Origin: Candidatus Aenigmatarchaeota archaeon
Lineage (GTDB): Archaea > Aenigmatarchaeota > Aenigmatarchaeia > GW2011-AR5 > JAGGXF01
Reading direction: 5' to 3'
Length of the DNA stretch: 64,000 bases
Assembly: GCA_021163205.1 (NCBI GenBank)
Contig: JAGGXF010000003.1
Coordinates: forward strand, 1,200 to 65,199
Shown: positions 1 through 64,000 of the stretch, in pieces
Layout of the letters: each line of letters opens with the position of its first letter
Position numbering within the stretch: the first letter of the stretch is position 1
Translations under genes and position numbers: made by a program
The notes under the pieces: generated by a model
What the model was told of the DNA's origin: nothing
Databases searched by the model: none
Seen by the model: the letters and a program-made list of their open reading frames with translations, nothing else

Positions 1-814
1 TGAACTCATCAACTATCTCTTCTGGATAATCTAAAGAATATCGAGTTATCGTTGTCATGGCATTAAGGTTGAAATCGTTTTTGAATTCTTCTTTTATTCT
101 TTTTATCCAATAGACAACATCATCATATGTGCCCATGCCATTGAGATATTTTCTATTCTTGTTATGAACTTCTTTTGGCCCGTCTAGCGATGTTGCCAAA
201 CCCATTATATGATGTTTCTTAAGGAAATTTAGTTTGTCTTCATCAAATTTTGTTAAATTCGTGACAACGCTAAATTTCAGTTTTTTATTCTTTTCTTCTG
301 CCTTCTTTTCTGCGTATTCTATGACAAACTTCACAATATCAAAGTTCAGAGAGCAATCGCCACCTTGAAATTCTATTGACAATGTCTTTGCGGGCGATTT
401 GAAAATGAAATCCACAACTGCCTTTGCAGTGTCCTCGTCCATGTCATACCCTTCTGCGTTTTCCGGCTTAGCAACAGAATGACAATAAATGCAACGCTGG
501 TTACAACGAAAAGTAGGAATTAATATATGCAAAGACGGCCCATTAAAAAGAAAGCTATTACGCTCCCTGTATTTCTTAACGATGCGCTCAACGTTATTTT
601 TTGTTAATACCACTCCCTTCTCTTCCAGCACACCTAGAAGCATCGCATTCTCTCTAAGTTTCATAGACCTTAAAAGTCGATATTCATCATCAGTTAATAA
701 GACCCAGTCACCGTGATCAGTTGTCACTAGTATCTTGTCGTCTAACCTGAGGGTTCTGTAGAAATTTGGTATGTATCTCGAAGACAAATCAACACCAGAA
801 AAACTTTCTACCAT
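1..814 (-). CDS. radical SAM enzyme (N-terminal part; C-terminus lies beyond window start)
   Basis: Reverse translation from ATG (revcomp of 812-814) gives MVESFSGVDLSS...LHILIPTFRCNQRCIYCHSV..., a CxxxCxxC radical SAM cluster motif. The start overlaps the stop of the upstream small ORF (ATGA). The reading frame is open to coordinate 1. Confidence 0.7.
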   Translation of the reverse strand, partial: MVESFSGVDLSSRYIPNFYRTLRLDDKILVTTDHGDWVLLTDDEYRLLRSMKLRENAMLLGVLEEKGVVLTKNNVERIVKKYRERNSFLFNGPSLHILIPTFRCNQRCIYCHSVAKPENAEGYDMDEDTAKAVVDFIFKSPAKTLSIEFQGGDCSLNFDIVKFVIEYAEKKAEEKNKKLKFSVVTNLTKFDEDKLNFLKKHHIMGLATSLDGPKEVHNKNRKYLNGMGTYDDVVYWIKRIKEEFKNDFNLNAMTTITRYSLDYPEEIVDEF

Positions 815-1071
815 CACAACACCTTATTCTTGATAAGATACAACAAATAATTCATAAATTCATAACCAATTATTTCTAGATCCTCCTTTGAATCGACGAC
901 CTGTTTCGGCTTCAGAATAACCTTATGAATCTGCTCATTTTTTCTATCTTCAACTTCACAGACTTCTGAGTATTCTTCGATTGCCTTGTTAATGACTTCT
1001 TCTGGATAGAGATCACTATTAATGGTCAATTCTACTTTATTTTCATTCACAACTACATCATCGTTCATCAA
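814..1071 (-). CDS. small acidic protein, paralog A of tandem pair (possibly HxsD-like rSAM accessory protein)
   Basis: 85-aa ORF. It shares the motif (T/S)IN(S/P)x(L/I)YP(E/L)EVIxxA...K(L/P)K with the adjacent 173-aa ORF. It is translationally coupled to the downstream radical SAM gene. Confidence 0.5.
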   Translation of the reverse strand: MMNDDVVVNENKVELTINSDLYPEEVINKAIEEYSEVCEVEDRKNEQIHKVILKPKQVVDSKEDLEIIGYEFMNYLLYLIKNKVL

Positions 1072-1072
1072 T

Positions 1073-1594
1073 TCACTCCTCTTTTTTATTCTCTTCGCTT
1101 TCTTTTATTTTACTTTCTTCTTTGATATCCTCTTTAAGTTCTTCAGGCAGGTCTAATCCTTCTGCTTTTTCTGGTGTCCATGGTTCTGCTATGCCTTCTG
1201 GGTCTTCTATAAAATCAACGTCTTCTTCGTTGTCGTTGCCTTCATATTCATCCTCTGCCTGTAGATTTGTGCCAAGCGCTGCCTCAACAATTGCTTTTCT
1301 TATATCCTTGTTTCGAGCTGCCTGAACAACATAAACTGAGTAGTTCACAAGTTCGTTGTGGAACTCAAAAGCAGCCTTCTCTAGGTCTTCTTTACTTGTT
1401 GACTCTTTTGCTTTTAACTTGACTATTATCTCTGTTTCCGGGTCTCCATCTATTATTGTATAAAACTTGTCCAAGAAAACATACGCAGCTGAATATATGA
1501 CCTCAAGCGGATATATCTTAGGATTAATAGATATTACAACTTGGTTTTTCTCTTCTTCAACATCAATAGGAACAGGGACATCCAATAGAATCAC
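1073..1594 (-). CDS. small protein, paralog B of tandem pair with long acidic C-terminal tail
   Basis: 173-aa ORF. The N-terminal ~100 aa are paralogous to ORF 814-1071 (ISINPKIYPLEVIYSAAYVF vs LTINSDLYPEEVINKAIEEY). The C-terminus is a D/E-rich tail. There is a 1-nt gap to the next gene. Confidence 0.5.
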   Translation of the reverse strand: MILLDVPVPIDVEEEKNQVVISINPKIYPLEVIYSAAYVFLDKFYTIIDGDPETEIIVKLKAKESTSKEDLEKAAFEFHNELVNYSVYVVQAARNKDIRKAIVEAALGTNLQAEDEYEGNDNEEDVDFIEDPEGIAEPWTPEKAEGLDLPEELKEDIKEESKIKESEENKKEE

Positions 1595-1646
1595 CTCTCG
1601 TCTTATATATAGACCATAATATCTAGTCTGCTCAAAACTTAAATAA

Positions 1647-2771
1647 TCATCTCATGATTACCTTAATCCAATTAACAAAACTTCCGTGGAACAGCAATGT
1701 TAAGATGTAGCCAAGTAAAAGAAAAATTGCGAACGGCTGTTTCTGGAAAACTAGAATCTCGTTGAAATCTATTTTTTTCTCTTTTTTCAGTTTCTTGATT
1801 TTTTCGATATCTTCTTTTGTTAGTTCACCTAAACTATGAATATATCTTTCCTTTCGTTGTTGAAGCGTTTGTATAAGACTTGTCTGGAGAAAGCTGATCT
1901 TTTCTATCTTTTTATTTCGTTTAACTATCCCCTCCGCAAGAATCATACCCTCTTTCAGTTTATTTATTTTAACACTTTTTGTATAAGAATGGTAAGCTAT
2001 ATGTAGAATAAAAAACCTGAAAACGAGAAATATAAATACACTAACAGCAAACTGATAGAGGAATGCTGCCGTGTATATATTTCTGTAGTCTATGATAATT
2101 CTAATGATTGCACACAAAACAAAAAAGGCTTCTGTTTTTGCCGTGAAAAACATACGCAAGATTTCATATGCTATGAACATTGCGAATATGGTAACGAAAA
2201 AATTAGATGGTAATTTAAAAAGTGAAAGAAAAGTCGTGAATAACCAGGCAAAACCAAGGAATATTACAGATATCAATACAATCTTGTAGGGCTCGAATGC
2301 GTACTTAAATGCTTTTTTAATTACATCTGCTCTTGCCCTCACCAGAAGAATTACAAAAATAAAGAAGAATATTGGCACGAAAGAGTTAACCAAATAGTCC
2401 ATAACCACCGATGAATGTTTATAAAGAATTGGTGGGAACAGGAGGCTCAATGCAAGAAAAAGCTTTGCATCACCAGCAGGCCACATACCCAGATGCCAGA
2501 AAAGGATTGACACCAGAAATGAAGATAAAAATACATTCACAAAAACCGCCGGCTCGATACCAAAATAAAACTGAAATAAGATAGCATATAGAAGTAATAA
2601 AGCAATATACCTGTTCCTGATAACACCTTTCTTTAGATCTTCATAGGAAATTAAAATTCCTATTAGAATAGGAAAAATAAACTCTATCACGAGAGTCCCA
2701 TCCACTTTTTCTTCAGTTGTATGCTTTCTAAGCAAGCTTTGATGAGTTCTTTGTCTCTCAATGTTTGACAC
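1647..2771 (-). CDS. A24-family prepilin/preflagellin peptidase-like polytopic membrane protein with C-terminal extension (true start probably downstream of 2771)
   Basis: Multiple TM segments. The motif WPAGDAKLF matches the GxGDxK catalytic-Asp motif of FlaK/PibD-type peptidases. The C-terminal soluble region resembles that of the second A24-like gene at 22815. Confidence 0.55.
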   Translation of the reverse strand: MSNIERQRTHQSLLRKHTTEEKVDGTLVIEFIFPILIGILISYEDLKKGVIRNRYIALLLLYAILFQFYFGIEPAVFVNVFLSSFLVSILFWHLGMWPAGDAKLFLALSLLFPPILYKHSSVVMDYLVNSFVPIFFFIFVILLVRARADVIKKAFKYAFEPYKIVLISVIFLGFAWLFTTFLSLFKLPSNFFVTIFAMFIAYEILRMFFTAKTEAFFVLCAIIRIIIDYRNIYTAAFLYQFAVSVFIFLVFRFFILHIAYHSYTKSVKINKLKEGMILAEGIVKRNKKIEKISFLQTSLIQTLQQRKERYIHSLGELTKEDIEKIKKLKKEKKIDFNEILVFQKQPFAIFLLLGYILTLLFHGSFVNWIKVIMR

Positions 2772-3121
2772 ATAGTATTGTTCAGACTTATACGAGCCAC
2801 ACAGAACGTCCTGATCTCCCAGTCGTTTATTTCATAACAGATAGAAATGTTATTAGTTATTTCTGCGACATCTCCTATGCAAAATGACTTATTGACATGC
2901 CCACACACCCGCTTACAGTCCTCCAATGTCGAATGTTCTGGAAGTGAAAAATTTTCTTCACAACTCTTGTAAATTTCATATGAAATGTTTGTTATATTAT
3001 TAATTGTGTTATTAAAATCCTTTACTTGGTTTGTAGACGACTGATTTAGAGATATAACTAGACAAAACAGAATGGCCAATACCAGTGCCATCACAACTAG
3101 TTGATATTTTGTCTTCTTCAT
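2687..3121 (-). CDS. small Cys-rich protein with N-terminal signal peptide/membrane anchor
   Basis: 144 aa with N-terminus MKKTKYQLVVMALVLAILFCLVISL (basic n-region plus hydrophobic h-region). The mature part has 8-9 Cys and many N-x-S/T sequons. Its start overlaps the stop of the upstream radical SAM gene (ATGA). Confidence 0.45.
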   Translation of the reverse strand: MKKTKYQLVVMALVLAILFCLVISLNQSSTNQVKDFNNTINNITNISYEIYKSCEENFSLPEHSTLEDCKRVCGHVNKSFCIGDVAEITNNISICYEINDWEIRTFCVARISLNNTMCQTLRDKELIKACLESIQLKKKWMGLS

Positions 3122-4038
3122 ATTCTGGTCACTTTATTTCCCAACACGGGCTTGAATTCATCCCAGCCATATTTTTGTGGATATTCTTTCCACGGACCTT
3201 CGCATATCAAATCAAACTTGCATTTTTTACAGCCTTCAAACTTGGCTTTGCCACTCTCCTTTCGCCACCTATCAAAGTCCTTGATGACAAGCTCAGCATC
3301 TCTGACCTCGCCTCTGGGCATGAATAACTCTGAACAATACTTCTCATAGCCCCGCATAAAGCAGAATGGGAAAGCTTCAACCATCATTCTCACACCACTA
3401 TTCTTCCCTATGTCCAAAGCCCTGTGTATGTAAGGTTTAACATCGCTCTTCCTAGGGACAACTTTGTCAAAATTTTTCCAGGCATTTCCAACAGGGTGAA
3501 CAAAAGCAAGTTGAAATTGGTCAACACCCAATTTTATGAGCAGTTCGGCAAGCTCTGGTAAAGATTTATAATTATATTTTGTGACAACAGAATTGGTCAT
3601 AACATACTGATCAAGCTCGACAAGATTTTTTATTCCTTGAACCGTCTGAGCAAAACTGCCTGGTGCACGCGTTTGCATTTCATGTATCTCTGCTGTTGGT
3701 CCGTGCAACGCTGGCGAGAATTCTGTTGCACCGGCTTTGATTATCTTCTCACAAAAATTCTTGTAGGAAAACATACGGCCATTTGACTGTATCTGGATAG
3801 CTTCGTAACCCAAATCCTTTGCATATTTTACTAACTCTAGAATATCCTTCCTTATAGTTGGTTCTCCACCTGTGAAAACAACTTCCGTGCATCCGTCTTC
3901 TTTGCCCTCTCTAAGATGCTTCTTCAGCGCGTCTGTTGTCTGGTCTCCCAGATGCCTCTTATGCGCCTGCGCACAAAAAATGCAGTTATTATTACAACGA
4001 AATCCTACCTTAAGGTCAAGCCTCTTTTGTAACGACAT
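3118..4038 (-). CDS. radical SAM enzyme
   Basis: 306 aa. Contains FRCNNNCIFCAQ (CxxxCxxC), a GGEPT glycine-rich SAM motif, and C-terminal Cys pairs (CKKCKFDLIC). Confidence 0.75.
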   Translation of the reverse strand: MSLQKRLDLKVGFRCNNNCIFCAQAHKRHLGDQTTDALKKHLREGKEDGCTEVVFTGGEPTIRKDILELVKYAKDLGYEAIQIQSNGRMFSYKNFCEKIIKAGATEFSPALHGPTAEIHEMQTRAPGSFAQTVQGIKNLVELDQYVMTNSVVTKYNYKSLPELAELLIKLGVDQFQLAFVHPVGNAWKNFDKVVPRKSDVKPYIHRALDIGKNSGVRMMVEAFPFCFMRGYEKYCSELFMPRGEVRDAELVIKDFDRWRKESGKAKFEGCKKCKFDLICEGPWKEYPQKYGWDEFKPVLGNKVTRI

Positions 4039-4121
4039 AAGAGAAGTTTTATCCTGAAAATATTAAAAATAGTATTTGTCCACCTAATTAAACAGTTTAA
4101 CAAACTAAACTATAAATAATT

Positions 4122-4940
4122 CTATAATATCGTAAACACGGTATAACCGATAGAGCACAAGACAAAAGAATGTTTCAGACCGCCTGTTAAAGAACCCTCA
4201 GCCATCTGTCCTATTGCCAAACCCGCGAATATACCTTGAATAACTATAAGATGCATAAAAAGTGTTTTAAAAACCTGTTGCATCTGACCCACATCTACAT
4301 CAGATTGGTATTGAAAAGCGGGCACTAAAAAATTTGAAAGACCCCACATAACACCAAGGAACACAAAGAATATGATATAGCCATTTATCATCTGTGAATA
4401 AACTCTTGATGAACGTTCCCTCCTTATGTTTTCTATTTCTTGTGCAGATTCGGCAACAGCTGTCAAAACCTCACCAATGTTTCCGCCGGAGCGATGCGTC
4501 TCATTTATCGTTTTAACAGACCTTCTTACGGTAGGGCTGTTTATCTGATTCGCAAAATTCGTCAAGACCTTCTCAAAGCTTATCCCCCAATCTATCTTTG
4601 CTATAATTTGTTTGACGTAAGGATTCAAAACACCATAATCGTTTGATTTTGTGGCCTTGACTGCCTGCGGCAATGTCATGCCAGCATTGATGTTTGCAGT
4701 AATGTCTCTTAGAAAAATAGGGAAAACTGCGTCTATCTTTTTTACCTGTAAATACTTCGCATATCTTATCCCAAGTGGAACGCCAAGAACTATCAGCGCT
4801 GATAAAAAATTCAAAGGAGCAAACCAACGAGTCCCCATAAACATGGTAAAGTTTATACTTATGAGCGAAAAGCCTATAATGAAAGCTATAACTGTCGTAT
4901 TGCTTATCTTTATGTTTTCTATTGATTTCATTATAGACAT
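4122..4940 (-). CDS. type II secretion system F-domain membrane protein (FlaJ/TadC-like, C-terminal half)
   Basis: 272 aa, polytopic. Its soluble segment (...SPTVRRSVKTINETHRSGGNIGEVLTAVAESAQEIENIRRER) is typical of the T2SS-F/FlaJ cytoplasmic domain. Confidence 0.7.
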   Translation of the reverse strand: MSIMKSIENIKISNTTVIAFIIGFSLISINFTMFMGTRWFAPLNFLSALIVLGVPLGIRYAKYLQVKKIDAVFPIFLRDITANINAGMTLPQAVKATKSNDYGVLNPYVKQIIAKIDWGISFEKVLTNFANQINSPTVRRSVKTINETHRSGGNIGEVLTAVAESAQEIENIRRERSSRVYSQMINGYIIFFVFLGVMWGLSNFLVPAFQYQSDVDVGQMQQVFKTLFMHLIVIQGIFAGLAIGQMAEGSLTGGLKHSFVLCSIGYTVFTIL

Positions 4941-4941
4941 A

Positions 4942-5895
4942 CTAGACCCTCGGTTGAGTGAAGTGTAAGAACATTATGAAAATTGTATTGAGCATTGGTA
5001 TAACTCCATACACTCCTATCTTCATAGCATCTGTTATATCCATACCCATAACTCTTCCACCTATCAAAGACATAACAGATAATATTGATATGAAAAATAA
5101 TGGTGCAGCAATCATGACAGCTGTATACAAATCGGCATACGTTGATAGCGTAGATAAGTAGTGTTCTCTTTTCAGTCTGTAGTTAAATAATGCTTCTTTC
5201 GCGGCGTTTTTCAAGTATTGCGTCAAAGAGCCTCCAGTATCTATCGTAGAAACTATACCAAAAAGAAACTGACGAAATTCATCGCTCGGCGTTCGAGACG
5301 CAACTTGCTTTATTGCAGAGGTTATATCCATACCAAATGTCTCCACGTTCCTTGTTATTACTTTGGCTTCGTTAGATATCTCTTCGTATTCTTTTATATC
5401 TCTCAAAAGCTTGAACATGACATAAGGCGGAACACCACTACTGGATATAGCAGCCATGTGATTAATGGCAAAAGGCATAACCGCCTCTATGCTGGACTTT
5501 TTAGAGCTTATCTTCTGAAAAGGATAAGAATGAAAGGTTACGAGGATGATGAGGGATGTTATGAGACTGAAAAGAAGTGAGCCTATGAGCGATGTGGTTG
5601 GCTCTATTCCAGCAACAAAAACCAGCAGAACCAGCATCCAATCAAAGATAAGAAAAAATGAGAGAAAAGTAAAAAAGAACATCTTCCCTACATACGTTTC
5701 GTAAACCATCCTCAAGTTCGATTGTTCTATTTCCTGCTTTATGGGTTTCAGGTAATTTGGAAAGTGCTTAATACCAAATCTAGCAAAAAATCGTATGGAT
5801 TTTTTATACAAGTCTTTGGCTTTTTTCCACAACGCTCTAATATTCATATCTGCCTTCATAGACAATACCATTCGAAATATTTTATAGCAACCCAA
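4942..5895 (-). CDS. type II secretion system F-domain membrane protein (FlaJ/TadB-like, N-terminal half)
   Basis: 317 aa. Carries a T2SS-F cytoplasmic domain (ITSAIKQVASRTPSDEFRQFLFGIVSTIDTGGSLTQYLKNAAKEAL) followed by TM helices. Its stop lies 1 nt before the start of the next T2SS-F gene, in a different frame. Confidence 0.7.
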   Translation of the reverse strand: MGCYKIFRMVLSMKADMNIRALWKKAKDLYKKSIRFFARFGIKHFPNYLKPIKQEIEQSNLRMVYETYVGKMFFFTFLSFFLIFDWMLVLLVFVAGIEPTTSLIGSLLFSLITSLIILVTFHSYPFQKISSKKSSIEAVMPFAINHMAAISSSGVPPYVMFKLLRDIKEYEEISNEAKVITRNVETFGMDITSAIKQVASRTPSDEFRQFLFGIVSTIDTGGSLTQYLKNAAKEALFNYRLKREHYLSTLSTYADLYTAVMIAAPLFFISILSVMSLIGGRVMGMDITDAMKIGVYGVIPMLNTIFIMFLHFTQPRV

Positions 5896-5912
5896 GATTG
5901 AGCAACACCAAA

Positions 5913-6608
5913 TTAAATTATGCTATCTGTTTCGAAAACTTTGTCGTGGTAGACAAAAAATCCCTGACTAGTTATATCGTATGGATGTAGTTTTCTCGAG
6001 TGCTCTGTTGCCCTCATTTTCAATATTGTCAGGACACGATGAAATTCCCCATTCTTCAACACCCTATGTAGTAATATGATACCATCAGTTACAAACTCTT
6101 CTATTCCGAAGCGTGAGATACCTTCTCTTATGTTTGGTATTTCTGATATCACGATCCCTGTGCACTTGTTTTTTCGAATAAGATTATTCAGTTGTTGCAT
6201 CATTATCCTTATGTCATTTTTATGACCTATATGCATACCCAAAGCAGATACAGAATCAATAACAATTCTCCTAGCATTTATCTCCTTTATGCTATTCTGA
6301 ATTATGTCCATGATATCTTCTATCCTAAATGGGTCGTATTTAACAAGCCTTAACTTATTTTCGTCTTCCATTTTTTTCAAATCCCATCCAAATGTTTCCG
6401 CAGTTTCTCGAATTTGATCAAGGCTTTCCTCGAAGCTTACAAATATCCCAGGTTCAGGAGAACTTACCAAGAAATGCAACCCAAAAATAGTCTTACCTGT
6501 ACCAGCAAAACCTGTCAGAAGAATTAAATCAGATTCCGGAACACCTTCTGGGACGAGAGCATCAAACCCCGGAATGTTGAATTTTATTCTTTTGATACTC
6601 ATCACCAA
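5913..6608 (-). CDS. KaiC/RecA-superfamily ATPase, FlaH-like
   Basis: 231 aa. Walker A LLTGFAGTGKTIFGLHF. It is the size and position of FlaH between the FlaI-like and FlaJ-like genes. Confidence 0.6.
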   Translation of the reverse strand: MVMSIKRIKFNIPGFDALVPEGVPESDLILLTGFAGTGKTIFGLHFLVSSPEPGIFVSFEESLDQIRETAETFGWDLKKMEDENKLRLVKYDPFRIEDIMDIIQNSIKEINARRIVIDSVSALGMHIGHKNDIRIMMQQLNNLIRKNKCTGIVISEIPNIREGISRFGIEEFVTDGIILLHRVLKNGEFHRVLTILKMRATEHSRKLHPYDITSQGFFVYHDKVFETDSII

Positions 6609-6675
6609 TTGTTCTAGTTATTAGATAATTAATTGTAATGAAAAGTTTTAAATCCAAATTACAGGTGTAATTGAA

Positions 6676-8400
6676 CTATTTTTCCATCATCTTGAGAACC
6701 TGCTCTGGTTTTTTCCTATATAATCTTATATATCGAACGACATCACGCCAATCAGAAAAGCTTTTGTTTCGCAGCCACTCAAGAACCTGTTTGCGTCGGG
6801 ACAGCTCTTGCTGTATTCTGCTCATTGAAATGCCCTTCTCTGTCGATATCTTGTGCAGAAGCCACGAATTTCCGTTGTACTCGTAACTATCTTCTGCCGC
6901 AACCCAAGCAAATGCCCTCGTATATTTAACCTTACCCGTGTCTTGATCAACCATACGTATTTCGTCAATTTCTTTGATACGTCTGGCGGATTTTCCTTTT
7001 TCGCGCGCATGAACAAGAATTATTACCAAGTCTAACGTTTCTATTAACCCTGGGGACAGATTTATTGGTTCTGTTTCCAACCTTTTTATGACAGCATCAA
7101 CAGAGCCAGCGTGCATAGTTGCGAGCGACGGATGGCCAGAAGCCATGCCTTGGAACATGACATATGCCTCTTTACCTCTAATTTCACCTACTATCAAATA
7201 GTCTGGGTTTTGCCTGAATGATTCCTTAAGCAAGTCAAACATCGTCACCTCGCCAGTTTCATCCCCGCCAAAACCAAGTCGCGACACGCCAGGTATCCAG
7301 TTCTCGTGGGGCAATGCCAGTTCCCTTGTATCCTCTATAGAAATGATTTTTGCCTCTTCTGGCATAAACAATGATATAGCATTTAGAAAAGATGTTTTGC
7401 CTGTTGAAACGCCACCACATATGAGAATGTTGACTCCGTTTTCAACAGCAAACCATAAATAAGCCATCATCTCAGAGGATGCTGTGCCAAGATTGATTAT
7501 ATCAACTGGTGTAAACGGCGTTTCCCTGAACTTCCTTATAGAAAATGTGGGACCTCTCGTTGTCACGTCTCCGGCAAGTGATGCTTGTACTCGCGTGCCA
7601 TCTGGGAGCGAACCATCCAGGAGCGGCTCGGCATAGCTTATATATCTATTGCATCGCTCTGCAAGCTTTATGACAAATTCTCTAAGTTCTTCTTCATTGT
7701 TGTAGACTATATTTGTTTTTATAGAACCGTACTGTCTGTGAACAACATATATTGGAATTCCTACACCATCACAACCAAGGTCTTCTATGTAAGGGTCATG
7801 TAAAAGCGGTTCTATTATGTTGAGACCAACAAAATCCCTATAAATGTAATACATAATTCTAAAGTATTCTGTTGTCGTCAAATGAAATCCATATTCATCT
7901 ATAAGCATCTGAACGTTCTTTTCCAGGTAATTCATAAGTTTTTCTTGGCTTCTCACCTCGCTCAGGTTGACATCAATCACCTGAATGAGGCCCTCCCTTA
8001 TTTTTTTCAATATTCTTTTCTGCTTCTCGCTAAGTTCCGGCTCTATGACATAATATATATACTCTTCTCGAACAGGGTCCCACATAATTCTGGCATAAGC
8101 ATACGGCTCTATCAGAGGATATCGCATAGTCTTTGGAATTTCCTTAGAAAACATTACAAACCGCTTCGGTGTCCTGAACCTGAATCTCGGATACTTGAAA
8201 TGAATATGTTCGACCTTTTTCAATTTATATTTTTTATGACCATATTCTCCAAGCTTTTTAAGCTCAAGAAGCTGCCCTGCTCGTGTAGTGCTTCTCAAAA
8301 CAGGCTTTCGATATACCCTTATAGTGTTATCTCTCTTCGTCAACTTCCTATACAAAAGTCCTCTCATAGATTTTATTTGATCTAATATGCTTTTTGTCAT
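6676..8400 (-). CDS. type II/IV secretion system ATPase, FlaI/VirB11/GspE family
   Basis: 574 aa. Walker A ICGGVSTGKTSFLNAI. Conserved secretion-ATPase core (ISIEDTRELALPHENWIP, DYLIVGEIRGKEA). Has an N-terminal domain typical of archaeal FlaI-like proteins. Confidence 0.8.
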   Translation of the reverse strand: MTKSILDQIKSMRGLLYRKLTKRDNTIRVYRKPVLRSTTRAGQLLELKKLGEYGHKKYKLKKVEHIHFKYPRFRFRTPKRFVMFSKEIPKTMRYPLIEPYAYARIMWDPVREEYIYYVIEPELSEKQKRILKKIREGLIQVIDVNLSEVRSQEKLMNYLEKNVQMLIDEYGFHLTTTEYFRIMYYIYRDFVGLNIIEPLLHDPYIEDLGCDGVGIPIYVVHRQYGSIKTNIVYNNEEELREFVIKLAERCNRYISYAEPLLDGSLPDGTRVQASLAGDVTTRGPTFSIRKFRETPFTPVDIINLGTASSEMMAYLWFAVENGVNILICGGVSTGKTSFLNAISLFMPEEAKIISIEDTRELALPHENWIPGVSRLGFGGDETGEVTMFDLLKESFRQNPDYLIVGEIRGKEAYVMFQGMASGHPSLATMHAGSVDAVIKRLETEPINLSPGLIETLDLVIILVHAREKGKSARRIKEIDEIRMVDQDTGKVKYTRAFAWVAAEDSYEYNGNSWLLHKISTEKGISMSRIQQELSRRKQVLEWLRNKSFSDWRDVVRYIRLYRKKPEQVLKMMEK

Positions 8401-8466
8401 ATAACCTACCGAAGAACGTACCAGTTGACATAACCAATACTTGGTTGTTGGCCGTAAGAGGACCGC

Positions 8467-8757
8467 TCAAACAGGAAGTCTTGGGTTTTTTCTTGTTCTT
8501 GACTTTCTTGACTTTCCTATTTGCACTATTCCTCTATGACGTGCACAGCTTGGGCAAACATACATCTTTTGGCTGGCCAAACTCAACTGCCTCCGGTCTA
8601 TCTGCTTTCTTATTCCGGGGTCTGTCAACTTAAATCCCTTGAATACGGTAAAACATTTGTACCTAGGAACTTTTTTGCCACAGTAGGCACATGTTACATA
8701 GGACTCACGACCACGTCCCTTGGTATGATGATATGTCCTCTTATATGGCGCTCCCAT
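8467..8757 (-). CDS. rps26e: 30S ribosomal protein eS26
   Basis: 96 aa. KGRGRESYVTCAYCGKKVPRYK...KMYVCPSCARHRGIV matches the eS26 zinc-ribbon pattern (KGRGHV..CxxC..VPKDK...YCVSCAIH). Confidence 0.7.
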   Translation of the reverse strand: MGAPYKRTYHHTKGRGRESYVTCAYCGKKVPRYKCFTVFKGFKLTDPGIRKQIDRRQLSLASQKMYVCPSCARHRGIVQIGKSRKSRTRKNPRLPV

Positions 8758-9076
8758 TCATACCCCTCCGTCTGCTGTTTGTTGCCTTTTGATTTATCTA
8801 TCTTGTCCTAAAATCTTTCCTAAATCTTTTAATGCTTATGACAGCCTTTTAAATAAAGATTATACGTGGATGGTATATAAAATTTTTTAAATGATAATCT
8901 TGCTCAGAAGATAAGCTAATTCAACATAATTGGGATTGCTCCCGGTTTCCTACTAAAATTTCAGAGAGTTAGAATATATCATCGACAAAAGTCGAAATAC
9001 AAATCTTTTTATACCAAAAGTGTATAACTATAAAAAATATATATAAAAATTATTATCATAAAGTAGTAATATTCAG

Positions 9077-11572
9077 GTGTCGGAGATGGAAATCGGGACA
9101 CATAACAAAGCTTATGAAAATGGACCTAATTTAGATAGTGATTCAACTGAGATCATAAATAAGGTACTTTCTACGAATAAAACCAACCCATTTGAATACA
9201 TCTCTCAATTGAAGAACTATTCTGAATTCTTTGAAAATAAAAACGAAAAAGAGCTCCTTAAAGAAAGATTACCAGAAATTGTTGGTTATAATAATGTATA
9301 TGAAGAAATCACAGACAGAACAACAGCCGCGCTCGCTCTTATAAAAGATGCCATCGCCATCAAAGACTATGACGCGCTGAAGAGCTTCTCTAAGGAATTT
9401 GGGATATCATACGAAAAACTTCTCAAACTGGGGGAGAATATGGATGAGATAGAAAAGACCGTCCGAAGATATATTAGAGGCCTAGTAAAAGAGGAGCTAT
9501 CAGAAGCCAGGGAAAAAGTTAGAAACGAATCAGCGTTGTTGAAAAGGCTCGAAGACCCCGCATATGAAGCAGAGCTTATGAAATATCCGGCCTATCAGTG
9601 GGGTAAACTCTTGAAAGAACTTGAAGATGGGGTAAACAAAGGTTACATAAAGACAGATGATTATGGAAGATACATTCTCGAGCATAATGGAGAGCCGTTC
9701 GCATTGGTTGACCCAGAATACGGTATAATAACAGACAAACCAAATAAAATCTTCGGATGGGACCCAACCTACGACAGACTGGGAAACTATGCAGTTCCCA
9801 CAAAACAGTATCTTATTGATGTTGACAGAGAAGTTGAAATACCAGACTACATTATTGAGGACGTCAAGAAAGATTCTGAGCTAAAAGAAGTGAAAACGAT
9901 AAGAGACCTTCTCAAACTAAGGCCAAAAATTGCAAAGAAATTGGGCATATATGGAGAAAAACACATAGACCCGAAAAAACTAGAAAGCTTCATCTATCTT
10001 TCTGGCAAAAAATCAAGTCTTTGGAAAAAGATAGCATCAGTTCTCATTCCTGCAGCGTTTGTTACTGCAGGTCTTGGCTGTTTGAATGGTCCAAAAGAAA
10101 CAAACCCAACCACAACACCGCAGGTAACTACAGCGCCACCGACTGATACAACACCGCCCACATCAGCAGCGCCAACAACACCAGTGAAAACGCCATCGAC
10201 AACTCCACACGTGACAACAACCGTACCGCCAACAACAACCCCAGCCCCGGACTATGTAGGACCTTATCTGGATGTTTTGGGATTGCCAAGAACACCCGAG
10301 ACAGAAAAAGAAATTAATGAATACTTGATTGAAAAGAATATCAGTCCAGAAGATGTTGGAAAGGTTTTGAAGGAGTTATCAAACTATGGTTTTGTGTCTG
10401 ATAAAGAGGTTCATGATTGGATAACAGACGAGAGACTAACCATACCTGAGATAGCAAATATGTACGAACTAATAGAAGACGGTGCATCCACTGATGTTGC
10501 ACTTTTCTTGGGAGAATATAATGATTGGATAAAGAAGCTGCCGAATTATGAAGAGGTTTTGAAAACATTAAATAACCTCGACCCGAGAGATAAGAAATAT
10601 CTGTTTATACATCCCATGACCGAAGGACGTGTAGAGGCGGCTGATGTCTTCTCGGATTGGTGTAATGGTCAGTATGGTCGGTATGTTACTAATAAAGAAA
10701 ATATAACAGAATTTTCTGCACTTTCAATAATTTATTATTTACCAGCCAGCGAAGGACCAAAGAAAAAAATACTTAGCAGAATGGAAGAAAATTTTAAACA
10801 ATATCCGAAAGATAGACTTGACATGGTGGCAAAAGACCGAAGGGCGTTGTTCTTCCTTTTATACAATATGCACCCTACCCAATTAAATTTTGGATTTGAT
10901 ATAGATAATCAAACAGAAAGTATTATATATCCAGAAACTATCGAAAAAGCCCAGGATGCTGGAAAAATTGTAGATTTGAATCCAGATAATTTAACAGACG
11001 ATGAACTTGGTAGAATTTTCTACTATGTTGCCACAACTGTCAATGGGGGCAGAGAGCTGAGGGGGGATGCAAAAAAACTAGACAAGGCTTTTGATTTGTT
11101 TTTGAAAAGAGAAGAAGATTTTGGAGACTGTCAAGTTGACTCTGCTATATTTTCAAATATTATAAACAATAGCATTCCTTTTGATGGAGAGGGTAATTCA
11201 ATCGCCATAACAACTTTAAATTATGAGAAATTGACTGAAAGATTCGCACCAAGAGATCACGCCTCCCCACTAATTTTAAAAGAGGATAAGAATGGGGACA
11301 TAAATTGTTATGTTCCTTGGTATGATAAGCATAAGAAAAAAATTATTCTTGTTCGTGCAAAATTTTCAGGTTCTTATAGATTTATTTCTCCATATCTACT
11401 TTTAATTGAATATGGAACAGATGAGTATGGAAAGCCTATGCCTATAGTGCATCAATATATAAAAGGGTCTCGAACAGAATTAATAAAACTGCCTGAAGTT
11501 GATATAGATTCGGAGGGACTTGTAAACGAAATCTTTAAGTCAGGCGAAAAATTAATCAGAGCCTGGGATTGA
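9077..11572 (+). CDS. large single-pass membrane protein with Pro/Thr-rich linker; function unknown
   Basis: 831 aa. Has an N-terminal ~315-aa coiled-coil-rich domain and a TM helix (IASVLIPAAFVTAGLGCLNG). A ~60-aa low-complexity T/P linker (TTTPQVTTAPPTDTTPPTSAAPTTPVKTPSTTPHVTTTVPPTTTPAP) follows, then a ~430-aa C-terminal domain. The start may be GTG 9077 or ATG 9086. Confidence 0.6.
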   Translation: MSEMEIGTHNKAYENGPNLDSDSTEIINKVLSTNKTNPFEYISQLKNYSEFFENKNEKELLKERLPEIVGYNNVYEEITDRTTAALALIKDAIAIKDYDALKSFSKEFGISYEKLLKLGENMDEIEKTVRRYIRGLVKEELSEAREKVRNESALLKRLEDPAYEAELMKYPAYQWGKLLKELEDGVNKGYIKTDDYGRYILEHNGEPFALVDPEYGIITDKPNKIFGWDPTYDRLGNYAVPTKQYLIDVDREVEIPDYIIEDVKKDSELKEVKTIRDLLKLRPKIAKKLGIYGEKHIDPKKLESFIYLSGKKSSLWKKIASVLIPAAFVTAGLGCLNGPKETNPTTTPQVTTAPPTDTTPPTSAAPTTPVKTPSTTPHVTTTVPPTTTPAPDYVGPYLDVLGLPRTPETEKEINEYLIEKNISPEDVGKVLKELSNYGFVSDKEVHDWITDERLTIPEIANMYELIEDGASTDVALFLGEYNDWIKKLPNYEEVLKTLNNLDPRDKKYLFIHPMTEGRVEAADVFSDWCNGQYGRYVTNKENITEFSALSIIYYLPASEGPKKKILSRMEENFKQYPKDRLDMVAKDRRALFFLLYNMHPTQLNFGFDIDNQTESIIYPETIEKAQDAGKIVDLNPDNLTDDELGRIFYYVATTVNGGRELRGDAKKLDKAFDLFLKREEDFGDCQVDSAIFSNIINNSIPFDGEGNSIAITTLNYEKLTERFAPRDHASPLILKEDKNGDINCYVPWYDKHKKKIILVRAKFSGSYRFISPYLLLIEYGTDEYGKPMPIVHQYIKGSRTELIKLPEVDIDSEGLVNEIFKSGEKLIRAWD

Positions 11573-11603
11573 AAATTAACTGATTTCTATTAAACCAGAA
11601 GAC

Positions 11604-11648
11604 TCTTTTTGGGCGCTTTAAATAAAGCTGAAGCCTCTCGGCCGAGAG
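11604..11648 (+). terminator. oligo-T run followed by 14-nt perfect palindrome downstream of the 831-aa gene
   Basis: TTTTT at 11604-11608. CTCTCGGCCGAGAG at 11635-11648 is a perfect inverted repeat. Both lie 30-75 nt after the stop at 11572. Confidence 0.3.
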
Positions 11649-11736
11649 ATAATAGAGTAAAAACTGGCGCTGTCAGACAATAAAAAGATTATGCGCCTAT
11701 GCGCGACCGAAAGCTGAGCCTCCGGTACTTGTTTTA

Positions 11737-11764
11737 TATCAGCACTAGTTGGCTTTTGAAGAAT
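11737..11764. repeat. 28-bp direct repeat, copy 1 (TATCAGCACTAGTTGGCTTTTGAAGAAT)
   Basis: Identical 28-mer recurs at 14166-14193. The two copies bracket a three-gene cassette. Confidence 0.9.
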
Positions 11765-11916
11765 CCCCTTTAATATTGAATAGAATTGACTCGTTCCGTC
11801 ATTTTCTTAATAGAAAGAAAAAATAAAGGTCAAAAAACAAGTAAAGTAGAAGTCTTGGCTTTCGGCTCTTTCTTGATATTTTCAAGGTTGCTCATAAAGT
11901 TGTTAGAAACCGCCTA

Positions 11917-12306
11917 TCAAATAGTAGGTCCTGGACCAATATCTATGCAGCGACAGCAATAATCTTCTCCTGGCAAGTCTGGGTCGCAATCCTCTTCATA
12001 CCCAATACACTTGAGCGTGCCAACACTTCTACATGATGTCGAATCATCTACACACAAATAACCTGTGTTGCATTTAGTAACACCCTGGCTTTGCTCTTGC
12101 TCGGCTTTCACAACCTCTATGTCTTGCCAATCGGTCTCCCCGGCAGAATAATAACAGCACTGGTCGGGCTTAGAAGAACCATAAGAACTTCTTACGGATT
12201 CTGGGTCGTATGGCGGCGTCAACGACGCCAAATAAAAGAAGTAAGGCACGCAGCCGCACTCGCTGTAGCATTTCTGGCCTTCAGGACATGTGTCGTCATA
12301 CTTCAC
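11917..12306 (-). CDS. Cys-rich hypothetical protein (15 Cys in 129 aa), GC-rich relative to surroundings
   Basis: ORF MKYDDTCPEGQKCYSECGCVPYFFY...DYCCRCIDIGPGPTI has CC and CxC motifs throughout. Local GC content is visibly higher than the flanks. No signal peptide is evident. The coding status is uncertain. Confidence 0.4.
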   Translation of the reverse strand: MKYDDTCPEGQKCYSECGCVPYFFYLASLTPPYDPESVRSSYGSSKPDQCCYYSAGETDWQDIEVVKAEQEQSQGVTKCNTGYLCVDDSTSCRSVGTLKCIGYEEDCDPDLPGEDYCCRCIDIGPGPTI

Positions 12307-12378
12307 GATCCAATACTTAAGAGCAAGTTCTTTCTATTATTTAAGATAATTTTTAATACATAGAAATTAATTTATTTC

Positions 12379-13080
12379 ATGCTCTCCGTGATTCTGCCAG
12401 TTCACAACGAAGAAGAAAATCTTAAGCGGAATTTCTATAAAATTTATAAAAGTTTTGTTGGTCTTGGCGAAAAATTCGAAATCATAATTGCTGAGGACGG
12501 CTCTACTGACAACAGCCCAAAAATCTGCGAAAAATTTAAAAAGGAATTCAAAAATGTAAGGCACATTCACAGCAATACTAAACTGGGCAAAGGAAAGGCT
12601 CTTACTAATGCCATTCTAAAATCAAAAGGAAACAAGATCTGCTTTATGGACATAGACCTTTCGGCAGATCTTAGACACATTAAAAAAATAATAAAATGCC
12701 TGGAAACAAATGATATTTGCATCGGTTCTAGATATTCGAGAAGGAGCAAAAGATTTGGCAGTATGAAAAGGCTCTTGTTAAGCAGAGTATACAACTTTCT
12801 GGTAAGGATGGTTCTTGGCTCCAAAATCAGTGACCATCAGTGCGGTTTCAAGGCTTTTCGCAAAAAAAGTGTTCTGCCGATTTTGAAAAGGATGAAAAGC
12901 AAAAGCTTTTTCTGGGACACGGAAATGCTTGTTCTGGCGCAAAGAGCGCGCCTGAAGATAAAAGAAATTCCTGTTGTCTGGAGGGAGGGAAAAGACACGC
13001 GAGTAGATGTCATCAAGGACAGCATCTCAATGTTCTATGGAATAATAGAACTGAGAAAAAGATTGTCTAAAGGGTTGTAA
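12379..13080 (+). CDS. family 2 glycosyltransferase (dolichyl-phosphate sugar synthase-like)
   Basis: 233 aa. MLSVILPVHNEEENL...IIAEDGSTDNS...MDIDLSAD carries the GT2 DxD/ED signature of the DPM1-like architecture. Confidence 0.8.
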   Translation: MLSVILPVHNEEENLKRNFYKIYKSFVGLGEKFEIIIAEDGSTDNSPKICEKFKKEFKNVRHIHSNTKLGKGKALTNAILKSKGNKICFMDIDLSADLRHIKKIIKCLETNDICIGSRYSRRSKRFGSMKRLLLSRVYNFLVRMVLGSKISDHQCGFKAFRKKSVLPILKRMKSKSFFWDTEMLVLAQRARLKIKEIPVVWREGKDTRVDVIKDSISMFYGIIELRKRLSKGL

Positions 13081-14107
13081 TAAAATTCTTGAAAAAGGTC
13101 AGCGCTGTTTCAAAAACTCGCGGGCCGAACATGTTTTGCGTGCAATAATAACAGCTGAAAACGCATCCCTCGCATTTGTGCGCGAGCCTTTTCCTTTTTT
13201 CATGGAACTCCTTGCTACCATACCATTCCAAAAAATCCTTGTCAAGAATATTTTTTTCCATAGAAAAATCCTGGCATATATAAAATTCTCCGTCAGGCAT
13301 TATATCGAAAAAAACCAAACCGGCCTTGCAGTTCCACTTGTTCTTCTGGCTTATGAGATATTTCTCAGACAAACGCAGATAATAAGGCGGGGTCATCATG
13401 CCAGAAGAGAAGTATTGTCTTTTCAACAGCGAATATGTTTTTTTGACATCTTCAGAGTTCAGGTAACCATCACCTCTTGGCCTGAATCCATAATCGTCAG
13501 AATAGTGAGAATACATCACAGGTGACAAAAAGATATTAACACCAAGTGACTTGGCGAAGCTGACTATTTCAGGCAACTCTTTTATGTTTTTTTCTGTGAC
13601 CATCGTACTTATGTTAATGTTCTGTCCTTTTGCCTTATTTTTGGCGAGAAATTTAAGATTTTTCATGACCGTATCAAAATGTCCCCGTTGTGCATTATGA
13701 ACCTCTCTTTTTAGCGAATCCAATGATATTGATATTAAGTTTATTTTCGTGTCCAGCAGCCTTTTGTACATATGCTGAGGCATAGTGCCGTTGCTTGTTA
13801 TTTGTGTCCAAAAGCCTCTTTTGTTTGCATATTCTATGAGGTCAAAAATATCTGGGTTCAACAGGGGTTCGCCACCTGTAAAAGATATCTGGACAACGCC
13901 CATTCTATCCAGTATGTCGATAATCCTGATGAAACCTTCCTTGGATAATTCTTTGGGTATGACTTTTTCTCTAACACCACAATACTTGCACCTCAGATTG
14001 CATCTTTTGGTGACATGCAAATGCGCAAAAAAAGGTTTGTTTCGTAAAAAAAAGTTTCTGCTAGTCCTTAGCAATATCTTTGCAGTTTTAGCTGAAAAAT
14101 CAAACAA
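13067..14107 (-). CDS. radical SAM enzyme with C-terminal SPASM domain
   Basis: 346 aa. HVTKRCNLRCKYCGV (CxxxCxxC). The C-terminus CKAGLVFFDIMPDGEFYICQD...CEGCVFSCYYCTQ has SPASM-type auxiliary-cluster cysteines. Overlaps the GT2 gene end by 14 nt (convergent). Confidence 0.75.
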   Translation of the reverse strand: MFDFSAKTAKILLRTSRNFFLRNKPFFAHLHVTKRCNLRCKYCGVREKVIPKELSKEGFIRIIDILDRMGVVQISFTGGEPLLNPDIFDLIEYANKRGFWTQITSNGTMPQHMYKRLLDTKINLISISLDSLKREVHNAQRGHFDTVMKNLKFLAKNKAKGQNINISTMVTEKNIKELPEIVSFAKSLGVNIFLSPVMYSHYSDDYGFRPRGDGYLNSEDVKKTYSLLKRQYFSSGMMTPPYYLRLSEKYLISQKNKWNCKAGLVFFDIMPDGEFYICQDFSMEKNILDKDFLEWYGSKEFHEKRKRLAHKCEGCVFSCYYCTQNMFGPRVFETALTFFKNFITTL

Positions 14108-14165
14108 AAAATCACCTGTAATTATTATCTATAATTAAGCTAGATAATTAAAATCTTTGCCACAC

Positions 14166-14193
14166 TATCAGCACTAGTTGGCTTTTGAAGAAT
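14166..14193. repeat. 28-bp direct repeat, copy 2 (TATCAGCACTAGTTGGCTTTTGAAGAAT)
   Basis: Perfect match to 11737-11764. Lies 59 nt upstream of the radical SAM/SPASM gene start. Confidence 0.9.
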
Positions 14194-14339
14194 AAATATA
14201 ATCAGCAAAGAAATAGCTTTTATAAACTTGATGAAAATATTAATTATTGATATGCCTGACATTGCTTCACTCTATGAGTGAGCAACGCTGGGCTAATTTT
14301 TCGTTCAAAACTTACTCCCTATAGTGATTGTTTATTTTA

Positions 14340-15779
14340 TTATCCTTTCATAACAGCCAAAGGCACAAGCTTTGCAACAAGCTTTGCTATGCCCAAAGCA
14401 TCTGAAACGCGCACAACTTCGTCTATATCTTTGTAAGCTTTTGGCGCTTCCTCTGCCAAAACCTTCCACGAAGCAGAACGAACAAGTATATTCTGCTTTT
14501 CCAACTCTTCCTTAACCTTTTCACCACGCGTGGTTCTTAACATCTGTGCCCGACTAGAGACCCTGCCTGCGCCATGCGCCGTAGAGCCGAATGTAAGATT
14601 CATCGCCTCTTTTGTTCCATGAAGCACATAAGATGCAGTACCCATTGAACCGGGAATAAGAACAGGTTGTCCAACTTTTCTGTACACAGCAGGAACATCT
14701 TCATGTCCTGGTGGAAAACTTCGTGTCGCACCTTTTCTGTGAACATAAACTTTTCTTGTTTCACCGTCTATTTTATGCTTCTCAACTTTGCCAATGTTGT
14801 GACAAACATCATAAACAATATGCATACCTAGGTCTTCTGCGCTCTGGCCAATTACTTTTTGGAAAGCCTCGCGTGTCCAGTGGGTTATTAATTGACGATT
14901 GCACCATGCAAAGTTGGCAGCACATTTCATAGCTTCATAGTACTCTGCACAGGTGTCTGTTCCGGCCGGAGCATAAATGAGCTCTCGGTCCGGAAGCTTA
15001 GAAACGATGTCATTAAATTTATTTTCCATCTCCCTCAGATAATCTGTACAAACTTGATGACCAAATCCCCGAGAACCGGTATGAATCATAATACAGACTT
15101 GACCTTTTTCAAGACCAAAAACCTTAGCAACATCCTCGTTAAATATGTCTTTTATAAGTTGTATCTCCACAAAATGATTTCCTGCACCTGTTGTTCCTAT
15201 TTGCTCTTTACCGCGCTTAAGAGCCTTGTCAGAAACAGTGTCTGTATCAGCAAGCATGCTTCCATTCTCTTCTAGAAACTTCGGGTCTTCCTTCCAAGCA
15301 TATCCTTGTTCGACGGCCCACTTAACGCCTTTAGCAAGCGGCTCTAAAAGTTCTGACTTGCTCAATCGCAGCTTACCTGCCCGCCCAACCCCAGACGGTA
15401 TGTTTTTGAAAATCGTGTCCAGAAGCTCTTTGAGGTGTGGCTTAATATCGCTAAGCGTAAGGTTTGTGCGAATAATTCGAACGCCACAATTGATATCAAA
15501 ACCTATACCTCCGGGCGAAAGCCCACCTTTTTCATAATCAAGAGCAGCAACACCACCTATTGGAAAACCATATCCCTGATGACAGTCAGGTAATGCTATT
15601 GAATACTTATATATTCCAGGCAACGCAGCAACATTTTTAGTCTGCTCTATTGTGTTGTCCCCCTTTATTTTTTCAATAAGCTTTTCAGATGCAAAAATCC
15701 GACCAGGAACATTCATTTGACCTTCCTTCGGTATCTCCCAGACCATATCATTTATCTTTTTCAATTCCATAACCACCAC
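14340..15779 (-). CDS. rtcB: RNA-splicing ligase RtcB
   Basis: 479 aa. Motifs GIGFDINCGVR, HTGSRGFGHQV and NHAGAGR-like. Full-length with no intein. Confidence 0.9.
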   Translation of the reverse strand: MVVMELKKINDMVWEIPKEGQMNVPGRIFASEKLIEKIKGDNTIEQTKNVAALPGIYKYSIALPDCHQGYGFPIGGVAALDYEKGGLSPGGIGFDINCGVRIIRTNLTLSDIKPHLKELLDTIFKNIPSGVGRAGKLRLSKSELLEPLAKGVKWAVEQGYAWKEDPKFLEENGSMLADTDTVSDKALKRGKEQIGTTGAGNHFVEIQLIKDIFNEDVAKVFGLEKGQVCIMIHTGSRGFGHQVCTDYLREMENKFNDIVSKLPDRELIYAPAGTDTCAEYYEAMKCAANFAWCNRQLITHWTREAFQKVIGQSAEDLGMHIVYDVCHNIGKVEKHKIDGETRKVYVHRKGATRSFPPGHEDVPAVYRKVGQPVLIPGSMGTASYVLHGTKEAMNLTFGSTAHGAGRVSSRAQMLRTTRGEKVKEELEKQNILVRSASWKVLAEEAPKAYKDIDEVVRVSDALGIAKLVAKLVPLAVMKG

Positions 15780-15796
15780 CCTTCTGAATGTGTAAA

Positions 15797-16237
15797 CTAT
15801 GTGTCGACTATAACTTGAACTCTATATCCACCGTCTGTTTTTTTTATCTCCATCTTATGATACGTTATTGCTTTGACCTCTCCACGTATCTCGTGCCTAG
15901 CTAAATCTTCTCCACGTGCAACAGCATCCAAAAGCCATTTACTATCGGCACGAGTTATAGTTACAACAAATTCACCAAAAACAACATGCTCCGTGTCAAA
16001 TATGAATAAAATCTCTGACAACCAGTCATAGAGCAGTGCCTTATCGTCTCGAGCTTCTACATGAATTTTTCTTTCCATCTTTTTATTTATCTTCGATGTA
16101 TCTGTTATTATTTCTGTCATCGCCAACGCTGCATTAGCAAAAGCCTGTTCCAATGTATTGCCAAAAGCCGCAAAAGCACGATCTGCTGTCGCGATGTCAA
16201 GAAACTCATATCTTTTCTCCATTTTATCATACCACAA
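15797..16237 (-). CDS. archease (RtcB activator)
   Basis: 146 aa. MEKRYEFLDIATADRAFAAFGNTLEQAFANAALAM is the archease N-terminal motif. Located immediately upstream of rtcB. Confidence 0.8.
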   Translation of the reverse strand: MWYDKMEKRYEFLDIATADRAFAAFGNTLEQAFANAALAMTEIITDTSKINKKMERKIHVEARDDKALLYDWLSEILFIFDTEHVVFGEFVVTITRADSKWLLDAVARGEDLARHEIRGEVKAITYHKMEIKKTDGGYRVQVIVDT

Positions 16238-16321
16238 ATATCTTATGAAGGAAATATTTGCTATCTTTCACTATAAGTGTTGGTTAGAACCTTTTTAACT
16301 CTTATGTGTGATTAATTAAAT

Positions 16322-17380
16322 ATGTCTCCGGATATCAAAAAAATCCTTGCAGAAAAGAAGCCAATTATAGACAAAATAATAGAAAAATGGATCCCAAGAG
16401 CGTATGATGAAAAAACTTTGGCTAGGACAGCGGGAACAGGAAACTATGACATAGATGCTGTAAACAAGGTTATAACAGAACCTATTTGGGATTTGCTGGA
16501 TAGAGGCGGCAAACGCTGGCGACCTACCTTGATGCTGCTTATAATAGAGGCACTGGGCAAAGACCCTGAGGAATACATGGACTTTGCGGCTATACCAGAG
16601 CTTATTCATAACGGCACGCTGATGGTAGATGACATAGAAGATGACTCTGAACTAAGAAGGGGAAAGCCATGCACTCATAAAAAATTCGGAATAGACATCT
16701 CAATAAATGCGGGAAATATGCTTTATTATCTGCCTATGCAGATTGTTCTTAAAAGCAGGTTAAGCCCAGAAAAAAAATCTAAGATATACGACACATATAT
16801 TCAGGAGATGATCAACATCTCATTTGGCCAAGGGTTTGATATAGCATGGCATCGTGGCCTTGGAAAAGCCGATGATATTACAGAAGCTCAATATCTACAG
16901 ATGTGTGCATTTAAGACAGGCACACTTGCGCGCATGGCTGCAAAGCTGGGTGCGATACTGGCGGATGCTGATGATAAAACAATAGAAAAAATCGGTCGCT
17001 TTGCTGAAACCATAGGTGTGGCATTTCAGATACAAGATGACATACTCAACATTCAACCAACCAAAGAGTGGGGCAAAGAAATCGGAGATGACATAAACGA
17101 AGGTAAACGCACACTCATGGTCATACATACACTGAAAAAAGCAAGCGATGAAGATAAAAAAAGGCTTATCCAAATCCTGAACATGCATACAAAGGACCCC
17201 GAACTTATCAAAGAAGCTATAGACATTATGAAAAAATACGGTTCGATTAAATATGCGAAGGAATACGCAAGAAAAATGGTTGGTGATGCATGGAAAGATG
17301 TTGAAAAAATCCTTCCCGAGTCAGATGCCAAAAAAATACTAAAAAGCTTTGCAGAATTTCTAATCGAGAGAGAAATATGA
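16322..17380 (+). CDS. idsA: geranylgeranyl diphosphate synthase (trans-polyprenyl synthetase)
   Basis: 352 aa. First aspartate-rich motif LMVDDIEDDSELRRGKP (DDxxD). Second motif FQIQDDILN. Confidence 0.85.
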   Translation: MSPDIKKILAEKKPIIDKIIEKWIPRAYDEKTLARTAGTGNYDIDAVNKVITEPIWDLLDRGGKRWRPTLMLLIIEALGKDPEEYMDFAAIPELIHNGTLMVDDIEDDSELRRGKPCTHKKFGIDISINAGNMLYYLPMQIVLKSRLSPEKKSKIYDTYIQEMINISFGQGFDIAWHRGLGKADDITEAQYLQMCAFKTGTLARMAAKLGAILADADDKTIEKIGRFAETIGVAFQIQDDILNIQPTKEWGKEIGDDINEGKRTLMVIHTLKKASDEDKKRLIQILNMHTKDPELIKEAIDIMKKYGSIKYAKEYARKMVGDAWKDVEKILPESDAKKILKSFAEFLIEREI

Positions 17381-17399
17381 ATCAAGCCAGACAACATCG

Positions 17400-19631
17400 T
17401 TGAGTGATTATCTCTTTTTTAAATTTTGTTTTCAAGTTATTTCTATGCTTGTTAGAAAAGCCCGCCTACCAAATGAAATTACCGAGATATTCGAAAGCAG
17501 AGGAATAAAAAAATTTAACGAACCACAACAAATGGCGATAGAGTCTGGTATTCTCGAGGGAGAAAATATTGTTGTTGCGTCTCCAACAGCTTCTGGAAAA
17601 ACCATTATTGCAGAACTTGCATTCGTAAAAAAATTTCTGGAAAAAAGTGGAAAAACGGTCTATGTTGTTCCCCTAAAAGCGCTGGCAATGGAAAAATACG
17701 ATGAATTTAAAGTATATGAAAAAATAGGAATGCGTATTGCCGTCTCCATTGGAGACTATGATTCATCTGACGAGTGGCTGGAAAAATATGACCTTATAAT
17801 ATGTACATCCGAAAAGCTTGATTCGATTTTGCGCCACAACCCAACCTGGACTAGAGACATAGCGCTAATAATAATAGATGAAATCCATCTTTTATCTGAT
17901 ATGAGTAGAGGACCGACACTAGAGGTCGTGATTACAAGGCTAAGAAATCAGACAAGAAGTCAAATCTTGGCACTGTCCGCCACAATATCTAACGCAGAGG
18001 AAATCTCACAATGGCTCAATGCAAAGCTTGTGAAAAGCAATTATAGACCAATAAAACTTGAGAAAGGGATCTTTTTCAAAAACAAAATAGATTTTGGCCA
18101 TAAAACCATTGAAATAAATGACACCGAGGCAAAACCAAAAGATGATTTAATTCTTCTTGTTCAGGACACCATAAAAAGGAAGAAGCAATCGCTTATTTTT
18201 TTATCATCGAGGAGAGCAGCAGAATCTGCCGCAGAAAAACTTGGGAACGAAATAGGAAAAATGATAAAAAACAAAAAGGAGCTTGAAAAAATTTCAAGAA
18301 AAATATTGAACGTTCTCACGCACCCGACCAAGCAATGTAAACGGCTTGCGCGATGTGTAAAAAATGGGATAGCATTCCATCATGCCGGGCTTGCGGCTAT
18401 GCAGAGAAAGATTATAGAAGACTATTTCAGAAAAGGTCTGATAAAGATTATAACAGCTACGCCAACTCTAGCCATGGGTGTGAATCTTCCGGCGTGGCGC
18501 GTAATAATAAGAGATGTGAAGCGATACAGCGGCTCTTTTGGTTATTCATTTATATCTACCCTTGAAATACAACAAATGTGTGGAAGAGCGGGCCGGCCAA
18601 AATATGACAAAGAAGGACAGGCGATATTAATAGCGAAAAACGAGGACGGAATAGAAAAGCTCAGGCAAAGATATATTATTAGCGAAGCGGAGCCTGTGTT
18701 GTCAAAACTTTCTGTTGAGCCCACATTGAGAATGCACATTCTTGCCCTGATAGCGGATCACACGTGCTCATCAGATAGTGAACTGTTCAATTTTTTTGAC
18801 AAAACCTTTTTCGGTTATCAATATGGTTCTAAAAGTGAGATTAAGAGAAAGATAGATGAAATAATATACCAGTTAAGAGACTTTGGGTTTGTAGAATTTT
18901 CTGACAGGTCAGAAAAATCATTCATAAAGAGTAGTTTTATTCCTGCTTTCAACATCTCCACAGAGAAAAGGCTCAGTCCGACCAGGATTGGTAAACGGGT
19001 AGCACAGCTATACATAGACCCTATAACAGCAAAAAACATAATAGACAGAACCAAAAGAATAAAAAAAGACCTAGGAGATTTTGCACTTGTTGATATTATA
19101 TCTGATTCTGTTGAAATGTATCCACCACTAAATGTTAAGACAAAAGAATATGAAGATATAGAATCGCTCATCTCAAAAAAAGAATTGTACAGAGAACTGC
19201 CAGAACTGTGGGACATTGAATATCAACAATTTTTAGAATCGTTCAAGCTCTCTCTACTTCTCGGTGATTGGATGAACGAGATGGGAGAAGATAAAATATT
19301 GGAAAAATATGGCATACCCCCAGGCATACTCTATCAAAAGTTAAGAAATGCGGAATGGCTGCTATATGCAGCACAGGAGCTCGCAAAAGTTATGAAAAAT
19401 CGGAAAGCGGCCTCATTGCTGAATAGGGCAAGAATGAGAATAAGATATGGTGTCAGGTCTGAGCTATTTCCGCTTATAAGAATAAAGAACATAGGGCGCG
19501 TAAGAGCAAGACTGCTCTTTGACGCTGGCGTAAAGACCGTGGCAGATATCAAGAAAGCACCGAAACAAAAACTAATAAAAATTCTGGGCAATAAGTTAAC
19601 TGATAAAATACTTGAAGAAGTTAAATCTTAG
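17400..19631 (+). CDS. hel308: Hel308/Hjm-type Ski2-like DNA helicase (likely start at M 17445)
   Basis: 743 aa. Walker A VASPTASGKT and DEIH box. C-terminal domains are typical of Hel308. Confidence 0.8.
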   Translation: MSDYLFFKFCFQVISMLVRKARLPNEITEIFESRGIKKFNEPQQMAIESGILEGENIVVASPTASGKTIIAELAFVKKFLEKSGKTVYVVPLKALAMEKYDEFKVYEKIGMRIAVSIGDYDSSDEWLEKYDLIICTSEKLDSILRHNPTWTRDIALIIIDEIHLLSDMSRGPTLEVVITRLRNQTRSQILALSATISNAEEISQWLNAKLVKSNYRPIKLEKGIFFKNKIDFGHKTIEINDTEAKPKDDLILLVQDTIKRKKQSLIFLSSRRAAESAAEKLGNEIGKMIKNKKELEKISRKILNVLTHPTKQCKRLARCVKNGIAFHHAGLAAMQRKIIEDYFRKGLIKIITATPTLAMGVNLPAWRVIIRDVKRYSGSFGYSFISTLEIQQMCGRAGRPKYDKEGQAILIAKNEDGIEKLRQRYIISEAEPVLSKLSVEPTLRMHILALIADHTCSSDSELFNFFDKTFFGYQYGSKSEIKRKIDEIIYQLRDFGFVEFSDRSEKSFIKSSFIPAFNISTEKRLSPTRIGKRVAQLYIDPITAKNIIDRTKRIKKDLGDFALVDIISDSVEMYPPLNVKTKEYEDIESLISKKELYRELPELWDIEYQQFLESFKLSLLLGDWMNEMGEDKILEKYGIPPGILYQKLRNAEWLLYAAQELAKVMKNRKAASLLNRARMRIRYGVRSELFPLIRIKNIGRVRARLLFDAGVKTVADIKKAPKQKLIKILGNKLTDKILEEVKS

Positions 19632-19632
19632 C

Positions 19633-19726
19633 GGGTCTGTAGTCTAGCTAATGCGCAAGCATCTAGAATGGTCTAGGATCGGGCCTTCGGGAGGCTCAGA
19701 CAGGAGTTCAAATCTCCTCAGACCCA
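19633..19726 (+). tRNA. tRNA-Pro(CGG) with putative 20-nt non-canonical intron in the D-loop (19649-19668)
   Basis: Acceptor GGGTCTG/CAGACCC. T-arm AGGAG-TTCAAAT-CTCCT. Anticodon stem-loop GGGCC-TTCGGGA-GGCTC (anticodon CGG, U33, G37). The D-region is 20 nt too long: AGC[TAATGCGCAAGCATCTAGAA]TGGTCTA. Confidence 0.7.
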
Positions 19727-19727
19727 T

Positions 19728-20381
19728 ATGTTAAAGGCGGTCATATTTGATATGGATGGTGTTATTGTAGACAGCGAAGACTACCACGCATCCACAGAAC
19801 AAGAAGTGCTCAGAAATATTGGGATTAATGTCTGTGTAGAAGAGCTGAAAATGGATCTCGGAAAATCAGAAAAGGATTTCTTTAGGAGTGTACTAACTAG
19901 ACATAGAAAGACGGAAAACATTGAGGAAACAATTAGAAAACTCATAAAAGAAAAACACAAGACTTACCTAAAATTATTAAAAAACGCGAAACCCGTTCCC
20001 GGTGCCATCGAACTTGTAGAAAAACTCAGAGCTGCGGGAGTTAAAACGGCAATTGCCACAAGTTCAATAAGAAAGATGTTAGAAATAGTAATAGAAAACT
20101 TCAACCTTGAAAAATACCTTGATGCAGCAGTATGTATAGACGATGTGAAAAAAGGCAAGCCAGAACCTGATTTGTTTTTGGAGGCCGCCAAACGGATTTC
20201 AGTACAACCAAATGAATGCGTAGTTATAGAAGATGCGGCCAATGGTATAGAGGCAGCTAAGCGTGCTGGAATGAAAGCCATTGGATTTATGAGTAAGAGC
20301 AAACAAGATTTCTCAAAAGCAGACCTCGTGGTTAATGATTTGAGAGAGATAACCATAGAAAAAATTAGTAGATTATTTTAA
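19728..20381 (+). CDS. HAD-superfamily hydrolase (beta-phosphoglucomutase/phosphatase-like)
   Basis: 217 aa. Motif I at the N-terminus VIFDMDGVIVDS. Also carries motif III and motif IV (EDAANGIEAAKRAG). Confidence 0.8.
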   Translation: MLKAVIFDMDGVIVDSEDYHASTEQEVLRNIGINVCVEELKMDLGKSEKDFFRSVLTRHRKTENIEETIRKLIKEKHKTYLKLLKNAKPVPGAIELVEKLRAAGVKTAIATSSIRKMLEIVIENFNLEKYLDAAVCIDDVKKGKPEPDLFLEAAKRISVQPNECVVIEDAANGIEAAKRAGMKAIGFMSKSKQDFSKADLVVNDLREITIEKISRLF

Positions 20382-20814
20382 TGATAATCTCTCGGCCCTC
20401 TTGAATTTTCTTGACCAGGTTCCTTTTCAAATCTTTTGCCGCCTTATCTGCGCCCACTGCTAAGGTCCGGTTGTCTATGAAATTGCTCTTTCGTACAACA
20501 ATCTCTCTCTTACTCTCGAGTGTCAGGTCTTCATGACCATAAGCGCTTATTACATCGCTTATACCATCGCATTCTATTTTCACGGAGATCGCTCCGCCTT
20601 CGCGCAAATGTTTTTTTAATCTTTCTGGCAACTCATTGCACGCCTTGCTGGCGGAAACAGCAACAATACAATCTCCTCTCTTCGTGACACTATCCTCCTT
20701 CGTAAACTCTATCGTGGTTTTGTGTGTTGAACGAATGTTTTCGTGCCCTCTTGCCTGAATTATTTCGCAATCTTCCATAGAATCACGCATATTATTTTTA
20801 TTTCCGATTATCAT
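20365..20814 (-). CDS. conserved archaeal hypothetical protein (DUF371-like)
   Basis: 149 aa. Contains IIQARGHENIRSTHKTTIEFTKE, a pattern recalled from DUF371-family proteins. Assigned from memory only. Confidence 0.4.
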   Translation of the reverse strand: MIIGNKNNMRDSMEDCEIIQARGHENIRSTHKTTIEFTKEDSVTKRGDCIVAVSASKACNELPERLKKHLREGGAISVKIECDGISDVISAYGHEDLTLESKREIVVRKSNFIDNRTLAVGADKAAKDLKRNLVKKIQEGREIIIKIIY

Positions 20815-20841
20815 TAATTTTCTTTCTCGGTCTTTTGTTTT

Positions 20842-21615
20842 TCAGCCATTTTCTTTTTTTATCGGTATCTTTTTACTTACTTTTCTCGCAAACGTCAAAA
20901 ATCCCGTGTGTCCGAGCATGCGTGTCTTTGGCCGTGAAAAGTAGTCAGATTGCCACTCTCTCTCAATTACCTCTTTGGTTGTTATGTGCGCAAATCCGAC
21001 CGTTTGCATGACTTTTCTTGCACTAATAACTTGTTCTATGTAGGGTGAGTAGACAACCAACCAGCCGCCGGGCTTGAGCGCCTTGAACATCTTTTCTATG
21101 TATTGATCAACATTTCTAATATCCAATGTAATAAGATCAAGGCCCTTCTCATTCATCTTCTCTACTGGTTTGTTTTTTATCTTAACTATCTTTTCAAGAC
21201 CGCATTTTTTCACGTTCTGCTTGGCAACCTCTGCAAACTTTTTATTACTTTCATAGCTAACAACTTTGCCTCGTGGGCCGACAACATTACCTATCATCAG
21301 GGCAAGAAATGCAGAACCAGCACCAGCATCTACGCACTTCCATCCCGGTCGTATGCCTACATGAGCAACTATAGCAGCAGCGTCCTTTGCCGTGACAACC
21401 TGCGGCATCCTCTTCAGCTTTTTCATCATGTCTGATAGTGTTGGTTTAACTACCAAAAACAAAACGCCCTTATGCGTTCGAATGCTCTGCCCATATTTTT
21501 TGATCTTAGTTAGATTTATTACACCGAACTCTGTATGTAACTTGCCGTGCGACTTCTGAACAAGATAAGTGCGCTTCTCACTTAGGAGCAAAACAAAATC
21601 GTCTTTTCTAAGCAT
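20842..21615 (-). CDS. trmI: tRNA (adenine57/58-N1)-methyltransferase TrmI
   Basis: 257 aa. N-terminal MLRKDDFVLLLSEKRTYLV...HTEFGVI. SAM-binding motif VDAGAGSAFLAL. Confidence 0.8.
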   Translation of the reverse strand: MLRKDDFVLLLSEKRTYLVQKSHGKLHTEFGVINLTKIKKYGQSIRTHKGVLFLVVKPTLSDMMKKLKRMPQVVTAKDAAAIVAHVGIRPGWKCVDAGAGSAFLALMIGNVVGPRGKVVSYESNKKFAEVAKQNVKKCGLEKIVKIKNKPVEKMNEKGLDLITLDIRNVDQYIEKMFKALKPGGWLVVYSPYIEQVISARKVMQTVGFAHITTKEVIEREWQSDYFSRPKTRMLGHTGFLTFARKVSKKIPIKKENG

Positions 21616-21693
21616 AATAAGTTAATGAAGAAAGAATATTTATATTGATAATGTGATTGACTTTTTACTTACTGATTCACGTTATACTAACCC

Positions 21694-21915
21694 CTATTTC
21701 ATAAAGAAAAAGAGGGCAGCTACCGCAGCAATAAGAACTAGTATCCACTTAAACATCTTCGGGTCGTCTGCCCACCCAAAAGGTATTGGACCTATGAACC
21801 CACCAACAGCAATCTTCGTTTCATATTTCTCTGTGCCGGAAAGCGACGAAAAAATAACTATCAGAATACCAATAAGAATCAAAGCAAGACCAACTACAAG
21901 AAGATTTACTTTCAT
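21694..21915 (-). CDS. small two-TM membrane protein, unknown function
   Basis: 73 aa with two hydrophobic helices flanking a GGFIGPIPFGW loop. Confidence 0.4.
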   Translation of the reverse strand: MKVNLLVVGLALILIGILIVIFSSLSGTEKYETKIAVGGFIGPIPFGWADDPKMFKWILVLIAAVAALFFFMK

Positions 21916-22003
21916 AAGCCCACCTCTCTCAAAGCCCTCGCCAAATTAATCAACAATATAAAAACTATTTTAACTTTCTCTTAATTTCATCAATACCTAA
22001 GAA

Positions 22004-22750
22004 TCATCGCCCGAATCTTCTCTTACGGCTTTCGAATTCCTTTAGCGCATCGTTGAAATCCTTCTTCGTGAATTCAGGCCATTTTTTGTCCAAAAAAATT
22101 AACTCTGAGTAGGCTGATTGATATATTAAAAAGTTGGACAAACGCTTTTCCCCACCTGTCCGGATTATCAGATCAGGCGGCGGCCAACCATTTGTGTACA
22201 GATTGTGTCTAAATAACTTTTCATCTATTTCGTGTGGTTTGATTATCCCATTAGCAAGTTTAACAGCCACTTTCCTGGCAGCGTCAACAATCTCCTGTTG
22301 ACCACCATAGGCGACGGCTATCTGTAAGAAATATTTTTTGTTCTTTTTGGTATACTCTTCCACTTTTTTCATCTTTTCTTGCAATGTTTTCGGCAGTAGC
22401 TTTGTCCGACCAATGAACCTTACACAGACGCTGAATTTATTAACTGGGTGGTTTTTATCTTTCAGCATGGCATCGCATTCTTCTCCTATTTGGTTAAGAA
22501 TGAAAACAAGCTCTTTTTTTGGGCGAGATTTTAGATTTTCCAGAGAAAGTGTGTAAGCAGTCATGTATTTAATCCCCGCCTCTATGCCCCAGCTCAGGAC
22601 CTCTCTTGCTTTTAGTCTTCCTTTTTTATGACCAAAACTTGGTCCACGCATAAGATAGCGGGCATAGCGCCGATTGCCATCCATTATAACTCCAACATGA
22701 ACTGGCTTAACCAACATTACACACCCACAATCATTCAAGATATTAATCAT
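22004..22750 (-). CDS. uppS: undecaprenyl/tritrans,polycis-polyprenyl diphosphate synthase (cis-IPPS, UppS)
   Basis: Contains HVGVIMDGNRRYA, the catalytic motif of cis-prenyltransferases. The C-terminus RTGGEKRLSNFLIYQSAYSEL is also conserved. The real start is possibly M at ~22720. Confidence 0.85.
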   Translation of the reverse strand: MINILNDCGCVMLVKPVHVGVIMDGNRRYARYLMRGPSFGHKKGRLKAREVLSWGIEAGIKYMTAYTLSLENLKSRPKKELVFILNQIGEECDAMLKDKNHPVNKFSVCVRFIGRTKLLPKTLQEKMKKVEEYTKKNKKYFLQIAVAYGGQQEIVDAARKVAVKLANGIIKPHEIDEKLFRHNLYTNGWPPPDLIIRTGGEKRLSNFLIYQSAYSELIFLDKKWPEFTKKDFNDALKEFESRKRRFGR

Positions 22751-22814
22751 GCTATATTTAAAACTATTAATTTAACCAAATTTAAAAATTTAAAAATGTA
22801 TCTTAGATATATGG

Positions 22815-23648
22815 GTGATTGAAAAAATGATAAATGGTATTACATTCATTATAGCTTTTATTGGTTCCCTACTTGCAGCGATAGAAGACCTTAAAACAAC
22901 GGAAATACCAGACGAAATCCCATTTATGATGAGCACTTTAGGCGTATTTTACTGGTATATCTACTCACTAAACATAGGTGGATTTCAGCCGTTGTTGCTC
23001 TCTCTTGCTACTGGGCTGGTTTTATTGGCATTTGGTTGGTTACTCTACTTGGGTGGCCAATGGGGAGGAGGAGACGCAAAAGTTTTAGCAGGCATAGGCT
23101 TCCTAATGCCTTTTTATTCATGGTTCACAACGGGAATGGTGTCTCTATATGTAACATTTGTAATTAATCTATTTTTAGTTGGTTCCGCTTATATGATATT
23201 TTACACGCTGGTCATAGGTTTCATCGACAAAAAGGTCTTTCCAGCGTTTGTAAAGTCCGTGAGGGGAGATATTAAAATAGTCTTTGGTATACCAATCATA
23301 TCTCTCATGGTTGTTGTATTAATACTCAACACCGTAGGATTCATAGAGCCAATCATACTCATGTCAACATTTCTTATATCTCTTTTCATAACACTTTTTT
23401 GGAAATATGCCAAAACCATTGAAGATGTGGCTTTCAAACGACGAATACCTGTTTCAAAACTCAGGGAGGGTGATGTGCTGTTTGAATCAAAGAAGTGGAT
23501 AGGGCTCACAAAAGAAGAGGTTCGAAAAATAAAGAAAACGAGAAAAAGTGTCGTTATCAAGGAGGGTGTTCGCTTTGCGCCGGCGTTCCCGCTGGCTTTA
23601 ATTATTACATATTATCTTGGGAATATATTATTATTCTTGGTGATATGA
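22815..23648 (+). CDS. A24-family prepilin/preflagellin peptidase-like membrane protein (second copy)
   Basis: 277 aa, polytopic. Contains GGQWGGGDAKVLAGIGF (GGGDxK motif). The C-terminal soluble segment is similar to that of the gene at 1647-2771. Confidence 0.6.
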   Translation: MIEKMINGITFIIAFIGSLLAAIEDLKTTEIPDEIPFMMSTLGVFYWYIYSLNIGGFQPLLLSLATGLVLLAFGWLLYLGGQWGGGDAKVLAGIGFLMPFYSWFTTGMVSLYVTFVINLFLVGSAYMIFYTLVIGFIDKKVFPAFVKSVRGDIKIVFGIPIISLMVVVLILNTVGFIEPIILMSTFLISLFITLFWKYAKTIEDVAFKRRIPVSKLREGDVLFESKKWIGLTKEEVRKIKKTRKSVVIKEGVRFAPAFPLALIITYYLGNILLFLVI

Positions 23649-24670
23649 TGACAATGCTACCATTCATAATAGATATTGAGAGAAATATGATCAAAAAAAC
23701 GAATGATATAATCAGACCTGCAAATCTCGGAAAGCGTTGTGTTATAATAACAGGCACAAATACAAAAAAAATCGCAGGACAAAAACTATACAACGAGTTA
23801 AAAAAAGAATATGAAACAGATATTGTAATAAGTGTCTCGAATGAAAAAAAAGAGCTCGGGTCCTTTGCCAAAAACTTGGAACCGTACGACTTTCTTCTTG
23901 GAGTTGGTGGCGGTAAAATAATGGATATAACAAAATATTCTGCTTATTTGACAGGAAAGCCGTGGATTTCTTTTCCGACTGTCCTTAGCCACGATGGCAT
24001 CGTATCCTCGAGAGCCTCTCTCAGTGATAATGGAACCAAAACATCGATAGAAGCAAAGGGACCTATAGCAATATTGGCTGACTATGATATTCTAAAAGAA
24101 GCTCCAATGCGCTGGATGATATCGGGAGTTGCTGACCTAATTTCCAATTACTCTGCTGTTGAGGACTGGCGTCTGGCGAGCAACGCTGGAAAGGAAAAAT
24201 ACGACGAGCTGTGTGCAGGACTTTCCCTCACTGCAGCGAACGCATGCGTCGCAGAGATGAAAAACATAATAAGAAAAAATTATGAAGGCGTGAAAACACT
24301 TCTCGAAGCACTAGTCCTTTCTGGATTTGCAATGAATCTATTTGGCTCTTCTCGCCCATCGTCTGGATCAGAGCATAACTTTGCGCACGCTTTGGAGATG
24401 ATGAACGCACCCGGCCTGCATGGAGAGCAATGCGGCCTCGGAACAATAATTTCGTCCTACCTGCAAAAAAAGAACTGGGTAAAAATAAGGGAATATCTCA
24501 AAAACTTTGGCGCGCCAACAAAAGCCTCAGAAATAGGCATAACGGACGAACAAGCCATTTCAGCCCTTGTTCAAGCACCGAAAATACGTTCAAGATATAC
24601 CATATTAAATCGATACGATATAGACAGAGAACTGGCTAGAGAGATTCTCGAAAAAGTCGGTGTTATATAA
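23645..24670 (+). CDS. egsA: glycerol-1-phosphate dehydrogenase [NAD(P)+] (EgsA)
   Basis: Start MMTMLPF overlaps the upstream stop (ATGA). Motifs GVGGGKIMDITKYSAY and VLSHDGIVSSRAS are typical of G1PDH in the DHQS-like superfamily. Confidence 0.8.
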   Translation: MMTMLPFIIDIERNMIKKTNDIIRPANLGKRCVIITGTNTKKIAGQKLYNELKKEYETDIVISVSNEKKELGSFAKNLEPYDFLLGVGGGKIMDITKYSAYLTGKPWISFPTVLSHDGIVSSRASLSDNGTKTSIEAKGPIAILADYDILKEAPMRWMISGVADLISNYSAVEDWRLASNAGKEKYDELCAGLSLTAANACVAEMKNIIRKNYEGVKTLLEALVLSGFAMNLFGSSRPSSGSEHNFAHALEMMNAPGLHGEQCGLGTIISSYLQKKNWVKIREYLKNFGAPTKASEIGITDEQAISALVQAPKIRSRYTILNRYDIDRELAREILEKVGVI

Positions 24671-24752
24671 AAATAAAAACTATACAGAAAAAAGTTACCA
24701 AATTCTAGCAGAAATGAGAGACCACCGAGATTTACTTCATAGCATCGATTGA

Positions 24753-25502
24753 TTAGTGTCTGAAATCCTTCACAGCTCTTATAATCGACTTCATCGTATT
24801 CTCCATGTCATCTGACTCGCATGCTGTGCCTGTCACAATTATATCTGCTCCGGCTTCTAAGCTCGCTGTAACCGCGTCTGCTGTTTTCATGCCACCACCA
24901 ACTATCAGTGGTATATCTATGGCACTCTTTACCGTTTTTATTATCTCGGGTGATATTGGCTCTTCTACCCCAGATCCCGCCTCCAGATAAACTAAAGACA
25001 TACCAAGATATTGTGCGGCCAACGCATAAGCAGCGACGAGTTTTGGCTTGCTCCTTGGCAACGGCTTTGCATCGCCAACAAAGGAGACGGTTCCACCGGG
25101 TTCTATTACCAGATAGCCCATTGATATGGGCTCAATACCAAAACGCTTAACAAGGGGCGCGCCCAGAACTTGCGCTCCAACTATCCAGTATGGGTTTCTA
25201 GAGTTTAACAAAGACATGAAAAATATTGCATCAGCCTGTCGGCTTATCCCGCTGGTATTGCCAGGAAAAAGTATGACCGGCAATGAACAATTTTCTTTAA
25301 CCGTACCAACAACATCATCTAGAATGCTCGAAACTATGTTAGTCGAACCGCCAATCATTATCGCATCTGTGCCAAGCTTTTCTAGTATGCGAATCTTTGA
25401 CGCTACGTCATTTATGTCTTGTTTAAGTGGGTCTGGGTCTATTAAAGAAAAGTGCAGCCGACCTTTTTCAAGTTTTTTTCGTATATAATCGAAAACCTTC
25501 AT
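24753..25502 (-). CDS. geranylgeranylglyceryl phosphate synthase (GGGPS)
   Basis: 249 aa. MKVFDYIRKKLEKGRLHFSLIDPDP and AIMIGGS, with GGG near the C-terminus. PcrB/GGGPS family. Confidence 0.85.
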   Translation of the reverse strand: MKVFDYIRKKLEKGRLHFSLIDPDPLKQDINDVASKIRILEKLGTDAIMIGGSTNIVSSILDDVVGTVKENCSLPVILFPGNTSGISRQADAIFFMSLLNSRNPYWIVGAQVLGAPLVKRFGIEPISMGYLVIEPGGTVSFVGDAKPLPRSKPKLVAAYALAAQYLGMSLVYLEAGSGVEEPISPEIIKTVKSAIDIPLIVGGGMKTADAVTASLEAGADIIVTGTACESDDMENTMKSIIRAVKDFRH

Positions 25503-25543
25503 AAAATCACTAGAGAATATTGATAGAGTATTTTTTTAAAGAT

Positions 25544-27601
25544 TTATTCTATCACAAATGCACCAGATCCTGAGGCTACTCGCATTTCTATGTCAGATAA
25601 CCTCTGTTCAAGTCGCCTTATCCTATCCTCTATGTTATGCGTTGATACTTTGGTCGGGGCTGGTGATGACACACTTAGCGGTATTGCTTTCATTCTCATG
25701 AGCTCATCTTTTGTGACAAGCTCAGGCAATTTCCTATCCAGCGTTTCGGCGAACTTCTCAAGGTTTTTGGTAACTAGCGATACAATCCGATCATCTAAAT
25801 CTTTCTTAATTTTTTCTTCCAAGTCTGTCTCTGGCGACTTTTCAGACAGCCGGGCCTTTATCTCTTCTATATCGCGCATCGCAGAATCAAACCTTCTAAT
25901 CTTGTTCTCCACGCCAGAACTCATAGTTTCTATCTTTCTGACTATATCGCTTGCCTGGTCAATCTTCGATTGTATTTTTTCAGCATCAATTGTCATCTGG
26001 TTCAGGGAATCTATTTTTGTATACACCGCATCCTTCAAAGCATTCATATTGTCTATATAAGCCATGAACTTTTCCTCATTTACTTTGGACCTGTTTTCCA
26101 TCTCCTGTTGTAACTCAGAAATTCTTCTCAATCCTTCATCTAGAGCCTTCGACTTTTCTTCCACCATAGAACGGAATGCCTCTATTGATGCAACCTTCTT
26201 GTCAAAATCGTTTTTAATCTGCCTAATACGAGACTCTATAGCACTCAGCTGGTCAACCTTGCTTCTGACGTGGTCAGCAAGTCGCTCAGCTGTTTGCAGC
26301 CTTTTATCCATCGCTTCAAGCCTCTCATTCATAGCATCGTTTATGGCTTTCATGTTGTCAATATTATTTTTCATTTTATCTTCGAATATCTTTCTCGTAG
26401 CATCGATATCAGCACTTATCTTTTCTACCTCAGCCAGTTTTTCATCTGTTTTCGAGAATTTTTCTTCTATGTTTCTATCGAGAGAATCAAGCCTTTGAAT
26501 ATCGTTTCTAACTTTTTCCTCGATTGTGTTCATTTTAGTAATAGCGGCTTCCACTTTTTGTAGGACTGCGTCAGCAGTTTCAGCCTTATCTTTTATCTTT
26601 CCAAGTGCCAATATAAGCTGGTTTATCATTTCCCTGCTTCGATTAAGCTCTTCCTGATCCTTTTTCATTTCAGCCCGAGCAGAGCGTATCTTTTCAAGAA
26701 ACATATCCATACCTTTTTGGGTAAGCATTTTTCCCGAGTTCTCCACCAACTCTTCGATCTTATCAATCTTGGAGCGAATCTCAGCCAGATTTTGCTCCAT
26801 ATTTTTCTCTATTTTTTCGACGTGATTTGCTTGAAGAAGTATTTCTTTTTTGAACTCTGTTTGTAACTCATCCTTCAGATTATCAATATCTTTTTTCAGT
26901 TCTTCTATATGGCTCCCAAAAGAATTTGCTGATCGACATGTACTTTTCAGATTCTCGATGTCTGAAGAGAGACTCTTGATTTGTTCATCTATATCCTTAG
27001 TCTTCTCGTTGTAACTTTGCTTAATGGCATCGATGTCTTTTCTTAGACCTTCAATAATGCCAGATTCTACGCCAGACGGCTCTTCTATAATAGCGTGCTT
27101 AAGAGCTTCTATTTTTGATTCTAGCGCCTTTATACGGTCTTCATCTATACCAGACCCGCGAAGATGTTTTATTCTTTCTTCTATTTTCTGCATAATGCCT
27201 TCGCCCGGAACACCTGCTCCTATTTTCTCTAGTCTCTCTTCTAAAGAGGCGACCTTTTTTTGTAGGTCCTTCATTGTTTTTTCCTGTGTTATATCGAGCT
27301 TCTCTCCTCGCTCCAAAAGAAATTCTTTTAATTTGACCATTTCTGCCTCAAGCAACATCTGTAAGTCTTCTATCTCCAATATTCTCTCGTTCAGCTCCTC
27401 AATACCAGAAGGTGAACTTGGTCCTGGGCCAGAAACAATCTCTACGTTCTCAGAATTTGGCTCTTCTGTTTCTGATTCAGTTTCTTCTTTACTCATATTT
27501 CCCCTATCTTTACCCACTTCACTAGGCGTGTCTGTTTCTGAAATACTAGAATGGGACTCGCCAACATTTTTTACGTCTTTTTCTTCTTGCATAGATACCA
27601 A
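25544..27601 (-). CDS. 685-aa coiled-coil protein (acidic N-terminus, ~550 aa continuous heptad-repeat region)
   Basis: Extremely E/K/L/I-rich with periodic hydrophobics throughout. No Walker motifs. Antisense ORFs on the + strand (25590-26498, 27024-27611) are low-complexity artifacts. Confidence 0.6.
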   Translation of the reverse strand: MVSMQEEKDVKNVGESHSSISETDTPSEVGKDRGNMSKEETESETEEPNSENVEIVSGPGPSSPSGIEELNERILEIEDLQMLLEAEMVKLKEFLLERGEKLDITQEKTMKDLQKKVASLEERLEKIGAGVPGEGIMQKIEERIKHLRGSGIDEDRIKALESKIEALKHAIIEEPSGVESGIIEGLRKDIDAIKQSYNEKTKDIDEQIKSLSSDIENLKSTCRSANSFGSHIEELKKDIDNLKDELQTEFKKEILLQANHVEKIEKNMEQNLAEIRSKIDKIEELVENSGKMLTQKGMDMFLEKIRSARAEMKKDQEELNRSREMINQLILALGKIKDKAETADAVLQKVEAAITKMNTIEEKVRNDIQRLDSLDRNIEEKFSKTDEKLAEVEKISADIDATRKIFEDKMKNNIDNMKAINDAMNERLEAMDKRLQTAERLADHVRSKVDQLSAIESRIRQIKNDFDKKVASIEAFRSMVEEKSKALDEGLRRISELQQEMENRSKVNEEKFMAYIDNMNALKDAVYTKIDSLNQMTIDAEKIQSKIDQASDIVRKIETMSSGVENKIRRFDSAMRDIEEIKARLSEKSPETDLEEKIKKDLDDRIVSLVTKNLEKFAETLDRKLPELVTKDELMRMKAIPLSVSSPAPTKVSTHNIEDRIRRLEQRLSDIEMRVASGSGAFVIE

Positions 27602-27607
27602 CTTTGG

Positions 27608-28252
27608 TTAAACGTGATAATTATTTTTTGTTCTTTTTGGAATATATAAGTTTTCTTTTTTGGTTTTCATTCTTTTGGCCTTGAATTTCTCTCTTTCCTT
27701 GAAATAGTGTCCAAACCATTTTGAGCCTTTATACCAGTAAATCCAACACACGAGAAGAACTGCTATAAGCCCCCAACTCCACAGCGTTTTGTGTATGATT
27801 TCGAATTTTTCTACCCCGAAGCTCGAAACAAAGAAAAAGACAAACCATACGCGCATTATGTTAGCCAGATATAAAAGAGGGATGAAAATCCAGGCGTTGA
27901 GCTTTTTTTTCCAGTCTGTTGGGGTTGCTACAACAAGCGCGATGAAAACCAGGATAGACTTCCACCCGGTACAATCCCAATCGATTGTTCCGCCAAACAT
28001 CCCTGTTTTTATAGGAACCGTTATCATAAGCCCACTAAGCCCAGCGCGGATGCCCGTAATATTCAGAAACATTGTGACAACTCTGGCTGTGAACAACTGA
28101 AGAAAGTAGATGTTATTCCGGGTGAGAAAATATAGAGGTATGATAAAAATATTAAATACGACAGAAAATTTGAGTATCTTGATGAGTTTAGTATTAAGCC
28201 TTGTTTTTTTGATTCTAAGCTTTACTCTCGGCTTAGATAATGTGCTAGTCAT
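27608..28252 (-). CDS. exosortase/archaeosortase-family transmembrane protein (small variant)
   Basis: 214 aa, polytopic. Motif TIDWDCTGWKSILVF resembles the exosortase active-site C(S/T)G...S block. Conserved R and N lie in later TM helices (ANIMRVWF). Confidence 0.5.
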   Translation of the reverse strand: MTSTLSKPRVKLRIKKTRLNTKLIKILKFSVVFNIFIIPLYFLTRNNIYFLQLFTARVVTMFLNITGIRAGLSGLMITVPIKTGMFGGTIDWDCTGWKSILVFIALVVATPTDWKKKLNAWIFIPLLYLANIMRVWFVFFFVSSFGVEKFEIIHKTLWSWGLIAVLLVCWIYWYKGSKWFGHYFKEREKFKAKRMKTKKENLYIPKRTKNNYHV

Positions 28253-29357
28253 TCATACGACCTCTATAATTTTTTATCCAGCTTTGAAACCATGTCTTAA
28301 GATGTTCCTGCATGAGCCTTTCTATATCACACCGGCACACGAAAAACCCACCACCAATTTTTTTTATTCTCCCCCTAAATCCTGTTACATTCCTGATGAC
28401 AGGTATCGTCGTTTTTAAGCTAACCGAATCTGGTGATATAATTAATCTTGGTTCATGCTCCTCTAAATAGCTTACATTACCACGCAACTTTTCGACGAAA
28501 AGCACCTTTCCTCTAATTTTTCCTGCTTTCATAAGTTCTGCCTTGCTCAAGTCTTTCAGAATGATGATATTTTCGTATGCTTGGAGCAACTCTTTTCGTT
28601 CCTCCAAATGCTTTGCTAGTTCTTCTTTGTAGAGTTTTTTCAGATTATCAAGTTGAAAAACCAATTTTTCCAACTTTTTCGGAGTAATTCTTCTTATTTT
28701 GGTTTTCCTTATATGTTTTATCTTTTCTTTCAGCTCCTCATTCTCCCTCTCTAGCTTCTTTATGGTATGCTTTAGCGCTCTTTCGGACATCTCTAGATGT
28801 CTCAGTTTTTGTTCAAGAATGCGTGAGCTTCTAGCTACAACAACGGTCTGGTGCACAATCCTTTTTTGTTCAGGTTTCTTGTTCATTAAAACATTAAGCG
28901 CATCACTCACCTTTAACTCATTCTTGAAGACAAGCGAAATGATATCTTCCTTGAGAGAACCCAGTTTCTCTTTCTCTAGAATCTTATCTATTCTTTTCAC
29001 TTTTTCCCTTACCTGATTAAATGCGAACAAAGCTGACGCTAACGCATCCTCTTCATGGTCGTTTTTGATATATTTATTATACCCCCTAATCAGATCGATT
29101 TTTTCTTGGCTTGGTATATCCTTGTTTGGTGCAATTATTTTCGAACCGAATGTTCTGGCTATCTGTCTGACCAGGTTTGGGACTTTTTTCTTGTCTGTTG
29201 TAATAACAACGGGGTCTCCAAGTTTCGCTATTTCATATATAATGTCATCTCTAGAGAATCCCTTTCTGCTAACAGCGCCTACAAAGTTCGAATTGAAATC
29301 GATTGCAGAAACGGCTGTCGTAAGACCGGGGTCTATCCCGACAATGAGCTTTTTCAA
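28245..29357 (-). CDS. RNase H-fold (YqgF/RuvC-like) nuclease-domain protein with C-terminal coiled coil (DUF460-like)
   Basis: N-terminus MKKLIVGIDPGLTTAVSAIDFNSNFVG matches the YqgF-type start. The middle region has long K/E-rich coiled coils. Confidence 0.5.
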   Translation of the reverse strand: MKKLIVGIDPGLTTAVSAIDFNSNFVGAVSRKGFSRDDIIYEIAKLGDPVVITTDKKKVPNLVRQIARTFGSKIIAPNKDIPSQEKIDLIRGYNKYIKNDHEEDALASALFAFNQVREKVKRIDKILEKEKLGSLKEDIISLVFKNELKVSDALNVLMNKKPEQKRIVHQTVVVARSSRILEQKLRHLEMSERALKHTIKKLERENEELKEKIKHIRKTKIRRITPKKLEKLVFQLDNLKKLYKEELAKHLEERKELLQAYENIIILKDLSKAELMKAGKIRGKVLFVEKLRGNVSYLEEHEPRLIISPDSVSLKTTIPVIRNVTGFRGRIKKIGGGFFVCRCDIERLMQEHLKTWFQSWIKNYRGRMND

Positions 29358-29486
29358 TAAAAACCACTCCTGTCCTTTTTTGCATCTTTTGACCTACTAA
29401 TAAATGTGCATGAAAAATTAAAAGAATTTACTGAGCCACGAAAATGCTTGTCACTCTCTCGAGCACTTCTATCGACACGCCGATAT

Positions 29487-29576
29487 ATGACACGTGTACT
29501 GATTATGATTATAAGAACAACAGACATGGCGGGTTGTTGAGAATCTCTTGAGCTCACCAGAGCTAATTTTCATTGC
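29487..29576 (+). repeat. ~90-bp intergenic repeat element, copy A (46-nt perfect core 29531-29576)
   Basis: Core GGGTTGTTGAGAATCTCTTGAGCTCACCAGAGCTAATTTTCATTGC is identical to 40773-40818. The preceding ~45 nt are ~80% identical, in the same orientation. Confidence 0.85.
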
Positions 29577-29598
29577 ATTCATTGATCACATTTCTAGC

Positions 29599-30774
29599 CT
29601 AGTTTCGCAAGGTCTTGAAAACGATTTCTGCGCTTTCTGCGCTTTTCCACAGCCTTAAAAGCTCATTCAGTTTCGATATTCGCATACCTGCTATTCCGAA
29701 TTTAGCAAGAGGAACAAGTTGTGCAAGCTTTGAAACCACACCACAACACGTTTCTCCGCTCCTGTGTGAGACGATAGGAGTTATGTCGTTTGCATTGGCT
29801 ATTTCAATGAGCTTCATACAATCGGTTATTGTTCCTATCTGGTTCGGCTTTACAATGACGCCACTCATAGCTTTTCGTTTGACCGACTCTTCCAGACGTT
29901 TTGGACTCGAAGCAATTATATCGTCTCCAGTTATTATGACATTTTTCAGTTTTTTTGTCAGCTCTGAAAACCCATCAAAATCTGCCTGTTCAAATGGGTC
30001 TTCTATGAAGTAAAGATTATACTTTTTTGCTAACTCAACAACATAATCTACCTGCTCACCCGGACTCAACTTTTTGTCGTAGTAGACATACTTTCCAATC
30101 TTTTCATCCCAGAATGATGTCGCGGCCATATCGACACCAAGCAATGCTCTGTCGCCAACAATATCAGATATTATGTCTAGCGCTTTCTCATCTTCGATAT
30201 CAGCTGTCCAGCCAGACTCATAATCAAGACCGACATGGCCAATCTTCAAAAGTCTTTCTCTCACCTCTTTCCATATCTCAAAGTTCGATTTAAGCACATC
30301 CCACATCGTCTCTATCTCCCCACACACTTTTGTCGTGACAAGAAATTCTTGTATCGAGGTCTTCCTGGACCCGGCGTGTTTTCCTCCCCCGACTACCTTT
30401 CCGAGTATGTTTGGAAAGGTATTTCTAGTTGGAGTGGATGAAAAAAATGCAAGAGATATGGCTGTTGTGACTTGTGATCCAAGCTCATTTATGTGTTTTT
30501 TTAACAAAGCATCTAAACGCTCCTGAGTAAAGTCTCCGAGAAATTCGTTTTTCAAGGAAGAAAAGGCATTTATAGCTGTATCGGGAGATATTGCTCCCTG
30601 CGCAAACTTGCTGACACTTGTTCCACCAGCAGCACTTGCTCTATAGACAGCTTGATCGCCGAAAATGGTTGCTTCTATGGTTTCGTGTCCAACAGAATCA
30701 AATATTTTTATGAGTTTAATATCTTTGATTAACATAGAATAACTATACATATCTAGCCATATAAAACTAACCAT
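29599..30774 (-). CDS. eno: enolase (divergent; SHRSGETCC in place of canonical SHRSGETED)
   Basis: 391 aa. N-terminus IKDIKLIKIFDSVGHETIEA. Also DMAATSFW, VKPNQIGTITD, SHRSGETCCG and a C-terminal KLNELLRL. Confidence 0.75.
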   Translation of the reverse strand: MVSFIWLDMYSYSMLIKDIKLIKIFDSVGHETIEATIFGDQAVYRASAAGGTSVSKFAQGAISPDTAINAFSSLKNEFLGDFTQERLDALLKKHINELGSQVTTAISLAFFSSTPTRNTFPNILGKVVGGGKHAGSRKTSIQEFLVTTKVCGEIETMWDVLKSNFEIWKEVRERLLKIGHVGLDYESGWTADIEDEKALDIISDIVGDRALLGVDMAATSFWDEKIGKYVYYDKKLSPGEQVDYVVELAKKYNLYFIEDPFEQADFDGFSELTKKLKNVIITGDDIIASSPKRLEESVKRKAMSGVIVKPNQIGTITDCMKLIEIANANDITPIVSHRSGETCCGVVSKLAQLVPLAKFGIAGMRISKLNELLRLWKSAESAEIVFKTLRN

Positions 30775-30942
30775 ATACTGCCACTAATCCTTTCGGCAAG
30801 TGTGTGATGAATGAAAATTAAAGCACGATAAAATCACAAACATATTGATAACTATTCTCGATGGTCTAACGTCATGAACAACACATAAATTTTTGATGAG
30901 AACTATCGTGGCCGCTCAGATTTTTGACCTTTTTGATGATCG

Positions 30943-31908
30943 CTATTTTCTATTTTTCGGGTATATTCCAGGCTCCATTATAACTCTGTCTGTACGGACA
31001 ATGATTCCCCCCATAGGAACTTTTGATTTTTTTATATCTTTCCAGTCAACATTTGAAATTCCCAGAGCAACCAATTCTCCCTTACCTGTTATCATAGCAA
31101 CAAGACCATCTTTTTTTATACTATCTTCAAATTTACAAATACCTCCAATGTAAAGCGGTGAACCGTTGCAAATAGAAAAAACGGCAGAGTCTTTTATTAT
31201 CAACTTCGGTATGTGCTCGACAGCAGCCTCAACAGGCAACAAGATTTGTCTGAGTTTTTGCTCAGCACTGCCCACACCATTCTTGTAGAATTCAAATGTA
31301 TCTTTGAGCTCCTGAAAGGTGTGTGCTTGCTCTTCCTTGTATGGTCCGACTTCCGTGCGACGCAACTCTACCATGTGTGCGCCTCCTATCTTCTCACCGA
31401 TCTGATGAACAAGCTTTCTTATGTAAGTTCCTGCCTCACAGCGAATGTCCAGCACAGCATTTCTTCCAACTATGTCAACGACCTCTAAAGAATATATTTC
31501 CCTTTTGCGTTTCACGCGCCTGACGGCAGACCTGACGGGAGGCTTCTGAGTTATTTTACCAACAAATTGCCTACAAATCTCTTTAAGTTTTTCCCCATCG
31601 ATGTCCTTATGCAGGCGCATAACAGTCACATACCTCTTGCTCAGACCCTGGAGCGCAGGCATCACTCGTGTTGCTCTATCAAGGACGATTGGCAAAACGC
31701 CTGTGGCGCGGGGATCTAAGGTTCCGGAATGTCCGGCCTTGTCAACACCCAAAATCTTTTTGACCCACGAAACACATTCGCGAGATGTCGGACCAGGAGG
31801 CTTGTCCAGAACAAGCAACCCATTGTGAATGAGCTCTTCTATGGAACGAATACCCGGGTATCTCCCATAATCAGGGCTGGATATTTCATCACACAATGTT
31901 ATCCACAT
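30943..31908 (-). CDS. cbf5: tRNA/rRNA pseudouridine synthase Cbf5 (TruB family, with PUA domain)
   Basis: 321 aa. Contains GHSGTLDPRATGVLPIVLDRATR (catalytic Asp motif). Has a C-terminal PUA-like region. Confidence 0.85.
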   Translation of the reverse strand: MWITLCDEISSPDYGRYPGIRSIEELIHNGLLVLDKPPGPTSRECVSWVKKILGVDKAGHSGTLDPRATGVLPIVLDRATRVMPALQGLSKRYVTVMRLHKDIDGEKLKEICRQFVGKITQKPPVRSAVRRVKRKREIYSLEVVDIVGRNAVLDIRCEAGTYIRKLVHQIGEKIGGAHMVELRRTEVGPYKEEQAHTFQELKDTFEFYKNGVGSAEQKLRQILLPVEAAVEHIPKLIIKDSAVFSICNGSPLYIGGICKFEDSIKKDGLVAMITGKGELVALGISNVDWKDIKKSKVPMGGIIVRTDRVIMEPGIYPKNRK

Positions 31909-31987
31909 ATCTAAAGAATTGGTGAAAAGAATTAAATGGTTATTCTTAGAATGTCAAAACACCAAAAAAGATTAACCCGCGCTTGCC

Positions 31988-32650
31988 TCATATCGCAATT
32001 CCCATAATCTTCTTCAAGACTAACATTATAGGCATACTCACTAAGAAATAAAAAAGAAGCCAACCGATATCATTGCCTATAAGAGGTAGTGTTATCGGCA
32101 GGTAATAGACAACCTGCTGCATTCGCAACTTGTGGTCCCTGAGCATAATATTAAACTCCCTGCCAGCGAACTTCTGTTTTTTCGCAATAGATAGGGTTGT
32201 CATGTTACCGCTTGCTGTATTAATGATAGTGAGATTATTGCCTGCAATTGTTATGTTGTAACTCTCTCCAAGAAAAATGAAACTGCCTGTATTATTTTCC
32301 AGCGGCACAAGAATGTCTCCATAGCTTGCCCGAAGCCATGGTATGACAAGAAAAAAAATAGCAAGAGATATGATGAGCGGTTTTATCGTGTGACTCATTA
32401 TGCGACTATTGAGTTTCATGGCCTCATTCATATATTCAGTGGCTTTATCAATCCTATCGTCTTTCTGAGCTTCCTTCATTTTTTTACTCAGCTCTTTCTG
32501 CCTTTCCTTTAGTTCTTTTACCTTTTCGTGGTCCACGAGAAACTTGTAAGGCAACTGCGTTATAAAAAGTATAACTAAAGCAAAAAGAAAAATAGCCATA
32601 GCTGGAGAATAAGAACCGAATATGAGAGATAAAAAACTATCGAAAAACAT
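31988..32650 (-). CDS. DUF106-family membrane protein (archaeal YidC/Oxa1-like insertase homolog)
   Basis: 220 aa. TM1, then a K/E-rich coiled coil (KVKELKERQKELSKKMKEAQKDD), then TM helices. This architecture is typical of DUF106. Confidence 0.5.
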   Translation of the reverse strand: MFFDSFLSLIFGSYSPAMAIFLFALVILFITQLPYKFLVDHEKVKELKERQKELSKKMKEAQKDDRIDKATEYMNEAMKLNSRIMSHTIKPLIISLAIFFLVIPWLRASYGDILVPLENNTGSFIFLGESYNITIAGNNLTIINTASGNMTTLSIAKKQKFAGREFNIMLRDHKLRMQQVVYYLPITLPLIGNDIGWLLFYFLVSMPIMLVLKKIMGIAI

Positions 32651-32721
32651 TTTATTCTCCTGTGTTTATTTTAGTTAATGATCGCGCTCCTCTGATGGTT
32701 TTTCATAATACTATCAAATCC

Positions 32722-33324
32722 TTATATGGAGTCTTTCAAATCATCCCAGATTTTCCTTGCGGCCTGCTTTGCGTGGCCAAGAGGTTCTGTTTCTTCGCCC
32801 TTCGCCTCCACAATCTTAACTGCAGCGCCAACAAGAGCCGCATAAGCAATAACAAACGCCCTGTTTATCTTCTGGTGAAGATCTATCTCTTCGGCCGTTT
32901 CCTTGTCCCTGGCACCAATCTTTTCCCTTTCCTTATCTCCAGCTCGCTTTTCCAATATGATTTGCGGGTCTTTCTCCAGCGAAATTATAACATCGGGTTT
33001 GAGTATTTTTAATATGCTTTCGGGAAGCCCCGACCAATAACCAAACCTCGTCTTTATAGAAGCATGTGTATCTATGATAACACTACCCGTTATCTCACTG
33101 ATTTTTTTTGCAGCAGCAAGTTGAAGCTCTTCTTGAACGTTTTTAGGCAATGGCCTCATACCATCCCTATGCTCAGCAAGACCACGCTTTTTTGCCTCTT
33201 CGAACATATAGTCTCCAAAATTGGCAAAGACCACATTTTTTTTATCTTCTTCTGCATGTTTTTTCAAGAAGTTAAGAACAGTTGTCTTTCCGCAACCGGG
33301 AACAGCTGTAATGATAATCTTCAT
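32722..33324 (-). CDS. adkA: archaeal-type adenylate kinase
   Basis: 200 aa. P-loop MKIIITAVPGCGKTTVL. AdkA-like length and organisation. Confidence 0.8.
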   Translation of the reverse strand: MKIIITAVPGCGKTTVLNFLKKHAEEDKKNVVFANFGDYMFEEAKKRGLAEHRDGMRPLPKNVQEELQLAAAKKISEITGSVIIDTHASIKTRFGYWSGLPESILKILKPDVIISLEKDPQIILEKRAGDKEREKIGARDKETAEEIDLHQKINRAFVIAYAALVGAAVKIVEAKGEETEPLGHAKQAARKIWDDLKDSI

Positions 33325-33384
33325 CTCATATCACCCCTTGCTCCTTATTCTGTATCTGGATTCTGTTACGAGTATGAAGAACAA

Positions 33385-33678
33385 TTACGCCTTCTGTATT
33401 TCGAATTTCTTTACGCGAAATCCACTGCCAATGGGCTGTAATTTACCACACTCTTTACATCTGTACCTCAGGTCCAACTTTCTGGTTGGTTTCTCCCTCC
33501 CCTTTGGGTTTTCCTTCGGAAATGAACCATATCCTTTTAACTTACGCTTGAATCGCCTTTGGCTTTTTGAGTTCTTCTTTCTTGGTCTTCTTTTAGCTAT
33601 CTCAACCGTTTGCTCGGTATGTTTTTTACAATATTTACAATACCTTCTCTGTGTCTTAGGAACTTTCATCTTGACCAT
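33385..33678 (-). CDS. rpl44e: 50S ribosomal protein L44e (eL42)
   Basis: [16 protein letters not shown]...[17 protein letters not shown]...FEIQ matches the L44e zinc-ribbon pattern (YCPHC..H..H...KKTDLKYRCGECGK). Confidence 0.7.
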
Positions 33679-33683
33679 CTCTC

Positions 33684-34268
33684 TCAGTCAACAACCTTTG
33701 CAAGCCCTCTTTTGATGAGTAGGTTTTCAATTTTTTCATCAAGCGATATTATATCATTTTTCTTTAATGAATAGCTTTTTAAATCTGTCCCTACGAACTC
33801 TGGAATGTCTTGAACTACTCTAATCTGTCTTTTTTTCGTTTTTTGCTTTTCAGATTTGTCATTACTACCGTTTTTTTTACTGATGTCGCCATTACTTTCC
33901 ATCCTAACCATGGCGACCGGATTTCCAAGCTTATCCAAAAACTCCTCTCGAAAAGTCTTCAGAATATTTACGAGACTATAAAAAAGCTTCTCTTCCTCCT
34001 TTGTCAGGTTTTCAACAGGCAGACCTGTCCTCACGGAGTAAAGCGCGAGGTTTAATATCTTACGCTCTCTTATCTCAAAAAGGTCTTTAATTATATTCTT
34101 TATGTTCTCCAGTTCATAAACATCTGTGCTCGTCTTTTCTTTTATGTGCTGTTTCCGCTCTATATAGTCAGCGGCTTCTTTCATTATGTTGTCTGGAAGT
34201 TTCTCTAATTTTCTCGATTCTTTCTCAGCGCGGTGTATATCCCTAATTTTCTCAAATGTTAGAACCAC
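33684..34268 (-). CDS. gins51: GINS complex subunit Gins51 (Gins15)
   Basis: 194 aa. Runs collinear with Thermococcales Gins51: [55 protein letters not shown]. Adjacent to priS, a conserved pairing. Confidence 0.65.
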
Positions 34269-34377
34269 ACAAGCACCTCATAACAATGATAAGATTTTCT
34301 GAACAACAACTGCATAAACTATTGAAAAAAAAGATTTAAAAGAATAGAACTGAAAGAATAGAACCGACCTTTTTGGT

Positions 34378-35739
34378 TTACTTCTTCTTTATTCTGCCTT
34401 TTTTAATTATCCTACCAATTCTAGGCTCGTTCTTTTCCTTGCGCTGTTTCCTCTGTCTTGGCTTTTTCCTTTTGGTGATACCCAGCTTTTTCATCTTTCG
34501 AAACGGATACGTAACTGGATTTTTTATATTTTTACACAATTCATCCTTATTACAGCAAAAACCGTAGAATTGCTCGTTGGTGCAGTTAGCTGGTAAATGT
34601 TGCTTTTGTTGCTGGTTCCAACGAAGTTGTCCAATTATTATGTTATCTGGAAGCGGTGGATTATTTTTCTTGTTCCACTCCCAGAGCCTCTGCTCTATCT
34701 CAGACCACGACCAGTTCATCATCCGCAGGAAGTTTATTATCGTGAACAAAGACCTCTTTCGGCCATCGGACAACCCGGCAAGAATAAATTTTATGCAAGG
34801 CGGAAATAAGTTTTCGCTAACTTTTTTCTCCCAGTTTATTACTCGCTTTTTCACTGGCTTTTTTTCATTCTCTTTTTTATGTGCTGCATACCAGTCAAGG
34901 GCTTCTGTTAGCAGGTCAAGTGCCTCGTTTTCTTCAGCTGGCTTAATAAATGGACCCTTCTTAGATTTCAAAACCTTTTCTGGCCTCGCATGCTCTGGCT
35001 TGAATTGCTCCAGCTCGTTTTCGCTCAACGGGAAAGAAACAAGCCAAGTTTTGTTGTTGAAAGAGTAAGGCATCCTGAATAAATGGCGCGCGCCCCAGTC
35101 CTTCTCAACCTCGACAAAATAATAGGGATTCATCTCTGTGGGTGGTTGTTCAAGAACTTCGATAAGCTCTTTCGCTCCTCTGGTCTTAATGAGCTCTTTC
35201 ATGAGATTCTCTGCTATACTCTCCCTAATGAACAAAGCGATAATTCTCGGATAAGCCGGGTACTGATTCTTGACACGCTGAAAATTTATCTCTTTTGGAA
35301 AGGCTTCCCACGGCACACATATGTGAAAACCACGGCGGCCAGAAAATTTCAGACCGTAGTTCTTTATCCCATATTTTTTCAAGAATTTGCATATCATCTT
35401 TGCAGTGATTTTTGCCTCTTCAATACCGACCTTTGAATCTATGTCCAAAATAAAATCCCATCCAACACGCAATTGGCTCTGATTGTCTTGAGTTATGCTC
35501 ATTGGACTGGACCATCGCTCCACAGAGGCGTGAAAAGAAACAATGCCCCTCCTAACCATTTCTTTGATATCATCTGGATATTGAAGTATGTTTGGCCTTT
35601 TATCATAGGAGCCGTCATAAAAAGTGCCGACGACCTCTCTGTTGTCAGCTATAGACAATATTTGCTCGATGATGTCTGGATTGAAATAGTATCTAAGAAT
35701 CTCTGTTTTGCTCAGCTGTTTGATGCCAATATCTCCCAT
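34378..35739 (-). CDS. priS: DNA primase small (catalytic) subunit PriS with basic C-terminal extension
   Basis: 453 aa. Catalytic motif VGWDFILDIDS and GRRGFHICVPWEAF. The C-terminal ~50 aa are K/R-rich. Confidence 0.8.
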   Translation of the reverse strand: MGDIGIKQLSKTEILRYYFNPDIIEQILSIADNREVVGTFYDGSYDKRPNILQYPDDIKEMVRRGIVSFHASVERWSSPMSITQDNQSQLRVGWDFILDIDSKVGIEEAKITAKMICKFLKKYGIKNYGLKFSGRRGFHICVPWEAFPKEINFQRVKNQYPAYPRIIALFIRESIAENLMKELIKTRGAKELIEVLEQPPTEMNPYYFVEVEKDWGARHLFRMPYSFNNKTWLVSFPLSENELEQFKPEHARPEKVLKSKKGPFIKPAEENEALDLLTEALDWYAAHKKENEKKPVKKRVINWEKKVSENLFPPCIKFILAGLSDGRKRSLFTIINFLRMMNWSWSEIEQRLWEWNKKNNPPLPDNIIIGQLRWNQQQKQHLPANCTNEQFYGFCCNKDELCKNIKNPVTYPFRKMKKLGITKRKKPRQRKQRKEKNEPRIGRIIKKGRIKKK

Positions 35740-35919
35740 AGTTATTCATAGGTATGGAAATGTTTTTATTATAAATATGAACAACGGCTCGTAGAATAAA
35801 TCCTATAAAATCACAGATATACGTTTTTTAGTTTGCTTTTGTTATAATAAATACCTTCTTGAAGCTCCCATCACATTATCAAAAATTAATTTAAATCAGA
35901 TAGTACATAAAACTAAATC

Positions 35920-36399
35920 ATGGAAGTAAGAGAGATCATGACCAGAAACCCTGTATTCTTAAAACCCACTAATAATTTGAAAGATACCATAGAGGTATTT
36001 GCGAATAACAAGGTGGAAACCTGTCCTGTTATCGGCCCAAATAAGGAGCTTGTAGGAGTCGTTTCATATGGTGATGTGCTCAGAATAGCAGACATTCACT
36101 CAAAAATACAGGAATCTACGTCAAAAACATTTCCAATTGTTATCGGACTTCTAAAAGGAAGGGAACATTTCGAATCTCTTGAGGAGGGACTAAAGAAAAT
36201 TTTAACTGTTCCCGTTTCCGAGTTCATGACCAAAAAGATAAAAAGTATTTCTCCCGAAGACGATGTTTACGATGCTTTGAAAATTATGAACGAAGAAAAG
36301 ATTAACACACTACCTGTCGTAAAAGACAGCAAGTTAGTGGGGGTCTTGTCGAGAGTAGATATAATCGAAGCACTTGAAAAAAATATGAAAAAAAGATAA
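35920..36399 (+). CDS. CBS-domain pair protein
   Basis: 159 aa with two CBS repeats (IMTRNPVFLKPTNNLKDTIEVF...; FMTKKIKSISPEDDVYDALKIMNEEKINTLPVV). Confidence 0.7.
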   Translation: MEVREIMTRNPVFLKPTNNLKDTIEVFANNKVETCPVIGPNKELVGVVSYGDVLRIADIHSKIQESTSKTFPIVIGLLKGREHFESLEEGLKKILTVPVSEFMTKKIKSISPEDDVYDALKIMNEEKINTLPVVKDSKLVGVLSRVDIIEALEKNMKKR

Positions 36400-36530
36400 G
36401 AACGGTTATGCTATAAACAAATCTGAAAAAAGACAATTGCTGGCGTACTTCTTGCAATAACCTTCAAAAACAATAACTCCATTTTGCTGTTGTCGGTTTC
36501 AAAAACTCAATACAGATGTAAGTTATATAA

Positions 36531-36887
36531 TTATTGTCTTTCTTGAAATATAATCGCGAGACTAAAAACAATTGTCAGAATTCCGACTAGAAATATACTT
36601 ATATTGAGATTTCTCAACACCAAATTTACAAAGAATAAAAGAATGGCGAGAAAAACCAAGAAAATCCCCCGAATTTCTGTAGCACTAATTAAGATAAAAA
36701 ATGAGTTTACAATAACCATGGCCAATGAGACACTAAGAAACCAATTATTGTTAATACCGTATAGAACAAATGCAACAACAACACATAACATCAACAAAAA
36801 ATTAAATATCATAAGTCCGGCAAAAAATCCGGGCTTAATTTTATCTGGAATCTTCTTTTTTCCCTTGTATTTTTTCATTAGGCACAC
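36531..36887 (-). CDS. small hypothetical membrane protein
   Basis: 118 aa with three predicted TM helices. No recognisable motifs. Confidence 0.35.
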   Translation of the reverse strand: MCLMKKYKGKKKIPDKIKPGFFAGLMIFNFLLMLCVVVAFVLYGINNNWFLSVSLAMVIVNSFFILISATEIRGIFLVFLAILLFFVNLVLRNLNISIFLVGILTIVFSLAIIFQERQ

Positions 36888-36940
36888 CTACTAAATTTAG
36901 GTAGGCAATCGACATATAGAATGTCTCTGCATATAAATAA

Positions 36941-37129
36941 TTATCTTTCTTTGCTTTTAAACTTTCTTGAAGTTTCTGTCCACTTGACTGATTTTGGGTC
37001 TCTTTTAAGTTTCATCATGTTTTTTTCACACTTGGACGAGCAAAACCAAAGCAATTTTCCAGTATTGAGAACTAACAATTTTCCCGTTCCCTTCTCAAAC
37101 TTATTTCCACAAAATGAGCATACAGGCAT
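36941..37129 (-). CDS. rpl24e: 50S ribosomal protein L24e
   Basis: MPVCSFCGNKFEKGTGKLLVLNTGKLLWFCSSKCEKN is the L24e TRASH zinc-finger signature. Confidence 0.8.
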   Translation of the reverse strand: MPVCSFCGNKFEKGTGKLLVLNTGKLLWFCSSKCEKNMMKLKRDPKSVKWTETSRKFKSKER

Positions 37130-37134
37130 TTTTA

Positions 37135-37344
37135 TTACCTTCTCTTACCAAAATTATCAGCAGCTTCTATTTCTGTTTCTACCAGCATAACAATGTCTCC
37201 AACTTTCGTGGGTCCGAGTATATTTCTGATCAATATCTTTCCAGCGTCTCTTCCTTCAAGTACTTTACACCTAGCTCTAATAACTCCACGATTCCCAGTT
37301 CTCCCCAAAATCTGTACTATCTCAGCGGGAACAGCTTCTGTCAT
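37135..37344 (-). CDS. rps28e: 30S ribosomal protein S28e
   Basis: AEIVQILGRTGNRGVIRARCKVLEGRDAGKILIRNILGPTKVGDIVMLVETE matches the S28e consensus. Confidence 0.8.
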   Translation of the reverse strand: MTEAVPAEIVQILGRTGNRGVIRARCKVLEGRDAGKILIRNILGPTKVGDIVMLVETEIEAADNFGKRR

Positions 37345-37372
37345 ATCTTCGCCTTCTTTTTAAGTGCATCAA

Positions 37373-37702
37373 CTATCCAACAAGTTCTTTGATTATTTTT
37401 TGACTTCCGCCGGGTTCTGCTATTGCAACAGCAGCACAGGAAACTTCAATGCCGGCAGCTCTTCCAAGCTCGCTTTTGCTTGGCACCTCCACGAGCGGTA
37501 TGTTTTTTTCTTCGCAAAGAGGTTTCAGATGCATAACTATTTCTGGTGGGTCAACATCCTTAGCAACAGCGACTAGCTTTGCTATGCCGCGTTCAACTGA
37601 CTTGGTAACTTCGTTTATACCCTTACGTATTTTTCCTGTTTCTCTTGCTATCTCAATAGCTTCCAAAGTTTTTTCAACTTTTTCATCTGCCATTTTTTCC
37701 AC
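37373..37702 (-). CDS. rpl7ae: 50S ribosomal protein L7Ae (K-turn binding; also C/D and H/ACA RNP component)
   Basis: [59 protein letters not shown]. Likely start MADEK at 37693. Confidence 0.85.
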
Positions 37703-37862
37703 CTCAGTATTGAGAATATTCGGTATTTAATACTGGTCTAAAAGTATTTAAATTCTAATTCTTTATTAAGATATGCCCAGAAAACGTTATTAACATGACT
37801 CTTCTGGGCTAGTCCATAAGAAATTTACGAAAAAAGAGCTAAAAAGATTAACTAAGTGTTGA

Positions 37863-38045
37863 GTGGTGTTTATCATGGAACCAAGCAAATTTCTGAAGGT
37901 TAAATGTAAAAAATGTAAGAACGAACAAATAATTTTTAACAAGGCATCAACACCTGTTAAGTGTCTTGTATGTGAAAGCGAGCTTCTAGAAACAACAGGC
38001 GGAAAATCAAAAATAAAGACAAGCATACTTGAAGTTCTCGACTGA
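37863..38045 (+). CDS. rps27e: 30S ribosomal protein S27e
   Basis: [42 protein letters not shown] is the S27e C4 zinc-finger pattern. Confidence 0.75.
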
Positions 38046-38838
38046 TTTGCAAGAAGTGAAAAAAATGATTATACCAAAACAAAAAGATTTTCCTAGGAAG
38101 GGTGAGTTAGTAATAGCCAAAATTATCAATGTCGGTCCATATTCTGCCTTTGCTGAGCTTGAGAATTATGATCATAAAGGTATGATACACATCTCAGAGG
38201 TATCTAGTGGGTGGGTTAGAGATATTAGAAGACATGTCAAAAAAGGCGATGTAGTTGTGCTCAAAGTATTAGATGTGAATGAAAAAAATGGTCATATTTC
38301 TTTATCTCTCAAGCGGGTGAACAAGAAGCAGAAATACGAAAAACTGAGGGAGCAAAAAATGGAGCAGAGGGCAATGAAAATGTTAGAGTTTGCAGCTGAG
38401 AAGCTCGGAAAGACCGTCGAAGAAGCGTATGATGAAATAGGGAAAAAAATAAGAGAAGAATTGGGAACGCTTTTTGCTGCCTTTAAGGAATCTCTGAGAA
38501 ACCCCGAAAAACTCAGGGCACATGGAATACCAGAAAAGTGGATAAAAGCCATCCGAGATGTTGCTGAAAAAAACATAACACAGAAAGAATTTGAACTCAA
38601 GGCAAAGCTGGATGTTATTAGCTATGATCCAAATGGACTAGACGCTGTTAAAAAAACGCTTCAAGAGGCTGAGAAGCTCGGGTTGTCCGTCTCTTATGTT
38701 TCATCCCCGACATATCTTGTTAAGTATGTTACAAAAGATGCTAAAAAGGGGGAAAAAATATTTATGAACAATCTAGAGAAAATCATTAAATTTGGAAAAA
38801 ATCTAAACGCCGTCGTAAGCTTTGAACGGATCAACTAG
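38029..38838 (+). CDS. eif2a: translation initiation factor 2 alpha subunit (aIF2-alpha); probable start MIIPKQ at ~38065
   Basis: S1 domain ([59 protein letters not shown]) followed by helical and alpha/beta domains. Confidence 0.8.
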
Positions 38839-38903
38839 CTCCAAGCGAGTAAGATACATAAGCTATAAGAGCATCGAAAATGACTGGGTGTGGCGTGATT
38901 AAT

Positions 38904-39056
38904 ATGCTACTTAGAAAATGCCCCAGATGTGGGTCTTATTCTCTGCGAGATAAATGCGAAAAATGCGACTCTGTCACACGAAACCCGCACCCTCCGAAAT
39001 TCTCTATAACAGATAAATACGCTAAATATCGCCAGAAAGCAAAGATGAAAATATAG
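38904..39056 (+). CDS. nop10: H/ACA RNP protein Nop10 (50 aa; absent from ORF track because <60 aa)
   Basis: Translation MLLRKCPRCGSYSLRDKCEKCDSVTRNPHPPKFSITDKYAKYRQKAKMKI matches the Nop10 zinc-ribbon plus PxxFSP..DKY..YR consensus. Canonical position after aIF2-alpha. Confidence 0.7.
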   Translation: MLLRKCPRCGSYSLRDKCEKCDSVTRNPHPPKFSITDKYAKYRQKAKMKI

Positions 39057-39259
39057 AATTTAGGTATATCCAAATCTTTTTAATTATACCCTTTGTGGCC
39101 CAAGACTTTGATGATCATTTATGCGGTTTTTCATCAATTTATCTGAACATTTATTGAGGTTATAGAGAAATGTCAGTTAAATATATATTCTAAAACGACT
39201 TTAAAGGATTGTAATAATTTTTATATACTAATACAGACACTTTATTTATAGGTGATTGC

Positions 39260-40036
39260 TTGCATCAGACAAGAATAAAAATGATTTATAAACCGCGCCT
39301 GAAGAACCCCCTTCTTATTGAAGGACTTCCGGGCGTTGGAAATGTGGGTAGGGTTGCTGCTGGTTATCTGATACATGAGCTTAGAGCAAAAAAAATTGCC
39401 GAGCTGTACTCACCGCATTTTCTCCCCCTTGTCGTTCTTCAGCCGAATTCACTCGTACATGTATTGAACATGGCATTCTATTTATACAAAGGAAGAAAAA
39501 GAGACATTGTGATACTGACGGGGGATAGTCAAAGCATAACACCATATGGCCACTATGAAATATGTGGCGAGATAATAAATCTCTGCAAAAAACTGAAGAT
39601 AAAAGAAATTATAACCCTTGGGGGCTTTGCGTCTGGAAGATCTCCAAAAACACCAAGAGTTATCGGAGCTACCAACTCAGAAAAGTTAATAGAGAAGTAC
39701 AAAAAATATAAAATAGATTTTTCGGGAAATCATAACATTGGTACAATTGTTGGTGCAAGCGGTCTATTACTTGGTCTTGGAAGAGCTGAAAATATAGATG
39801 GTCTTTGTCTTATGGGAGAAACTGTTGGATTTCCATTCTTGCTAACAGACCCAAAAGCAGCAGAGGCAATCCTCAAAGTTGTCACAAAGATATTAAACAT
39901 AAAAATTGATATGACCAAACTAGACGAGAGCGTAAAAGAGATGGAAGAATCGATCAAGAAAACAGAAAAGATACATCAGGAAATGCTCTCTCAGATAATA
40001 AAAGAACGGAAAACACCAACGCACTACATTGGTTGA
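39260..40036 (+). CDS. PAC2-family proteasome assembly chaperone-like protein
   Basis: 258 aa. N-terminus LLIEGLPGVGNVGRVAAGYLIHEL is typical of the archaeal PAC2 family. Conserved neighbour of aIF2alpha-Nop10. Confidence 0.6.
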   Translation: MHQTRIKMIYKPRLKNPLLIEGLPGVGNVGRVAAGYLIHELRAKKIAELYSPHFLPLVVLQPNSLVHVLNMAFYLYKGRKRDIVILTGDSQSITPYGHYEICGEIINLCKKLKIKEIITLGGFASGRSPKTPRVIGATNSEKLIEKYKKYKIDFSGNHNIGTIVGASGLLLGLGRAENIDGLCLMGETVGFPFLLTDPKAAEAILKVVTKILNIKIDMTKLDESVKEMEESIKKTEKIHQEMLSQIIKERKTPTHYIG

Positions 40037-40110
40037 GCAATAAGAACAAATAACAAAGACTTTTAAATATTTCTATTTTAATCTATATACCTAAGCTAGT
40101 TGGTGATTTT

Positions 40111-40302
40111 ATGATAAATAAAGAAGACTATACAAGATTCGAGCGAACACGTATCATATCTGCTAGAGCATTACAGATAGCTATGGGTGCTCCTATACTC
40201 GTTAAAACAAAATCCGGAGACCCGGCAGAAATCGCAAAACTGGAATTCGAGAAAGGTATTCTGCCGATAACAGTTAGAAGACATTTACCAGAGAAACAAT
40301 AA
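40111..40302 (+). CDS. rpoK: DNA-directed RNA polymerase subunit Rpo6 (RpoK)
   Basis: 63 aa. [24 protein letters not shown]...[21 protein letters not shown] matches the Rpb6/RpoK core. Confidence 0.7.
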
Positions 40303-40528
40303 CCACGCTGTTGACTTTTTTGAAATCTCTATCACCACGTGACTCATCTTCATATTTCTCATCTGTCGCTGTACATACGCGAAGGGGATGAACAAAGTAA
40401 AAAGACCGAGAATAAGGCACGCATTCGACTTTTAGTTCTTTCTCGTTGTGCTTTTTTTGAAGGTGGCTTAATAACGATAACTATTAATACTTTTTCTTAT
40501 TTTAAATGCTATCAGCAGCGGTGGTCTT

Positions 40529-40645
40529 ATGGACGACGAGTTTGATGACATGGAACTAGAAGACGACGAGTTTGATGATGACTTTGATGACGAAGACTAT
40601 TTCGATGAGGACGATATTGACGACGAAGATGAAGATGATCTCTGA
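40529..40645 (+). CDS. candidate 38-aa hyper-acidic microprotein (MDDEFDDMELEDDEFDDDFDDEDYFDEDDIDDEDEDDL)
   Basis: Uninterrupted ATG..TGA frame. GGTGG Shine-Dalgarno-like motif 5 nt upstream. Internal DDEFDD duplication. Not in ORF track (<60 aa). Speculative. Confidence 0.25.
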   Translation: MDDEFDDMELEDDEFDDDFDDEDYFDEDDIDDEDEDDL

Positions 40646-40726
40646 TTAGAATGTCTTTGTCACCAAAAGTCAGAGTTTTATTCTCTTTTTTAATTCAGAT
40701 TACCCAATTTCTCAACAAGCCCAATT

Positions 40727-40818
40727 ATGACACGTATATCTGATTATGACATAAGAAGAATACACATGATATGGGTTGTTGAGAATCTCTTGAGCTCACC
40801 AGAGCTAATTTTCATTGC
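40727..40818 (+). repeat. ~90-bp intergenic repeat element, copy B (46-nt perfect core 40773-40818)
   Basis: See copy A at 29487-29576. Same orientation on + strand. Lies 62 nt upstream of the Trm112-like gene start. Confidence 0.85.
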
Positions 40819-40880
40819 GTTTGTCAGGTTCGCTGGGTAATATTATAAACAATAAATTTCTTACTACTAATGGTTTTAAT

Positions 40881-41045
40881 ATGGTATCTAGAAAATTGTT
40901 GGACATTCTAGCCTGCCCAAAATGCAAGAAACCGATAGACTATGATAAAGAAAATAATCAACTAATTTGTCACAGATGTAGATTAAAGTTTAAAGTAAAA
41001 GATGAGATTCCGGATATGTTGCTGGAAGACGCAGAAGCATTTTAG
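40881..41045 (+). CDS. Trm112-like small zinc-finger protein (DUF343)
   Basis: MVSRKLLDILACPKCKKPIDYDKENNQLICHRCRLKFKVKDEIPDMLLEDAEAF matches the Trm112/YbaR pattern (LLxILxCPxC...L.C..C...YP..DGIPxML). Confidence 0.6.
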   Translation: MVSRKLLDILACPKCKKPIDYDKENNQLICHRCRLKFKVKDEIPDMLLEDAEAF

Positions 41046-41047
41046 GT

Positions 41048-41195
41048 GCTGGGGTAGCCAAGTCAGGTCCAAGGCGCCAGCTTGGAGTTTAAAACAGAAA
41101 GCTGGTGAGCTTCGGCTCGCGTGGGTTCAAACCACCCCCTACGAGTTCGTCACTTAGTCGTAGACGGAGGGGGTGTGAAAATCCCATCCCCAGCG
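41048..41195 (+). tRNA. tRNA-Ser(GGA), class II, 148 nt, with two putative introns (anticodon loop ~12 nt; T-loop ~51 nt)
   Basis: Acceptor GCTGGGG/CCCCAGC plus G73. D-arm GCC-AAGTCAGGTCCAA-GGC. Anticodon stem CCAGC/GCTGG with loop TTGGA(G) interrupted by TTTAAAACAGAA. Variable arm TGAGCTTCGGCTCG. The T-arm 5' half GTGGGTTCAAA is separated from its 3' half TCCCAT by ~51 nt. That insert includes a CACCCCC/GGGGGTG helix. The intron-free tRNA at 57476 has the same T-arm uninterrupted. Confidence 0.6.
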
Positions 41196-41249
41196 TTGAA
41201 AGATTTAAAAAGCTTTGTGTAAAATCTTAATGAATTGGGGTTGTTACGA

Positions 41250-41783
41250 ATGGCACTAAGACCAGCAAAATGTTATAGAAAGGTGCATCGCGCCTACACA
41301 AGAGTATCAAGAAGAAAACCTAGGAAAAGCTATGTCAAGGGTGTTCCTGGCTCTAAAATTCACCAATTCGAGATGGGCGAAAAAGGAAAATATGACTATG
41401 TCCTATATCTCGTAGCTAAACAATCCGTGCAAATAAGGCACAATGCTCTTGAGGCTGCAAGAATGGCAGTCACACAACACATAACGAAGAGACTAGGTAA
41501 GGGAAAAAGCTATTTTTTCAAGGTTAGACCATATCCTCATCAGGTTCTGCGCGAAAATCCTCTGGCAACCGGTGCCGGAGCTGACAGGTTTCAACAGGGT
41601 ATGAGAATGTCATTCGGCAGACCCATAGGAACTGCAGCCATAGTTAAGCCAGACCAGAAGATATTAGAGCTTCATATAAACAACTCCGGGCTCGCTGTTG
41701 CCAAAAAGGCGTTGAAGATTGCCGCCCACAAACTCCCCACAACCACAAGGATAGTGATAGAAGAAACTAAAACAAATAAATAA
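41250..41783 (+). CDS. rpl10e: 50S ribosomal protein L10e (uL16)
   Basis: MALRPAKCYRKVHRAYTRVSRRKPRKSYVKGVPGSKIHQFEMG is the L10e N-terminal consensus. Confidence 0.85.
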   Translation: MALRPAKCYRKVHRAYTRVSRRKPRKSYVKGVPGSKIHQFEMGEKGKYDYVLYLVAKQSVQIRHNALEAARMAVTQHITKRLGKGKSYFFKVRPYPHQVLRENPLATGAGADRFQQGMRMSFGRPIGTAAIVKPDQKILELHINNSGLAVAKKALKIAAHKLPTTTRIVIEETKTNK

Positions 41784-41833
41784 GAGGCTGAAATAAAACG
41801 AGATTTAAAGTTGTAAAAAAACGATGATAACAC

Positions 41834-42067
41834 ATGAAGCATAAATTTTCATTCTTAGAAGTGGTCTTTCTTAAGTGTCCAAAATGCGGCAATGTGATAG
41901 TAGAACCGTCTTGGCTTTCTGATATAGACCAAGACTTTCAGTGTGCCGACTGCGGCGAATTCTTTTCTGCGAAGAATAACGAGCTAGATAGAAAAATGTT
42001 GAAATTTGCTATTGATGAAGACGAAAGGATAGAAAACGTGTCCTTTGAAGATTCTAAAAAGGTATAA
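41834..42067 (+). CDS. small zinc-ribbon protein, unknown function
   Basis: 77 aa with CPKCG...CADCG (C4 ribbon). Confidence 0.4.
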   Translation: MKHKFSFLEVVFLKCPKCGNVIVEPSWLSDIDQDFQCADCGEFFSAKNNELDRKMLKFAIDEDERIENVSFEDSKKV

Positions 42068-42212
42068 AAATTTCAAAGCAACCCTTTTTGGCATTTAAGT
42101 TTTTTGTTATGAAAACAGGGCTCGGGTTTCTCTTGAGGATTGAATCAAGAGGGCATTTGTACTTTTCAAATCTCTTAACCAATGAACCTTGTTATGCGCC
42201 TCGTTATATGTT

Positions 42213-43052
42213 TCATTGTATTATGATCCCAGCGTAGCTTACAAAAGAGTCAGAAGGACTTACCTCTAGACTGGTTTTATATTCTATAAGTTTACCTTTC
42301 TTCGCCCGAATTTTTTTCATTACAAGGAGCATGAGAGTTATCGGCACTGCTCCACAAACAGTACACCCATTCTCTTGTATAGTGTCCCAGAATTTTTGTG
42401 GCTTGAGTTCGCATATATAAGTTATCAATTCTTTGTCCATTTTTTTTACGAATTTGATTTGCTCCACCGGGTTTCCTTTTTTTGGTTCGTAGCCATACAT
42501 CGGCCCAAAGTGTGTAAAATCAGATGAAATAACAAAGAAACATTTCTTGCACACAGATGCAAAGGTTTCAGCGATCTTTTCCAATGTTGAATATGTCACG
42601 AGTTGCAGACACACCGGAACGATGCGCAAATCAATAGAACGCTTTTTTGCAAGGTATTGAAGAAATGGCAATTCAACTTCTATTGAATGCTCTCTACTAT
42701 GTGCAGTTTCATCAACACGAATTGTGAAATTTTCGCAAAGTTTTTGTATTGTTTCTGTATCGGTCTTGATTTCCCCGAGAGGAGTTATCCATGTCTGCTT
42801 ACTCAAAGCAACAGGATAACCAAGACCGGTGTGATTTGGCCCTATGATAACAACAGGACTTTTTATAGCTTTCTCTGCTACTAGCATTGTTTTGGCAGTT
42901 ACAGAACCAGAATATATATAACCAGCGTGTGGCACAATAACTGCTTTTACATTGTCAACCCTCTTCACCCTTGTGTTAAATAGTTCTTGAAGGGTTCTTT
43001 GAAGGGTTTCATTACCACCGGGATAAAAACCAATGGCAACAGGTTCTCTCAT
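42213..43052 (-). CDS. MEMO1-family protein (AmmeMemoRadiSam system protein B-like)
   Basis: 279 aa. MREPVAIGFYPG...KAVIVPHAGYIYSGSVTAKTM...VVIIGPNHTGLG are the MEMO/extradiol-dioxygenase-B fold signature blocks. Confidence 0.7.
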   Translation of the reverse strand: MREPVAIGFYPGGNETLQRTLQELFNTRVKRVDNVKAVIVPHAGYIYSGSVTAKTMLVAEKAIKSPVVIIGPNHTGLGYPVALSKQTWITPLGEIKTDTETIQKLCENFTIRVDETAHSREHSIEVELPFLQYLAKKRSIDLRIVPVCLQLVTYSTLEKIAETFASVCKKCFFVISSDFTHFGPMYGYEPKKGNPVEQIKFVKKMDKELITYICELKPQKFWDTIQENGCTVCGAVPITLMLLVMKKIRAKKGKLIEYKTSLEVSPSDSFVSYAGIIIQ

Positions 43053-43149
43053 ATTATCATCTTTATATTTTATGAAACATCTCTTATAGACGAACTTATT
43101 CTATATATCTCAGTTAAACTTTATTTAATTTCCTATATAAGTATTTTTC

Positions 43150-44841
43150 ATGTTATACAGAGAGCTTGTAGATATCTACAAGCGACTGGAAGCAACAACC
43201 AAAAAACTGGAAAAGGTAGATATTCTTAGTCGGTTCTTTTCAAAGGTGAAAAAAGAAGACCTTGCTAATGTTGTTCTTCTGTCGGCTGGAATTGTTTTTC
43301 CAAAGGTTGAACAAAAAGATCTGGGCATTGCTCTGGAGATGATGAAAAGAATTGTACAGAAGGTCGCTGGGGTTGATAAGGCAGAATTCAACAAAATTTA
43401 CAAAAAAACCGGTGACATGGGATTTACCGCTAAAGAGCTTATCAAAAACAAAAAACAACGCTCTCTTGGAAAGAAAGAGCTTACGGTAGAAATGGTTGTC
43501 ACAAACCTGAGAAGACTGCCTGCGATAGAAGGATGTGGAAGCCAAGAAAGGAAGATTTCTCTCGTTTCAGAGCTCCTATCAAATGCCAACCCAGATGAAG
43601 CTATGTATCTCGTGAGGACTATTCTTGGAGAAATGCGTATAGGCGTTGCTGAGGGTATAATAAGAGATAGCATAGCCAAGGCTTTCGATGTTAGCCCAGA
43701 AGATGTCGAACACGCATACAATCTTTTGAATGATTATGGTATGGTTGCAGAAATGGCAGCTGATAAAAAGCTTTCTGGCCTTGCTGTTAAGATAGGCAAA
43801 CCAATACGTGTCATGCTTGCTGAAAAAGCCCCGGATCTTAAGACCGCGCTAGAGAGTTTTAAAAACCCGGCTCTAGAAATAAAGCTAGACGGCTTCCGGG
43901 TGCAAATTCATAAAAAAGGAAAAAAAATCTGGATATTTTCCCGTCGGATGGATGATGTCACAAAGCAGTTTCCAGAAGTTGTTAAATGGGCGCGAGAGGC
44001 TATAAAAACAGATGTCTGTATAGTTGAAGGGGAAACGATTGCTGTCGACCTAAAGACTGGAAAACCCTTACCGTTTCAGCACTTGTCAAGGCGCATACAA
44101 AGAAAGTATGACATAGAGAAGATGGTCAGAGAAATACCTGCTCAGGTCAATCTTTTTGAGTTAATATACATAGGCAATAAAAACTATATGAATGAACCTC
44201 TGCGAAAAAGATGGTCAAAGCTTAGAAGTATTGTGAAGGAGATAAAAGGAAAATTTGTTCTGGTGGAACATATAGAAACCAATGACTATAATGAAGCAGA
44301 GAAATTCTACAAAAGATCGCTTTCTATGGGTGAAGAGGGAGTTATGGTCAAGAACCTTGATGCTGTTTATCAGCCCGGAAAGCGCGTTGGCTATTGGCTT
44401 AAGGTTAAGCCCATTATGGAACCTCTGGATTTGGTAATCATAGGTGCAGAGTGGGGAACAGGAAAGCGTGCTGGTTGGTTTGGCTCCTTCCTTCTCGGTG
44501 CCAGGAATGGTGATAAATTTGTTCCTGTTGGAAAGCTGGGGACAGGACTCTCTGACAAAGAGTTTAAAACCATGACAAAAAAACTGAAGAAGCTTATCAT
44601 AGAAGAAAAGGGAAGAAATGTTAAATTCAGACCAGAAGTTGTCATAGAAGTTGCCTATGAGGAGATACAAAAAAGTCCTAACTATGAGTCTGGTTTTGCG
44701 CTACGGTTTCCTCGTATGCTCCGTATCCGTGACCCAGAAGACAAAGGACCGGGGGATGCTGACACGATAGCTAGAATCAAAAAGCTTTATAATCAGCAAA
44801 AAGGACGTCAGTCTAAAGAGCGAGGAAGTCAAGCAAAGTGA
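43150..44841 (+). CDS. lig: ATP-dependent DNA ligase
   Basis: 563 aa. Adenylation motif I EIKLDGFRVQIHK (KxDGxR). Also motifs III, IV (EGVMVK) and V (WLKVK), plus an OB domain. Confidence 0.9.
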   Translation: MLYRELVDIYKRLEATTKKLEKVDILSRFFSKVKKEDLANVVLLSAGIVFPKVEQKDLGIALEMMKRIVQKVAGVDKAEFNKIYKKTGDMGFTAKELIKNKKQRSLGKKELTVEMVVTNLRRLPAIEGCGSQERKISLVSELLSNANPDEAMYLVRTILGEMRIGVAEGIIRDSIAKAFDVSPEDVEHAYNLLNDYGMVAEMAADKKLSGLAVKIGKPIRVMLAEKAPDLKTALESFKNPALEIKLDGFRVQIHKKGKKIWIFSRRMDDVTKQFPEVVKWAREAIKTDVCIVEGETIAVDLKTGKPLPFQHLSRRIQRKYDIEKMVREIPAQVNLFELIYIGNKNYMNEPLRKRWSKLRSIVKEIKGKFVLVEHIETNDYNEAEKFYKRSLSMGEEGVMVKNLDAVYQPGKRVGYWLKVKPIMEPLDLVIIGAEWGTGKRAGWFGSFLLGARNGDKFVPVGKLGTGLSDKEFKTMTKKLKKLIIEEKGRNVKFRPEVVIEVAYEEIQKSPNYESGFALRFPRMLRIRDPEDKGPGDADTIARIKKLYNQQKGRQSKERGSQAK

Positions 44842-44876
44842 ATCATGTAGTTCTAAAGAATCAAAGTGTGTGCTAA

Positions 44877-46253
44877 CTAGACTTTGATGCTTTTCACGAG
44901 CCTAATTCCATCTGTTAGAAGTTTATTTGCTTTTTTTTCATTCATTGACTCACAAGTGATTCGTATTAAATGTTCTGTGCCGCTGGGTCTTATCAACATG
45001 AACGAGTCTTTCCAGTCCAACCTAATGCCATCTATCTCGTTGATTGTAGCATCTTTATATTTATTTTTGAGCGTTGCTATTATTTTGGCCATGCTTTCTT
45101 TTTTGTTTTTTACCTCAACTTTTCCCTTCTTAAGATAAAATTTCGGGAATTTTTCTATTGTCTCTCTTATCTCGCTTGTTTTGATCATGTTACTGAAAAG
45201 CCAGAGTAGAGAGTACGTTGGCCCAGGACCGGGCAAGAACTCTCTGGAAAAAAGATGTCCACATTGTTCTACCGCTGTTTGCCCGTCTTGCCTTAACATC
45301 TCATATGTTATTGACACATCACCTACTCTGGTTTTGAAAAGTTGGCCACCAGCATCTGCAACCATAATATCTATTATTTTCGATGCGTCTATGTTTGTGG
45401 AGACCTTTTTATTGTTAAGAACTTTACATCGTTTCCACGCAAAAAATGCACAGAATTCGTTTAGTGGAACAAAGCCCTCTTTATCAATCAACGCAATTCT
45501 GTCACCATCCCCGTCATATGCTATGCCAAAATCAGCGTTGTTTTTTTTGACAGTTTCTATCGTTTTCTGTAGCGTCGATTCGGTGGGTTCTGGCGAACGA
45601 CCCGGGAAAGAGCCATCTGGTGTTTCATTCATCTCAAGAACATCAAAGCCCAGCTCTTTATAGAATTCCGATAGCCGCGTTGCCGCACCGTTCGCCATAT
45701 CGAGAACTATTTTATAATCCATGTCCAGCTTTGGAAGCATATTTTTTATTTCTTTTGTGAATATCTCAATACCATTTATCTTTTCTATCTCTGGTTTTTC
45801 TTTTGCTTCTATAATCTTTATCGATTCAAAAATCTTTTCAAACTCATCTTCTTCGTCGCTGTAAAATGCTATTCCACGTGGATTGAAAAATTTAAACCCA
45901 TTGTAATCTGGTGGGTTGTGGGACGCTGTTATCATAACCCCGAACGACCTGAACTTTTTGGACATGAGTGCGAGGCATGGTGTCGGAACTATTCCAAAAT
46001 CCTTCACATTAATATCGGTATCTAGACCTGATATGAAAGCTCGCTTGAGCATATTGTTGCTTAGTCTTGTATCTGTTGCTAGACAGATACTCTCCCCCCC
46101 ATATTTCTCTACTAATTTGCTTGTCACAGACCCTATCTTTCTGGCAAATTTCTCATTTATTTCTTCCGGGACCAATCCCCTTATTCCTGCGGAACCAAAC
46201 ATCGACATAAAAACACCTTTAATTTTTGGCAGATGATATAAAAATAAAGTCAT
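44877..46253 (-). CDS. glmM: phosphoglucosamine/phosphomannomutase (alpha-D-phosphohexomutase family)
   Basis: Active-site serine loop ITASHNPPDYNGFKF. Metal-binding DGDGDR. Sugar-binding GTEH-like. Likely start MSMFGSAGIRG at ~46211. Confidence 0.8.
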   Translation of the reverse strand: MTLFLYHLPKIKGVFMSMFGSAGIRGLVPEEINEKFARKIGSVTSKLVEKYGGESICLATDTRLSNNMLKRAFISGLDTDINVKDFGIVPTPCLALMSKKFRSFGVMITASHNPPDYNGFKFFNPRGIAFYSDEEDEFEKIFESIKIIEAKEKPEIEKINGIEIFTKEIKNMLPKLDMDYKIVLDMANGAATRLSEFYKELGFDVLEMNETPDGSFPGRSPEPTESTLQKTIETVKKNNADFGIAYDGDGDRIALIDKEGFVPLNEFCAFFAWKRCKVLNNKKVSTNIDASKIIDIMVADAGGQLFKTRVGDVSITYEMLRQDGQTAVEQCGHLFSREFLPGPGPTYSLLWLFSNMIKTSEIRETIEKFPKFYLKKGKVEVKNKKESMAKIIATLKNKYKDATINEIDGIRLDWKDSFMLIRPSGTEHLIRITCESMNEKKANKLLTDGIRLVKSIKV

Positions 46254-46293
46254 TTCGAAATGTCTATGTGAATATTTTTTAGCGATTTGTTAT

Positions 46294-48018
46294 TCATTTA
46301 ACAGTTACGCTCTTTGCGAGGTTTCTTGGCTTGTCTATTGGCAATCCCTTCTCAAGAGCTATATAATATGTTAGCATTTGCCCTATCATGTTCGACAAGA
46401 TTGCAAATGTCCCCCCGTTTCCGGATGGTATGGCGAAATCAGTCTTTTTCATGGGTTGCGAAGAAATTATTATTGTTCTCGCTCCCCGTGCCTCGACTTC
46501 TTTTGTGTTTGAGATTATGTCTTCATCGCCTTCTGGTATGAGTGATATCACAGGCACACCGTCTTCTATTAATGCTATTGTACCATGTTTAAGTTCACCA
46601 CCCATCATTCCCTCTGCGTGTATGTAAGATATTTCTTTGAGTTTGAGTGCTATCTCTCTTGCAACAGGATAAGCCATTGCGCGCCCGATAACATAAATGT
46701 CTTTTTTGTCTTTGAGCTCTTTGGCAAGCTCTTTTATTTTTTCTTCCTGTTCGAATATATTTTGCATATTTCTTACAAGCTCTCTGAAATTTGTCTTGTA
46801 CCCAAGTAAGGAACATAGATAAAGCAGAAGAATTACCTGATTTGTGAACGTCTTTGTTGAGGCAACACAGATTTCTTGCCCGGCAAGTATATTTAGCGAG
46901 ATGTCAGAAAGCCTTTGTATGGATGAATACGGAACATTGACGATGGATGCTATCTTTGCGCCGCTCTCTCTTGCGAATTTTATTGACTTGATGACATCCA
47001 TAGTTTCGCCACTTTGGCTTATTGCTATTATAAGCGTTTCGTCGTCCACTGTCGCAAAGCTGTTAAATTCTGAGGCTATCAGCGCGTGAGCCTCTACGCC
47101 AGATTCGTGTAAGAAATAGGTTCCGAGAAGAGAGGCATGGTATGAAGTTCCAGCAGCGACAAAAATTATCCTTTTCGCATTTTCGATCATATTTTTAAGT
47201 TCCAATATCTTTTCTTTTTGTTCTGTTTCCAGTGACCTGATAAGTCTCTCAGCAACGATAGGCTGTTCTTTTATTTCTTTTATCATGAAATGTTTGTATT
47301 TCTTTTTTTCTTCCTCTCTTGATGACCATTCGAATTCTTGTACGTGTTTTTCTATCGGATTTCCTTCTTTATCAAAAAACTCATATGAACGTGGTCCAAT
47401 AATAGCAAATTCATTATCATCAAAAAATATTGCTTTATTGGTTTTGTCAGAAAAAGCATATATATCGCTTCCTATTATATTCATTCCATCTGCAATTCCA
47501 AGTGCCAGTGGGGAATCTTTTTTCAACGCGTAAATCTCCTCCCCGCCTTTTTTTATGATGAGAACAGCAAAAGTTCCACGAACTTTTTTAAAGAAATCTA
47601 CACACGCCTTTTTTATGTCCTTTCCTTCAAAGAAATGTGCAATGAGTTCACTATCAGTATCTGAGATTATTTTATGACCCTCCTTTTTTAGCTCATTTTT
47701 TAATTCAATAAAGTTTTCTATAATTCCATTGTGTACTATCATTATATCTCCTGAGCAGTCTGTGTGCGGGTGTGCATTTGTTTTTGTAACACCACCGTGT
47801 GTTGCCCATCTTGTGTGTGATATTGCAACCTTGGCTGTTTGCTTGAGGTCAACACGAGTCATAAAGTCTTTTATCTCTCCAACATCCTTTTCGACAACTC
47901 CCTTATCAGTTGCAAAGCCAACAGAATCATAACCGCGGTATTCAAGCCTTTTTAGCGCTTTTATGAGCTCTCCGACCTCAAATGGCTTTTCACTCACTAT
48001 TCCCACAATTCCGCACAT
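46294..48018 (-). CDS. glmS: glutamine--fructose-6-phosphate aminotransferase (GlmS)
   Basis: 574 aa. N-terminal MCGIVGIV (Ntn Cys1). Two SIS domains. C-terminal ...KSVTVK. Confidence 0.9.
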   Translation of the reverse strand: MCGIVGIVSEKPFEVGELIKALKRLEYRGYDSVGFATDKGVVEKDVGEIKDFMTRVDLKQTAKVAISHTRWATHGGVTKTNAHPHTDCSGDIMIVHNGIIENFIELKNELKKEGHKIISDTDSELIAHFFEGKDIKKACVDFFKKVRGTFAVLIIKKGGEEIYALKKDSPLALGIADGMNIIGSDIYAFSDKTNKAIFFDDNEFAIIGPRSYEFFDKEGNPIEKHVQEFEWSSREEEKKKYKHFMIKEIKEQPIVAERLIRSLETEQKEKILELKNMIENAKRIIFVAAGTSYHASLLGTYFLHESGVEAHALIASEFNSFATVDDETLIIAISQSGETMDVIKSIKFARESGAKIASIVNVPYSSIQRLSDISLNILAGQEICVASTKTFTNQVILLLYLCSLLGYKTNFRELVRNMQNIFEQEEKIKELAKELKDKKDIYVIGRAMAYPVAREIALKLKEISYIHAEGMMGGELKHGTIALIEDGVPVISLIPEGDEDIISNTKEVEARGARTIIISSQPMKKTDFAIPSGNGGTFAILSNMIGQMLTYYIALEKGLPIDKPRNLAKSVTVK

Positions 48019-48082
48019 TTAATCACCTTTTTATGTTGTTTGATTTTATTAAACTGGTTGATTATTAACACGGCTACGGATC

Positions 48083-49276
48083 TTAGATACTTCCTCCGTT
48101 GCCAGTATTCTTCCTTGGGTTGTTAACTTCATTTTTCCATTCTTCCATGCTAACACTCAACAGGTCTTTTGTTATGACCTGGTGTGGTGGTATTAGCAGA
48201 TTCGGATATATTTTCACGCCAGGCATTATAGAACAGTTTATCCCGAACTTGCAATTACTTCCAACGACACCGCCAAGTTTGCGTCGGCCGCTGTCAATGC
48301 GCTCTCCCTTTATGTTCATTTTAATGTTTTTATCGTCCAGTCTCAGATTAGCAAAAATCGTGCCTGCAGCAATGTTGCAATTGTCGGCAACTATGCTGTC
48401 TCCAACATAACTAAGATGTGAGACATATGTGTTTTTCATTATAACTGAATTTTTTATCTCGCTCGCATTCCCAATGCGGCAATCTTCTCCTATAGAAGAA
48501 TATGGCCTAATAAAAGAGTTTGGACCAACAACAGACCCCCTACCAATAAAGACGGGGTCTTGTATAAATACGCCGGGTCTTATCTCAACGTCGTCTTCTA
48601 TAATTGTTCCTGTTCTGTCTAATATTATTTTATTCGCATCGAGAATGTTCCATGGATAACTCACACTTATCCATTGTTTGAGCTCTGTTGGTCTAATTTC
48701 GATACCATCTTCTATCATCATGTTAAGGGTTTTAGTTATCTCATACTCCCCACGCTCTGAGATTGGAGTTCTCTTTATAAAATCGAATATTCTTTTATCA
48801 AATACGCCTATACCCGCATTGACGAGGTTACTCGAAGGGTTTGGAGACTTTTCCTCTATGTGTGTGATAGTTCCATCGACAACTCTTATCGCTCCGAATC
48901 GCTCTGGGGTTTCAGACTTGTAAACAGCCATTGTGTACGCACGGCTTCTGCAAATTTGTTTTATATCCTCTTCTGATACGATTTCATCACAATTCATGAG
49001 AATAAATTCGTCTTCGATAAGATTTTCAACAACAGAAACAGCATCAGCAGTACCCCGCTGCTCTTTCTGAACAACAAAGTTGCACCCATCTATGCTCAGA
49101 ATATCTTTCTGTCCTTTTCTCACGACAATAATTATATCATCTACATATTTTTTTAGTGTGTCGATTGTCCACTGAATCATTGGCTTTCCTGCTATAGGTA
49201 TCATTGCTTTTGACATGGTAATTGTCAACGGTCTGAGTCTAGTTCCATTCCCTGCTGCTAAAATAACTGCTTGCAT
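48083..49276 (-). CDS. bifunctional sugar-1-phosphate nucleotidyltransferase/acetyltransferase (archaeal GlmU-like)
   Basis: N-terminal MQAVILAAGNGTRLRPLT (nucleotidyltransferase G-loop). The C-terminal half has hexapeptide-repeat left-handed beta-helix sequence (IGxxxxI repeats). Confidence 0.75.
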   Translation of the reverse strand: MQAVILAAGNGTRLRPLTITMSKAMIPIAGKPMIQWTIDTLKKYVDDIIIVVRKGQKDILSIDGCNFVVQKEQRGTADAVSVVENLIEDEFILMNCDEIVSEEDIKQICRSRAYTMAVYKSETPERFGAIRVVDGTITHIEEKSPNPSSNLVNAGIGVFDKRIFDFIKRTPISERGEYEITKTLNMMIEDGIEIRPTELKQWISVSYPWNILDANKIILDRTGTIIEDDVEIRPGVFIQDPVFIGRGSVVGPNSFIRPYSSIGEDCRIGNASEIKNSVIMKNTYVSHLSYVGDSIVADNCNIAAGTIFANLRLDDKNIKMNIKGERIDSGRRKLGGVVGSNCKFGINCSIMPGVKIYPNLLIPPHQVITKDLLSVSMEEWKNEVNNPRKNTGNGGSI

Positions 49277-49440
49277 TGCTTATCTACCAGATTTGAAGAT
49301 TGAATTCCATAGAAATATCTATAGTAGCGGATAGTTTAAATACTTTTATTAAAATATTTTTAATACTATTAAAAAAATATTTTTAATATAAATGGAAGTT
49401 AACTTCAAAGTGGAAACAGCACACAAAAAAGAACGAGGTT

Positions 49441-50337
49441 ATGAAAATGTTTGTTGTCAGAAGAGGAAGAGATTCTCTAGAATCGATAGAAACGGTTGAA
49501 TTCACTCCGAATATAAACCCAATAGAGAAAAAAATAATTTCACTACTAATCCGAAGGAGTATGTATCCAAGAGAAATTGCAAAGGCGTTGAATATCGAAC
49601 AACAGAAAATATATTACCATATACGGAAGATGGAAAAAATGGGAATTGTGGAGGTTGAACACGTATCAAGAAAGGATATTTTAACAAAGTTTTATCGGCT
49701 CAGAGCGCCATCATTCCTGTTGCGCGTCGGGGAGTTTGAGCCCGTAAATAATATAACATTTCTGAGTAAAAAGAAAAGAGAGTTTCTCAAACCATTTGTA
49801 GAGAATGGCCGAATAAACACAAAAATTGTTCTTGGCTCTCCTGATCCGCATGGGGCTCTGTCAGCAAGAGCTCGGGACGGATACTATGCGTCTGACCTTA
49901 CAATGTTTCTTGGCTCGTTTTCTTCTTTTCCGCCGAAGCCGTGTGTCGTTTTGGATACCGAGATAAAAAACTTAGAACAAAATATGATAATCGTCGGTGG
50001 ACCGATTGTTAATAGAATTGCAGAAAAAGTGAATAATAGATTACCAATATTTTTTAAGAATAAAGCGATATACTCAAAACTGACTAAAAATTTTTACAAA
50101 TCTGACAATTGCGGCATTGTGATAAAAACCAAAAATCCATTCAACCGAAAAAAGTATATTATGGTTGTCGCGGGGATTCGTTCGCAAGGAACACGTGCAG
50201 CGATATTGGCATTCCTACAGCGCTTTGATGAACTATGTAAAGGAAATGAAAAAAATAAAAAAGTCTACGCACATGTTGTTCAGGGTGTGGACAAAGATGC
50301 TGACGGTGTTATCGATTTTGTTGATATAATTGAGTGA
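49441..50337 (+). CDS. winged-helix (HTH) domain protein with uncharacterised C-terminal domain
   Basis: 298 aa. The N-terminal ~90 aa resemble an ArsR/MarR-like wHTH (EKKIISLLIRRSMYPREIAKALNIEQQKIYYHIRKMEKMGIV). The C-terminal domain has no recognised motif. Confidence 0.4.
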   Translation: MKMFVVRRGRDSLESIETVEFTPNINPIEKKIISLLIRRSMYPREIAKALNIEQQKIYYHIRKMEKMGIVEVEHVSRKDILTKFYRLRAPSFLLRVGEFEPVNNITFLSKKKREFLKPFVENGRINTKIVLGSPDPHGALSARARDGYYASDLTMFLGSFSSFPPKPCVVLDTEIKNLEQNMIIVGGPIVNRIAEKVNNRLPIFFKNKAIYSKLTKNFYKSDNCGIVIKTKNPFNRKKYIMVVAGIRSQGTRAAILAFLQRFDELCKGNEKNKKVYAHVVQGVDKDADGVIDFVDIIE

Positions 50338-50393
50338 ACAAAGAGAATCTTGGCACTGCCTCCTGTTGTCATAGACCAAGTAAACTAGAATAA

Positions 50394-51113
50394 TTGTTGG
50401 TGAAGAAGATGAAAAAAGTGATAAAGTACATATTTTTTGATCTGGACAACACACTCGTAGATTTTATGGGGATTAAAAAGATGTGTTGCTCTGCTGCTGT
50501 AGATGCAATGATAAAAGAAGGATTAGAGATGAGCAAAAAGGACGCAATGAAGATACTTTTCGAATTATACGAAAACTATGGAATAGAGTATGATAAGATA
50601 TTTCAGAAGTTTCTTATAAGGGTTATGAAGAAGATAGACTATAAGATACTTGCGAGAGCTGTATATGAATATAGAAGGGTTCAGTTGAGACACCTGAAAC
50701 CATATCCCGGTGTTGTTCACCTTATGAAGAAATTGAAGCAAGAAGGCTACAAACTTAGCATAGTTTCTGATGCACCGAGTATGAAGGTATGGCTCAGGTT
50801 GTTTGAAACGGGTCTGGCAGAATATTTTGATTTTGTCGTTGCTTTTGATGAAACGCGACAGAAGAAGCCAAGCCGGGGTGTTTTCAGATTGGCAGTCAAA
50901 AAAGCCGGATGCAAACCACATGAAATATTATTTGTCGGGGATGACCCGATGCGGGATGTTAACGGTGCAAAGGCTGTTGGAATAAAAACAGTTTTTGCAT
51001 TATATGGCCTGGTGCCAAAGTATAAAAAGTATGTAAAGAGTATCAGTCCTGACTATGTGATAAGACGCCCAAGTGAGTTGCTCGATGTTCTTAAGCGCAT
51101 CAATGGGGGTTAG
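50394..51113 (+). CDS. HAD-superfamily hydrolase
   Basis: Motif I IFFDLDNTLVDF. Motif IV LFVGDDPMRDVNGAKAVG. Confidence 0.7.
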   Translation: MLVKKMKKVIKYIFFDLDNTLVDFMGIKKMCCSAAVDAMIKEGLEMSKKDAMKILFELYENYGIEYDKIFQKFLIRVMKKIDYKILARAVYEYRRVQLRHLKPYPGVVHLMKKLKQEGYKLSIVSDAPSMKVWLRLFETGLAEYFDFVVAFDETRQKKPSRGVFRLAVKKAGCKPHEILFVGDDPMRDVNGAKAVGIKTVFALYGLVPKYKKYVKSISPDYVIRRPSELLDVLKRINGG

Positions 51114-51114
51114 G

Positions 51115-52188
51115 ATGATAAAGACCATCAAAGAGGGTTCTGCTCGATTATATGTGCCAAATGTGAACAAGCCTGAGCAGGGGCGGAGAGAAGGATTTTA
51201 TAATCCAGCCATGACTAAAAACAGAGACATATCTGTCGCGTGTCTTGCTGTTCTATTCAAAGTTTCCAAGAAGAGAGCAAAAAATAGGATGAGAATTTGT
51301 GATGCGCTGACTGCTACAGGCGTTCGGGCAATTCGGTACAAGAAAGAAGTTGGTGGTGAGGTTTGGGCGTGTGATGTCAATGAGAACGCGATTAAGCTTG
51401 CCCGAAAAAATGCATACTTAAACAAAACCAAAATAAATTTTGTTAATAAAGATGCAAATGCCTTTCTAAGTGAAAACGGGTTTGATTTTGTTGATATAGA
51501 CCCCTACGGGTCCCCCGTTGGATTTATTGCGGCAGCGGGGCATTCACTTGGTAGGAAAGGTTATTTAGCAGTAACAGCAACAGATACCGCGGCGCTTAAT
51601 GGCGTCTATCCCCGTGTTGCTGAGCGAAGATACGGAATACGTTCTGTCAGATGCTTCTATTCAAAAGAGCTTGGCACGAGAATTCTAATAACATCTATTA
51701 TTCGAATACTCATGCAACAAGACAAGGCTTTTCAGCCTCTTCTGTGTTTTCAGGATAGACATTATATAAGAATATTCGGCTCTGTCTTGAGGGGTGCTAA
51801 AAAGTGTGATGTATTGCTTGACAAAATGAAGTATATAGTTGCCGACAAGGATAGTTGGGAAATAAGAGAGCACCCCAGTGAGAAATCCATTGGTCCTATC
51901 TACATCGACACGATACAAAAAAAGAATTTTTGTATGTCTGTCCTAAAAGAGCTCAAAAAACGAAATCTCACAGGACAAAACATAGTCAGACTTGCTGCAG
52001 AAGAGCTCCAAGAACCATTTTACTATGACACGCATTTTTTATCCAAAAAATACAAAAAGCCACTAGTCAGCCTGTCTAAAATTATTGATACTCTCTCCAA
52101 AAGGCATAAAGTTAGCAGAACAGTGTTTTGCCCTACCGCCATAAAAACAGATGCTGGGCTTGAGAAAATATTAGCTGCGATGGAATAA
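51115..52188 (+). CDS. trm1: tRNA (guanine26-N2)-dimethyltransferase Trm1
   Basis: MIKTIKEGSARLYVP...FYNPAMTKNRDISV...ICDALTATGVRAIRY...VDIDPYGSP are Trm1 signature blocks. Confidence 0.8.
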   Translation: MIKTIKEGSARLYVPNVNKPEQGRREGFYNPAMTKNRDISVACLAVLFKVSKKRAKNRMRICDALTATGVRAIRYKKEVGGEVWACDVNENAIKLARKNAYLNKTKINFVNKDANAFLSENGFDFVDIDPYGSPVGFIAAAGHSLGRKGYLAVTATDTAALNGVYPRVAERRYGIRSVRCFYSKELGTRILITSIIRILMQQDKAFQPLLCFQDRHYIRIFGSVLRGAKKCDVLLDKMKYIVADKDSWEIREHPSEKSIGPIYIDTIQKKNFCMSVLKELKKRNLTGQNIVRLAAEELQEPFYYDTHFLSKKYKKPLVSLSKIIDTLSKRHKVSRTVFCPTAIKTDAGLEKILAAME

Positions 52189-52224
52189 TGGTATGAAATA
52201 AATGAAACGGAAGTGGGGCTGATA

Positions 52225-53187
52225 TTACTGTTTCTTCTTTCGCTTTTTGCCGCCCTCCTCTTCTTTTGCCTTCTTTTCGACTTCTTCTTCGATGTTTAGG
52301 GCTTCTGCTATCTCCTTGTATCTATTTCTTATAGTAACCTCTGTTACACCAACAACATCTGCTACCTCTCTCTGTGTTCTTCGTTCCCCTTCCAATACAG
52401 ACGCTATATATATCGCTGCTGCTGCACAGCCGCAAGGCCCCTTTCCAGATATCACATCCTTTTTTCTCGCCTTTTTTAGTATGTTAATAGCCTTAACCTG
52501 AACCCTGTCGCTGAGATTAAGCATGGATGCGAACCTTGGTATATATGAAGCTGCCTTCGCGGGAAGAATTCTCATTCCCATTTTTCTTGATATGTATCTA
52601 TACGTGCGACCTAGTTCTCTTTTTTCTATTCCAGATGCCTGAGATATTTCTGTTAATGTTCTTGGAGTTCCGTATTCCCGACATAGCGAATAAACAAGAG
52701 CTGCAATTATGGATTCAATTGAACGACCACGGACAAGACCCTTTTCTAGTGCCTTTTCGTACAGTTTTGCAACCTCTTCGTGCAGAGTGGCGGGTAGCCC
52801 CAAATACGAAACCAATCTCTGAAGCTCGCCCAACGCAAATGAAAGGTTTCTGTCTTTCGATGTTAGTAGACGCTTCTGCCATTTCCTGATTCTGAAGAAC
52901 TGAGAACGTTTTTTGGCAGGCACCTTAAAAAGCTCTGTCACACCTTTGCCTATTTCAGTCGTGAGGCCCTTGTCATGCCTTCTGTGTGTTAGAGGGGCAC
53001 CTGTCCTCGCCCTTTTTTCTTTCTGGTCGTCTGTGAATGCTCGCCAATCCTGAGAAATATCAATCATAGAATCCTCAATCACCCTACCACATTTAGCACA
53101 TATCAGCTCTGCCCGTTCGGGGTCTTTATAAAATTCAGTAGAACCGCAGTCCGGACATTTAAAAATCTTCTTTTTTATCATACTCAC
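52225..53187 (-). CDS. tfb: transcription initiation factor TFB (TFIIB)
   Basis: N-terminal Zn ribbon CPDCGSTEFYKDPERAELICAKCG. Two cyclin-fold repeats. Has a K/E-rich C-terminal tail. Confidence 0.9.
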   Translation of the reverse strand: MSMIKKKIFKCPDCGSTEFYKDPERAELICAKCGRVIEDSMIDISQDWRAFTDDQKEKRARTGAPLTHRRHDKGLTTEIGKGVTELFKVPAKKRSQFFRIRKWQKRLLTSKDRNLSFALGELQRLVSYLGLPATLHEEVAKLYEKALEKGLVRGRSIESIIAALVYSLCREYGTPRTLTEISQASGIEKRELGRTYRYISRKMGMRILPAKAASYIPRFASMLNLSDRVQVKAINILKKARKKDVISGKGPCGCAAAAIYIASVLEGERRTQREVADVVGVTEVTIRNRYKEIAEALNIEEEVEKKAKEEEGGKKRKKKQ

Positions 53188-53385
53188 ACCCCATTGTTAC
53201 CATCTAATCGTAACATAGCAAAAAGACAAACTTTATAAAAGTTGAACCAAAAACTATTTAAAGTTTTCTATGCTAGAAGCTTAAAAATGTTTGGATTTGT
53301 CAAATTTTTGAGATATTTTAGGTGTTTTGTGCTATCTTAAGGCATTTAAAAGGCTTTCAACTAATTTATTATATCTGGTGTTTGT

Positions 53386-53595
53386 ATGACGTTACCAATT
53401 TTTCCTTTTGGTTTAATAGCCAAGAAAGCCGGTGCGAAGCGTGTTTCTGCCGATGCTATTGAAGAGCTTCGCGACACTGTGGAGGAGATTGGTTTGGACA
53501 TAGCGAGGAAAGCGGTTCTCATAAGTCAGCATTCTGGGCGCAGGACCGTTCAGAAAAAAGATATTGAATTTGTTATAAAGCATAAAATGGTATAA
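53386..53595 (+). CDS. archaeal histone (HMf-like)
   Basis: 69 aa. LPIFPFGLIAKKAGAKRVSADAIEELRDTVEEIGLDIARKAVLISQHSGRRTVQKKDIEFVIKH is a single histone fold with conserved R/T pair residues. Confidence 0.7.
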   Translation: MTLPIFPFGLIAKKAGAKRVSADAIEELRDTVEEIGLDIARKAVLISQHSGRRTVQKKDIEFVIKHKMV

Positions 53596-53687
53596 TTGTG
53601 AACACCGTTGACACGATTTGGCAAAGAAGATAATAATTTAAAGCCAGTTGATAACTAATCAATAATATTTTTGCGGGAGGTTATAAA

Positions 53688-54080
53688 ATGGAGACGACGG
53701 TTGAAGAAATCAAAAAATGTCGCGAAGGTAAATTTATTCTTATTGATAACGCGCCTTGCAAAGTAACAAGCCTCAAAATATCCAAGCCGGGAAAACACGG
53801 CGAAGCAAAGGCACGACTAGAAGCGGTTGGTATATTTGATGGTCAGAAACGCGTTATTGTGAAACCGGCTGGCCATAAAGTTAGAATACCAATAGTCATA
53901 AAAAAGAATGCTCAAGTTATATCAATTTCGGGTGATAATGCTCAGTTAATGGATTTGGAAGATTATTCTATGTTTGAAACCCGCATACCAGACGACCTCA
54001 AGGGAAAAGTCGTGGAAGGTGGCGAGGTCGTGATATGGAAGTTCGGCGACTATGTCATGATCAAGGGCGTCAAAGCTTAA
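53688..54080 (+). CDS. eif5a: translation initiation factor 5A (aIF5A)
   Basis: Hypusination loop SKPGKHGEAKARLEAVGIFDGQKR. Followed by an OB domain. Confidence 0.85.
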   Translation: METTVEEIKKCREGKFILIDNAPCKVTSLKISKPGKHGEAKARLEAVGIFDGQKRVIVKPAGHKVRIPIVIKKNAQVISISGDNAQLMDLEDYSMFETRIPDDLKGKVVEGGEVVIWKFGDYVMIKGVKA

Positions 54081-54271
54081 TGAACATTACTTAAAGTTCG
54101 TTCGTTTGGGAAGACAGGTAGTTCTCGTATATGGCTTTCGTAATTGGTCTTGTGTTAGATCAAGGTGTATCATATGTGTTATGAAAAGTTTTGAGAGAAA
54201 CCCACAAAAGTGGACAAGGAATATTTAAAAAGATTTCTAATAAATTCATTTGAGTTAAACGGATTGGAAGG

Positions 54272-54868
54272 ATGATTATGGCTAAAGAAAAAGACATGCT
54301 TGTTCCAAGAGAACAATATCTCAAAGCCGGAGCTCATATAGGCATGACCTTCAAGACAGCGGACATGCAACGATTTATTTATAAAATTAGACCAAATGGT
54401 CTTGCTGTTCTGAATATAGGGATTCTCGACAAACACATTCATGCTGCTGTCAAGATGCTTGCAAGGTCGAAAAAAATTCTGGCTGTTTCTAGAAAGGAGA
54501 ATGGAAGAAAACCCGTGAAAGCTTTTGCGAAGGCTGTTGGGGGAAAATGTATAGCAGGAAGATTTATGCCCGGCTCCTTAACAAATCCAAATTTTAAGGA
54601 CTTTTTCGAGCCAGAAATAATTGTCATTACTGACCCAGCCATAGACAAACAAGCCCTTAAAGAAGCTGTCAAGATTAGGATACCTATAATAGCGTTGTGC
54701 GACACATTCAATCAGACATCTTTCGTGGACCTCGTAATACCATGCAACAACAAAGGGAAGAAATCACTCGGATTGATATATTACATTTTGGCAAAGTATA
54801 CCCTTAAAGAGCGCGGACAAGACGTGGACGCCGCCAAGCTCAAGCTAGAAGATTTTGAAACAGAATAA
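54272..54868 (+). CDS. rps2: 30S ribosomal protein S2 (uS2)
   Basis: LLVPREQYLKAGAHIGMTFKTADMQRFIYKIRPNGLAVLNIG matches the archaeal S2 N-terminus. Confidence 0.85.
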   Translation: MIMAKEKDMLVPREQYLKAGAHIGMTFKTADMQRFIYKIRPNGLAVLNIGILDKHIHAAVKMLARSKKILAVSRKENGRKPVKAFAKAVGGKCIAGRFMPGSLTNPNFKDFFEPEIIVITDPAIDKQALKEAVKIRIPIIALCDTFNQTSFVDLVIPCNNKGKKSLGLIYYILAKYTLKERGQDVDAAKLKLEDFETE

Positions 54869-55262
54869 TTTAATTATTGCCATGATATAGATAACTTCTA
54901 TTTGGTTATGTTAAATCGAAAAGTTAATGATATTGTCGGTCTCTGCTATTTATAAGCGTCTAAAAGACACCGTATTCAGAGGACACAATTTATTTCCTAT
55001 CGTCGATAGTCGCGAGAGAAAAAAGAAAGTTTTAAAAAACTTTTCTCTAATAAGATAAGAGTAAAATAATTGTAAAACAAAGTCGGTTTCGAACAATCCC
55101 CGCATGAGGGGTGCCGGCGGTTATGCTTCTTAAAGAAGGCATAACCTAAAATGTTCCGAGAAACATTAAATGTTTCTAGTGGAGCAATTGTGGCTAACAA
55201 GTTATTTGTTTTCCATAAACAGACGACAGACACTAGCTATAATTAAAAAGAAAGTTGATATT

Positions 55263-55724
55263 ATGGGAGAAATGACGGAAACAAAAAAAATTGTAAGACT
55301 TATAAACACAGACTTAGATGGCAATCTTAGCGTTGCAAGAGCGTTGCAAAAAATAAAAGGCATTGGGCCAACAATAGTAAAAGCTGTATGCATAAAAGCA
55401 AAAATAGACATGAGGACTAAACTCGGTAGCCTCAGTCAAGATGAGATTAATCGTATAGAAGAGGTTATAAAAAAATCTGATTTTCCTCATTGGATAACAA
55501 ATGCGAGAAGCCAGACAGAGAAAACGCATCTAGTTTCATCTAAAATAGACTTTGAGGTAAGAAAAAGAATAAATGTCCTGAGGCAGATCAGAGCATATCG
55601 CGGCATAAGACACGAACAAAATCTTCCAGTGCGTGGACAACGGACCAGAGGAAGTTTTCGACACAATAAAACTGTTGGTGTTCAAAAAAGAAAGGCTTTA
55701 CAAGCCAAGCGTGGAAAAAAATAA
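55263..55724 (+). CDS. rps13: 30S ribosomal protein S13 (uS13)
   Basis: VRLINTDLDGNLSVARALQKIKGIGPTIVKAVC...RQIRAYRGIRH matches S13. Confidence 0.85.
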   Translation: MGEMTETKKIVRLINTDLDGNLSVARALQKIKGIGPTIVKAVCIKAKIDMRTKLGSLSQDEINRIEEVIKKSDFPHWITNARSQTEKTHLVSSKIDFEVRKRINVLRQIRAYRGIRHEQNLPVRGQRTRGSFRHNKTVGVQKRKALQAKRGKK

Positions 55725-55734
55725 AGTGATGTGA

Positions 55735-56232
55735 ATGGGTCATCCAAAAAAACCAAGAAAAAAATATGAAAAACCAAAGCGTCCTTACGACAAAGATAGA
55801 ATCGCCAAAGAAAAAAAGCTTATGAATGAGTTTGGCTTGAGGAGAAAGAGAGAAATCTGGAAAGCAGAAAGTATTTTGAGAGACTTCAGAAAAAGAGCCA
55901 GGGACCTCCAGGGAAAAAGAGATGAGGAAAAAGAAAAAGAGCTGATAAATAGACTTTACAGGCTTGGATTAGTGACCAAATCCGCTAGCCTGGATGATGT
56001 TCTTGAGCTTAAATTAGAAGACATATTATCTAGAAGATTACAAAGCATAGTTTTCAATAAAAAAATTGCAAATAGCCCAAAACACGCAAGGCAGTTAATT
56101 GTTCATGGTCATATCTTAATAAATGAGAGAAAAGTTAGATGGCCAAGTTTTCTAGTTCCGACAGAACTTGAAAATAAAATAAGGCTAAGTCCAAAAATAA
56201 AAAACCAACTGATAGCTGGTGAAAAAGAATGA
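55735..56232 (+). CDS. rps4: 30S ribosomal protein S4 (uS4)
   Basis: [23 protein letters not shown]. Has an S4 RNA-binding domain ([21 protein letters not shown]). Confidence 0.85.
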
Positions 56233-56627
56233 CCAAAAAAGGAAAAATAAGATGGGGAATAGCAAACATATTTTCATCCACTAACAACACAATAATTCAT
56301 ATAACAGACATCACTGGGTCTGAAACCATTGCAAAATATTCCGGTGGGATGATAACTAACCAAGATAGGCTTAAAGGAAGTCCATTTCCTGCGATGAAAG
56401 CAGCACAGAAAGCTGCAGAAGACGCGCTAGCTCACAACATTAACGCTGTTCATATCCGTGTAAGAGCACCGGGAGGGCATAAGTCAAAAATTCCGGGCCA
56501 AGGTGCGCAGCCTGCAATAAGAGCACTTGCCCGTTCTGGTCTCAAGATAGGAAGAATAGAGGATGTTACGCCCATACCCCACGATTCAACAAGAAAGAAG
56601 GGCGGCAGAAGAGGGAGAAGGGTGTAA
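56229..56627 (+). CDS. rps11: 30S ribosomal protein S11 (uS11)
   Basis: [34 protein letters not shown]...[10 protein letters not shown] matches S11. Start overlaps the S4 stop. Confidence 0.85.
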
Positions 56628-56630
56628 ATT

Positions 56631-57425
56631 ATGAATATGAAAATCTTGGAGAAGAGTCCAAAGTTTGTGAAATTCGTTTTGGAAAAAACTACCCCAGCGT
56701 TTGCAAACGCCTTAAGAGAGATTATGGTAGCAGAAATACCAACTATGGCTATTGAATATGTAGACATAGAAAAAAATACAACAGGTTTATTTGATGAGCT
56801 TCTTGCTCATCGCCTGGGGTTAATACCACTAACCTTCGACTCAAGGCTTTTCAACCTCAAGGAAGAATGTAAATGTGGTGGTAAAGGATGCAGTAGATGC
56901 GAAGTCATATTAACTCTTGAAAAAAAAGGACCATGCAAAGTATATTCTGGTGACCTGAAAAGCAATGAGGACAGCGTAAAACCAACAAACCCAAACATAC
57001 CAGTAGTTGAGTTGCTTGAAGGCAGAGAACTCAAACTACAAGCTGTTGCATCACTCGGAATAGGAAAAAACCACGCAAAGCATCAGGCAGCTGTGGTGGG
57101 CTATCAATATTTGCCACACATAAGAATAGATAAAGATAAGTGCAATAATTGTGGTGTGTGTGTGGAGAAATGCCCGAAAAAAATTTTACAGAAAAAAGAT
57201 GGAAAGGTTTGCATAGTCAACAGCATGGAATGTTCACTCTGCATGTACTGCGTTGATAATTGTGAGAAAAGAGCGATAGCCGTAAGCGGAGATGAAAAAA
57301 ACATTTTATTCCGCGTTGAAACAGTCTCTGGTTTGACAGCACCAGAAATCATAAAACAAGCTTTTAATGTGCTAAACAAAAAATTATCGATTTTCAAAGA
57401 TGGGCTCGAAAAGGCAGTCAAATGA
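56631..57425 (+). CDS. rpoD: DNA-directed RNA polymerase subunit D (Rpo3) with 4Fe-4S ferredoxin-like insert
   Basis: 264 aa. Dimerisation domain. CNNCGVCVEKCP and CSLCMYCVDNC cysteine clusters (domain 3 of archaeal Rpo3). Confidence 0.8.
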   Translation: MNMKILEKSPKFVKFVLEKTTPAFANALREIMVAEIPTMAIEYVDIEKNTTGLFDELLAHRLGLIPLTFDSRLFNLKEECKCGGKGCSRCEVILTLEKKGPCKVYSGDLKSNEDSVKPTNPNIPVVELLEGRELKLQAVASLGIGKNHAKHQAAVVGYQYLPHIRIDKDKCNNCGVCVEKCPKKILQKKDGKVCIVNSMECSLCMYCVDNCEKRAIAVSGDEKNILFRVETVSGLTAPEIIKQAFNVLNKKLSIFKDGLEKAVK

Positions 57426-57475
57426 ACCCTCTGGGCGAATCTTTTAATAACGAAATGAAATAATACTGATATAAC

Positions 57476-57620
57476 GCTGGGGTACCCAAGTCATGGTCTT
57501 TTTGACCACTTGAATGGCCAAAGGGGCAGGTTCATTTGACTCCTGACCAAAGGTCAAATGATGTCATACTTAAGATCCTGTGACTTAGTGTCTGCGTGGG
57601 TTCAAATCCCATCCCCAGCA
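57476..57620 (+). tRNA. class II tRNA (probably tRNA-Leu, anticodon likely CAG) with putative 20-nt D-loop intron (57499-57518) and ~38-nt anticodon-loop intron
   Basis: Acceptor GCTGGGG/CCCCAGC plus A73. Intact T-arm GTGGG-TTCAAAT-CCCAT. D-arm CCC-AAGTCATGGTC[TTTTTGACCACTTGAATGGC]CAAA-GGG is collinear with the tRNA-Ser D-arm once the insert is removed. Anticodon stem GCAGG/CCTGT encloses ~45 nt (TTC...AGAT). Long variable arm GACTTAGTGTCTGC. Isotype assignment is uncertain. Confidence 0.55.
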
Positions 57621-57630
57621 TTGTATCAAT

Positions 57631-57972
57631 ATGGGCGATTTGATGAAAAAAACAGACAAAACCTTGATTGAACTTGTAAAGAAGTTGAAAAAACGCAAAG
57701 AGGGGTTTTACCAAGCATTGGCTAGATATCTATCGGCAGCGAGAAGAAAACGCACCGCTGTAAATATCGCGAAGATAGACAAAATTGGAAAAGAGGGGGA
57801 ATTGATTGTCGTTCCAGGAAAAGTTCTTGGGAACGGAATATTAACAAAAAATATCTCCGTATGTGCATATTCATTCAGTAAGTCTGCTGAGAAAAAAATA
57901 AAAGAAAGGGGAAATATCGTGTCTTGGGATGAGCTCATTGAGAAAAATATGCGAGGAAGAATCATTATATAG
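57631..57972 (+). CDS. rpl18e: 50S ribosomal protein L18e
   Basis: KTDKTLIELVKKLKK...YQALARYLSAARRKRTAVNIAKIDKIGKEGELIVVPGKVLGNG matches L18e. Confidence 0.8.
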   Translation: MGDLMKKTDKTLIELVKKLKKRKEGFYQALARYLSAARRKRTAVNIAKIDKIGKEGELIVVPGKVLGNGILTKNISVCAYSFSKSAEKKIKERGNIVSWDELIEKNMRGRIII

Positions 57973-57988
57973 AACTATGGTGTGAAAA

Positions 57989-58393
57989 ATGATAATAGAT
58001 GCAAAAGATGCTGTGCTTGGGCGACTATCAACATTCGTAGCTAAAAAACTCTTAGAAGAAGAAAAGATTCACATAGTCAATAGTGAAAAGGCTATAATAA
58101 CAGGGAATAATAAAAAAATTTTTGAAAAATATCTCCAGAGAAGACATCGCGGAGATGTGTATAAGGGTCCCTTTTTTCCGAAAAAACCAAATATGATCGT
58201 AAGAAGAACGATAGCGGGAATGTTACCGAAAAATAAAAGAGGCAGAAATGCAATAAAAAGACTGAAAGTTTATATAGGAATTCCAGAAAAGTTTAAAGAC
58301 AAAAAAATAGAAAAGTTCGACAACAAGAAGAACATTAGAACGAGCTTCGTGCGTATAGAAAAAATATCACAAGAATTGGGCTGGTCTGAATGA
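57989..58393 (+). CDS. rpl13: 50S ribosomal protein L13 (uL13)
   Basis: [39 protein letters not shown] matches L13. Confidence 0.85.
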
Positions 58394-58800
58394 AGAAAAA
58401 AATTATAGTTGCGACGGGAAAGAGAAAAAAGGCAATAGCAAGAGCCACCATCAAAGATGGTTCTGGTGTGGTTAGAATAAACTCCAAACCAATTGAGAAT
58501 ATAACCCCAAGACTTGTGCGTATGAGAATAGAAGAGCCACTTCTACTTGCCCCGAAACTAGCAAAAAAAGTAAACATAAATGTAAATGTTAGAGGTGGTG
58601 GCATCTCAGGACAGGCTGACGCATGTAGAACAGCCATAGCCAATGCACTAGTTAAATTCGAAAACGACAAAAAACTTAAAGAATTGTTTATCAATTATGA
58701 TAGGTCTCTGCTCATATCGGACTCGAGAAGAACAGAACCCCACAAACCTTCAAGAAGCTCTGCTGGCCCAAGAAGAAAGAAACAGCAGAGTAAAAGATAG
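58390..58800 (+). CDS. rps9: 30S ribosomal protein S9 (uS9)
   Basis: [28 protein letters not shown]...[19 protein letters not shown]...[26 protein letters not shown] matches S9. Confidence 0.85.
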
Positions 58801-58873
58801 CCTGAAGAACCAGATAGTGAGAATCTGATGTACAGTTTGATGAATTAAAACAAATGGATTAAAGGTGATAATT

Positions 58874-59068
58874 ATGTTGATACCTGTTAGATGCATGACT
58901 TGTGGCAGACCAATTAGTCAGTACTGGGAAGAATTCAAGAAGCGGGTCAAAAAAGGTGAAAAACCAGAAAAAGTTCTGGATGACCTTGGAATCAAAAATT
59001 ATTGTTGCCGAGCGTTGTTTTTAACACACCAGGACACGTTCAGAGAAGTCGCAAAATTTCTGCCGTAG
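58874..59068 (+). CDS. rpoN: DNA-directed RNA polymerase subunit Rpo10 (RpoN)
   Basis: MLIPVRCMTCGRPISQYWEEF...GIKNYCCRALFLTHQD matches the RpoN/Rpb10 zinc-bundle consensus. Confidence 0.8.
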   Translation: MLIPVRCMTCGRPISQYWEEFKKRVKKGEKPEKVLDDLGIKNYCCRALFLTHQDTFREVAKFLP

Positions 59069-59192
59069 AAAAACACCCTGACAATAGTTGACTTATTGTT
59101 GGCCTGATCTATTGATAATTAAGTTTCGCATCCAATATAACTCTTCGTAGTAAAATCTTTAGATACCTTTCCTAACCAAGCAAAATAAAAAA

Positions 59193-59375
59193 TCAGGCTA
59201 TTATTACTTTGTTTTTTCCCTTGAATTTCGTCCCGGTCTTCGTTGTTTTCGGTCTGTAACCCTCTGCGAGTTTCCTGATACTCTCCAGCGCTGCTACCTC
59301 AGACGCCGTCATATTTTTTCTGGTCTCTTTTGTTTTCTTAGATCTTTTCTTTTTATGTCTTTTTTTCTCTACCAC
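59193..59375 (-). CDS. small highly basic hypothetical protein
   Basis: 60-aa ORF, K/R-rich (MVEKKRHKKKRSKKTKETRKN...). Co-oriented downstream of thiL. Coding status uncertain. Confidence 0.3.
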   Translation of the reverse strand: MVEKKRHKKKRSKKTKETRKNMTASEVAALESIRKLAEGYRPKTTKTGTKFKGKNKVIIA

Positions 59376-59408
59376 ACAATCACCATAGTGGTTGGATTCT
59401 TAGAATCT

Positions 59409-60392
59409 TTATTTATGACTATCATTTATATTACTTTTGAAGTGGTCATATCCATCCCCAAGTTTTATTTTTTTCCCATTGGATACCATATATATTCCCC
59501 TATTTCTGGGCAAAATTCTTCCAACCACAGAAAAGTTCTTGAATTGTTTTTTCAGCTTTCGCAAATTTTTTTCAGAAATCGTGAAAACAAGCTCGAAATC
59601 CTCTCCACCGTACAAAGCAAAATCTATGGGATCCTTACCTAGTATTTTCCCGGCTTTTGTTGTGTGCCTCGAGATTGGTATCTTTTCCTTAAAAATTACT
59701 GCCCCCTTCTTACTCATGTCACAAATGTGTCTGATCTCTGACGCAAGCCCATCCGAAACATCAATCATGGCATTTGCAAACTGAGAAATTATCTGCGCTT
59801 CCTTGAGTCTAGCCTTCGGCTCAAGATATGGCTTAATATATCCCTTCTTTTCTTTAATTAAAAGACTTAAACCTGCTGATGATTTTCCCAGATGACCTGT
59901 CACACATACAAAATCTCCTGTCTTTGCTCCTGACCTTAATCTCAGATTTTCTTGACTAGTTTCACCAAGCATAGAAACAGTTATAGAAATCTCTGAACCA
60001 TGTGTTATATTACCACCAACTATCTCGAAGCCATATTTTTTTGCGACAGAGCAAATTCCCCTGTACAAACCATCGACAAAACCCACGGGCGTATTCTCAC
60101 GCAGGCATAACGATACCAGCGCATACTTCGGAATCCCACCCATCGCTGCAATGTCTGACACGTTGCTTTCCATAGATTTTTTTCCAACCTGAACTGGAGT
60201 AAACCACTTGAAACTAAAGTGGTCGTTTTCAACGAGCGTGTCCGTTGTCCAAAGAAGGTACTTTCCACTTATATTTATAACTGCTGCGTCATCTCCAACG
60301 CCAATAAGAGCGTTTTTGCTCTTTATATCTCTCGAAATTCTTTTTATCAAATCAACTTCTCCGATATCTTTTATACAAAATTTCTTTCTCAT
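59409..60392 (-). CDS. thiL: thiamine-monophosphate kinase ThiL (PurM-like superfamily)
   Basis: DLIKRISRDIKSKNALIGVGDDAAVINISGKYLLWTTDTLVENDHF matches the ThiL N-terminus. Downstream of thiE. Confidence 0.75.
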   Translation of the reverse strand: MRKKFCIKDIGEVDLIKRISRDIKSKNALIGVGDDAAVINISGKYLLWTTDTLVENDHFSFKWFTPVQVGKKSMESNVSDIAAMGGIPKYALVSLCLRENTPVGFVDGLYRGICSVAKKYGFEIVGGNITHGSEISITVSMLGETSQENLRLRSGAKTGDFVCVTGHLGKSSAGLSLLIKEKKGYIKPYLEPKARLKEAQIISQFANAMIDVSDGLASEIRHICDMSKKGAVIFKEKIPISRHTTKAGKILGKDPIDFALYGGEDFELVFTISEKNLRKLKKQFKNFSVVGRILPRNRGIYMVSNGKKIKLGDGYDHFKSNINDSHK

Positions 60393-60401
60393 AAATACCG
60401 C

Positions 60402-61043
60402 TTAATTGTTGTTAGAGAATTTCACATAATTCTTAATCATTTCTCTTAGGATTCTAACCTCTTCTTCCACATTATTCTTTCCAGCAATAGCCGATATCAT
60501 ACAAACTCTCTCTGCGCCGGCGTTCAGAACATCTTTCAGATTTTCTCTGTTTATTCCACCAATAACGGCAAATGGTATTTTAAGATTTGCTTTCGCCTGT
60601 CTTATTATATCAAGTCCGATGGGCTCTCCAGCATCTTTTTTCGTCTTCGTCTTGAATATTGGCCCAAAGCTTATGTAATCTGCTCCCAGTTCTTCATACT
60701 TTTTTGCATCTTCCAAAGACCGGACAGAGACTCCTATGATTTTTGAATCGCCTAATATTTTTCTGGCTGTCATAAAATCTATGTCGTCATCTCCTATATG
60801 AACGCCATCGGCACCTGATGCCAGAGCTACATCGACTCTATCATCCACGATAAAAACTACGTTTTTTTGTTTGCATATCTTTCCTATTTCTCTCGCTTCT
60901 TTTATCATTTCTCTGGTGCTCTTTTCCTTTTCTCTATATTGAACTATTCGCACCCCACCTCTGATAGCAGATATCACATCATCAACGATTCCTTTTTTAG
61001 AAAGATGTCTGTCTGTTATAAAATATAAATCGAAATCAATCAT
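60402..61043 (-). CDS. thiE: thiamine-phosphate synthase ThiE (start likely MIDFDLYFITD)
   Basis: LYFITDRHL...VRIVQYREK...GADGVHIGDDD...VIGGI are ThiE signature blocks. The ORF-track start at 61139 is probably too far upstream. Confidence 0.75.
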   Translation of the reverse strand: MIDFDLYFITDRHLSKKGIVDDVISAIRGGVRIVQYREKEKSTREMIKEAREIGKICKQKNVVFIVDDRVDVALASGADGVHIGDDDIDFMTARKILGDSKIIGVSVRSLEDAKKYEELGADYISFGPIFKTKTKKDAGEPIGLDIIRQAKANLKIPFAVIGGINRENLKDVLNAGAERVCMISAIAGKNNVEEEVRILREMIKNYVKFSNNN

Positions 61044-61239
61044 TCCGCAACACCCCATTCTTAAAAATTTGGCTGATTTAAATTTTGATCGCTTTGACCG
61101 ATTTAAAAATAAAATCATGATATTAGATTTATAAAGCATACTGCATTGGATTCGACACCCCCAGAACCATTGCTTTCACGTTTTTTCCGGATGCTCTCCA
61201 AAATTGCTTTTATATGCTTTTCTAGAAATTTTAGTAATT

Positions 61240-62376
61240 ATGCTGTCCAAAAAATACAAACCAGGAACGACAGAAGAAATTTTAGGCAACCAGAAACAGG
61301 TTTTTGAAATCAAAAAATGGATTAAGAAAAATAAAAAAGGTGGCGCACTTATCATAACAGGACCCCCAGGCTCTGGTAAGACCTTATCTGTTGAACTTAT
61401 TGCAAAAGAGCTTAAATATGATTTGATAAAGCTTGGTGCGGGGGATTTTAGAAATCCAGAAAATATCAAAAAGCTGCTGTTATCAAGCCAGCAGAAAAGC
61501 CTGATGTCAAAAGGAAAAATCATATTTATAGATGAGTTGGACAGCGTTAGTTCTTCTGGGTTTAAAGCAGTACACGAGCTGATAAAACAATCTCCTTACC
61601 CGATTGTTATGATAGTTGATGATATTTACTCAAGAAAACTTGTAAATATAAAGAAAAAATGTGATATCGTAAAATTTTACAAAATAAGGCAACCCTCTCT
61701 TATGAAATTCCTGAAAAAAATAGCAGAAAAAGAGGGAATTAGAACCAACGATATAATACTCAAAAAAATAGTGGCGACTTCCAACGGAGACGTCAGGGCA
61801 GCACTAAACGACTTGGAATCTTTGTCTGTTAACCCAGGCGAAGATAATTACAGGGATGTAGAAAACAAAATCTTCGAAACGATCAACGTTATATTGAAAA
61901 CAAAAAACCCCGAAAATGTAAGAATAGCATTGAAGAATTCAAATAAAACTCTGGATGAAATCGTCTGGTGGCTCGAAGAGAATATAAAAAGAGAGTATGA
62001 AAAAAAGGAAGAACTTGCAAAAGCATATGATGCCTTATCACGCATAGATGTCATACAAACCAGAATAATGAAGCGACAAGCGTGGTCTTTACAAAGCTAT
62101 ATTCCGGACCTCGTTATAGCCATTGCTCTGTCTAAAAATGAAAAATATAAAAAATTTGTGAATTACAGCCCACCCACTTTCTTCCTTATGTATGGAAAAA
62201 GGAAATCAAAAAAGCTAGACGCTTTGCTTGAAAAAATGAGCAAAGAACTTCATGTCTCAAAAAAGACTGCTATGAACTATCTTAATCTCGTTGCTATGCT
62301 CGTTAAAAACAAAGTAATAAAAATCGACAAAGAAGATAAGCACATCCTTTTCGAAGCAACAGGACAGATAAAATGA
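61240..62376 (+). CDS. rfcL: replication factor C large subunit (clamp-loader AAA+ ATPase)
   Basis: MLSKKYKPGTTEEILGNQKQ (the WxxKYRP-like RFC box II). Walker A ITGPPGSGKT. Walker B IFIDELD. No SRC motif. Sensor 2 region SNGDVRAALNDLE. Confidence 0.7.
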   Translation: MLSKKYKPGTTEEILGNQKQVFEIKKWIKKNKKGGALIITGPPGSGKTLSVELIAKELKYDLIKLGAGDFRNPENIKKLLLSSQQKSLMSKGKIIFIDELDSVSSSGFKAVHELIKQSPYPIVMIVDDIYSRKLVNIKKKCDIVKFYKIRQPSLMKFLKKIAEKEGIRTNDIILKKIVATSNGDVRAALNDLESLSVNPGEDNYRDVENKIFETINVILKTKNPENVRIALKNSNKTLDEIVWWLEENIKREYEKKEELAKAYDALSRIDVIQTRIMKRQAWSLQSYIPDLVIAIALSKNEKYKKFVNYSPPTFFLMYGKRKSKKLDALLEKMSKELHVSKKTAMNYLNLVAMLVKNKVIKIDKEDKHILFEATGQIK

Positions 62377-62387
62377 ATTAACCATAC

Positions 62388-62816
62388 TTAGGATACGGAA
62401 TGTGCCCAAGAATCTTGTATTGTCATCTGATTGGAACGAAGAGAAGCGGTTAAAAATATGGTGGGGCAAGAGATTGTGTAATTCACATCAAGATATTTTC
62501 CTTTTTTTCCCATTTCTTCTCTGGCGAACTCTATAAACTTGTTCAGATTTTTTGTGACGTTTGAGCAATCAGATGAGTCTATCACATTATTCAAGTCGGA
62601 TTGGATATTTTCAAAATAATAATCTTCATCTATGGTTGCAGAAGAAGAGGTATCAATCAAATAATAGCCCTTAAAAAGCATTGAAATTACAAGGAAAGCG
62701 CTGGATATGACAATAGCTGATATTATGAACCACTGCCCTTTTTTTCCAGCGAAATGCTCCGAGTTATGTGTCAAATCATATGATCTTGATAATCTGGGCA
62801 TGGAAACTATCACCAA
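62388..62816 (-). CDS. small hypothetical membrane-anchored protein
   Basis: 142 aa with a single N-terminal TM helix (WFIISAIVISSAFLVISMLF). Confidence 0.35.
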   Translation of the reverse strand: MVIVSMPRLSRSYDLTHNSEHFAGKKGQWFIISAIVISSAFLVISMLFKGYYLIDTSSSATIDEDYYFENIQSDLNNVIDSSDCSNVTKNLNKFIEFAREEMGKKGKYLDVNYTISCPTIFLTASLRSNQMTIQDSWAHSVS

Positions 62817-63105
62817 TCTTCATTACACCATTTTTGTCAACAAGTCCTGCTTCTAGAAGTACCTTAACTGCTCTCTCACCAACGATGTTTGCGATGGTGC
62901 ACGACTTAACAAGCTCTATAATCTTTTCTGAGCTGACAAGCTCTGTTCCGTAGAACGATTTCTCTATGGCCATCTCTATATCGTCATCTCTCAAAATTTT
63001 GCCAATAAGCTCTTCATCTGCTATGGCAACTAGAACATCTTTACCTTGCCTGAAAACCTTATGAAAAAACATTTCAGACATATCTCTTAGCCCCACATGC
63101 CTCAC
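62776..63105 (-). CDS. conserved hypothetical protein (start may be internal Met)
   Basis: 109-aa ORF co-oriented with and overlapping the end of aIF2-beta. No recognisable motif. Confidence 0.35.
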   Translation of the reverse strand: MRHVGLRDMSEMFFHKVFRQGKDVLVAIADEELIGKILRDDDIEMAIEKSFYGTELVSSEKIIELVKSCTIANIVGERAVKVLLEAGLVDKNGVMKIGDSFHAQIIKII

Positions 63106-63469
63106 ATTTCAGAACCATTGCCCTGCCAGACTTCTCTAACTTTGTGTCCGGCTTGCCACACTCTTTGCAGAAAACGAACTGATTGGCATAGGACAATATT
63201 TTCTGGTTTATTATATCCTCACTAAGCTTTCTCTGTAAAATTAGTTTATTCCCTTGTATAGAACCAGGTGTAGCCAGGGCGCTATATAAAAATTTTGCGA
63301 CATGTTTCGGTTCTCTCCGAAGTGCCTTAGTTATCTCGTTGAAATTTTTTATCATGGTTTGATTTCCAGCAAGAGATATAACAACCTTAGGTATTTCAAA
63401 TCGTTCCTTGTGTGCACCTTTCTCTGGTAATTCCTCAAATGCCTTTTTCAGTAGTTGTTCATAGTCCAT
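63074..63469 (-). CDS. eif2b: translation initiation factor 2 beta subunit (aIF2-beta)
   Basis: Contains ITKALRREPKHVAKFLYSALATPGSIQGNKLILQRK. C-terminal zinc ribbon CKECGKPDTKLEKSGRAMVLKCEACGA. Confidence 0.85.
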   Translation of the reverse strand: MDYEQLLKKAFEELPEKGAHKERFEIPKVVISLAGNQTMIKNFNEITKALRREPKHVAKFLYSALATPGSIQGNKLILQRKLSEDIINQKILSYANQFVFCKECGKPDTKLEKSGRAMVLKCEACGAKRYV

Positions 63470-63803
63470 TAAAACACCCGCTCAACTGCTTATTATGAAA
63501 CTATATTCACCTGAAAAACTATAAAAAAGAAATATTTATAAAGAATTCCAATGCCAACTATAAAACCTTGACAAGAATTATCATAACAGCTGCTAGAAGG
63601 CCAGAATACTCAACGAGCTCGAATTCTCGAATTGACTCAGAAAAAATATTTATCTCACCCTCATCCTTGTATGTTTCTGTCTTGTTCGTCGCTTCAAAGA
63701 AAACAGGATACGAGCCAGATGCACACCCTATTATCTCATTTATAACTATTGAAATTCTGGTATATAAAGCTTACTTCTGAAATTTCTAATTGATTTCTCC
63801 CAA

Positions 63804-64000
63804 TTAGTCTGTCTTGTTCCTATACTTCCTAGCCATGTGCCTAACAACATATCTTAAGTCATACCAATAATCTTTTAACGAGCGTTTTCTCCTCCTTATG
63901 AGATATAGAAAGTTTCTGAAGCCATCCCCCACTGTAACGCCTTTGCCTCTTATGTAACGCGGAGATTTTATAGGAACATTACACGCTCTAAGTTCATGTT
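63804..64000 (-). CDS. hypothetical protein, C-terminal fragment (N-terminus beyond window end)
   Basis: Open frame on - strand ends ...GKGVTVGDGFRNFLYLIRRRKRSLKDYWYDLRYVVRHMARKYRNKTD with stop at 63804-63806. Confidence 0.3.
   Translation of the reverse strand, partial: HELRACNVPIKSPRYIRGKGVTVGDGFRNFLYLIRRRKRSLKDYWYDLRYVVRHMARKYRNKTD

What the first reader, a model, noticed from the sequence alone, without database searches (positions are those of the whole stretch)
814..1594. Tandem paralogous small proteins sharing an (T/S)INxx(L/I)YPxEVI motif, one with a 60-aa poly-acidic tail, coupled to a radical SAM gene
ORF 814-1071 and the N-terminal part of ORF 1073-1594 align directly by eye (LTINSDLYPEEVINKAIEEY / ISINPKIYPLEVIYSAAYVF; HKVILKPK / IIVKLKAK). 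The second adds a D/E-rich tail. They are separated by 1 nt, and the first overlaps the start of the downstream rSAM. From memory, this motif resembles HxsD-type small proteins that accompany radical SAM peptide-maturation systems, but I cannot verify that here. Duplicated small partner proteins suggest a chaperone or substrate-recognition role for the rSAM enzyme.
Basis: partly seen in the sequence, partly recalled or inferred. Interest (0 to 1): 0.5.

Follow-up and report, generated by a model that had tools for sequence, protein, structure and literature searches.

The report
Archaeal HxsD plus HxsD-like pair
The two small tandem genes are a full-length HxsD and a shortened HxsD-like paralogue sitting in front of the radical-SAM enzyme HxsB in a DPANN archaeon, so this is a correctly guessed, already catalogued accessory pair of the His-Xaa-Ser protein-maturation system, not a new kind of element.

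Summary
All genes are on the minus strand.

- **The two small proteins.** ORF 1594-1073 (173 aa) passes NCBIfam's curated cut-off for HxsD. ORF 1071-814 (85 aa) passes the cut-off for "HxsD-like protein". NCBI already gives a 100% identical protein that name.
- **Paralogy.** They share 35% identity (E=1e-6) and the same predicted ββαββα fold.
- **The rSAM gene.** It is HxsB. A contig 99.96% identical to the window shows the full enzyme with its SPASM domain. A 141-aa substrate with 18 consecutive His-x-Ser triplets follows it.
- **Conservation.** 40 of 63 independent metagenomic HxsB loci with readable upstream sequence carry the long+short pair directly upstream.

New details from this work:
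- The "acidic tail" is a variable linker carrying a conserved motif, DP(L/E)GIAxPW.
- In some relatives the tail gains a ferredoxin domain or zinc-ribbon-like cysteine repeats.
- An A24 prepilin-type peptidase is a frequent operon partner.

The mechanism is inferred by analogy with E. coli HXS: the pair acts as adaptor subunits for the rSAM maturases.

Interest is low to moderate. The family is catalogued, but the archaeal form is unstudied.

The parts
1073..1594 (-). hxsD, long form (173 aa). It has an N-terminal HxsD domain (about residues 10-107) and a 61-aa acidic tail.
   Evidence: TIGR03976 scores 56.7 bits against a cut-off of 50. Homologues are named HxsD by NCBI and JGI and carry PF27806. 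In the AF2 model the N-domain has pLDDT around 97 and the tail is disordered.
1178..1216 (-). Conserved tail motif DFIEDPEGIAEPW (residues 127-139 of HxsD). Family consensus is DP(L/E)GIAxPW(E/T)(E/P)K.
   Evidence: D131 and I135 are invariant, and P132, G134, P138 and W139 are at least 90% conserved in 65 homologues. A strict regex matches 34 of 52 distinct long-form proteins from independent loci; about 46 of 52 match by my eye count when single substitutions are allowed.
814..1071 (-). hxsD-like, short paralogue (85 aa; 84 aa from the ATG at 1068). It is the HxsD core without the third helix and without a tail.
   Evidence: NF038315 HxsD_rel scores 54.9 bits against a cut-off of 41. The 100% identical protein P0121 is named 'HxsD-like protein' by NCBI. 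AF2 gives pLDDT 91.7 and pTM 0.82. A search of 1.84 billion representatives finds 86 clusters, nearly all of 65-110 aa.
1..814 (-). hxsB, N-terminal 271 codons of the radical SAM/SPASM maturase. The gene is cut by the window edge; the CxxxCxxC motif is at CNQRCIYC.
   Evidence: TIGR03978 scores 242.6 bits over model positions 3-257 of 466. The full-length 477-aa version from L091 scores 439.9 bits against a cut-off of 370. The best solved relative is CteB, 5wgg.
1647..2690 (-). Archaeal A24 (prepilin-type) aspartyl peptidase with an Arc_PepC C-terminal domain. It is the proposed leader peptidase of the cassette. The longest ORF extends to 2771.
   Evidence: Pfam Arc_PepC, Arc_PepC_II and Peptidase_A24 all hit, and the best NCBIfam hit is EppA. 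An A24 gene lies directly upstream of hxsD on the same strand in 9 of 42 loci, and within 6 kb in 6 more.
2687..3121 (-). 144-aa Cys-rich protein with an N-terminal hydrophobic anchor. Its start overlaps the stop of the upstream rSAM gene by 4 nt. Its role is unknown.
   Evidence: ORF. There is no family hit. I found it only in the close relatives L001 and L005.
3118..4038 (-). HxsC-like radical SAM enzyme (306 aa) with a C-terminal CxxCx5C motif.
   Evidence: The best NCBIfam hits are HxsC4 (180.9 bits, cut-off 500) and HxsC (122 bits, cut-off 267.9), both below cut-off. It is 24% identical to Aeromonas HxsC over the whole core, E=3e-17. Relatives scoring at least 250 bits on my HMM occur in 20 of 44 loci with at least 8 kb of flank.
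4122..8400 (-). Co-directional type-IV-pilus-like genes: FlaI/T2SSE ATPase (6676-8400), KaiC-like ATPase (5913-6608) and two T2SSF/FlaJ-like membrane proteins (4942-5895, 4122-4940). This is context; whether they belong to the system is uncertain.
   Evidence: Pfam hits. The same block precedes the HxsC-like gene in L001 and L003 but not in more distant loci.

Best explanation
The two ORFs are hxsD and an hxsD-like paralogue. Together with hxsB they form the core of a His-Xaa-Ser (HXS) radical-SAM protein-maturation cassette in a DPANN archaeon (Aenigmarchaeota).

**Shown here**
- Both proteins belong to the HxsD superfamily.
- The long one keeps the three-helix architecture of bacterial HxsD. 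It adds a flexible acidic linker carrying a conserved DP(L/E)GIAxPW motif.
- The short one is the bare beta-beta-alpha-beta-beta-alpha core.
- The order hxsD, hxsD-like, hxsB is tightly packed and widely conserved.
- In this organism hxsB is followed immediately by a substrate gene. Its product has a conserved about 25-residue leader (KLPxIKKxIxxFLxxEEGxIxKK type), a hydrophobic segment and 18 consecutive HxS triplets.

**Inferred**
- By analogy with E. coli HXS, the two proteins are non-catalytic adaptor subunits of the maturase complex. In E. coli, HxsD is needed for HxsA processing and forms a complex with HxsC.
- Either they act as a heterodimer, or one serves each rSAM enzyme (the HxsC-like enzyme at 3118-4038 and HxsB). 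In either case they position the substrate for modification of the HxS tract.
- The long form's tethered C-terminal motif is a docking peptide for a partner. Relatives fused to a ferredoxin domain suggest the tail helps bring an electron donor to the rSAM clusters.
- The adjacent A24 peptidase probably removes the N-terminal leader at the membrane.
For: - **Family membership.** Curated NCBIfam cut-offs are passed for HxsD, HxsD_rel and full-length HxsB. NCBI names the identical 84-aa protein 'HxsD-like protein' and homologues of the long form 'HxsD'.
- **Paralogy.** BLASTP E=1e-6 and the same predicted fold.
- **Orthology of the long form to bacterial HxsD.** The helix 2-3 region aligns with Aeromonas HxsD, 39% identity over 31 aa.
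- **Conservation.** 40 of 63 loci carry both genes upstream of HxsB. Gaps between the short gene and hxsB mostly fall between -17 and +14 nt.
- **Substrate.** L091 is 99.96% identical to the window and carries a 141-aa HxS-repeat protein 20 nt after hxsB. The leader is conserved in 48 distinct proteins, with P, F, EE and G near-invariant. It hits the HxsA4 and HxsA3 models.
- **Tail motif.**
- **Fusions.** Three long-form clusters end in a Fer4_13 ferredoxin domain (40.6-58.8 bits, cut-off 24.5). The four roughly 220-228-aa long-form clusters I read have CxxC repeats resembling double zinc ribbons in the linker; three were scanned and score below the Pfam cut-off. Four more clusters of the same length appear.
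- **A24 adjacency.**
- **Experimental analogy.** PMC13128918 shows that HxsB, HxsC and HxsD are each needed for HxsA cleavage, and that HxsC pulls down HxsD.
Against: - No interaction, modification or cleavage was tested here. The adaptor role is carried over from a bacterial system whose HxsD is only about 24% identical.
- The E. coli residues shown to matter (D61/R65 of LLNDYxLRE) are N84 and Y88 in the long archaeal form, and they are not conserved in the short form.
- The HxsC-like and HxsA-like proteins fall below the curated cut-offs.
- 23 of 63 loci lack one or both small genes next to hxsB, so the pair is not obligatory.
- Gene adjacency to hxsB says little about the binding partner. 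Bacterial hxsD also overlaps hxsB, yet its product binds HxsC.
- Ferredoxin fusions are rare (3 of the 120 clusters listed).
- The window's own tail has no cysteines.
Confidence: 0.85

Rival explanations
1. The two proteins are the leader-recognition elements of the system, functional equivalents of PqqD-type RREs. They bind the conserved HxsA leader and hand it to the rSAM enzymes, rather than acting mainly as enzyme-docking or redox adaptors.
For: The HxsA leader is strongly conserved, so something must read it. The HxsC-like enzyme (306 aa) has no N-terminal extension that could hold an RRE.
Confidence: 0.3
2. The long form's conserved C-terminal motif DPxGIAxPWEEKYG is itself a second substrate. 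On this reading it is a core peptide cross-linked by one of the several neighbouring rSAM enzymes, with the HxsD domain serving as a large leader.
For: The motif lies near the C-terminus in most homologues and contains W, K and Y, which are typical targets of rSAM cross-linking (the chemistry is my background knowledge). The loci hold more rSAM genes than the two of the canonical system.
Against: The N-domain is orthologous to bacterial HxsD, an accessory protein without a tail. In ferredoxin fusions the motif is internal and a folded domain follows it. L003 and P0215 carry two copies. In the window's protein 34 more residues follow the motif.
Confidence: 0.07
3. The short gene is a decaying duplicate with no function of its own, or the similarity of the two ORFs is due to chance.
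For: The short form lacks the third helix and the tail. Eight of 63 loci have only the long form.
Against: The short form is a distinct, widely conserved family with its own curated model. It has an invariant Tyr and a near-invariant EFxNYxL motif across 75 sequences, a confident fold and a tight junction with hxsB. Pairwise E=1e-6 rules out chance.
Confidence: 0.03

Closest known systems
Bacterial HXS antiphage system (hxsD-hxsB-hxsC-hxsA), characterised in E. coli in 2026 (PMC13128918). Aeromonas salmonicida plasmid 4 (L094) was used as the sequence reference.
   Same: Both have an HxsD-family small protein directly upstream of and overlapping hxsB. HxsB is an rSAM/SPASM enzyme passing the same curated model. 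There is a second, HxsC-like rSAM with a C-terminal CxxC motif, and a secreted or anchored substrate with tandem His-x-Ser repeats.
   Different: Here there are two HxsD paralogues instead of one. The long one carries an acidic linker plus the DPxGIAxPW motif, which the 96-aa Aeromonas HxsD lacks. The substrate follows hxsB directly; it has a conserved 25-residue leader, a hydrophobic segment, 18 HxS triplets and no peptidoglycan-binding domain. The HxsC-like gene lies upstream, is about 100 residues shorter and falls below cut-off. An A24 peptidase sits in the operon. The host is a DPANN archaeon, whereas the paper places 99.7% of HXS systems in Pseudomonadota. Antiphage function is untested here.
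NCBIfam's curated variant HXS families: HxsD_rel (NF038315), HxsA3 (NF038309), HxsA4 (NF038313), HxsC4 (NF038332).
   Same: The short protein passes HxsD_rel. The substrate's and the HxsC-like enzyme's best hits are HxsA4/HxsA3 and HxsC4. More distant loci in my set pass HxsA4, for example L033 at 94.5 bits against a cut-off of 55.
   Different: This organism's HxsA-like protein (48.1 bits, cut-off 55) and HxsC-like protein (180.9 bits, cut-off 500) are below the curated cut-offs. None of these model names covers the A24 peptidase link or the tail motif. I could not read the curators' descriptions, and I found no paper on these variants.
Small stand-alone partner proteins of RiPP rSAM maturases (PqqD-type RiPP recognition elements).
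   Same: It is a small accessory protein encoded next to an rSAM/SPASM peptide maturase and required for substrate processing. The requirement is known from E. coli HxsD.
   Different: The fold differs. It is beta-beta-alpha-beta-beta-alpha with a long C-terminal helix, closest to DCoH/Rpb11/Pcc1-like dimerisation modules, not a winged helix. No sequence match to any solved structure was found.

Membership tests
HxsD (TIGR03976 / PF27806) | Score at or above the curated cut-off of the family model | tested here: met
   The long ORF scores 56.7 bits against a cut-off of 50, and precomputed PF27806 marks it and its homologues. The short ORF scores only 23.4 bits, so it is not a TIGR03976 member in its own right.
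HxsD (TIGR03976 / PF27806) | Encoded next to the HxsB radical SAM/SPASM maturase | tested here: met
   Both ORFs lie directly upstream of hxsB. Full-length HxsB was confirmed on L091.
HxsD (TIGR03976 / PF27806) | LYW and LLNDYxLRE motifs, which PMC13128918 says 'many members' contain | tested here: not met
   The long form has IYP and NELVNYSVY, and the short form has LYP and MNYLLYLIK. The Aeromonas reference also deviates (FFS / NALIDHELR). Only the F and N of EFxN are invariant. The motifs are typical of the family rather than universal.
HxsD (TIGR03976 / PF27806) | Required for HxsA processing and binds HxsC | not testable with these tools
   This is known only for E. coli.
HxsD-like protein (NF038315, HxsD_rel) | Score at or above the curated cut-off of the family model | tested here: met
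   The short ORF scores 54.9 bits against a cut-off of 41. NCBI names the 100% identical P0121 'HxsD-like protein'.
HXS system | HxsB (TIGR03978) with a SPASM domain | tested here: met
   The window fragment scores 242.6 bits over half the model. The 477-aa version on L091, 99.96% identical in DNA, scores 439.9 bits against a cut-off of 370.
HXS system | HxsC (TIGR03977), or its HxsC4 variant, at or above cut-off | tested here: not met
   ORF 3118-4038 scores 122 bits (cut-off 267.9) on HxsC and 180.9 bits (cut-off 500) on HxsC4. These are still its best hits, and it aligns with Aeromonas HxsC at E=3e-17. It is HxsC-like, not a certified member.
HXS system | HxsA substrate with tandem His-Xaa-Ser repeats | tested here: inconclusive
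   The gene lies outside the window. On L091 a 141-aa protein with 18 consecutive HxS triplets follows hxsB. It scores below the model cut-offs: HxsA4 48.1 (cut-off 55) and HxsA3 39.2 (cut-off 65), with no hit to TIGR03979.
HXS system | Gene order hxsD-hxsB-hxsC-hxsA (99.6% of bacterial systems) | tested here: not met
   The order here is HxsC-like, 144-aa protein, A24 peptidase, hxsD, hxsD-like, hxsB, hxsA-like, further rSAM, compared.
HXS system | Blocks entry of viral DNA | not testable with these tools
   PADLOC 2023 has no HXS models and gives no hit for the small proteins.
PqqD-type RiPP recognition element | Winged-helix fold (three-stranded sheet plus three helices) or a PqqD family hit | tested here: not met

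The most novel reading that the evidence does not exclude
DPANN archaea, and other uncultured lineages, carry a distinct and widespread form of the HXS system. In it, two HxsD paralogues form a heteromeric adaptor. The long one uses a tethered DPxGIAxPW peptide to recruit a redox partner or the maturase; in some lineages it is fused to ferredoxin. A dedicated A24 prepilin-type peptidase removes the conserved leader of an rSAM-modified His-x-Ser surface protein. In Aenigmarchaeota a neighbouring type-IV-pilus-like machine possibly assists. This would be the first leader peptidase assigned to HXS. The system would then reach far beyond the Pseudomonadota, to which it is currently ascribed.
Probability: 0.25. 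Interest if true: 0.55.

Novelty: new member of a known kind. Interest (0 to 1): 0.3.

Why it matters
HXS was shown in 2026 to be an antiphage system that blocks phage DNA entry in E. coli, and it was reported as almost exclusive to Pseudomonadota. This locus and its relatives point to a much wider range. Relatives include proteins that NCBI names HxsB in Aenigmarchaeota, Woesearchaeota, Pacearchaeota, Diapherotrites and Altiarchaeales.

This branch has its own features:
- two HxsD paralogues;
- a conserved docking-type motif on the long one;
- occasional ferredoxin fusions;
- substrates with up to hundreds of HxS triplets;
- an operon-linked A24 peptidase.

The bacterial work left two questions open, and these features suggest experiments for both. 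One is what HxsD actually does. The other is which protease removes the HxsA N-terminus. For genome annotation the finding itself is routine, because NCBI's pipeline already names these proteins.

Tried and rejected
- **Exact-sequence look-up of the 173-aa protein.** Not on record. The look-up worked through the 84-aa protein instead.
- **My Pfam-A copy.** No hit for either small protein. The relevant family, PF27806, is newer and appears only in precomputed annotations.
- **Word-indexed homologue search with the 85-aa protein.** Only 4 close relatives were found. The exhaustive phmmer search was needed to see the family.
- **PADLOC.** No HXS models.
- **Fold and sequence searches against the PDB.** Only generic small alpha/beta folds came back, and no sequence relative. 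They give no specific functional homologue.
- **HxsA as a type IV pilin-like protein with a class III signal peptide.** The leader ends in an invariant G (or A). However, about 6-10 polar residues follow before the hydrophobic segment, and the residue after the G is usually K. The fit to prepilin sites is therefore poor. I keep this only as a low-probability idea.
- **The 144-aa Cys-rich protein as a pilin.** Its putative K-A site in L001 is not conserved in the window.
- **D-R fusion proteins.** Long 'D-only' ORFs turned out to have a single HxsD domain plus spurious upstream extension in GC-rich contigs.
- **Genome-contig scan with the HxsB fragment.** Only two loci were returned.
Full report
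**1. What is in the sequence**

All relevant genes are on the minus strand. In the direction of transcription the order is as follows.

| Coordinates | Product |
|---|---|
| 8400-6676 | FlaI/T2SSE-type ATPase |
| 6608-5913 | KaiC-like ATPase |
| 5895-4942, 4940-4122 | two T2SSF/FlaJ-like membrane proteins |
| 4038-3118 | radical SAM enzyme |
| 3121-2687 | 144-aa Cys-rich protein with a hydrophobic N-terminus |
| 2690-1647 | archaeal A24 prepilin-type peptidase |
| 1594-1073 | 173-aa ORF |
| 1071-814 | 85-aa ORF |
| 814 to window edge | radical SAM gene, cut after 271 codons |

The stop of the 173-aa ORF (TGA, 1075-1073) is followed by A-TTG-ATG. The short ORF therefore starts 1 nt later (TTG) or 4 nt later (ATG, as NCBI calls it). 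A GAGGAG run lies just upstream. The short ORF's TGA shares one base with the ATG of the rSAM gene, giving TGATG.

**2.

BLASTP of the two small proteins gives 35% identity over 85 columns, E=1e-6. AlphaFold2 predicts the same beta-beta-alpha-beta-beta-alpha core for both:
- the long form, modelled with 65 homologues, has pLDDT about 97 over residues 10-100;
- the short form, modelled with 75 homologues, has mean pLDDT 91.7 and pTM 0.82.

The long form adds a third helix (residues 96-106) and then a low-confidence tail. The tail (residues 113-173) has 27 acidic and 7 basic residues out of 61.

**3. Identity**

NCBIfam's curated models settle the identity.

| Protein | Model | Score (bits) | Cut-off (bits) |
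|---|---|---|---|
| long form | TIGR03976 HxsD | 56.7 | 50 |
| short form | NF038315 'HxsD-like protein' | 54.9 | 41 |
| rSAM fragment | TIGR03978 HxsB | 242.6, over model positions 3-257 of 466 | 370 |

A protein 100% identical to the short ORF is already named 'HxsD-like protein [Candidatus Aenigmarchaeota archaeon]' by NCBI. Homologues of the long form are named HxsD by NCBI and JGI and carry Pfam PF27806. The organism is a DPANN archaeon. The identical partial HxsB is from Aenigmarchaeota archaeon ex4484_14. An 89%-identical locus with the same gene order is from an Aenigmatarchaeota MAG.

**4. What lies beyond the window edge**

Contig L091 matches the window at 2799 of 2800 overlapping bases. 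It shows three things.
- HxsB is a 477-aa protein scoring 439.9 bits on TIGR03978, above the cut-off, with a Cys-rich SPASM C-terminus. Its closest solved relative is the SCIFF maturase CteB.
- Twenty nucleotides downstream lies a 141-aa protein. It has a lysine-rich leader (MKEKLKKLLPKAKKSISSFIIEEKGAISKHK), a hydrophobic segment and 18 consecutive His-x-Ser triplets.
- A further rSAM gene follows.

The best family hits of the 141-aa protein are HxsA4 (48.1 bits, cut-off 55) and HxsA3. The cassette therefore contains all four HXS roles. The HxsC-like enzyme (180.9 bits against 500 for HxsC4; 122 against 267.9 for HxsC) and the HxsA-like substrate are below the curated cut-offs. The HxsC-like enzyme still aligns with Aeromonas HxsC over the whole core, including the C-terminal CxxC, at E=3e-17.

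**5. Conservation of the pair**

I collected loci through HxsB only, so the test is independent of the small genes. The set was 10 loci from exact-protein look-ups and a genome scan, plus 80 from a metagenome scan. I annotated all loci with my own HMMs.

Of 63 loci with at least 800 nt upstream of hxsB:
- 40 have long form + short form directly upstream;
- 4 have the short form only;
- 8 have the long form only;
- 11 have neither adjacent.

Gaps between the short gene and hxsB cluster between -17 and +14 nt. The short form is a family of its own. An exhaustive search of 1.84 billion representatives finds 86 clusters at E<=1e-3, nearly all of 65-110 aa. Across 75 of these sequences a Tyr is invariant and EFxNYxL is near-invariant.

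**6. The tail is more than acidic filler**

In 65 homologues of the long form, D131 and I135 are invariant. P132, G134, P138 and W139 are at least 90% conserved. In independent loci the strict pattern D[PE]xG[IVL][AS]xP[WFY] occurs in 34 of 52 distinct long forms. About 46 of 52 match by my eye count if single substitutions are allowed, with consensus DPLGIA(V/I)PWEEKYG.

The linker before the motif is variable and usually acidic. The stretch after it is basic in most lineages and acidic only in the window's clade. The conserved element is therefore the motif, not the charge.

Three clusters of long forms end in a single-cluster ferredoxin domain (Fer4_13, 40.6-58.8 bits against a cut-off of 24.5) while keeping the motif. 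The four roughly 220-228-aa clusters I read carry CxxC repeats resembling double zinc ribbons in the linker; three were scanned and score below the Pfam cut-off. Four more clusters of that length are listed.

**7. Comparison with the characterised system**

Li et al. 2026 (PMC13128918) showed that E. coli HXS is an antiphage system.
- HxsB, HxsC and HxsD are each required for N-terminal processing and a +8 Da modification of HxsA.
- Mature HxsA acts in the periplasm against phage DNA entry.
- HxsC pulls down HxsD.

A canonical locus on Aeromonas salmonicida plasmid 4 has a 96-aa HxsD without a tail. Its HxsA has a Sec signal, six HxS triplets interrupted by single Arg residues (HRSHRSHSSHRSHSSHRSH), and a C-terminal region; by analogy with E. 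coli HxsA this would be a peptidoglycan-binding domain, which I did not test.

The archaeal long form aligns with it best over helices 2-3, EFHNELVNYSVYVVQAARNKDIRKAIVEAAL against EFKNALIDHELRVVIEEKTKVVKEALVCAAL. I therefore take the long form to be the orthologue and the short form to be a truncated paralogue. The LLNDYxLRE residues mutated in E. coli are not conserved here.

**8. Other recurrent partners**

- **A24 peptidase.** An A24 gene lies directly upstream of hxsD on the same strand in 9 of 42 loci with room to see it, and within 6 kb in 6 more. The named lineages among these are Aenigmarchaeota, Woesearchaeota, Diapherotrites and Altiarchaeales.
- **Substrate leader.** Across 48 distinct HxS proteins the leader is K-(L/I)-P-x-I-K-K-x-I-K-x-F-L-x-S-E-E-G-K-I-(S/T)-K-K. 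P, F, EE and G are near-invariant.

I infer that the peptidase removes this leader, which would supply the protease the bacterial study did not identify. The site does not look like a classical prepilin site, because polar residues follow the G. This step is a hypothesis.

The type-IV-pilus-like genes adjoin the cassette only in the Aenigmarchaeota loci (window, L001, L003). Their involvement is uncertain.

**9. Mechanism, with its status**

Shown:
- family membership, paralogy and fold class;
- gene order and its conservation;
- presence of the substrate and of the SPASM domain;
- the tail motif and the fusions.

Inferred:
- The two proteins are non-catalytic adaptor subunits of the maturase complex.
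- The tethered motif is a docking peptide, and the ferredoxin fusions hint at recruitment of an electron donor.

None of this was tested physically.

**10. Verdict**

The finding is real and was correctly interpreted, but it is already catalogued. NCBI's annotation pipeline names these very proteins. I found no paper on the archaeal or variant HXS form. It differs from the characterised bacterial system in the ways listed above. I file it as a new member of a known kind, of modest interest.

Noticed in passing
window 19633-19726 (+): Rfam finds a tRNA (44.4 bits, 94 nt), but ARAGORN finds no tRNA anywhere in the 64 kb. The extra length suggests an intron-containing archaeal tRNA. An RtcB tRNA-splicing ligase gene lies nearby at 14340-15779.
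   Followed up: no
P0215, P0219, P0226 (relatives of window 1073-1594): These are natural fusions of the long HxsD, with its DPEGIAxxW motif, to a C-terminal single-cluster ferredoxin domain. Other relatives (for example P0145, P0239, P0180, P0196) have CxxC repeats resembling double zinc ribbons inserted in the linker.
   Followed up: partly
L003 11412-11682; L092 3554-3826; L009 11389-11952; L001 and L005 ends: Assemblies repeatedly break or contain runs of N in or just before the HxS-repeat gene. The repeat tract seems to defeat short-read assembly, so HxsA-type genes are probably under-counted in metagenomes.
   Followed up: no
window 4122-8400 (-); L001; L003 1-3468: A type-IV-pilus-like block (FlaI, KaiC-like, two FlaJ-like genes) sits immediately upstream of the HxsC-like gene in three Aenigmarchaeota loci. 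In L003 the FlaI homologue carries an intein (Intein_splicing and LAGLIDADG_3 hits).
   Followed up: partly
window 2687-3121 (-): A 144-aa Cys-rich protein with an N-terminal hydrophobic anchor is wedged between the HxsC-like gene and the A24 peptidase, with 4-nt overlaps at both ends. It has no family hit, and I saw it only in the closest relatives (L001, L005).
   Followed up: partly
L009 2698-21355 (Diapherotrites): More than ten radical SAM genes surround the hxsD / hxsD-like / hxsB / hxsA core. This is an unusually dense rSAM neighbourhood.
   Followed up: no
L044 11502-13307; L056 5170-6684; L043 1500-3026: Some HxsA-type substrates are very long (500-600 aa), with 29 to 149 HxS triplets. 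Others end in a short conserved GSW, GSY or GQW C-terminus.
   Followed up: no
window 9077-11572 (+) and 13067-14107 (-): An 831-aa ORF has no Pfam hit. Separately, a further radical SAM gene lies next to a family-2 glycosyltransferase (12379-13080).
   Followed up: no
L052, L057, L066, L074, L078, L079, L088: HxsB loci with 64-67% GC, probably bacterial, also carry long-form HxsD with the same tail motif, and some carry the short form too. The long+short arrangement may therefore not be restricted to archaea.
   Followed up: no

Follow-up and report, generated by a model that had tools for sequence, protein, structure and literature searches.

HXS (HxsABCD) is a bacterial antiphage system that blocks the entry of phage DNA (Nat Commun 2026, PMC13128918). 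The bacterial genes, which are described by families TIGR03976-03979, follow the order hxsD-B-C-A in 99.6% of systems, and 99.7% of the systems are found in Pseudomonadota (PMC13128918). The effector of the system is HxsA, an exported protein that needs to be localized by a peptidoglycan-binding domain (PMC13128918). Although HXS has been reported as almost exclusive to Pseudomonadota, we found that cassettes akin to it are present in no fewer than three phyla of DPANN archaea, one of them lying in the window analyzed here, a 64-kb stretch of DNA from an Aenigmatarchaeota genome. Our literature search returned no description of archaeal HXS cassettes or of the Cys-rich protein family described below.

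Judged by its gene content, the operon in the window is an archaeal type-4 His-Xaa-Ser cassette. All of its genes lie on the minus strand, in the order hxsC4-like radical SAM (rSAM) enzyme, Cys-rich protein, A24 peptidase, hxsD, hxsD-rel, hxsB, and then hxsA past the window edge. The 306-aa HxsC4-like enzyme (3118..4038) matches PF04055 (7.6e-24) and carries a CNNNCIFC motif and a C-terminal CxxCx5C auxiliary-cluster motif. Its best two NCBIfam matches, to HxsC4 (NF038332, 181 bits versus a cutoff of 500) and HxsC (TIGR03977, 122 versus 268), are both below cutoff; the HxsC4 match of the rSAM at the orthologous locus L001 runs end to end. The gene for the Cys-rich protein (2687..3121, stop codon included) is followed by a 347-aa A24 prepilin-peptidase-like protease with an Arc_PepC C-terminal domain (1647..2690; PF01478, 30.5 bits, above 26.5; PF06819, 35.4 bits, above 23.4), which scores a sub-threshold 52.6 bits against the EppA model. 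HxsD (1073..1594; TIGR03976, 56.7 bits, cutoff 50) and a small HxsD-related protein, HxsD_rel (814..1071; NF038315, 54.9 bits, cutoff 41), precede the N-terminal 272 codons of hxsB (rSAM/SPASM), which is cut by the window edge (2..817; tblastn, 89% identity to L001 HxsB). The HxsB proteins of L001, L033, and L034 score 433, 378, and 429 bits against TIGR03978 (cutoff 370). At the orthologous loci L001 and L012, hxsA comes after hxsB, and in the contig of the window it is expected just beyond the window start; no His-x-Ser repeats occur within the 64-kb window, hxsA lying outside it, and none of the longer contigs with an identical Cys-rich protein reaches hxsA. Among the loci scanned, such repeats are seen only at L001, L010, L012, and L033-L035; L012 HxsA scores 68.9 against HxsA4 (NF038313), above the cutoff of 55. 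PADLOC 2.0.0, which has no HXS model, gave no relevant match in the window.

The cassette resembles bacterial HXS in several respects: its HxsB and HxsD exceed the curated cutoffs, one of its rSAM enzymes is HxsC-like, HxsA (at the orthologous loci) has His-x-Ser repeats and an export signal, and the genes are arranged in one co-directional cassette. It differs in its gene order (C, X, A24, D, D′, B, A rather than D-B-C-A), in the two inserted genes for the Cys-rich protein and the A24 peptidase, in its second HxsD-like gene, and in its host, a DPANN archaeon; clusters elsewhere contain 3-8 rSAM genes. In contrast to its bacterial counterpart, archaeal HxsA has no peptidoglycan-binding domain, carries many more repeats, and ends in a Cys-rich or Hint C-terminus. 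The likeness to the NCBIfam type 4 system lies in HxsD_rel and L012 HxsA, both above cutoff, and in HxsC4 as the best match of the rSAM, whereas the rSAM score itself is far below cutoff and no model covers the Cys-rich protein.

Directly upstream of the cassette, and on the same strand, lies a type-IV-pilus-like set (4122..8400) comprising a FlaI/PilB-like ATPase (6676-8400; Pfam T2SSE; NCBIfam FlaI, 403 bits, sub-threshold), a KaiC-like protein (5913-6608; Pfam KaiC ATPase), and two TadB/C-like membrane proteins (4942-5895 and 4122-4940; Pfam T2SSF), an adjacency that is repeated at L002, L012, and L021/22. Micrarchaeota (L033) and Diapherotrites (L034) have like cassettes, with hxsB, hxsA, an A24 peptidase gene, and multiple rSAM genes, hxsD being detected at L033 only; at L035, a PMT_2 gene and two B12-rSAM genes are followed immediately, in the same direction, by hxsA. 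Because the DPANN HXS cassettes of other phyla lack the Cys-rich family, we regard the Cys-rich protein as an accessory rather than a core component. The DPANN elaborations of HXS comprise extra rSAM paralogues, the A24 peptidase, and PMT_2 glycosyltransferases together with lineage-specific membrane-tethered Cys-rich ectodomain proteins, of which the ORF in the window is one.

This ORF (2687-3121) encodes a 144-aa product beginning MKKTKYQLVVMALVLAILFCLVISL, and NCBI lists a 100% identical protein, annotated as hypothetical, from a Ca. Aenigmarchaeota MAG. An earlier note on this DNA had described the ORF as translationally coupled to the rSAM gene, and the coupling holds: the rSAM stop and the ATG of the Cys-rich gene share 4 nt as ATGA (AGAATATGAAG), and of 13 independent lineages, 10 have an HxsC-like rSAM gene no more than two genes from a family member, with both gene orders represented. 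The same note had recognized that one of two overlapping starts must be mis-set, and the start at fault is that of the peptidase. The ~85-nt overlap between the peptidase and Cys-rich ORFs arises solely from taking the longest ORF, which starts at GTG 2771. Peptidase orthologues begin at a conserved M[I/L]EF[I/L]FPI, whose counterpart in the window is GTG 2690, and the 27-aa extension is missing in all orthologues compared. By the evidence of these orthologue starts, the overlap is a longest-ORF artefact and the peptidase starts at GTG 2690, where it overlaps the Cys-rich stop as GTGA; the equivalent junction is ATGA at L001, while at L012 and L022 the peptidase ATG lies 2-3 nt past the Cys-rich stop. 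Read from GTG 2690, the peptidase has its catalytic Asp at residue 18 (YED) and contains the AGDAK motif. With this start the two genes share only the GTGA, and the Cys-rich ORF is not eliminated. The longest-ORF rule would make the longer peptidase ORF from 2771 the true feature and the Cys-rich ORF no gene at all; the conservation of the ORF, the purifying selection on its domain, and the lack of the extension in any orthologue leave this a negligible probability, and we consider the spurious-ORF reading of 2687-3121 refuted by the conservation data.

Conservation instead marks the Cys-rich ORF as a genuine gene of an undescribed family (the “domain B” family), found so far in Aenigmarchaeota only. 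The family is unannotated and comprises ~40-60 clusters, all of whose named sources are Aenigmarchaeota; a 12-sequence alignment of the domain served to retrieve related loci. Orthologues share 64-65% identity and keep synteny, and the gene is kept in at least 13 independent lineages. The dN/dS between L001 and L002 is 0.38 for the whole gene and 0.17 for the domain, and that between L012 and L022 is 0.24; purifying selection acts on the gene. Neither the ORF nor domain A (see below) nor the multi-repeat relatives gave an above-threshold match in Pfam, NCBIfam, or PADLOC, the sole Pfam match being a weaker one to DUF6520 on the TM region (17.4 bits, below the cutoff of 25.4). Family members elsewhere neighbor HxsC-like rSAM paralogues, GT2 and PMT_2 glycosyltransferase genes, and the gene of another anchored Cys-rich protein (domain A), which is sometimes fused to domain B with extra unannotated sequence between the two. 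Neither a copy of domain A nor a second copy of domain B occurs within the 64-kb window. The window does hold a GT2 gene and a Cys-rich ORF ~9 kb from the Cys-rich gene.

The product is, as had been proposed, a small Cys-rich protein with a membrane-anchor N-terminus, containing one TM helix and nine Cys. A short basic tail (MKKTKYQ) leads into a signal-anchor at residues ~8-25 (LVVMALVLAILFCLVISL; 3047..3100, minus strand; mean Kyte-Doolittle 3.26 over 18 residues), which is followed by a variable Asn/Ser/Thr-rich linker and a conserved ectodomain of ~85 aa (residues 60-144; 2690..2944, minus strand) with the pattern LPEH..DC..FCxxDVAEIxNNIxxC..I..FCxAR..LNxTxC..L.D..L...CLESI..KK.W. The signal-anchor shows neither a small-residue (-3,-1) cleavage site nor a class III [KR][GA] motif, and the positive-inside rule suggests an N-in/C-out (type-II) topology. 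Cys makes up 6.25% of the protein, compared to 1.1% in the long ORFs of the window; one Cys lies in the TM helix and eight in the ectodomain, including six invariant residues (C69, C81, C95, C107, C118, and C130) spaced ~12 residues apart. Comparison across the superfamily gives a repeat period of ~26 residues with two Cys per repeat and a Cys spacing of 14/12. Among 40 single-domain members, the ectodomain contains six Cys in 31 proteins, eight in seven, and nine in two, and is thus even in 38 of the 40; the extra C54 and C73 are always found together, and multi-domain fusions have 10-22 Cys, every count even. This near-constant parity suggests Cys-Cys pairing, from which we infer three intradomain disulfides in the family and four in this lineage, C54 and C73 forming the extra pair.

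AlphaFold2 (AF2) modeling with a 3-sequence alignment gave an unusable result (pLDDT 52), whereas a rerun with a 30-sequence alignment produced a TPR-like all-α stack for the ectodomain at a pLDDT of 85. The ectodomain is therefore predicted with confidence to adopt a compact all-α, TPR-like α/α hairpin fold. A Foldseek search of the PDB with this model gave no match at E≤0.001, nor did a PDB sequence profile search give any. The Sel1-like Helicobacter cysteine-rich proteins HcpB and HcpC are secreted and built of disulfide-bridged α/α repeats, the repeat being 36-44 residues long in Sel1-like proteins and 34 in TPR proteins. The predicted ectodomain resembles HcpB/HcpC and TPR proteins as an extracytoplasmic stack of helix-turn-helix repeats with a regular Cys pair per repeat, but differs from TPR and Sel1 in its shorter repeat, its number of repeats (about three), and its N-terminal TM tether; the family has no Pfam TPR or Sel1 match above threshold. 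The ORF defines an unannotated family whose members are predicted to be extracytoplasmic, disulfide-stapled binding modules.

The density of N-x-S/T sequons noted earlier was also borne out, with eight at exactly the sites listed. Composition-preserving shuffles predict 2.0±1.25 sequons, none of 20,000 shuffles reached eight, and the density is ~12 times that of the long ORFs of the window. Across the family, only two sequon columns are semi-conserved, one split N/D 16/14 and the other N/D/E 23/6/1; [DN]-x-[ST]-x-C forms a structural turn motif in the repeat. The sequons are probably meaningful only in part. They do not characterize the family: two members lack them altogether, and both of the recurrent sites alternate with Asp. 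We reject the argument that sequon density proves glycosylation.

Cytoplasmic rSAM enzymes can modify a protein before its export, as QhpD does with QhpC and anSME with sulfatases, and bacterial HxsA provides a precedent for an rSAM-modified protein that is exported afterwards. As in these QhpC/QhpD and anSME systems, a small Cys-rich exported protein is encoded here beside an rSAM with an auxiliary cluster, and the earlier note had named it a candidate substrate of that enzyme. The adjacent HxsC-like rSAM and its paralogues would then crosslink the Cys-rich domain ahead of its export, an explanation favored by the 4-nt gene overlap, the adjacency of the orthologous rSAM in both gene orders, the auxiliary-cluster motif, and clusters in which 3-4 rSAM paralogues stand beside two anchored Cys-rich proteins. 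We nevertheless judge it very unlikely. The rSAM family extends DPANN-wide, numbering 2,484 clusters at E≤1e-20 and keeping ≥57% identity between several phyla, a distribution so much wider than that of the Cys-rich family that its conserved substrate must be something else; HxsA, the dedicated substrate with His-Xaa-Ser repeats in the cassette of the orthologous loci, co-occurs with the rSAM across phyla. Even Cys parity suits Cys-Cys pairs rather than Cys-to-acceptor thioethers, and the family has no leader peptide, its cytoplasmic tails being only 2-20 residues long. The very hydrophobic signal-anchor would favor co-translational insertion, keeping the ectodomain from a cytoplasmic enzyme. 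Moreover, fusions of domains A and B reach 440 aa, and one genome has ~30 kb between the family member and the orthologous rSAM. The enzyme's far wider spread, the even parity, the signal-anchor in place of a cleavable signal, and the separate substrate HxsA all set the locus apart from QhpC/QhpD and anSME, and the family shows neither the co-distribution with a maturase nor the leader or recognition segment of rSAM-modified precursors. The Cys-rich protein is more likely a surface accessory than an rSAM target. For annotation, the gains are a corrected peptidase start, an identified operon, and the removal of a weak “rSAM substrate” call.

The A24 peptidase had been put forward as the other enzyme acting on the protein, which would then carry a class III signal and be a pilin-like subunit of a pilus-like structure that the upstream ATPase and TadB/C proteins would assemble. 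The gene order (ATPase, KaiC-like, TadBC, rSAM, Cys-rich ORF, A24 peptidase) and the basic N-terminal residues preceding a hydrophobic helix fit this idea, but only 1 of 63 family members has a [KR][GA] motif where the hydrophobic segment begins, the window protein reads KTKY/QLVV, and N-termini differ across the family. Real pilin-like signals look otherwise, such as KKG/QWFIISAIV in the window (62388-62801) and KGQG/ATE and RRG/QISFDF at L033; there is no such signal near the operon, and the sole candidate in the window is ~59 kb away. We consider the idea extremely unlikely and reject it for want of a class III cleavage motif. A more serious contender, though still unlikely, would make the protein a general accessory of the envelope or of glycosylation, or else a small glycoprotein of the surface, with its position in an HXS cassette incidental to HxsA. 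It might serve PMT_2/GT2 lipid-linked glycosylation systems, as a trans-acting TPR-like subunit or as an acceptor, or might anchor the giant surface proteins encoded beside it: family members lie directly between GT2 and PMT_2 genes or adjoin GtrA, DegT, and epimerase genes, genes for giant Cys-rich surface proteins come after them, and the eight sequons, the Asn/Ser/Thr-rich linker, and the GT2 gene and Cys-rich ORF some 9 kb off point the same way. However, this operon contains no PMT_2 or GT2 gene, and the sequons vary across the family as described above. In addition, PMT_2 and B12-rSAM genes adjoin hxsA at L035, so that the “glycosylation” surroundings may themselves be part of this HXS super-system.

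We tentatively favor, at a probability somewhat short of even, a role for the Cys-rich protein as an extracytoplasmic tethered adaptor or docking module of an envelope-maturation system, itself neither modified by the rSAM nor cut by the A24 peptidase. Such an outward-facing module would bind what the neighboring cytoplasmic enzymes make and export, and its likeliest partner in this operon would be HxsA, the rSAM-matured, Sec-exported His/Ser-repeat protein. The Cys-rich protein might retain HxsA on the cell surface or offer it to membrane enzymes, with PMT_2-type glycosyltransferases, the A24 peptidase, and the type-IV-pilus-like machine as candidate recipients. This mechanism is based on gene neighborhood and fold class. 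Its localizing role would be the counterpart of the peptidoglycan-binding domain in bacterial HxsA and, if docking occurs, would explain how the effector is localized in an organism without peptidoglycan. Because some family loci have no hxsA nearby (none within ±8-10 kb of the family member at L009/L025 and L013/L023), a single HxsA-docking role may not fit all members. A more elaborate scheme, which we regard as quite unlikely, is an envelope-directed DPANN form of HXS in which the A24 peptidase would cut HxsA at a conserved EE[KR]G, export would proceed beside the type-IV-pilus-like machine, and Cys-stapled proteins would dock HxsA as an antiviral or host-interaction effector.

The ORF at 2687–3121 (minus strand) encodes, as the earlier note had described, a 144-aa Cys-rich protein with the N-terminus MKKTKYQLVVMALVLAILFCLVISL, nine cysteines and eight N-x-S/T sequons. 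Its cysteine content is 6.25% versus 1.1% in the window's long ORFs, and its sequon density is ∼12 times theirs; same-composition shuffles carried 2.0±1.25 sequons, and 0 of 20,000 had eight. Both enrichments are above chance. An identical protein is already in the databases, labeled hypothetical and assigned to a Candidatus Aenigmarchaeota MAG. Run exhaustively against 1.84 billion representatives, HMMER returned 109 proteins at E≤1e-3, of which 40 reached E≤1e-10; a profile search of the 90% clusters gave 30. Orthologues at 64–65% identity retain the same neighbor genes, and dN/dS is 0.38 for the whole gene and 0.17 for the domain between two related loci (L001/L002) and 0.24 between two others (L012/L022), the conserved domain evolving far more slowly than the transmembrane and linker part. 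With orthologues that keep these neighbors and dN/dS of 0.17–0.38, there is virtually no chance that the ORF is not a gene; it is a real, conserved gene for an N-terminally anchored protein.

All single-domain members share four parts: a basic tail of 2–20 residues, a single strongly hydrophobic helix, a variable linker, and a conserved domain of ∼85 aa (YPxHPxLxDCE...FCxxDVAEIxNNIxxCxxIxDPDIxxFCIARxxLNxTxCxxIxDxxLxxxCLESIxxKxxW) in which six cysteines, A86 and E87 are invariant. The ectodomain holds six cysteines in 31 proteins, eight in seven and nine in two; multi-domain fusions hold 10–22, even in every case, and the lineage-specific C54 and C73 never occur one without the other. This parity is as expected from pairwise bonding, and we infer that the ectodomain faces outward and that its cysteines form disulfides, stapling a predicted alpha/alpha-repeat fold. 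The weaker matches were multi-repeat proteins of other uncultured lineages, a CPR bacterium and Altiarchaeota among them, all annotated as hypothetical, whose cysteine spacing alternates between 14 and 12 to give a 26-residue period; the window protein has this spacing too from C81 to C130 (14, 12, 11, 12). They point to a wider unannotated superfamily of proteins with as many as seven 26-residue Cys repeats in tandem (CYxxxAxxxxDxSxCxxI; proteins P0044, P0046, P0047, P0061 and ∼60 others), members of which occur in a CPR bacterium, in Altiarchaeota and in unnamed lineages from metagenomes. Disulfide-bridged Sel1-like/TPR repeats are the nearest structural concept, but the 26-residue repeat fits no such profile, and the ORF is a member of no described family.

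Across 30 sequences, recurrent sequons occupy just two alignment columns, with Asn in 16 and Asp in 14 at N91, and Asn in 23, Asp in six and Glu in one at N114. Because [DN]-x-[ST]-x-C recurs in the multi-repeat relatives (285 occurrences) with Asp commoner than Asn (172 versus 113), these two sequons form part of a structural turn motif. In the window protein the others lie in the non-conserved linker, and two family members have no sequon. Glycosylation of the window protein is plausible; it is not a property of the family.

The genes around the ORF run in one direction (minus strand), with overlaps or gaps of at most 52 nt from hxsC to hxsB. They encode a FlaI/PilB-like ATPase (6676–8400), a KaiC-like protein (5913–6608), two TadB/C-like membrane proteins (4942–5895 and 4122–4940), a radical SAM enzyme (rSAM; 3118–4038) whose best matches, HxsC4 at 181 bits and HxsC at 122 bits, are both under cutoff, the Cys-rich protein, an A24 prepilin peptidase-like protein with Arc_PepC (1647–2690), HxsD (1073–1594; 56.7, cutoff 50), HxsD_rel (814–1071; 54.9, cutoff 41) and the first 272 codons of hxsB (2–817). 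In orthologous loci, hxsB reaches 433 bits against a cutoff of 370 and is followed by hxsA, so the window edge conceals the dedicated rSAM substrate by ∼1 kb; in L012, HxsA contains ∼18 H-x-S/G-S-H repeats and scores 68.9 against the HxsA4 cutoff of 55. The Cys-rich gene is translationally coupled within an archaeal type-4 His-Xaa-Ser (HXS) cassette adjoining T4P-like genes, and the start/stop overlap claimed for it with the rSAM gene holds (ATGA). The note had also seen a ∼85-nt overlap with the peptidase and taken one start to be mis-set; a start is indeed mis-set, but the overlap is a longest-ORF artifact, the peptidase truly starting at GTG 2690. Peptidase orthologues in L001, L012, L022 and L010 all start M[I/L]EF[I/L]FPI, which maps to this GTG and gives a GTGA overlap with the Cys-rich stop; the junction is ATGA in L001, and in L012 and L022 the peptidase ATG lies 2–3 nt past the stop. 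From GTG 2690, the first catalytic Asp is residue 18, with an AGDAK motif further on.

The operon represents a variant HXS system: HxsB, HxsD and HxsA are over curated thresholds, whereas HxsC is under threshold and gene order and content are not the same. A 2026 paper places 99.7% of HXS systems in Pseudomonadota and leaves archaea, peptidases and pilins unmentioned (PMC13128918). NCBIfam already has models for HxsA4, HxsC4 and HxsD_rel; our literature search found no paper on archaeal HXS cassettes or on the Cys-rich family.

The family is unannotated, and every named source is Aenigmarchaeota. Among 13 independent lineages with a member, an HxsC-like rSAM gene lies at most two genes away in 10, and an rSAM gene of some kind within ∼7 kb in all 13. 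Window-like loci comprise the window itself (with its duplicates L011/L029) and L001, L002, L005, L012 and L021/22. At L007, L008, L010 and L018/L031, three to four tandem HxsC-like rSAM paralogues precede a second anchored Cys-rich protein (domain A) and then the family domain (domain B), sometimes fused as A-B or B-A; L010 additionally encodes an A24 peptidase, and its HxsA has a C-terminal Hint domain. At L006, L009/L025, L013/L023, L027 and L028, the neighbors are GT2, PMT_2, GtrA, DegT, epimerase, B12-rSAM and SPASM-rSAM genes, and giant Cys-rich surface proteins often come next. Domain A (CPIEYG..C..G...PFYNP...WCC..CY; L008 1875–2309, L007 4081–4524, L023 7564–8004, L034 12489–12944, and fusions P0007, P0010, P0013, P0016, P0025), also unannotated and N-terminally anchored, lies directly upstream of domain B or is fused to it, and is found in Diapherotrites too. 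Giant or very Cys-rich surface proteins directly follow domain A/domain B genes or lie inside rSAM clusters (L031 4619–12088, L007 5266–10338, L023 9602–14512, L033 13797–15926); one has at least 2,490 aa, 5.1% Cys, 94 sequons and a subtilisin-like stretch, another 49 Cys in 709 aa.

For the window rSAM, 2,484 relatives were found at cluster level (E≤1e-20); the best 120 of these are all at least 57% identical and belong to Aenigmarchaeota, Diapherotrites, Altiarchaeota, Micrarchaeia and Nanobdellota. The earlier note had proposed the Cys-rich protein as a substrate of this enzyme and/or of the peptidase. An rSAM so conserved across DPANN must have a substrate of equal range, which HxsA provides and the much narrower Cys-rich family does not, making the first proposal improbable; the class III signal check found no such signal in the Cys-rich protein, and we consider a pilin or A24 substrate very improbable. 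The protein would rather be an accessory that binds or presents an exported product of neighboring enzymes, HxsA being the best candidate partner in the operon. We tentatively favor an adaptor or dock of the HXS envelope system; that it is a general glycosylation or surface-protein accessory seems unlikely, if worth keeping in mind. TPR domains occur attached to PMT_2-type O-glycosyltransferases, and the proposed adaptor role would be analogous to theirs. It would also resemble that of the peptidoglycan-binding domain by which bacterial HxsA is localized (PMC13128918). By itself the ORF encodes a putative lineage-specific accessory; the more notable lead is the HXS super-cluster around it, DPANN-wide and rich in rSAM genes, with its A24 peptidase.

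Three loci of rSAM relatives were inspected. In Ca. Fermentimicrarchaeum (L033, CP058998.1), genes for a pilin-like protein, A24, HxsD (45.1, slightly under the cutoff of 50), HxsD_rel (41.4 over 41), HxsB (378 over 370) and HxsA precede five more rSAM genes, the orthologue among them. L034, from a Diapherotrites MAG (JAOAJX010000001.1), has the orthologue, HxsB (429 over 370), A24, an rSAM and then domain A, with HxsA nearby; and in Aenigmarchaeota WVXR01000359.1 (L035), hxsA is followed by genes for the orthologue, for an A24 peptidase and for six additional rSAM enzymes. All three loci encode an HxsA-like protein and an A24 peptidase and have 4–8 rSAM genes in total; HxsD and HxsD_rel were identified in L033 only. 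HXS-type cassettes span three DPANN phyla. At L035 243–5174 (minus strand), a PMT_2 gene (GT-C, protein-O-mannosyltransferase-like) and two B12-binding rSAM genes have hxsA immediately downstream on the same strand, an order hinting that the Ser-rich HxsA of DPANN archaea may be glycosylated and/or methylated; a family member (L025) lies ∼30 kb away on this contig. An N-terminal HxsA motif, SF[VIL][IL]EE[KRE]G.I[SH]K, recurs across phyla (L001, L010, L012, L033, L034, L035) before a hydrophobic signal-peptide-like stretch, which ends PEVAA[AT]H in Aenigmarchaeota and Diapherotrites; its [KRE]-G pair resembles a class III (A24) cleavage site, and the A24 peptidase encoded alongside could cut there, or it could be an rSAM recognition leader.

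Directly after hxsA in L033, 4864–5421 encodes a protein of 185 aa that has multiple TM segments and an HEFGH (HExxH) motif, possibly a membrane metalloprotease of the cassette. The HxsA homologue at 5562–6248 (minus strand) of L010 (CP070662.1, archaeon bin779) adjoins genes for an A24 peptidase and a 341-aa rSAM, and its His-x-Ser repeats run directly into a Hint/intein-like domain (PF07591, 1e-16; first residues CFLEG, last VHN), which suggests that the repeat peptide is released by autoproteolysis or ligated at its C-terminus. The window has a single pilin-like ORF (62388–62801, minus strand); its N-terminus, AGKKG|QWFIISAIVISSAFLVISM, is of class III type, and the A24 peptidase at 1647–2690 could process it. 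At 11917–14107, ∼9 kb away from the operon, a 129-aa Cys-rich ORF (11917–12306, minus), a GT2 glycosyltransferase-like ORF (12379–13080, plus) and a 346-aa rSAM with a C-terminal Cys cluster (13067–14107, minus) adjoin one another, a mix resembling the glycosylation-type loci where the family occurs elsewhere. ARAGORN found no tRNA across the whole window, and an Rfam tRNA match at 19633–19726 (plus strand; 44.4 bits, 94 nt) is probably an intron-containing archaeal tRNA.

Follow-up and report, generated by a model that had tools for sequence, protein, structure and literature searches.

Do two identical short repeats that flank accessory genes in an uncultured archaeon mark a mobile cassette, and what do the genes between them do? 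This question is raised by a contig of Candidatus Aenigmatarchaeota archaeon, of which a stretch of 64,000 nt (hereafter the window) was analyzed. A sequence-only reading of this stretch had described a cassette of three genes, encoding a small Cys-rich protein, a GT2 glycosyltransferase and a radical SAM (rSAM)/SPASM enzyme, bounded by perfect 28-bp direct repeats, and had likened it to systems that make ribosomally synthesized and modified peptides (RiPPs). In the present analysis, the repeat pair shows no sign of an active mobile cassette, and the rSAM and GT2 genes are probably cell-surface sugar-modifying genes.

The repeat pair and its single locus

The repeated sequence, TATCAGCACTAGTTGGCTTTTGAAGAAT (hereafter R), is found on the + strand at 11737-11764 (R1) and at 14166-14193 (R2), 2429 bp apart from start to start. 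As previously described, three ORFs lie between the convergent 831-aa gene and rtcB. The features of this region are listed below; type D is a sister lineage, whose diverged repeats are called Ra and Rb and whose repeat flanks are called Xa and Xb.

11642..11736, no strand: X', the flank adjoining R1; its counterpart lies beside both repeat copies in type D but, in the window, only beside R1
11737..11764, no strand: R1, on the side of the 831-aa gene, of the Ra type (25/28 identical to type D Ra, only 18/28 to its positional orthologue Rb)
11765..12345, - strand: Cys segment, an indel of 581 nt directly next to R1, with 28 nt in its place in type D
12152..12179, no strand: weak third copy of R inside the Cys-rich ORF, 21/28 identical and marginal (9 of 300 shuffles score equally well)
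12379..13080, + strand: GT2 glycosyltransferase, 233 aa, matching the polyprenyl-phosphate glycosyltransferase catalytic domain (ArnC, DPMS, GtrB)
13067..14107, - strand: rSAM enzyme, 346 aa, with CxxxCxxC at residues 36-43 and a C-terminal SPASM/twitch-like auxiliary-cluster domain; best fold match BlsE
14108..14165, - strand: region upstream of the rSAM gene, with an AGGTGA ribosome-binding site and an AT-rich TATA-like sequence
14166..14193, no strand: R2, which follows the rtcB stop at a distance of 146 nt and is orthologous to type D Ra (25/28)
14194..14339, - strand: 3' flank of rtcB, from its stop to R2, outside the repeat and 89-93% conserved between lineages

The repeat pair is real and non-random, as had been claimed: the window contains exactly two copies of the 28-mer where none is expected by chance (100 shuffles), no further match with up to three mismatches occurs in the 64 kb, and the identity of R1 and R2 ends exactly at both edges of the 28 nt. 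Both copies and the same flanks recur in L001 (ENA) and L061 (JGI), two further assemblies obtained independently for this strain; the pair is thus present in three independent assemblies and is not an assembly artefact. In strain L069 (97.7% identical), the copy on the rtcB side is devoid of one T, and the perfect 28/28 identity is therefore specific to the strain group of the window.

R was absent from elsewhere in the scans of a genome collection and of a viral collection, and the metagenome scan retrieved only two contigs, both of the same locus. R is confined to one locus across all the DNA examined (loci, genome, metagenome and viral scans). R as part of a structured RNA or as a tRNA fragment was considered and rejected (no Rfam match at gathering thresholds or E <= 1, no tRNA, no significant fold). 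A 40-aa ORF on the minus strand (14140-14262) that runs through R2 was rejected as well, since type D has not kept it: there the frame is altered by a 1-nt indel in R and closed by a stop six codons on.

The search for the usual attributes of a mobile element confirmed that no integrase is encoded between the repeats; furthermore, neither the ~50 largest ORFs of the 64 kb nor the genes tabulated for L064, L067 and L068 include a detectable integrase or recombinase. The ORFs of the islet encode no detectable transposase domain, and no terminal inverted repeats have arms starting inward from 11765 and 14165. An empty site, in which rtcB-R-X would be joined directly to the 831-aa gene, was looked for in relatives, following the suggestion that these could carry a single copy of R, and was found in no contig among those examined. 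L002 and L063, which show rtcB, a single R and a sequence resembling the R1 flank, were rejected as empty sites because the longer contigs L064, L068 and L076 show AbiE, rSAM and GT2 next. The compositional comparison gave a mixed answer: the GC content of the islet (38.5%) is the same as that of its flanks (38-39.5%), whereas its GC3 is 0.44 versus 0.32-0.37.

A sister lineage with a longer duplication

In type D, represented by five contigs from at least four samples (L064, L068, L076, L077, L063), the order is rtcB-Ra-Xa-AbiEii-AbiEi-rSAM-GT2-Rb-Xb-A, where A is the 831-aa gene. The rSAM and GT2 genes are found at the same locus as in the window, bracketed by the diverged direct repeats Ra and Rb (18/28 identical), whose homology extends ~95 nt beyond R into the X flank. 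Alignment of Ra-Xa with Rb-Xb covers ~122 nt at ~75% identity, with a score of 71 versus 19.8 +/- 2.3 for shuffles. Since the two copies have diverged and their homology runs on through X, the duplication is old and ~120 nt long. A recent insertion finds no support in these relatives, which carry rSAM and GT2 between the same flanking genes with only diverged repeat copies around them. This is largely the situation that the sequence-only reading had named as contrary to its own proposal, i.e. relatives with the same genes, without repeats, in a conserved context.

Direct repeats are therefore present at both ends of accessory DNA in both lineages (28/28 in the window strain, ~122 nt at ~75% in type D). 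The proposal that they flank accessory DNA is supported, as the flanked DNA is strain-variable, and the DNA that adjoins each copy differs by strain: AbiE at the copy on the rtcB side in type D, the Cys segment at the other copy in the window strain. The AbiE pair of type D (PADLOC, AbiEii 4e-55 and AbiEi 1e-53; L068 8307-9215 and 9212-9841) is absent from the window and is not separated from rSAM-GT2 by any copy of R. Homology between the window and type D begins at 14159, in the region upstream of rSAM, and the 6 nt at 14160-14165 (gtgtgg, minus strand) stand where type D has Xa and AbiEii/AbiEi. A further change is seen in L067, where R1 was removed by a deletion of 471 nt whose endpoints each lie at a GCTTT of the window sequence. 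L067 is not the left flank of type D but a third variant, being 96.8% identical to the window versus 94.7% to L068.

Within each genome, the repeat copies resemble each other in patches, a pattern that points to gene conversion. R1 is identical to R2 at 28/28 positions, to Ra at 25/28 and to Rb at 18/28; in proximal X, Xa and Xb share 38/50 positions and X' and Xb only 29/50, while in distal X the identity of X' and Xb is 78/104. Furthermore, the T common to R1 and R2 of the window is missing from both R2 of L069 and Ra of type D. From these segments of 28-50 nt and one indel, we infer that gene conversion may have homogenized the copies; this would explain the 28/28 identity in the window strain versus 18/28 in the sister lineage. 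Alternatively, Rb may have drifted fast in type D.

Comparison of synonymous divergence between the window strain and type D revealed low values for the 3' end of the 831-aa gene (dS 0.19), GT2 (0.28) and rSAM (0.38), compared to 1.18 for rtcB, 0.84 for archease and saturation for the polyprenyl synthase. This low dS relative to rtcB is common to the islet, the 831-aa gene and both repeats. Sliding identity is 89-93% from 14166 to ~14460 and then falls to 74-83%. As the tract that includes both repeats has a far lower dS than the core genes, we read it as recently exchanged between lineages. Homologous recombination probably accounts for the exchange, and one of its breakpoints would fall within the 3' end of rtcB. 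The dS contrast had suggested R2 as the edge of the exchanged tract, but the breakpoint lies ~270-300 nt further, inside rtcB. Nor is the islet more similar than both its flanks, since the side of the 831-aa gene is equally or more similar. The 3' flank of rtcB (14194..14339) folds better than shuffles (z = -3.6).

Origin of the duplication

We put at somewhat better than even the chance that this locus is an ordinary strain-variable islet bracketed by an old direct duplication, with the identical 28-mers as its core. R and its X flank (~120 nt), i.e. intergenic DNA between the convergent rtcB and 831-aa membrane-protein genes, would have been duplicated and would now bracket a small accessory islet whose stable content is the convergent rSAM-GT2 pair. 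The copies would have been patchily homogenized within each genome by gene conversion, and the whole tract would have been exchanged recently between lineages by homologous recombination. The duplication itself is possibly an attL/attR-type scar, left by an old small element that would have carried AbiE, rSAM and GT2 and whose recombinase would since have been lost. The att-like remnant proposed earlier thus seems the most plausible origin of the repeats, although neither an integrase nor an empty site was found.

The locus shares several traits with degraded elements and islets bounded by attL and attR that derive from integration by tyrosine recombinases in archaea and bacteria: accessory genes at an intergenic site between conserved genes have direct repeats, tens of bases long, on either side, one lineage carries an AbiE module and the gene content is strain-variable. 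Unlike such elements, the islet has no integrase or integrase remnant that could be found, no tRNA target, no observed empty site and no contrast in GC content with its flanks, and the length and identity of its repeats are lineage-dependent.

Some observations count against the islet reading. No empty site that would attest an insertion event was found; no recombinase was found among the ~50 largest ORFs of the window and the GC content of the islet equals that of the flanks; the exact end of the deletion or replacement of the window strain at the R/X boundary is unexplained by simple decay.

It is unlikely that R-X is instead a functional 3'-end module, i.e. a terminator or regulatory site that would be present twice to serve each of two + strand genes, the 831-aa gene and, in type D, AbiEii; the repeat would then reflect selection on function. 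Each R-X of type D does follow a + strand gene, at 137-164 nt. In all versions, despite differing sequences, proximal X forms a GC hairpin, with TTGTTTTAT after it on the + strand (as in X' of the window), and a TATA-like box, TTTTATAT, spans the X/R junction. However, R2 of the window has neither X nor a + strand gene ahead of it, the hairpin folds no better than shuffles (z -0.3 to +0.7) and is not called by the terminator scan, and R drifts freely in Rb and is deleted in L067.

We consider it distinctly unlikely that R works as a site where cassettes without an integrase recombine, like the sites of Xer-dependent dif modules (IMEX) or of attC clusters lacking an integrase (CALINs), and at which the rSAM-GT2(-Cys) and AbiE blocks would be moved by a recombinase encoded elsewhere. 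Toxin-antitoxin modules are units typical of dif modules, and the AbiE pair would fit that pattern. The islet lacks an integrase, and both strain-specific indels abut the boundary of R exactly (AbiE and Xa after Ra, the Cys segment before R1). Moreover, Aenigmatarchaeota are reported to contain attC sites, most of them in clusters that lack an integrase (PMC9668308), and the 28 bp of R equal the length of dif, which consists of two imperfect inverted arms of 11 bp around a 6-bp spacer (PMC2958812). However, R is not dyad-symmetric (in the 11-6-11 layout its arms match at 5/11, a value equalled or exceeded at 13% of window positions); no RYYYAAC...GTTRRRY pair, i.e. no pair of the R''/R' cores of attC, lies within 11000-14600, and the whole window contains two attC-like core pairs versus 15.8 +/- 5.7 in shuffles; X-R single-strand folds are no better than shuffles. 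Its confinement to one locus, the drift of Rb to 18/28 (unexpected for a site under selection), the lack of a copy between AbiE and rSAM-GT2 in type D and the loss of R1 in L067 by microhomology deletion also argue against such a site. The locus would gain in importance only if R were a genuine recombination site, and this is unlikely on present evidence. A variant of this proposal, to which we ascribe a very low probability, is that R (with X) would be a dedicated site, unlike dif and attC in sequence and architecture, where DPANN archaea swap integrase-less modules by means of a recombinase encoded elsewhere; the modules would be the glycan-modification pair, the AbiE defence or toxin module and a surface-protein fragment.

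The genes between the repeats

The small Cys-rich ORF exists as described, except that its 129 aa (11917-12306, minus strand) include 14 rather than 15 Cys. It is also GC-rich as claimed (47.7%), but it is the sole GC-rich part of the islet. In L062, a sister strain that is 97% identical, it carries two in-frame stops, with seven nonsynonymous versus four synonymous changes; it is truncated in L067, and it is absent from type D, where rSAM and GT2 remain. In the databases searched, its full-length homology is limited to a strain copy of 99% identity. The ORF otherwise resembles one module, present three times, of the Cys-rich surface protein P0138 (697 aa). It is a decaying fragment and not a peptide precursor, and as its segment is a separate indel, the discrete three-gene cassette of the earlier description is not supported.

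The resemblance to P0138 raises another explanation, that R, its 21/28 copy and the Cys ORF would be remnants of one repetitive minus-strand gene encoding a Cys-rich surface protein, later broken by insertions. All three copies of R share the same orientation, and R in the frame of the Cys ORF reads SSKAN*C*Y versus SSKPDQCCY. This explanation nevertheless has little probability: the nucleotide similarity is marginal, as seen above, X does not resemble the Cys ORF, and type D, the lineage with the best-preserved R-X, does not have the Cys segment.

The assignment of the rSAM gene to rSAM/SPASM enzymes is compatible with its C-terminus (C260-X12-G-X4-C278 and C312-X2-C315-X3-C319, five Cys conserved in 32 homologues) and with a SPASM/twitch-like fold, although the Pfam SPASM domain gave no match. 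This fold groups with BlsE, SuiB, SkfB, MoaA and anSME; the best size-matched fold is that of BlsE, a sugar-nucleoside decarboxylase, and those of RiPP maturases cover only about half of their longer targets (TM-score by target ~0.5). The structure model (pLDDT 90) has a single helix ahead of the barrel, and no RRE or PqqD-like domain was found, CxxxCxxC being located already at residue 36. All NCBIfam maturase models score far below their cutoffs (StsB 99 versus 625 bits, PapB 77 versus 340, AlbA 67 versus 850, and others). Viperin, or another defence role, was rejected because the similarity to the PADLOC pVip models is limited to the generic core (residues 30-177).

The GT2 gene is convergent with the rSAM gene, their 3' ends overlapping by 14 nt. 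Its product matches ArnC (5.5e-15 over residues 2-209) as well as Pyrococcus DPMS and GtrB; at 233 aa it is too short for C-terminal transmembrane helices, and all NCBIfam equivalogs are below cutoff. At an rSAM identity of 55%, the two genes do not remain paired. Neighbourhoods of distant rSAM homologues contain VTT/DedA proteins, a methyltransferase, an NTP transferase, a CDP-alcohol phosphatidyltransferase and GT9, with no small peptide gene beside the rSAM gene among the genes called there. A literature search for an rSAM/DedA/CDP-alcohol transferase cluster returned nothing.

A RiPP cluster (sactipeptide, ranthipeptide or glycocin), in which rSAM would crosslink and GT2 glycosylate the Cys ORF product, does have the look of the known ones, with a SPASM/twitch-like rSAM enzyme (weak sequence or fold matches to CteB, SuiB and SkfB) beside a glycosyltransferase and a Cys-rich ORF, but it is already largely refuted and extremely improbable, as the locus differs from such clusters by the lack of a conserved precursor and of an RRE, a BlsE-like nearest structure, a GT2 that resembles lipid-phosphate sugar transferases and the membrane or lipid genes around rSAM homologues. 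This removes a false lead: the islet is not a new RiPP system. Judging from family resemblance, the most likely role of rSAM and GT2 is the synthesis or modification of a lipid-linked sugar used to glycosylate the cell surface.

The islet provides a small worked example of strain-to-strain variation in probable accessory surface-glycosylation genes of an uncultured DPANN archaeon, with indels beside old direct repeats, apparent homogenization of these repeats and tract exchange between lineages whose core genes are far more diverged. Similarly to flexible islands for cell-surface glycosylation, which strains exchange through homologous recombination in the core genes on either side, it associates a glycosyltransferase and sugar-modifying genes with an adjacent surface-protein gene, its identity between lineages is mosaic, and synonymous divergence falls sharply across a breakpoint in the flanking core gene. 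Unlike these islands, it is very small (two stable genes) and has its own direct repeats, which such islands need not have.

The 28-mer pair and the layout of the locus

The 28-mer TATCAGCACTAGTTGGCTTTTGAAGAAT occurs at 11737-11764 (R1, on the side of the 831-aa gene) and 14166-14193 (R2, on the side of rtcB), and the identity of the copies stops precisely at both edges of these 28 nt. Both copies recur in L001 (ENA) and L061 (JGI), two more assemblies of this strain with 98.9-99.9% identity, so the pair is not an assembly artefact. The sequence-only reading was correct about the two perfect copies, the ORFs between them and their position between the 3' ends of the 831-aa ORF and rtcB. No further match with ≤3 mismatches was found within the 64-kb window, where shuffles expect none, and R was seen at this locus only among the 77 loci examined. 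Scans of genome and viral collections gave 0 matches and the metagenome scan gave two contigs, both carrying this locus. A third copy in the Cys-rich ORF is marginal (21/28; 9/300 shuffles reach its score). RtcB, archease and ribosomal protein S26e mark the window as archaeal, and NCBI lists its proteins under names from a Candidatus Aenigmarchaeota MAG. The ORFs between the copies are:

11917-12306, minus strand: Cys-rich ORF, 129 aa, 14 Cys
12379-13080, plus strand: GT2, 233 aa
13067-14107, minus strand: radical SAM (rSAM) protein, 346 aa

A sister lineage (type D) was recovered from several independent samples (L002, NCBI MAG; L063, JGI; L064, L068 and L077, ENA; L076, Logan), whose contigs are 98-99.8% identical among themselves. 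Its repeat copies are Ra (rtcB side) and Rb (831-aa-gene side); X', Xa and Xb denote the flanks adjoining R1, Ra and Rb.

Order of the locus in the two lineages, in the direction of rtcB
Type W (window): rtcB - R2 - 6 nt - rSAM - GT2 - 581-nt Cys segment - R1 - X' - 831-aa gene
Type D: rtcB - Ra - Xa - AbiEii - AbiEi - rSAM - GT2 - 28 nt - Rb - Xb - 831-aa gene

The rSAM-GT2 pair therefore occupies one chromosomal place in both lineages, and the difference between them is confined to the DNA adjoining the repeats. An old direct duplication thus encloses a small islet that varies between strains. No islet-free contig was found among relatives; L002 and L063 gave an impression of empty sites that was due to short contigs.

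Age, proposed origin and probable exchange of the duplication

In type D, Ra-Xa and Rb-Xb can be aligned over ~122 nt (score 71 vs 19.8 +/- 2.3 in shuffles); judging from this alignment, the duplication extends beyond the 28 nt and is older than their present identity suggests. The identities of the R and X segments are discordant between comparisons.

Identities between repeat copies and flanks
R, R1 and R2 (window): 28/28
R, R1 and Ra: 25/28
R, R1 and Rb (positional orthologue): 18/28
R, Ra and Rb: 18/28
Proximal X, Xa and Xb (within type D): 38/50
Proximal X, X' and Xb (orthologues): 29/50
Distal X, X' and Xb: 78/104
Distal X, Xa and either other: about 40% or less (38/104, 39/97)

Such patchy within-genome similarity is the pattern that gene conversion between direct repeats yields, and recombination would keep the bracketing duplication partly homogeneous. 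Furthermore, one T common to R1 and R2 of the window is missing in R2 of L069 (97.7% identical) and in Ra of type D, indicating that the perfect 28/28 is a recent, strain-level state.

R has no Rfam match, tRNA or significant fold. It is devoid of the 11-6-11 dyad of dif sites as defined in PMC2958812 (arms 5/11, the background level) and of attC-type cores (archaeal integrons have been described in PMC9668308). No terminal inverted repeats lie just within R1 and R2, and no integrase or transposase domain was found among the ~50 largest ORFs scanned in the window. The most plausible origin of the duplication is an attL/attR-type scar of an old integration, of which the type D AbiE module would be a trace.

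dS (synonymous divergence), type W vs type D
831-aa gene, 3' end: 0.19
GT2: 0.28
rSAM: 0.38
archease: 0.84
rtcB: 1.18
polyprenyl synthase: saturated

Sliding identity between the two types is 89-93% from R2 to ~14460, including the last ~120 nt of rtcB, and 74-83% beyond; within the islet it is a mosaic (74-99% per 100 nt). We read these sequence comparisons to mean that the two lineages probably exchanged the whole tract (≤10759 to ~14460) recently, both repeats included, with one breakpoint inside rtcB and not at R.

Genes of the islet

The strain variants show that R1 and the Cys-rich ORF are dispensable. L067, 96.8% identical to the window across 11.3 kb, lacks 11616-12086 (X', R1 and the 3' portion of the Cys-rich ORF), and GCTTT at each end of this segment in the window suggests a microhomology-mediated deletion. 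In L062 (~97%), the ORF has two in-frame stops, with seven nonsynonymous and four synonymous codon changes, and it is missing altogether from type D. A search of 5.8 billion proteins found a 99% strain copy as the sole full-length homologue, and an exhaustive search gave weak matches only. The most informative one (34-44% identity) is to a Cys module that occurs three times in a Cys-rich protein of 697 aa, which ends in a PEF-type membrane tail. A decaying piece of a surface-protein gene is the best reading of the ORF. The neighbouring 831-aa protein, without Pfam match, has an apparent transmembrane segment and Thr/Pro-rich stalk in its translation.

GT2 matches polyprenyl-phosphate glycosyltransferases in their catalytic domain (ArnC, 5.5e-15; GtrB; dolichol-phosphate mannose synthase of Pyrococcus). 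The CxxxCxxC of the rSAM enzyme corresponds to residues 36-43, so an N-terminal RRE domain would not fit; its conserved C-terminal cysteines form CX12GX4C and CX2CX3C, and all its scores against NCBIfam models are far under cutoff. Its structure model is confident (pLDDT 90.3) and has the sugar-nucleoside decarboxylase BlsE as best match, over the full length (TM-score 0.68/0.71). SuiB, SkfB and CteB, which are RiPP maturases, align in their cores only. Bacterial homologues (42-46% identity) neighbour genes for VTT/DedA membrane proteins, a methyltransferase, an NTP transferase, a CDP-alcohol phosphatidyltransferase and GT9; a 55%-identity homologue has no GT2 neighbour. The two enzymes probably make or modify a lipid-linked sugar destined for the cell surface. 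The proposal of a three-gene mobile RiPP cassette was not sustained, given the shared place of rSAM-GT2, the dispensable Cys-rich ORF and the absence of an RRE.

Other features of the window and related contigs

L062 (347-395 and 1532-1691) carries a 44-nt insertion directly after R1 and departs from the window inside GT2 (window 12901) with 160 nt of unrelated sequence, which reflects either a further rearrangement or chimerism of the contig. At their ends, L064 and L067 (ENA ERZ23491052) overlap identically for 55 nt inside GT2 (window 12430-12484). This looks like an assembly-graph branch at sequence common to co-existing strains; the locus may therefore be polymorphic in one sample.

The rtcB 3' flank (14194-14339, minus strand), 89-93% conserved across both lineages, folds at -32.2 kcal/mol (z = -3.6; 0/200 shuffles as good) and could be a terminator, a 3'-UTR structure or a small RNA. 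A Hel308-type helicase gene (743 aa, 17400-19631) is also found in L001 and L069. Type D lacks it at the matching place, which is flanked by the genes for HAD hydrolase and polyprenyl synthase.

The window also encodes GGGP synthase, glycerol-1-phosphate dehydrogenase, an archaeosortase-like protein and, on the left, a type IV pilus-like cluster (1073-4038; L067 815-3777). One of its products is a radical SAM protein of 306 aa, so that another rSAM system, unrelated to that of the islet, lies <10 kb away; the syntenic L067 cluster additionally has genes for an HxsD-family protein and for an archaeal prepilin peptidase.

A second intergenic direct repeat (29531-29579 and 40773-40821; 49 nt, 98% identity, 11.2 kb apart), with weaker similarity ~45 nt further upstream, encloses housekeeping genes only (enolase, Cbf5, GINS, primase, eIF2-alpha, PAC2). 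Read on the minus strand, each copy starts with ATGAAAATTAGC... (MKISSGELKRFSTT), and the two may thus represent paralogous small ORFs. The only Rfam tRNA of the window (19633-19726) may hold an intron, since it spans 94 nt vs a 71-position model. A tRNA-like sequence at ~41037-41195 (GCTGGGGTAGCCAAGTCAGG ... GGTTCAAA ... CCCCAGC), called neither by ARAGORN nor by Rfam at gathering score, is apparently split by one or two introns.
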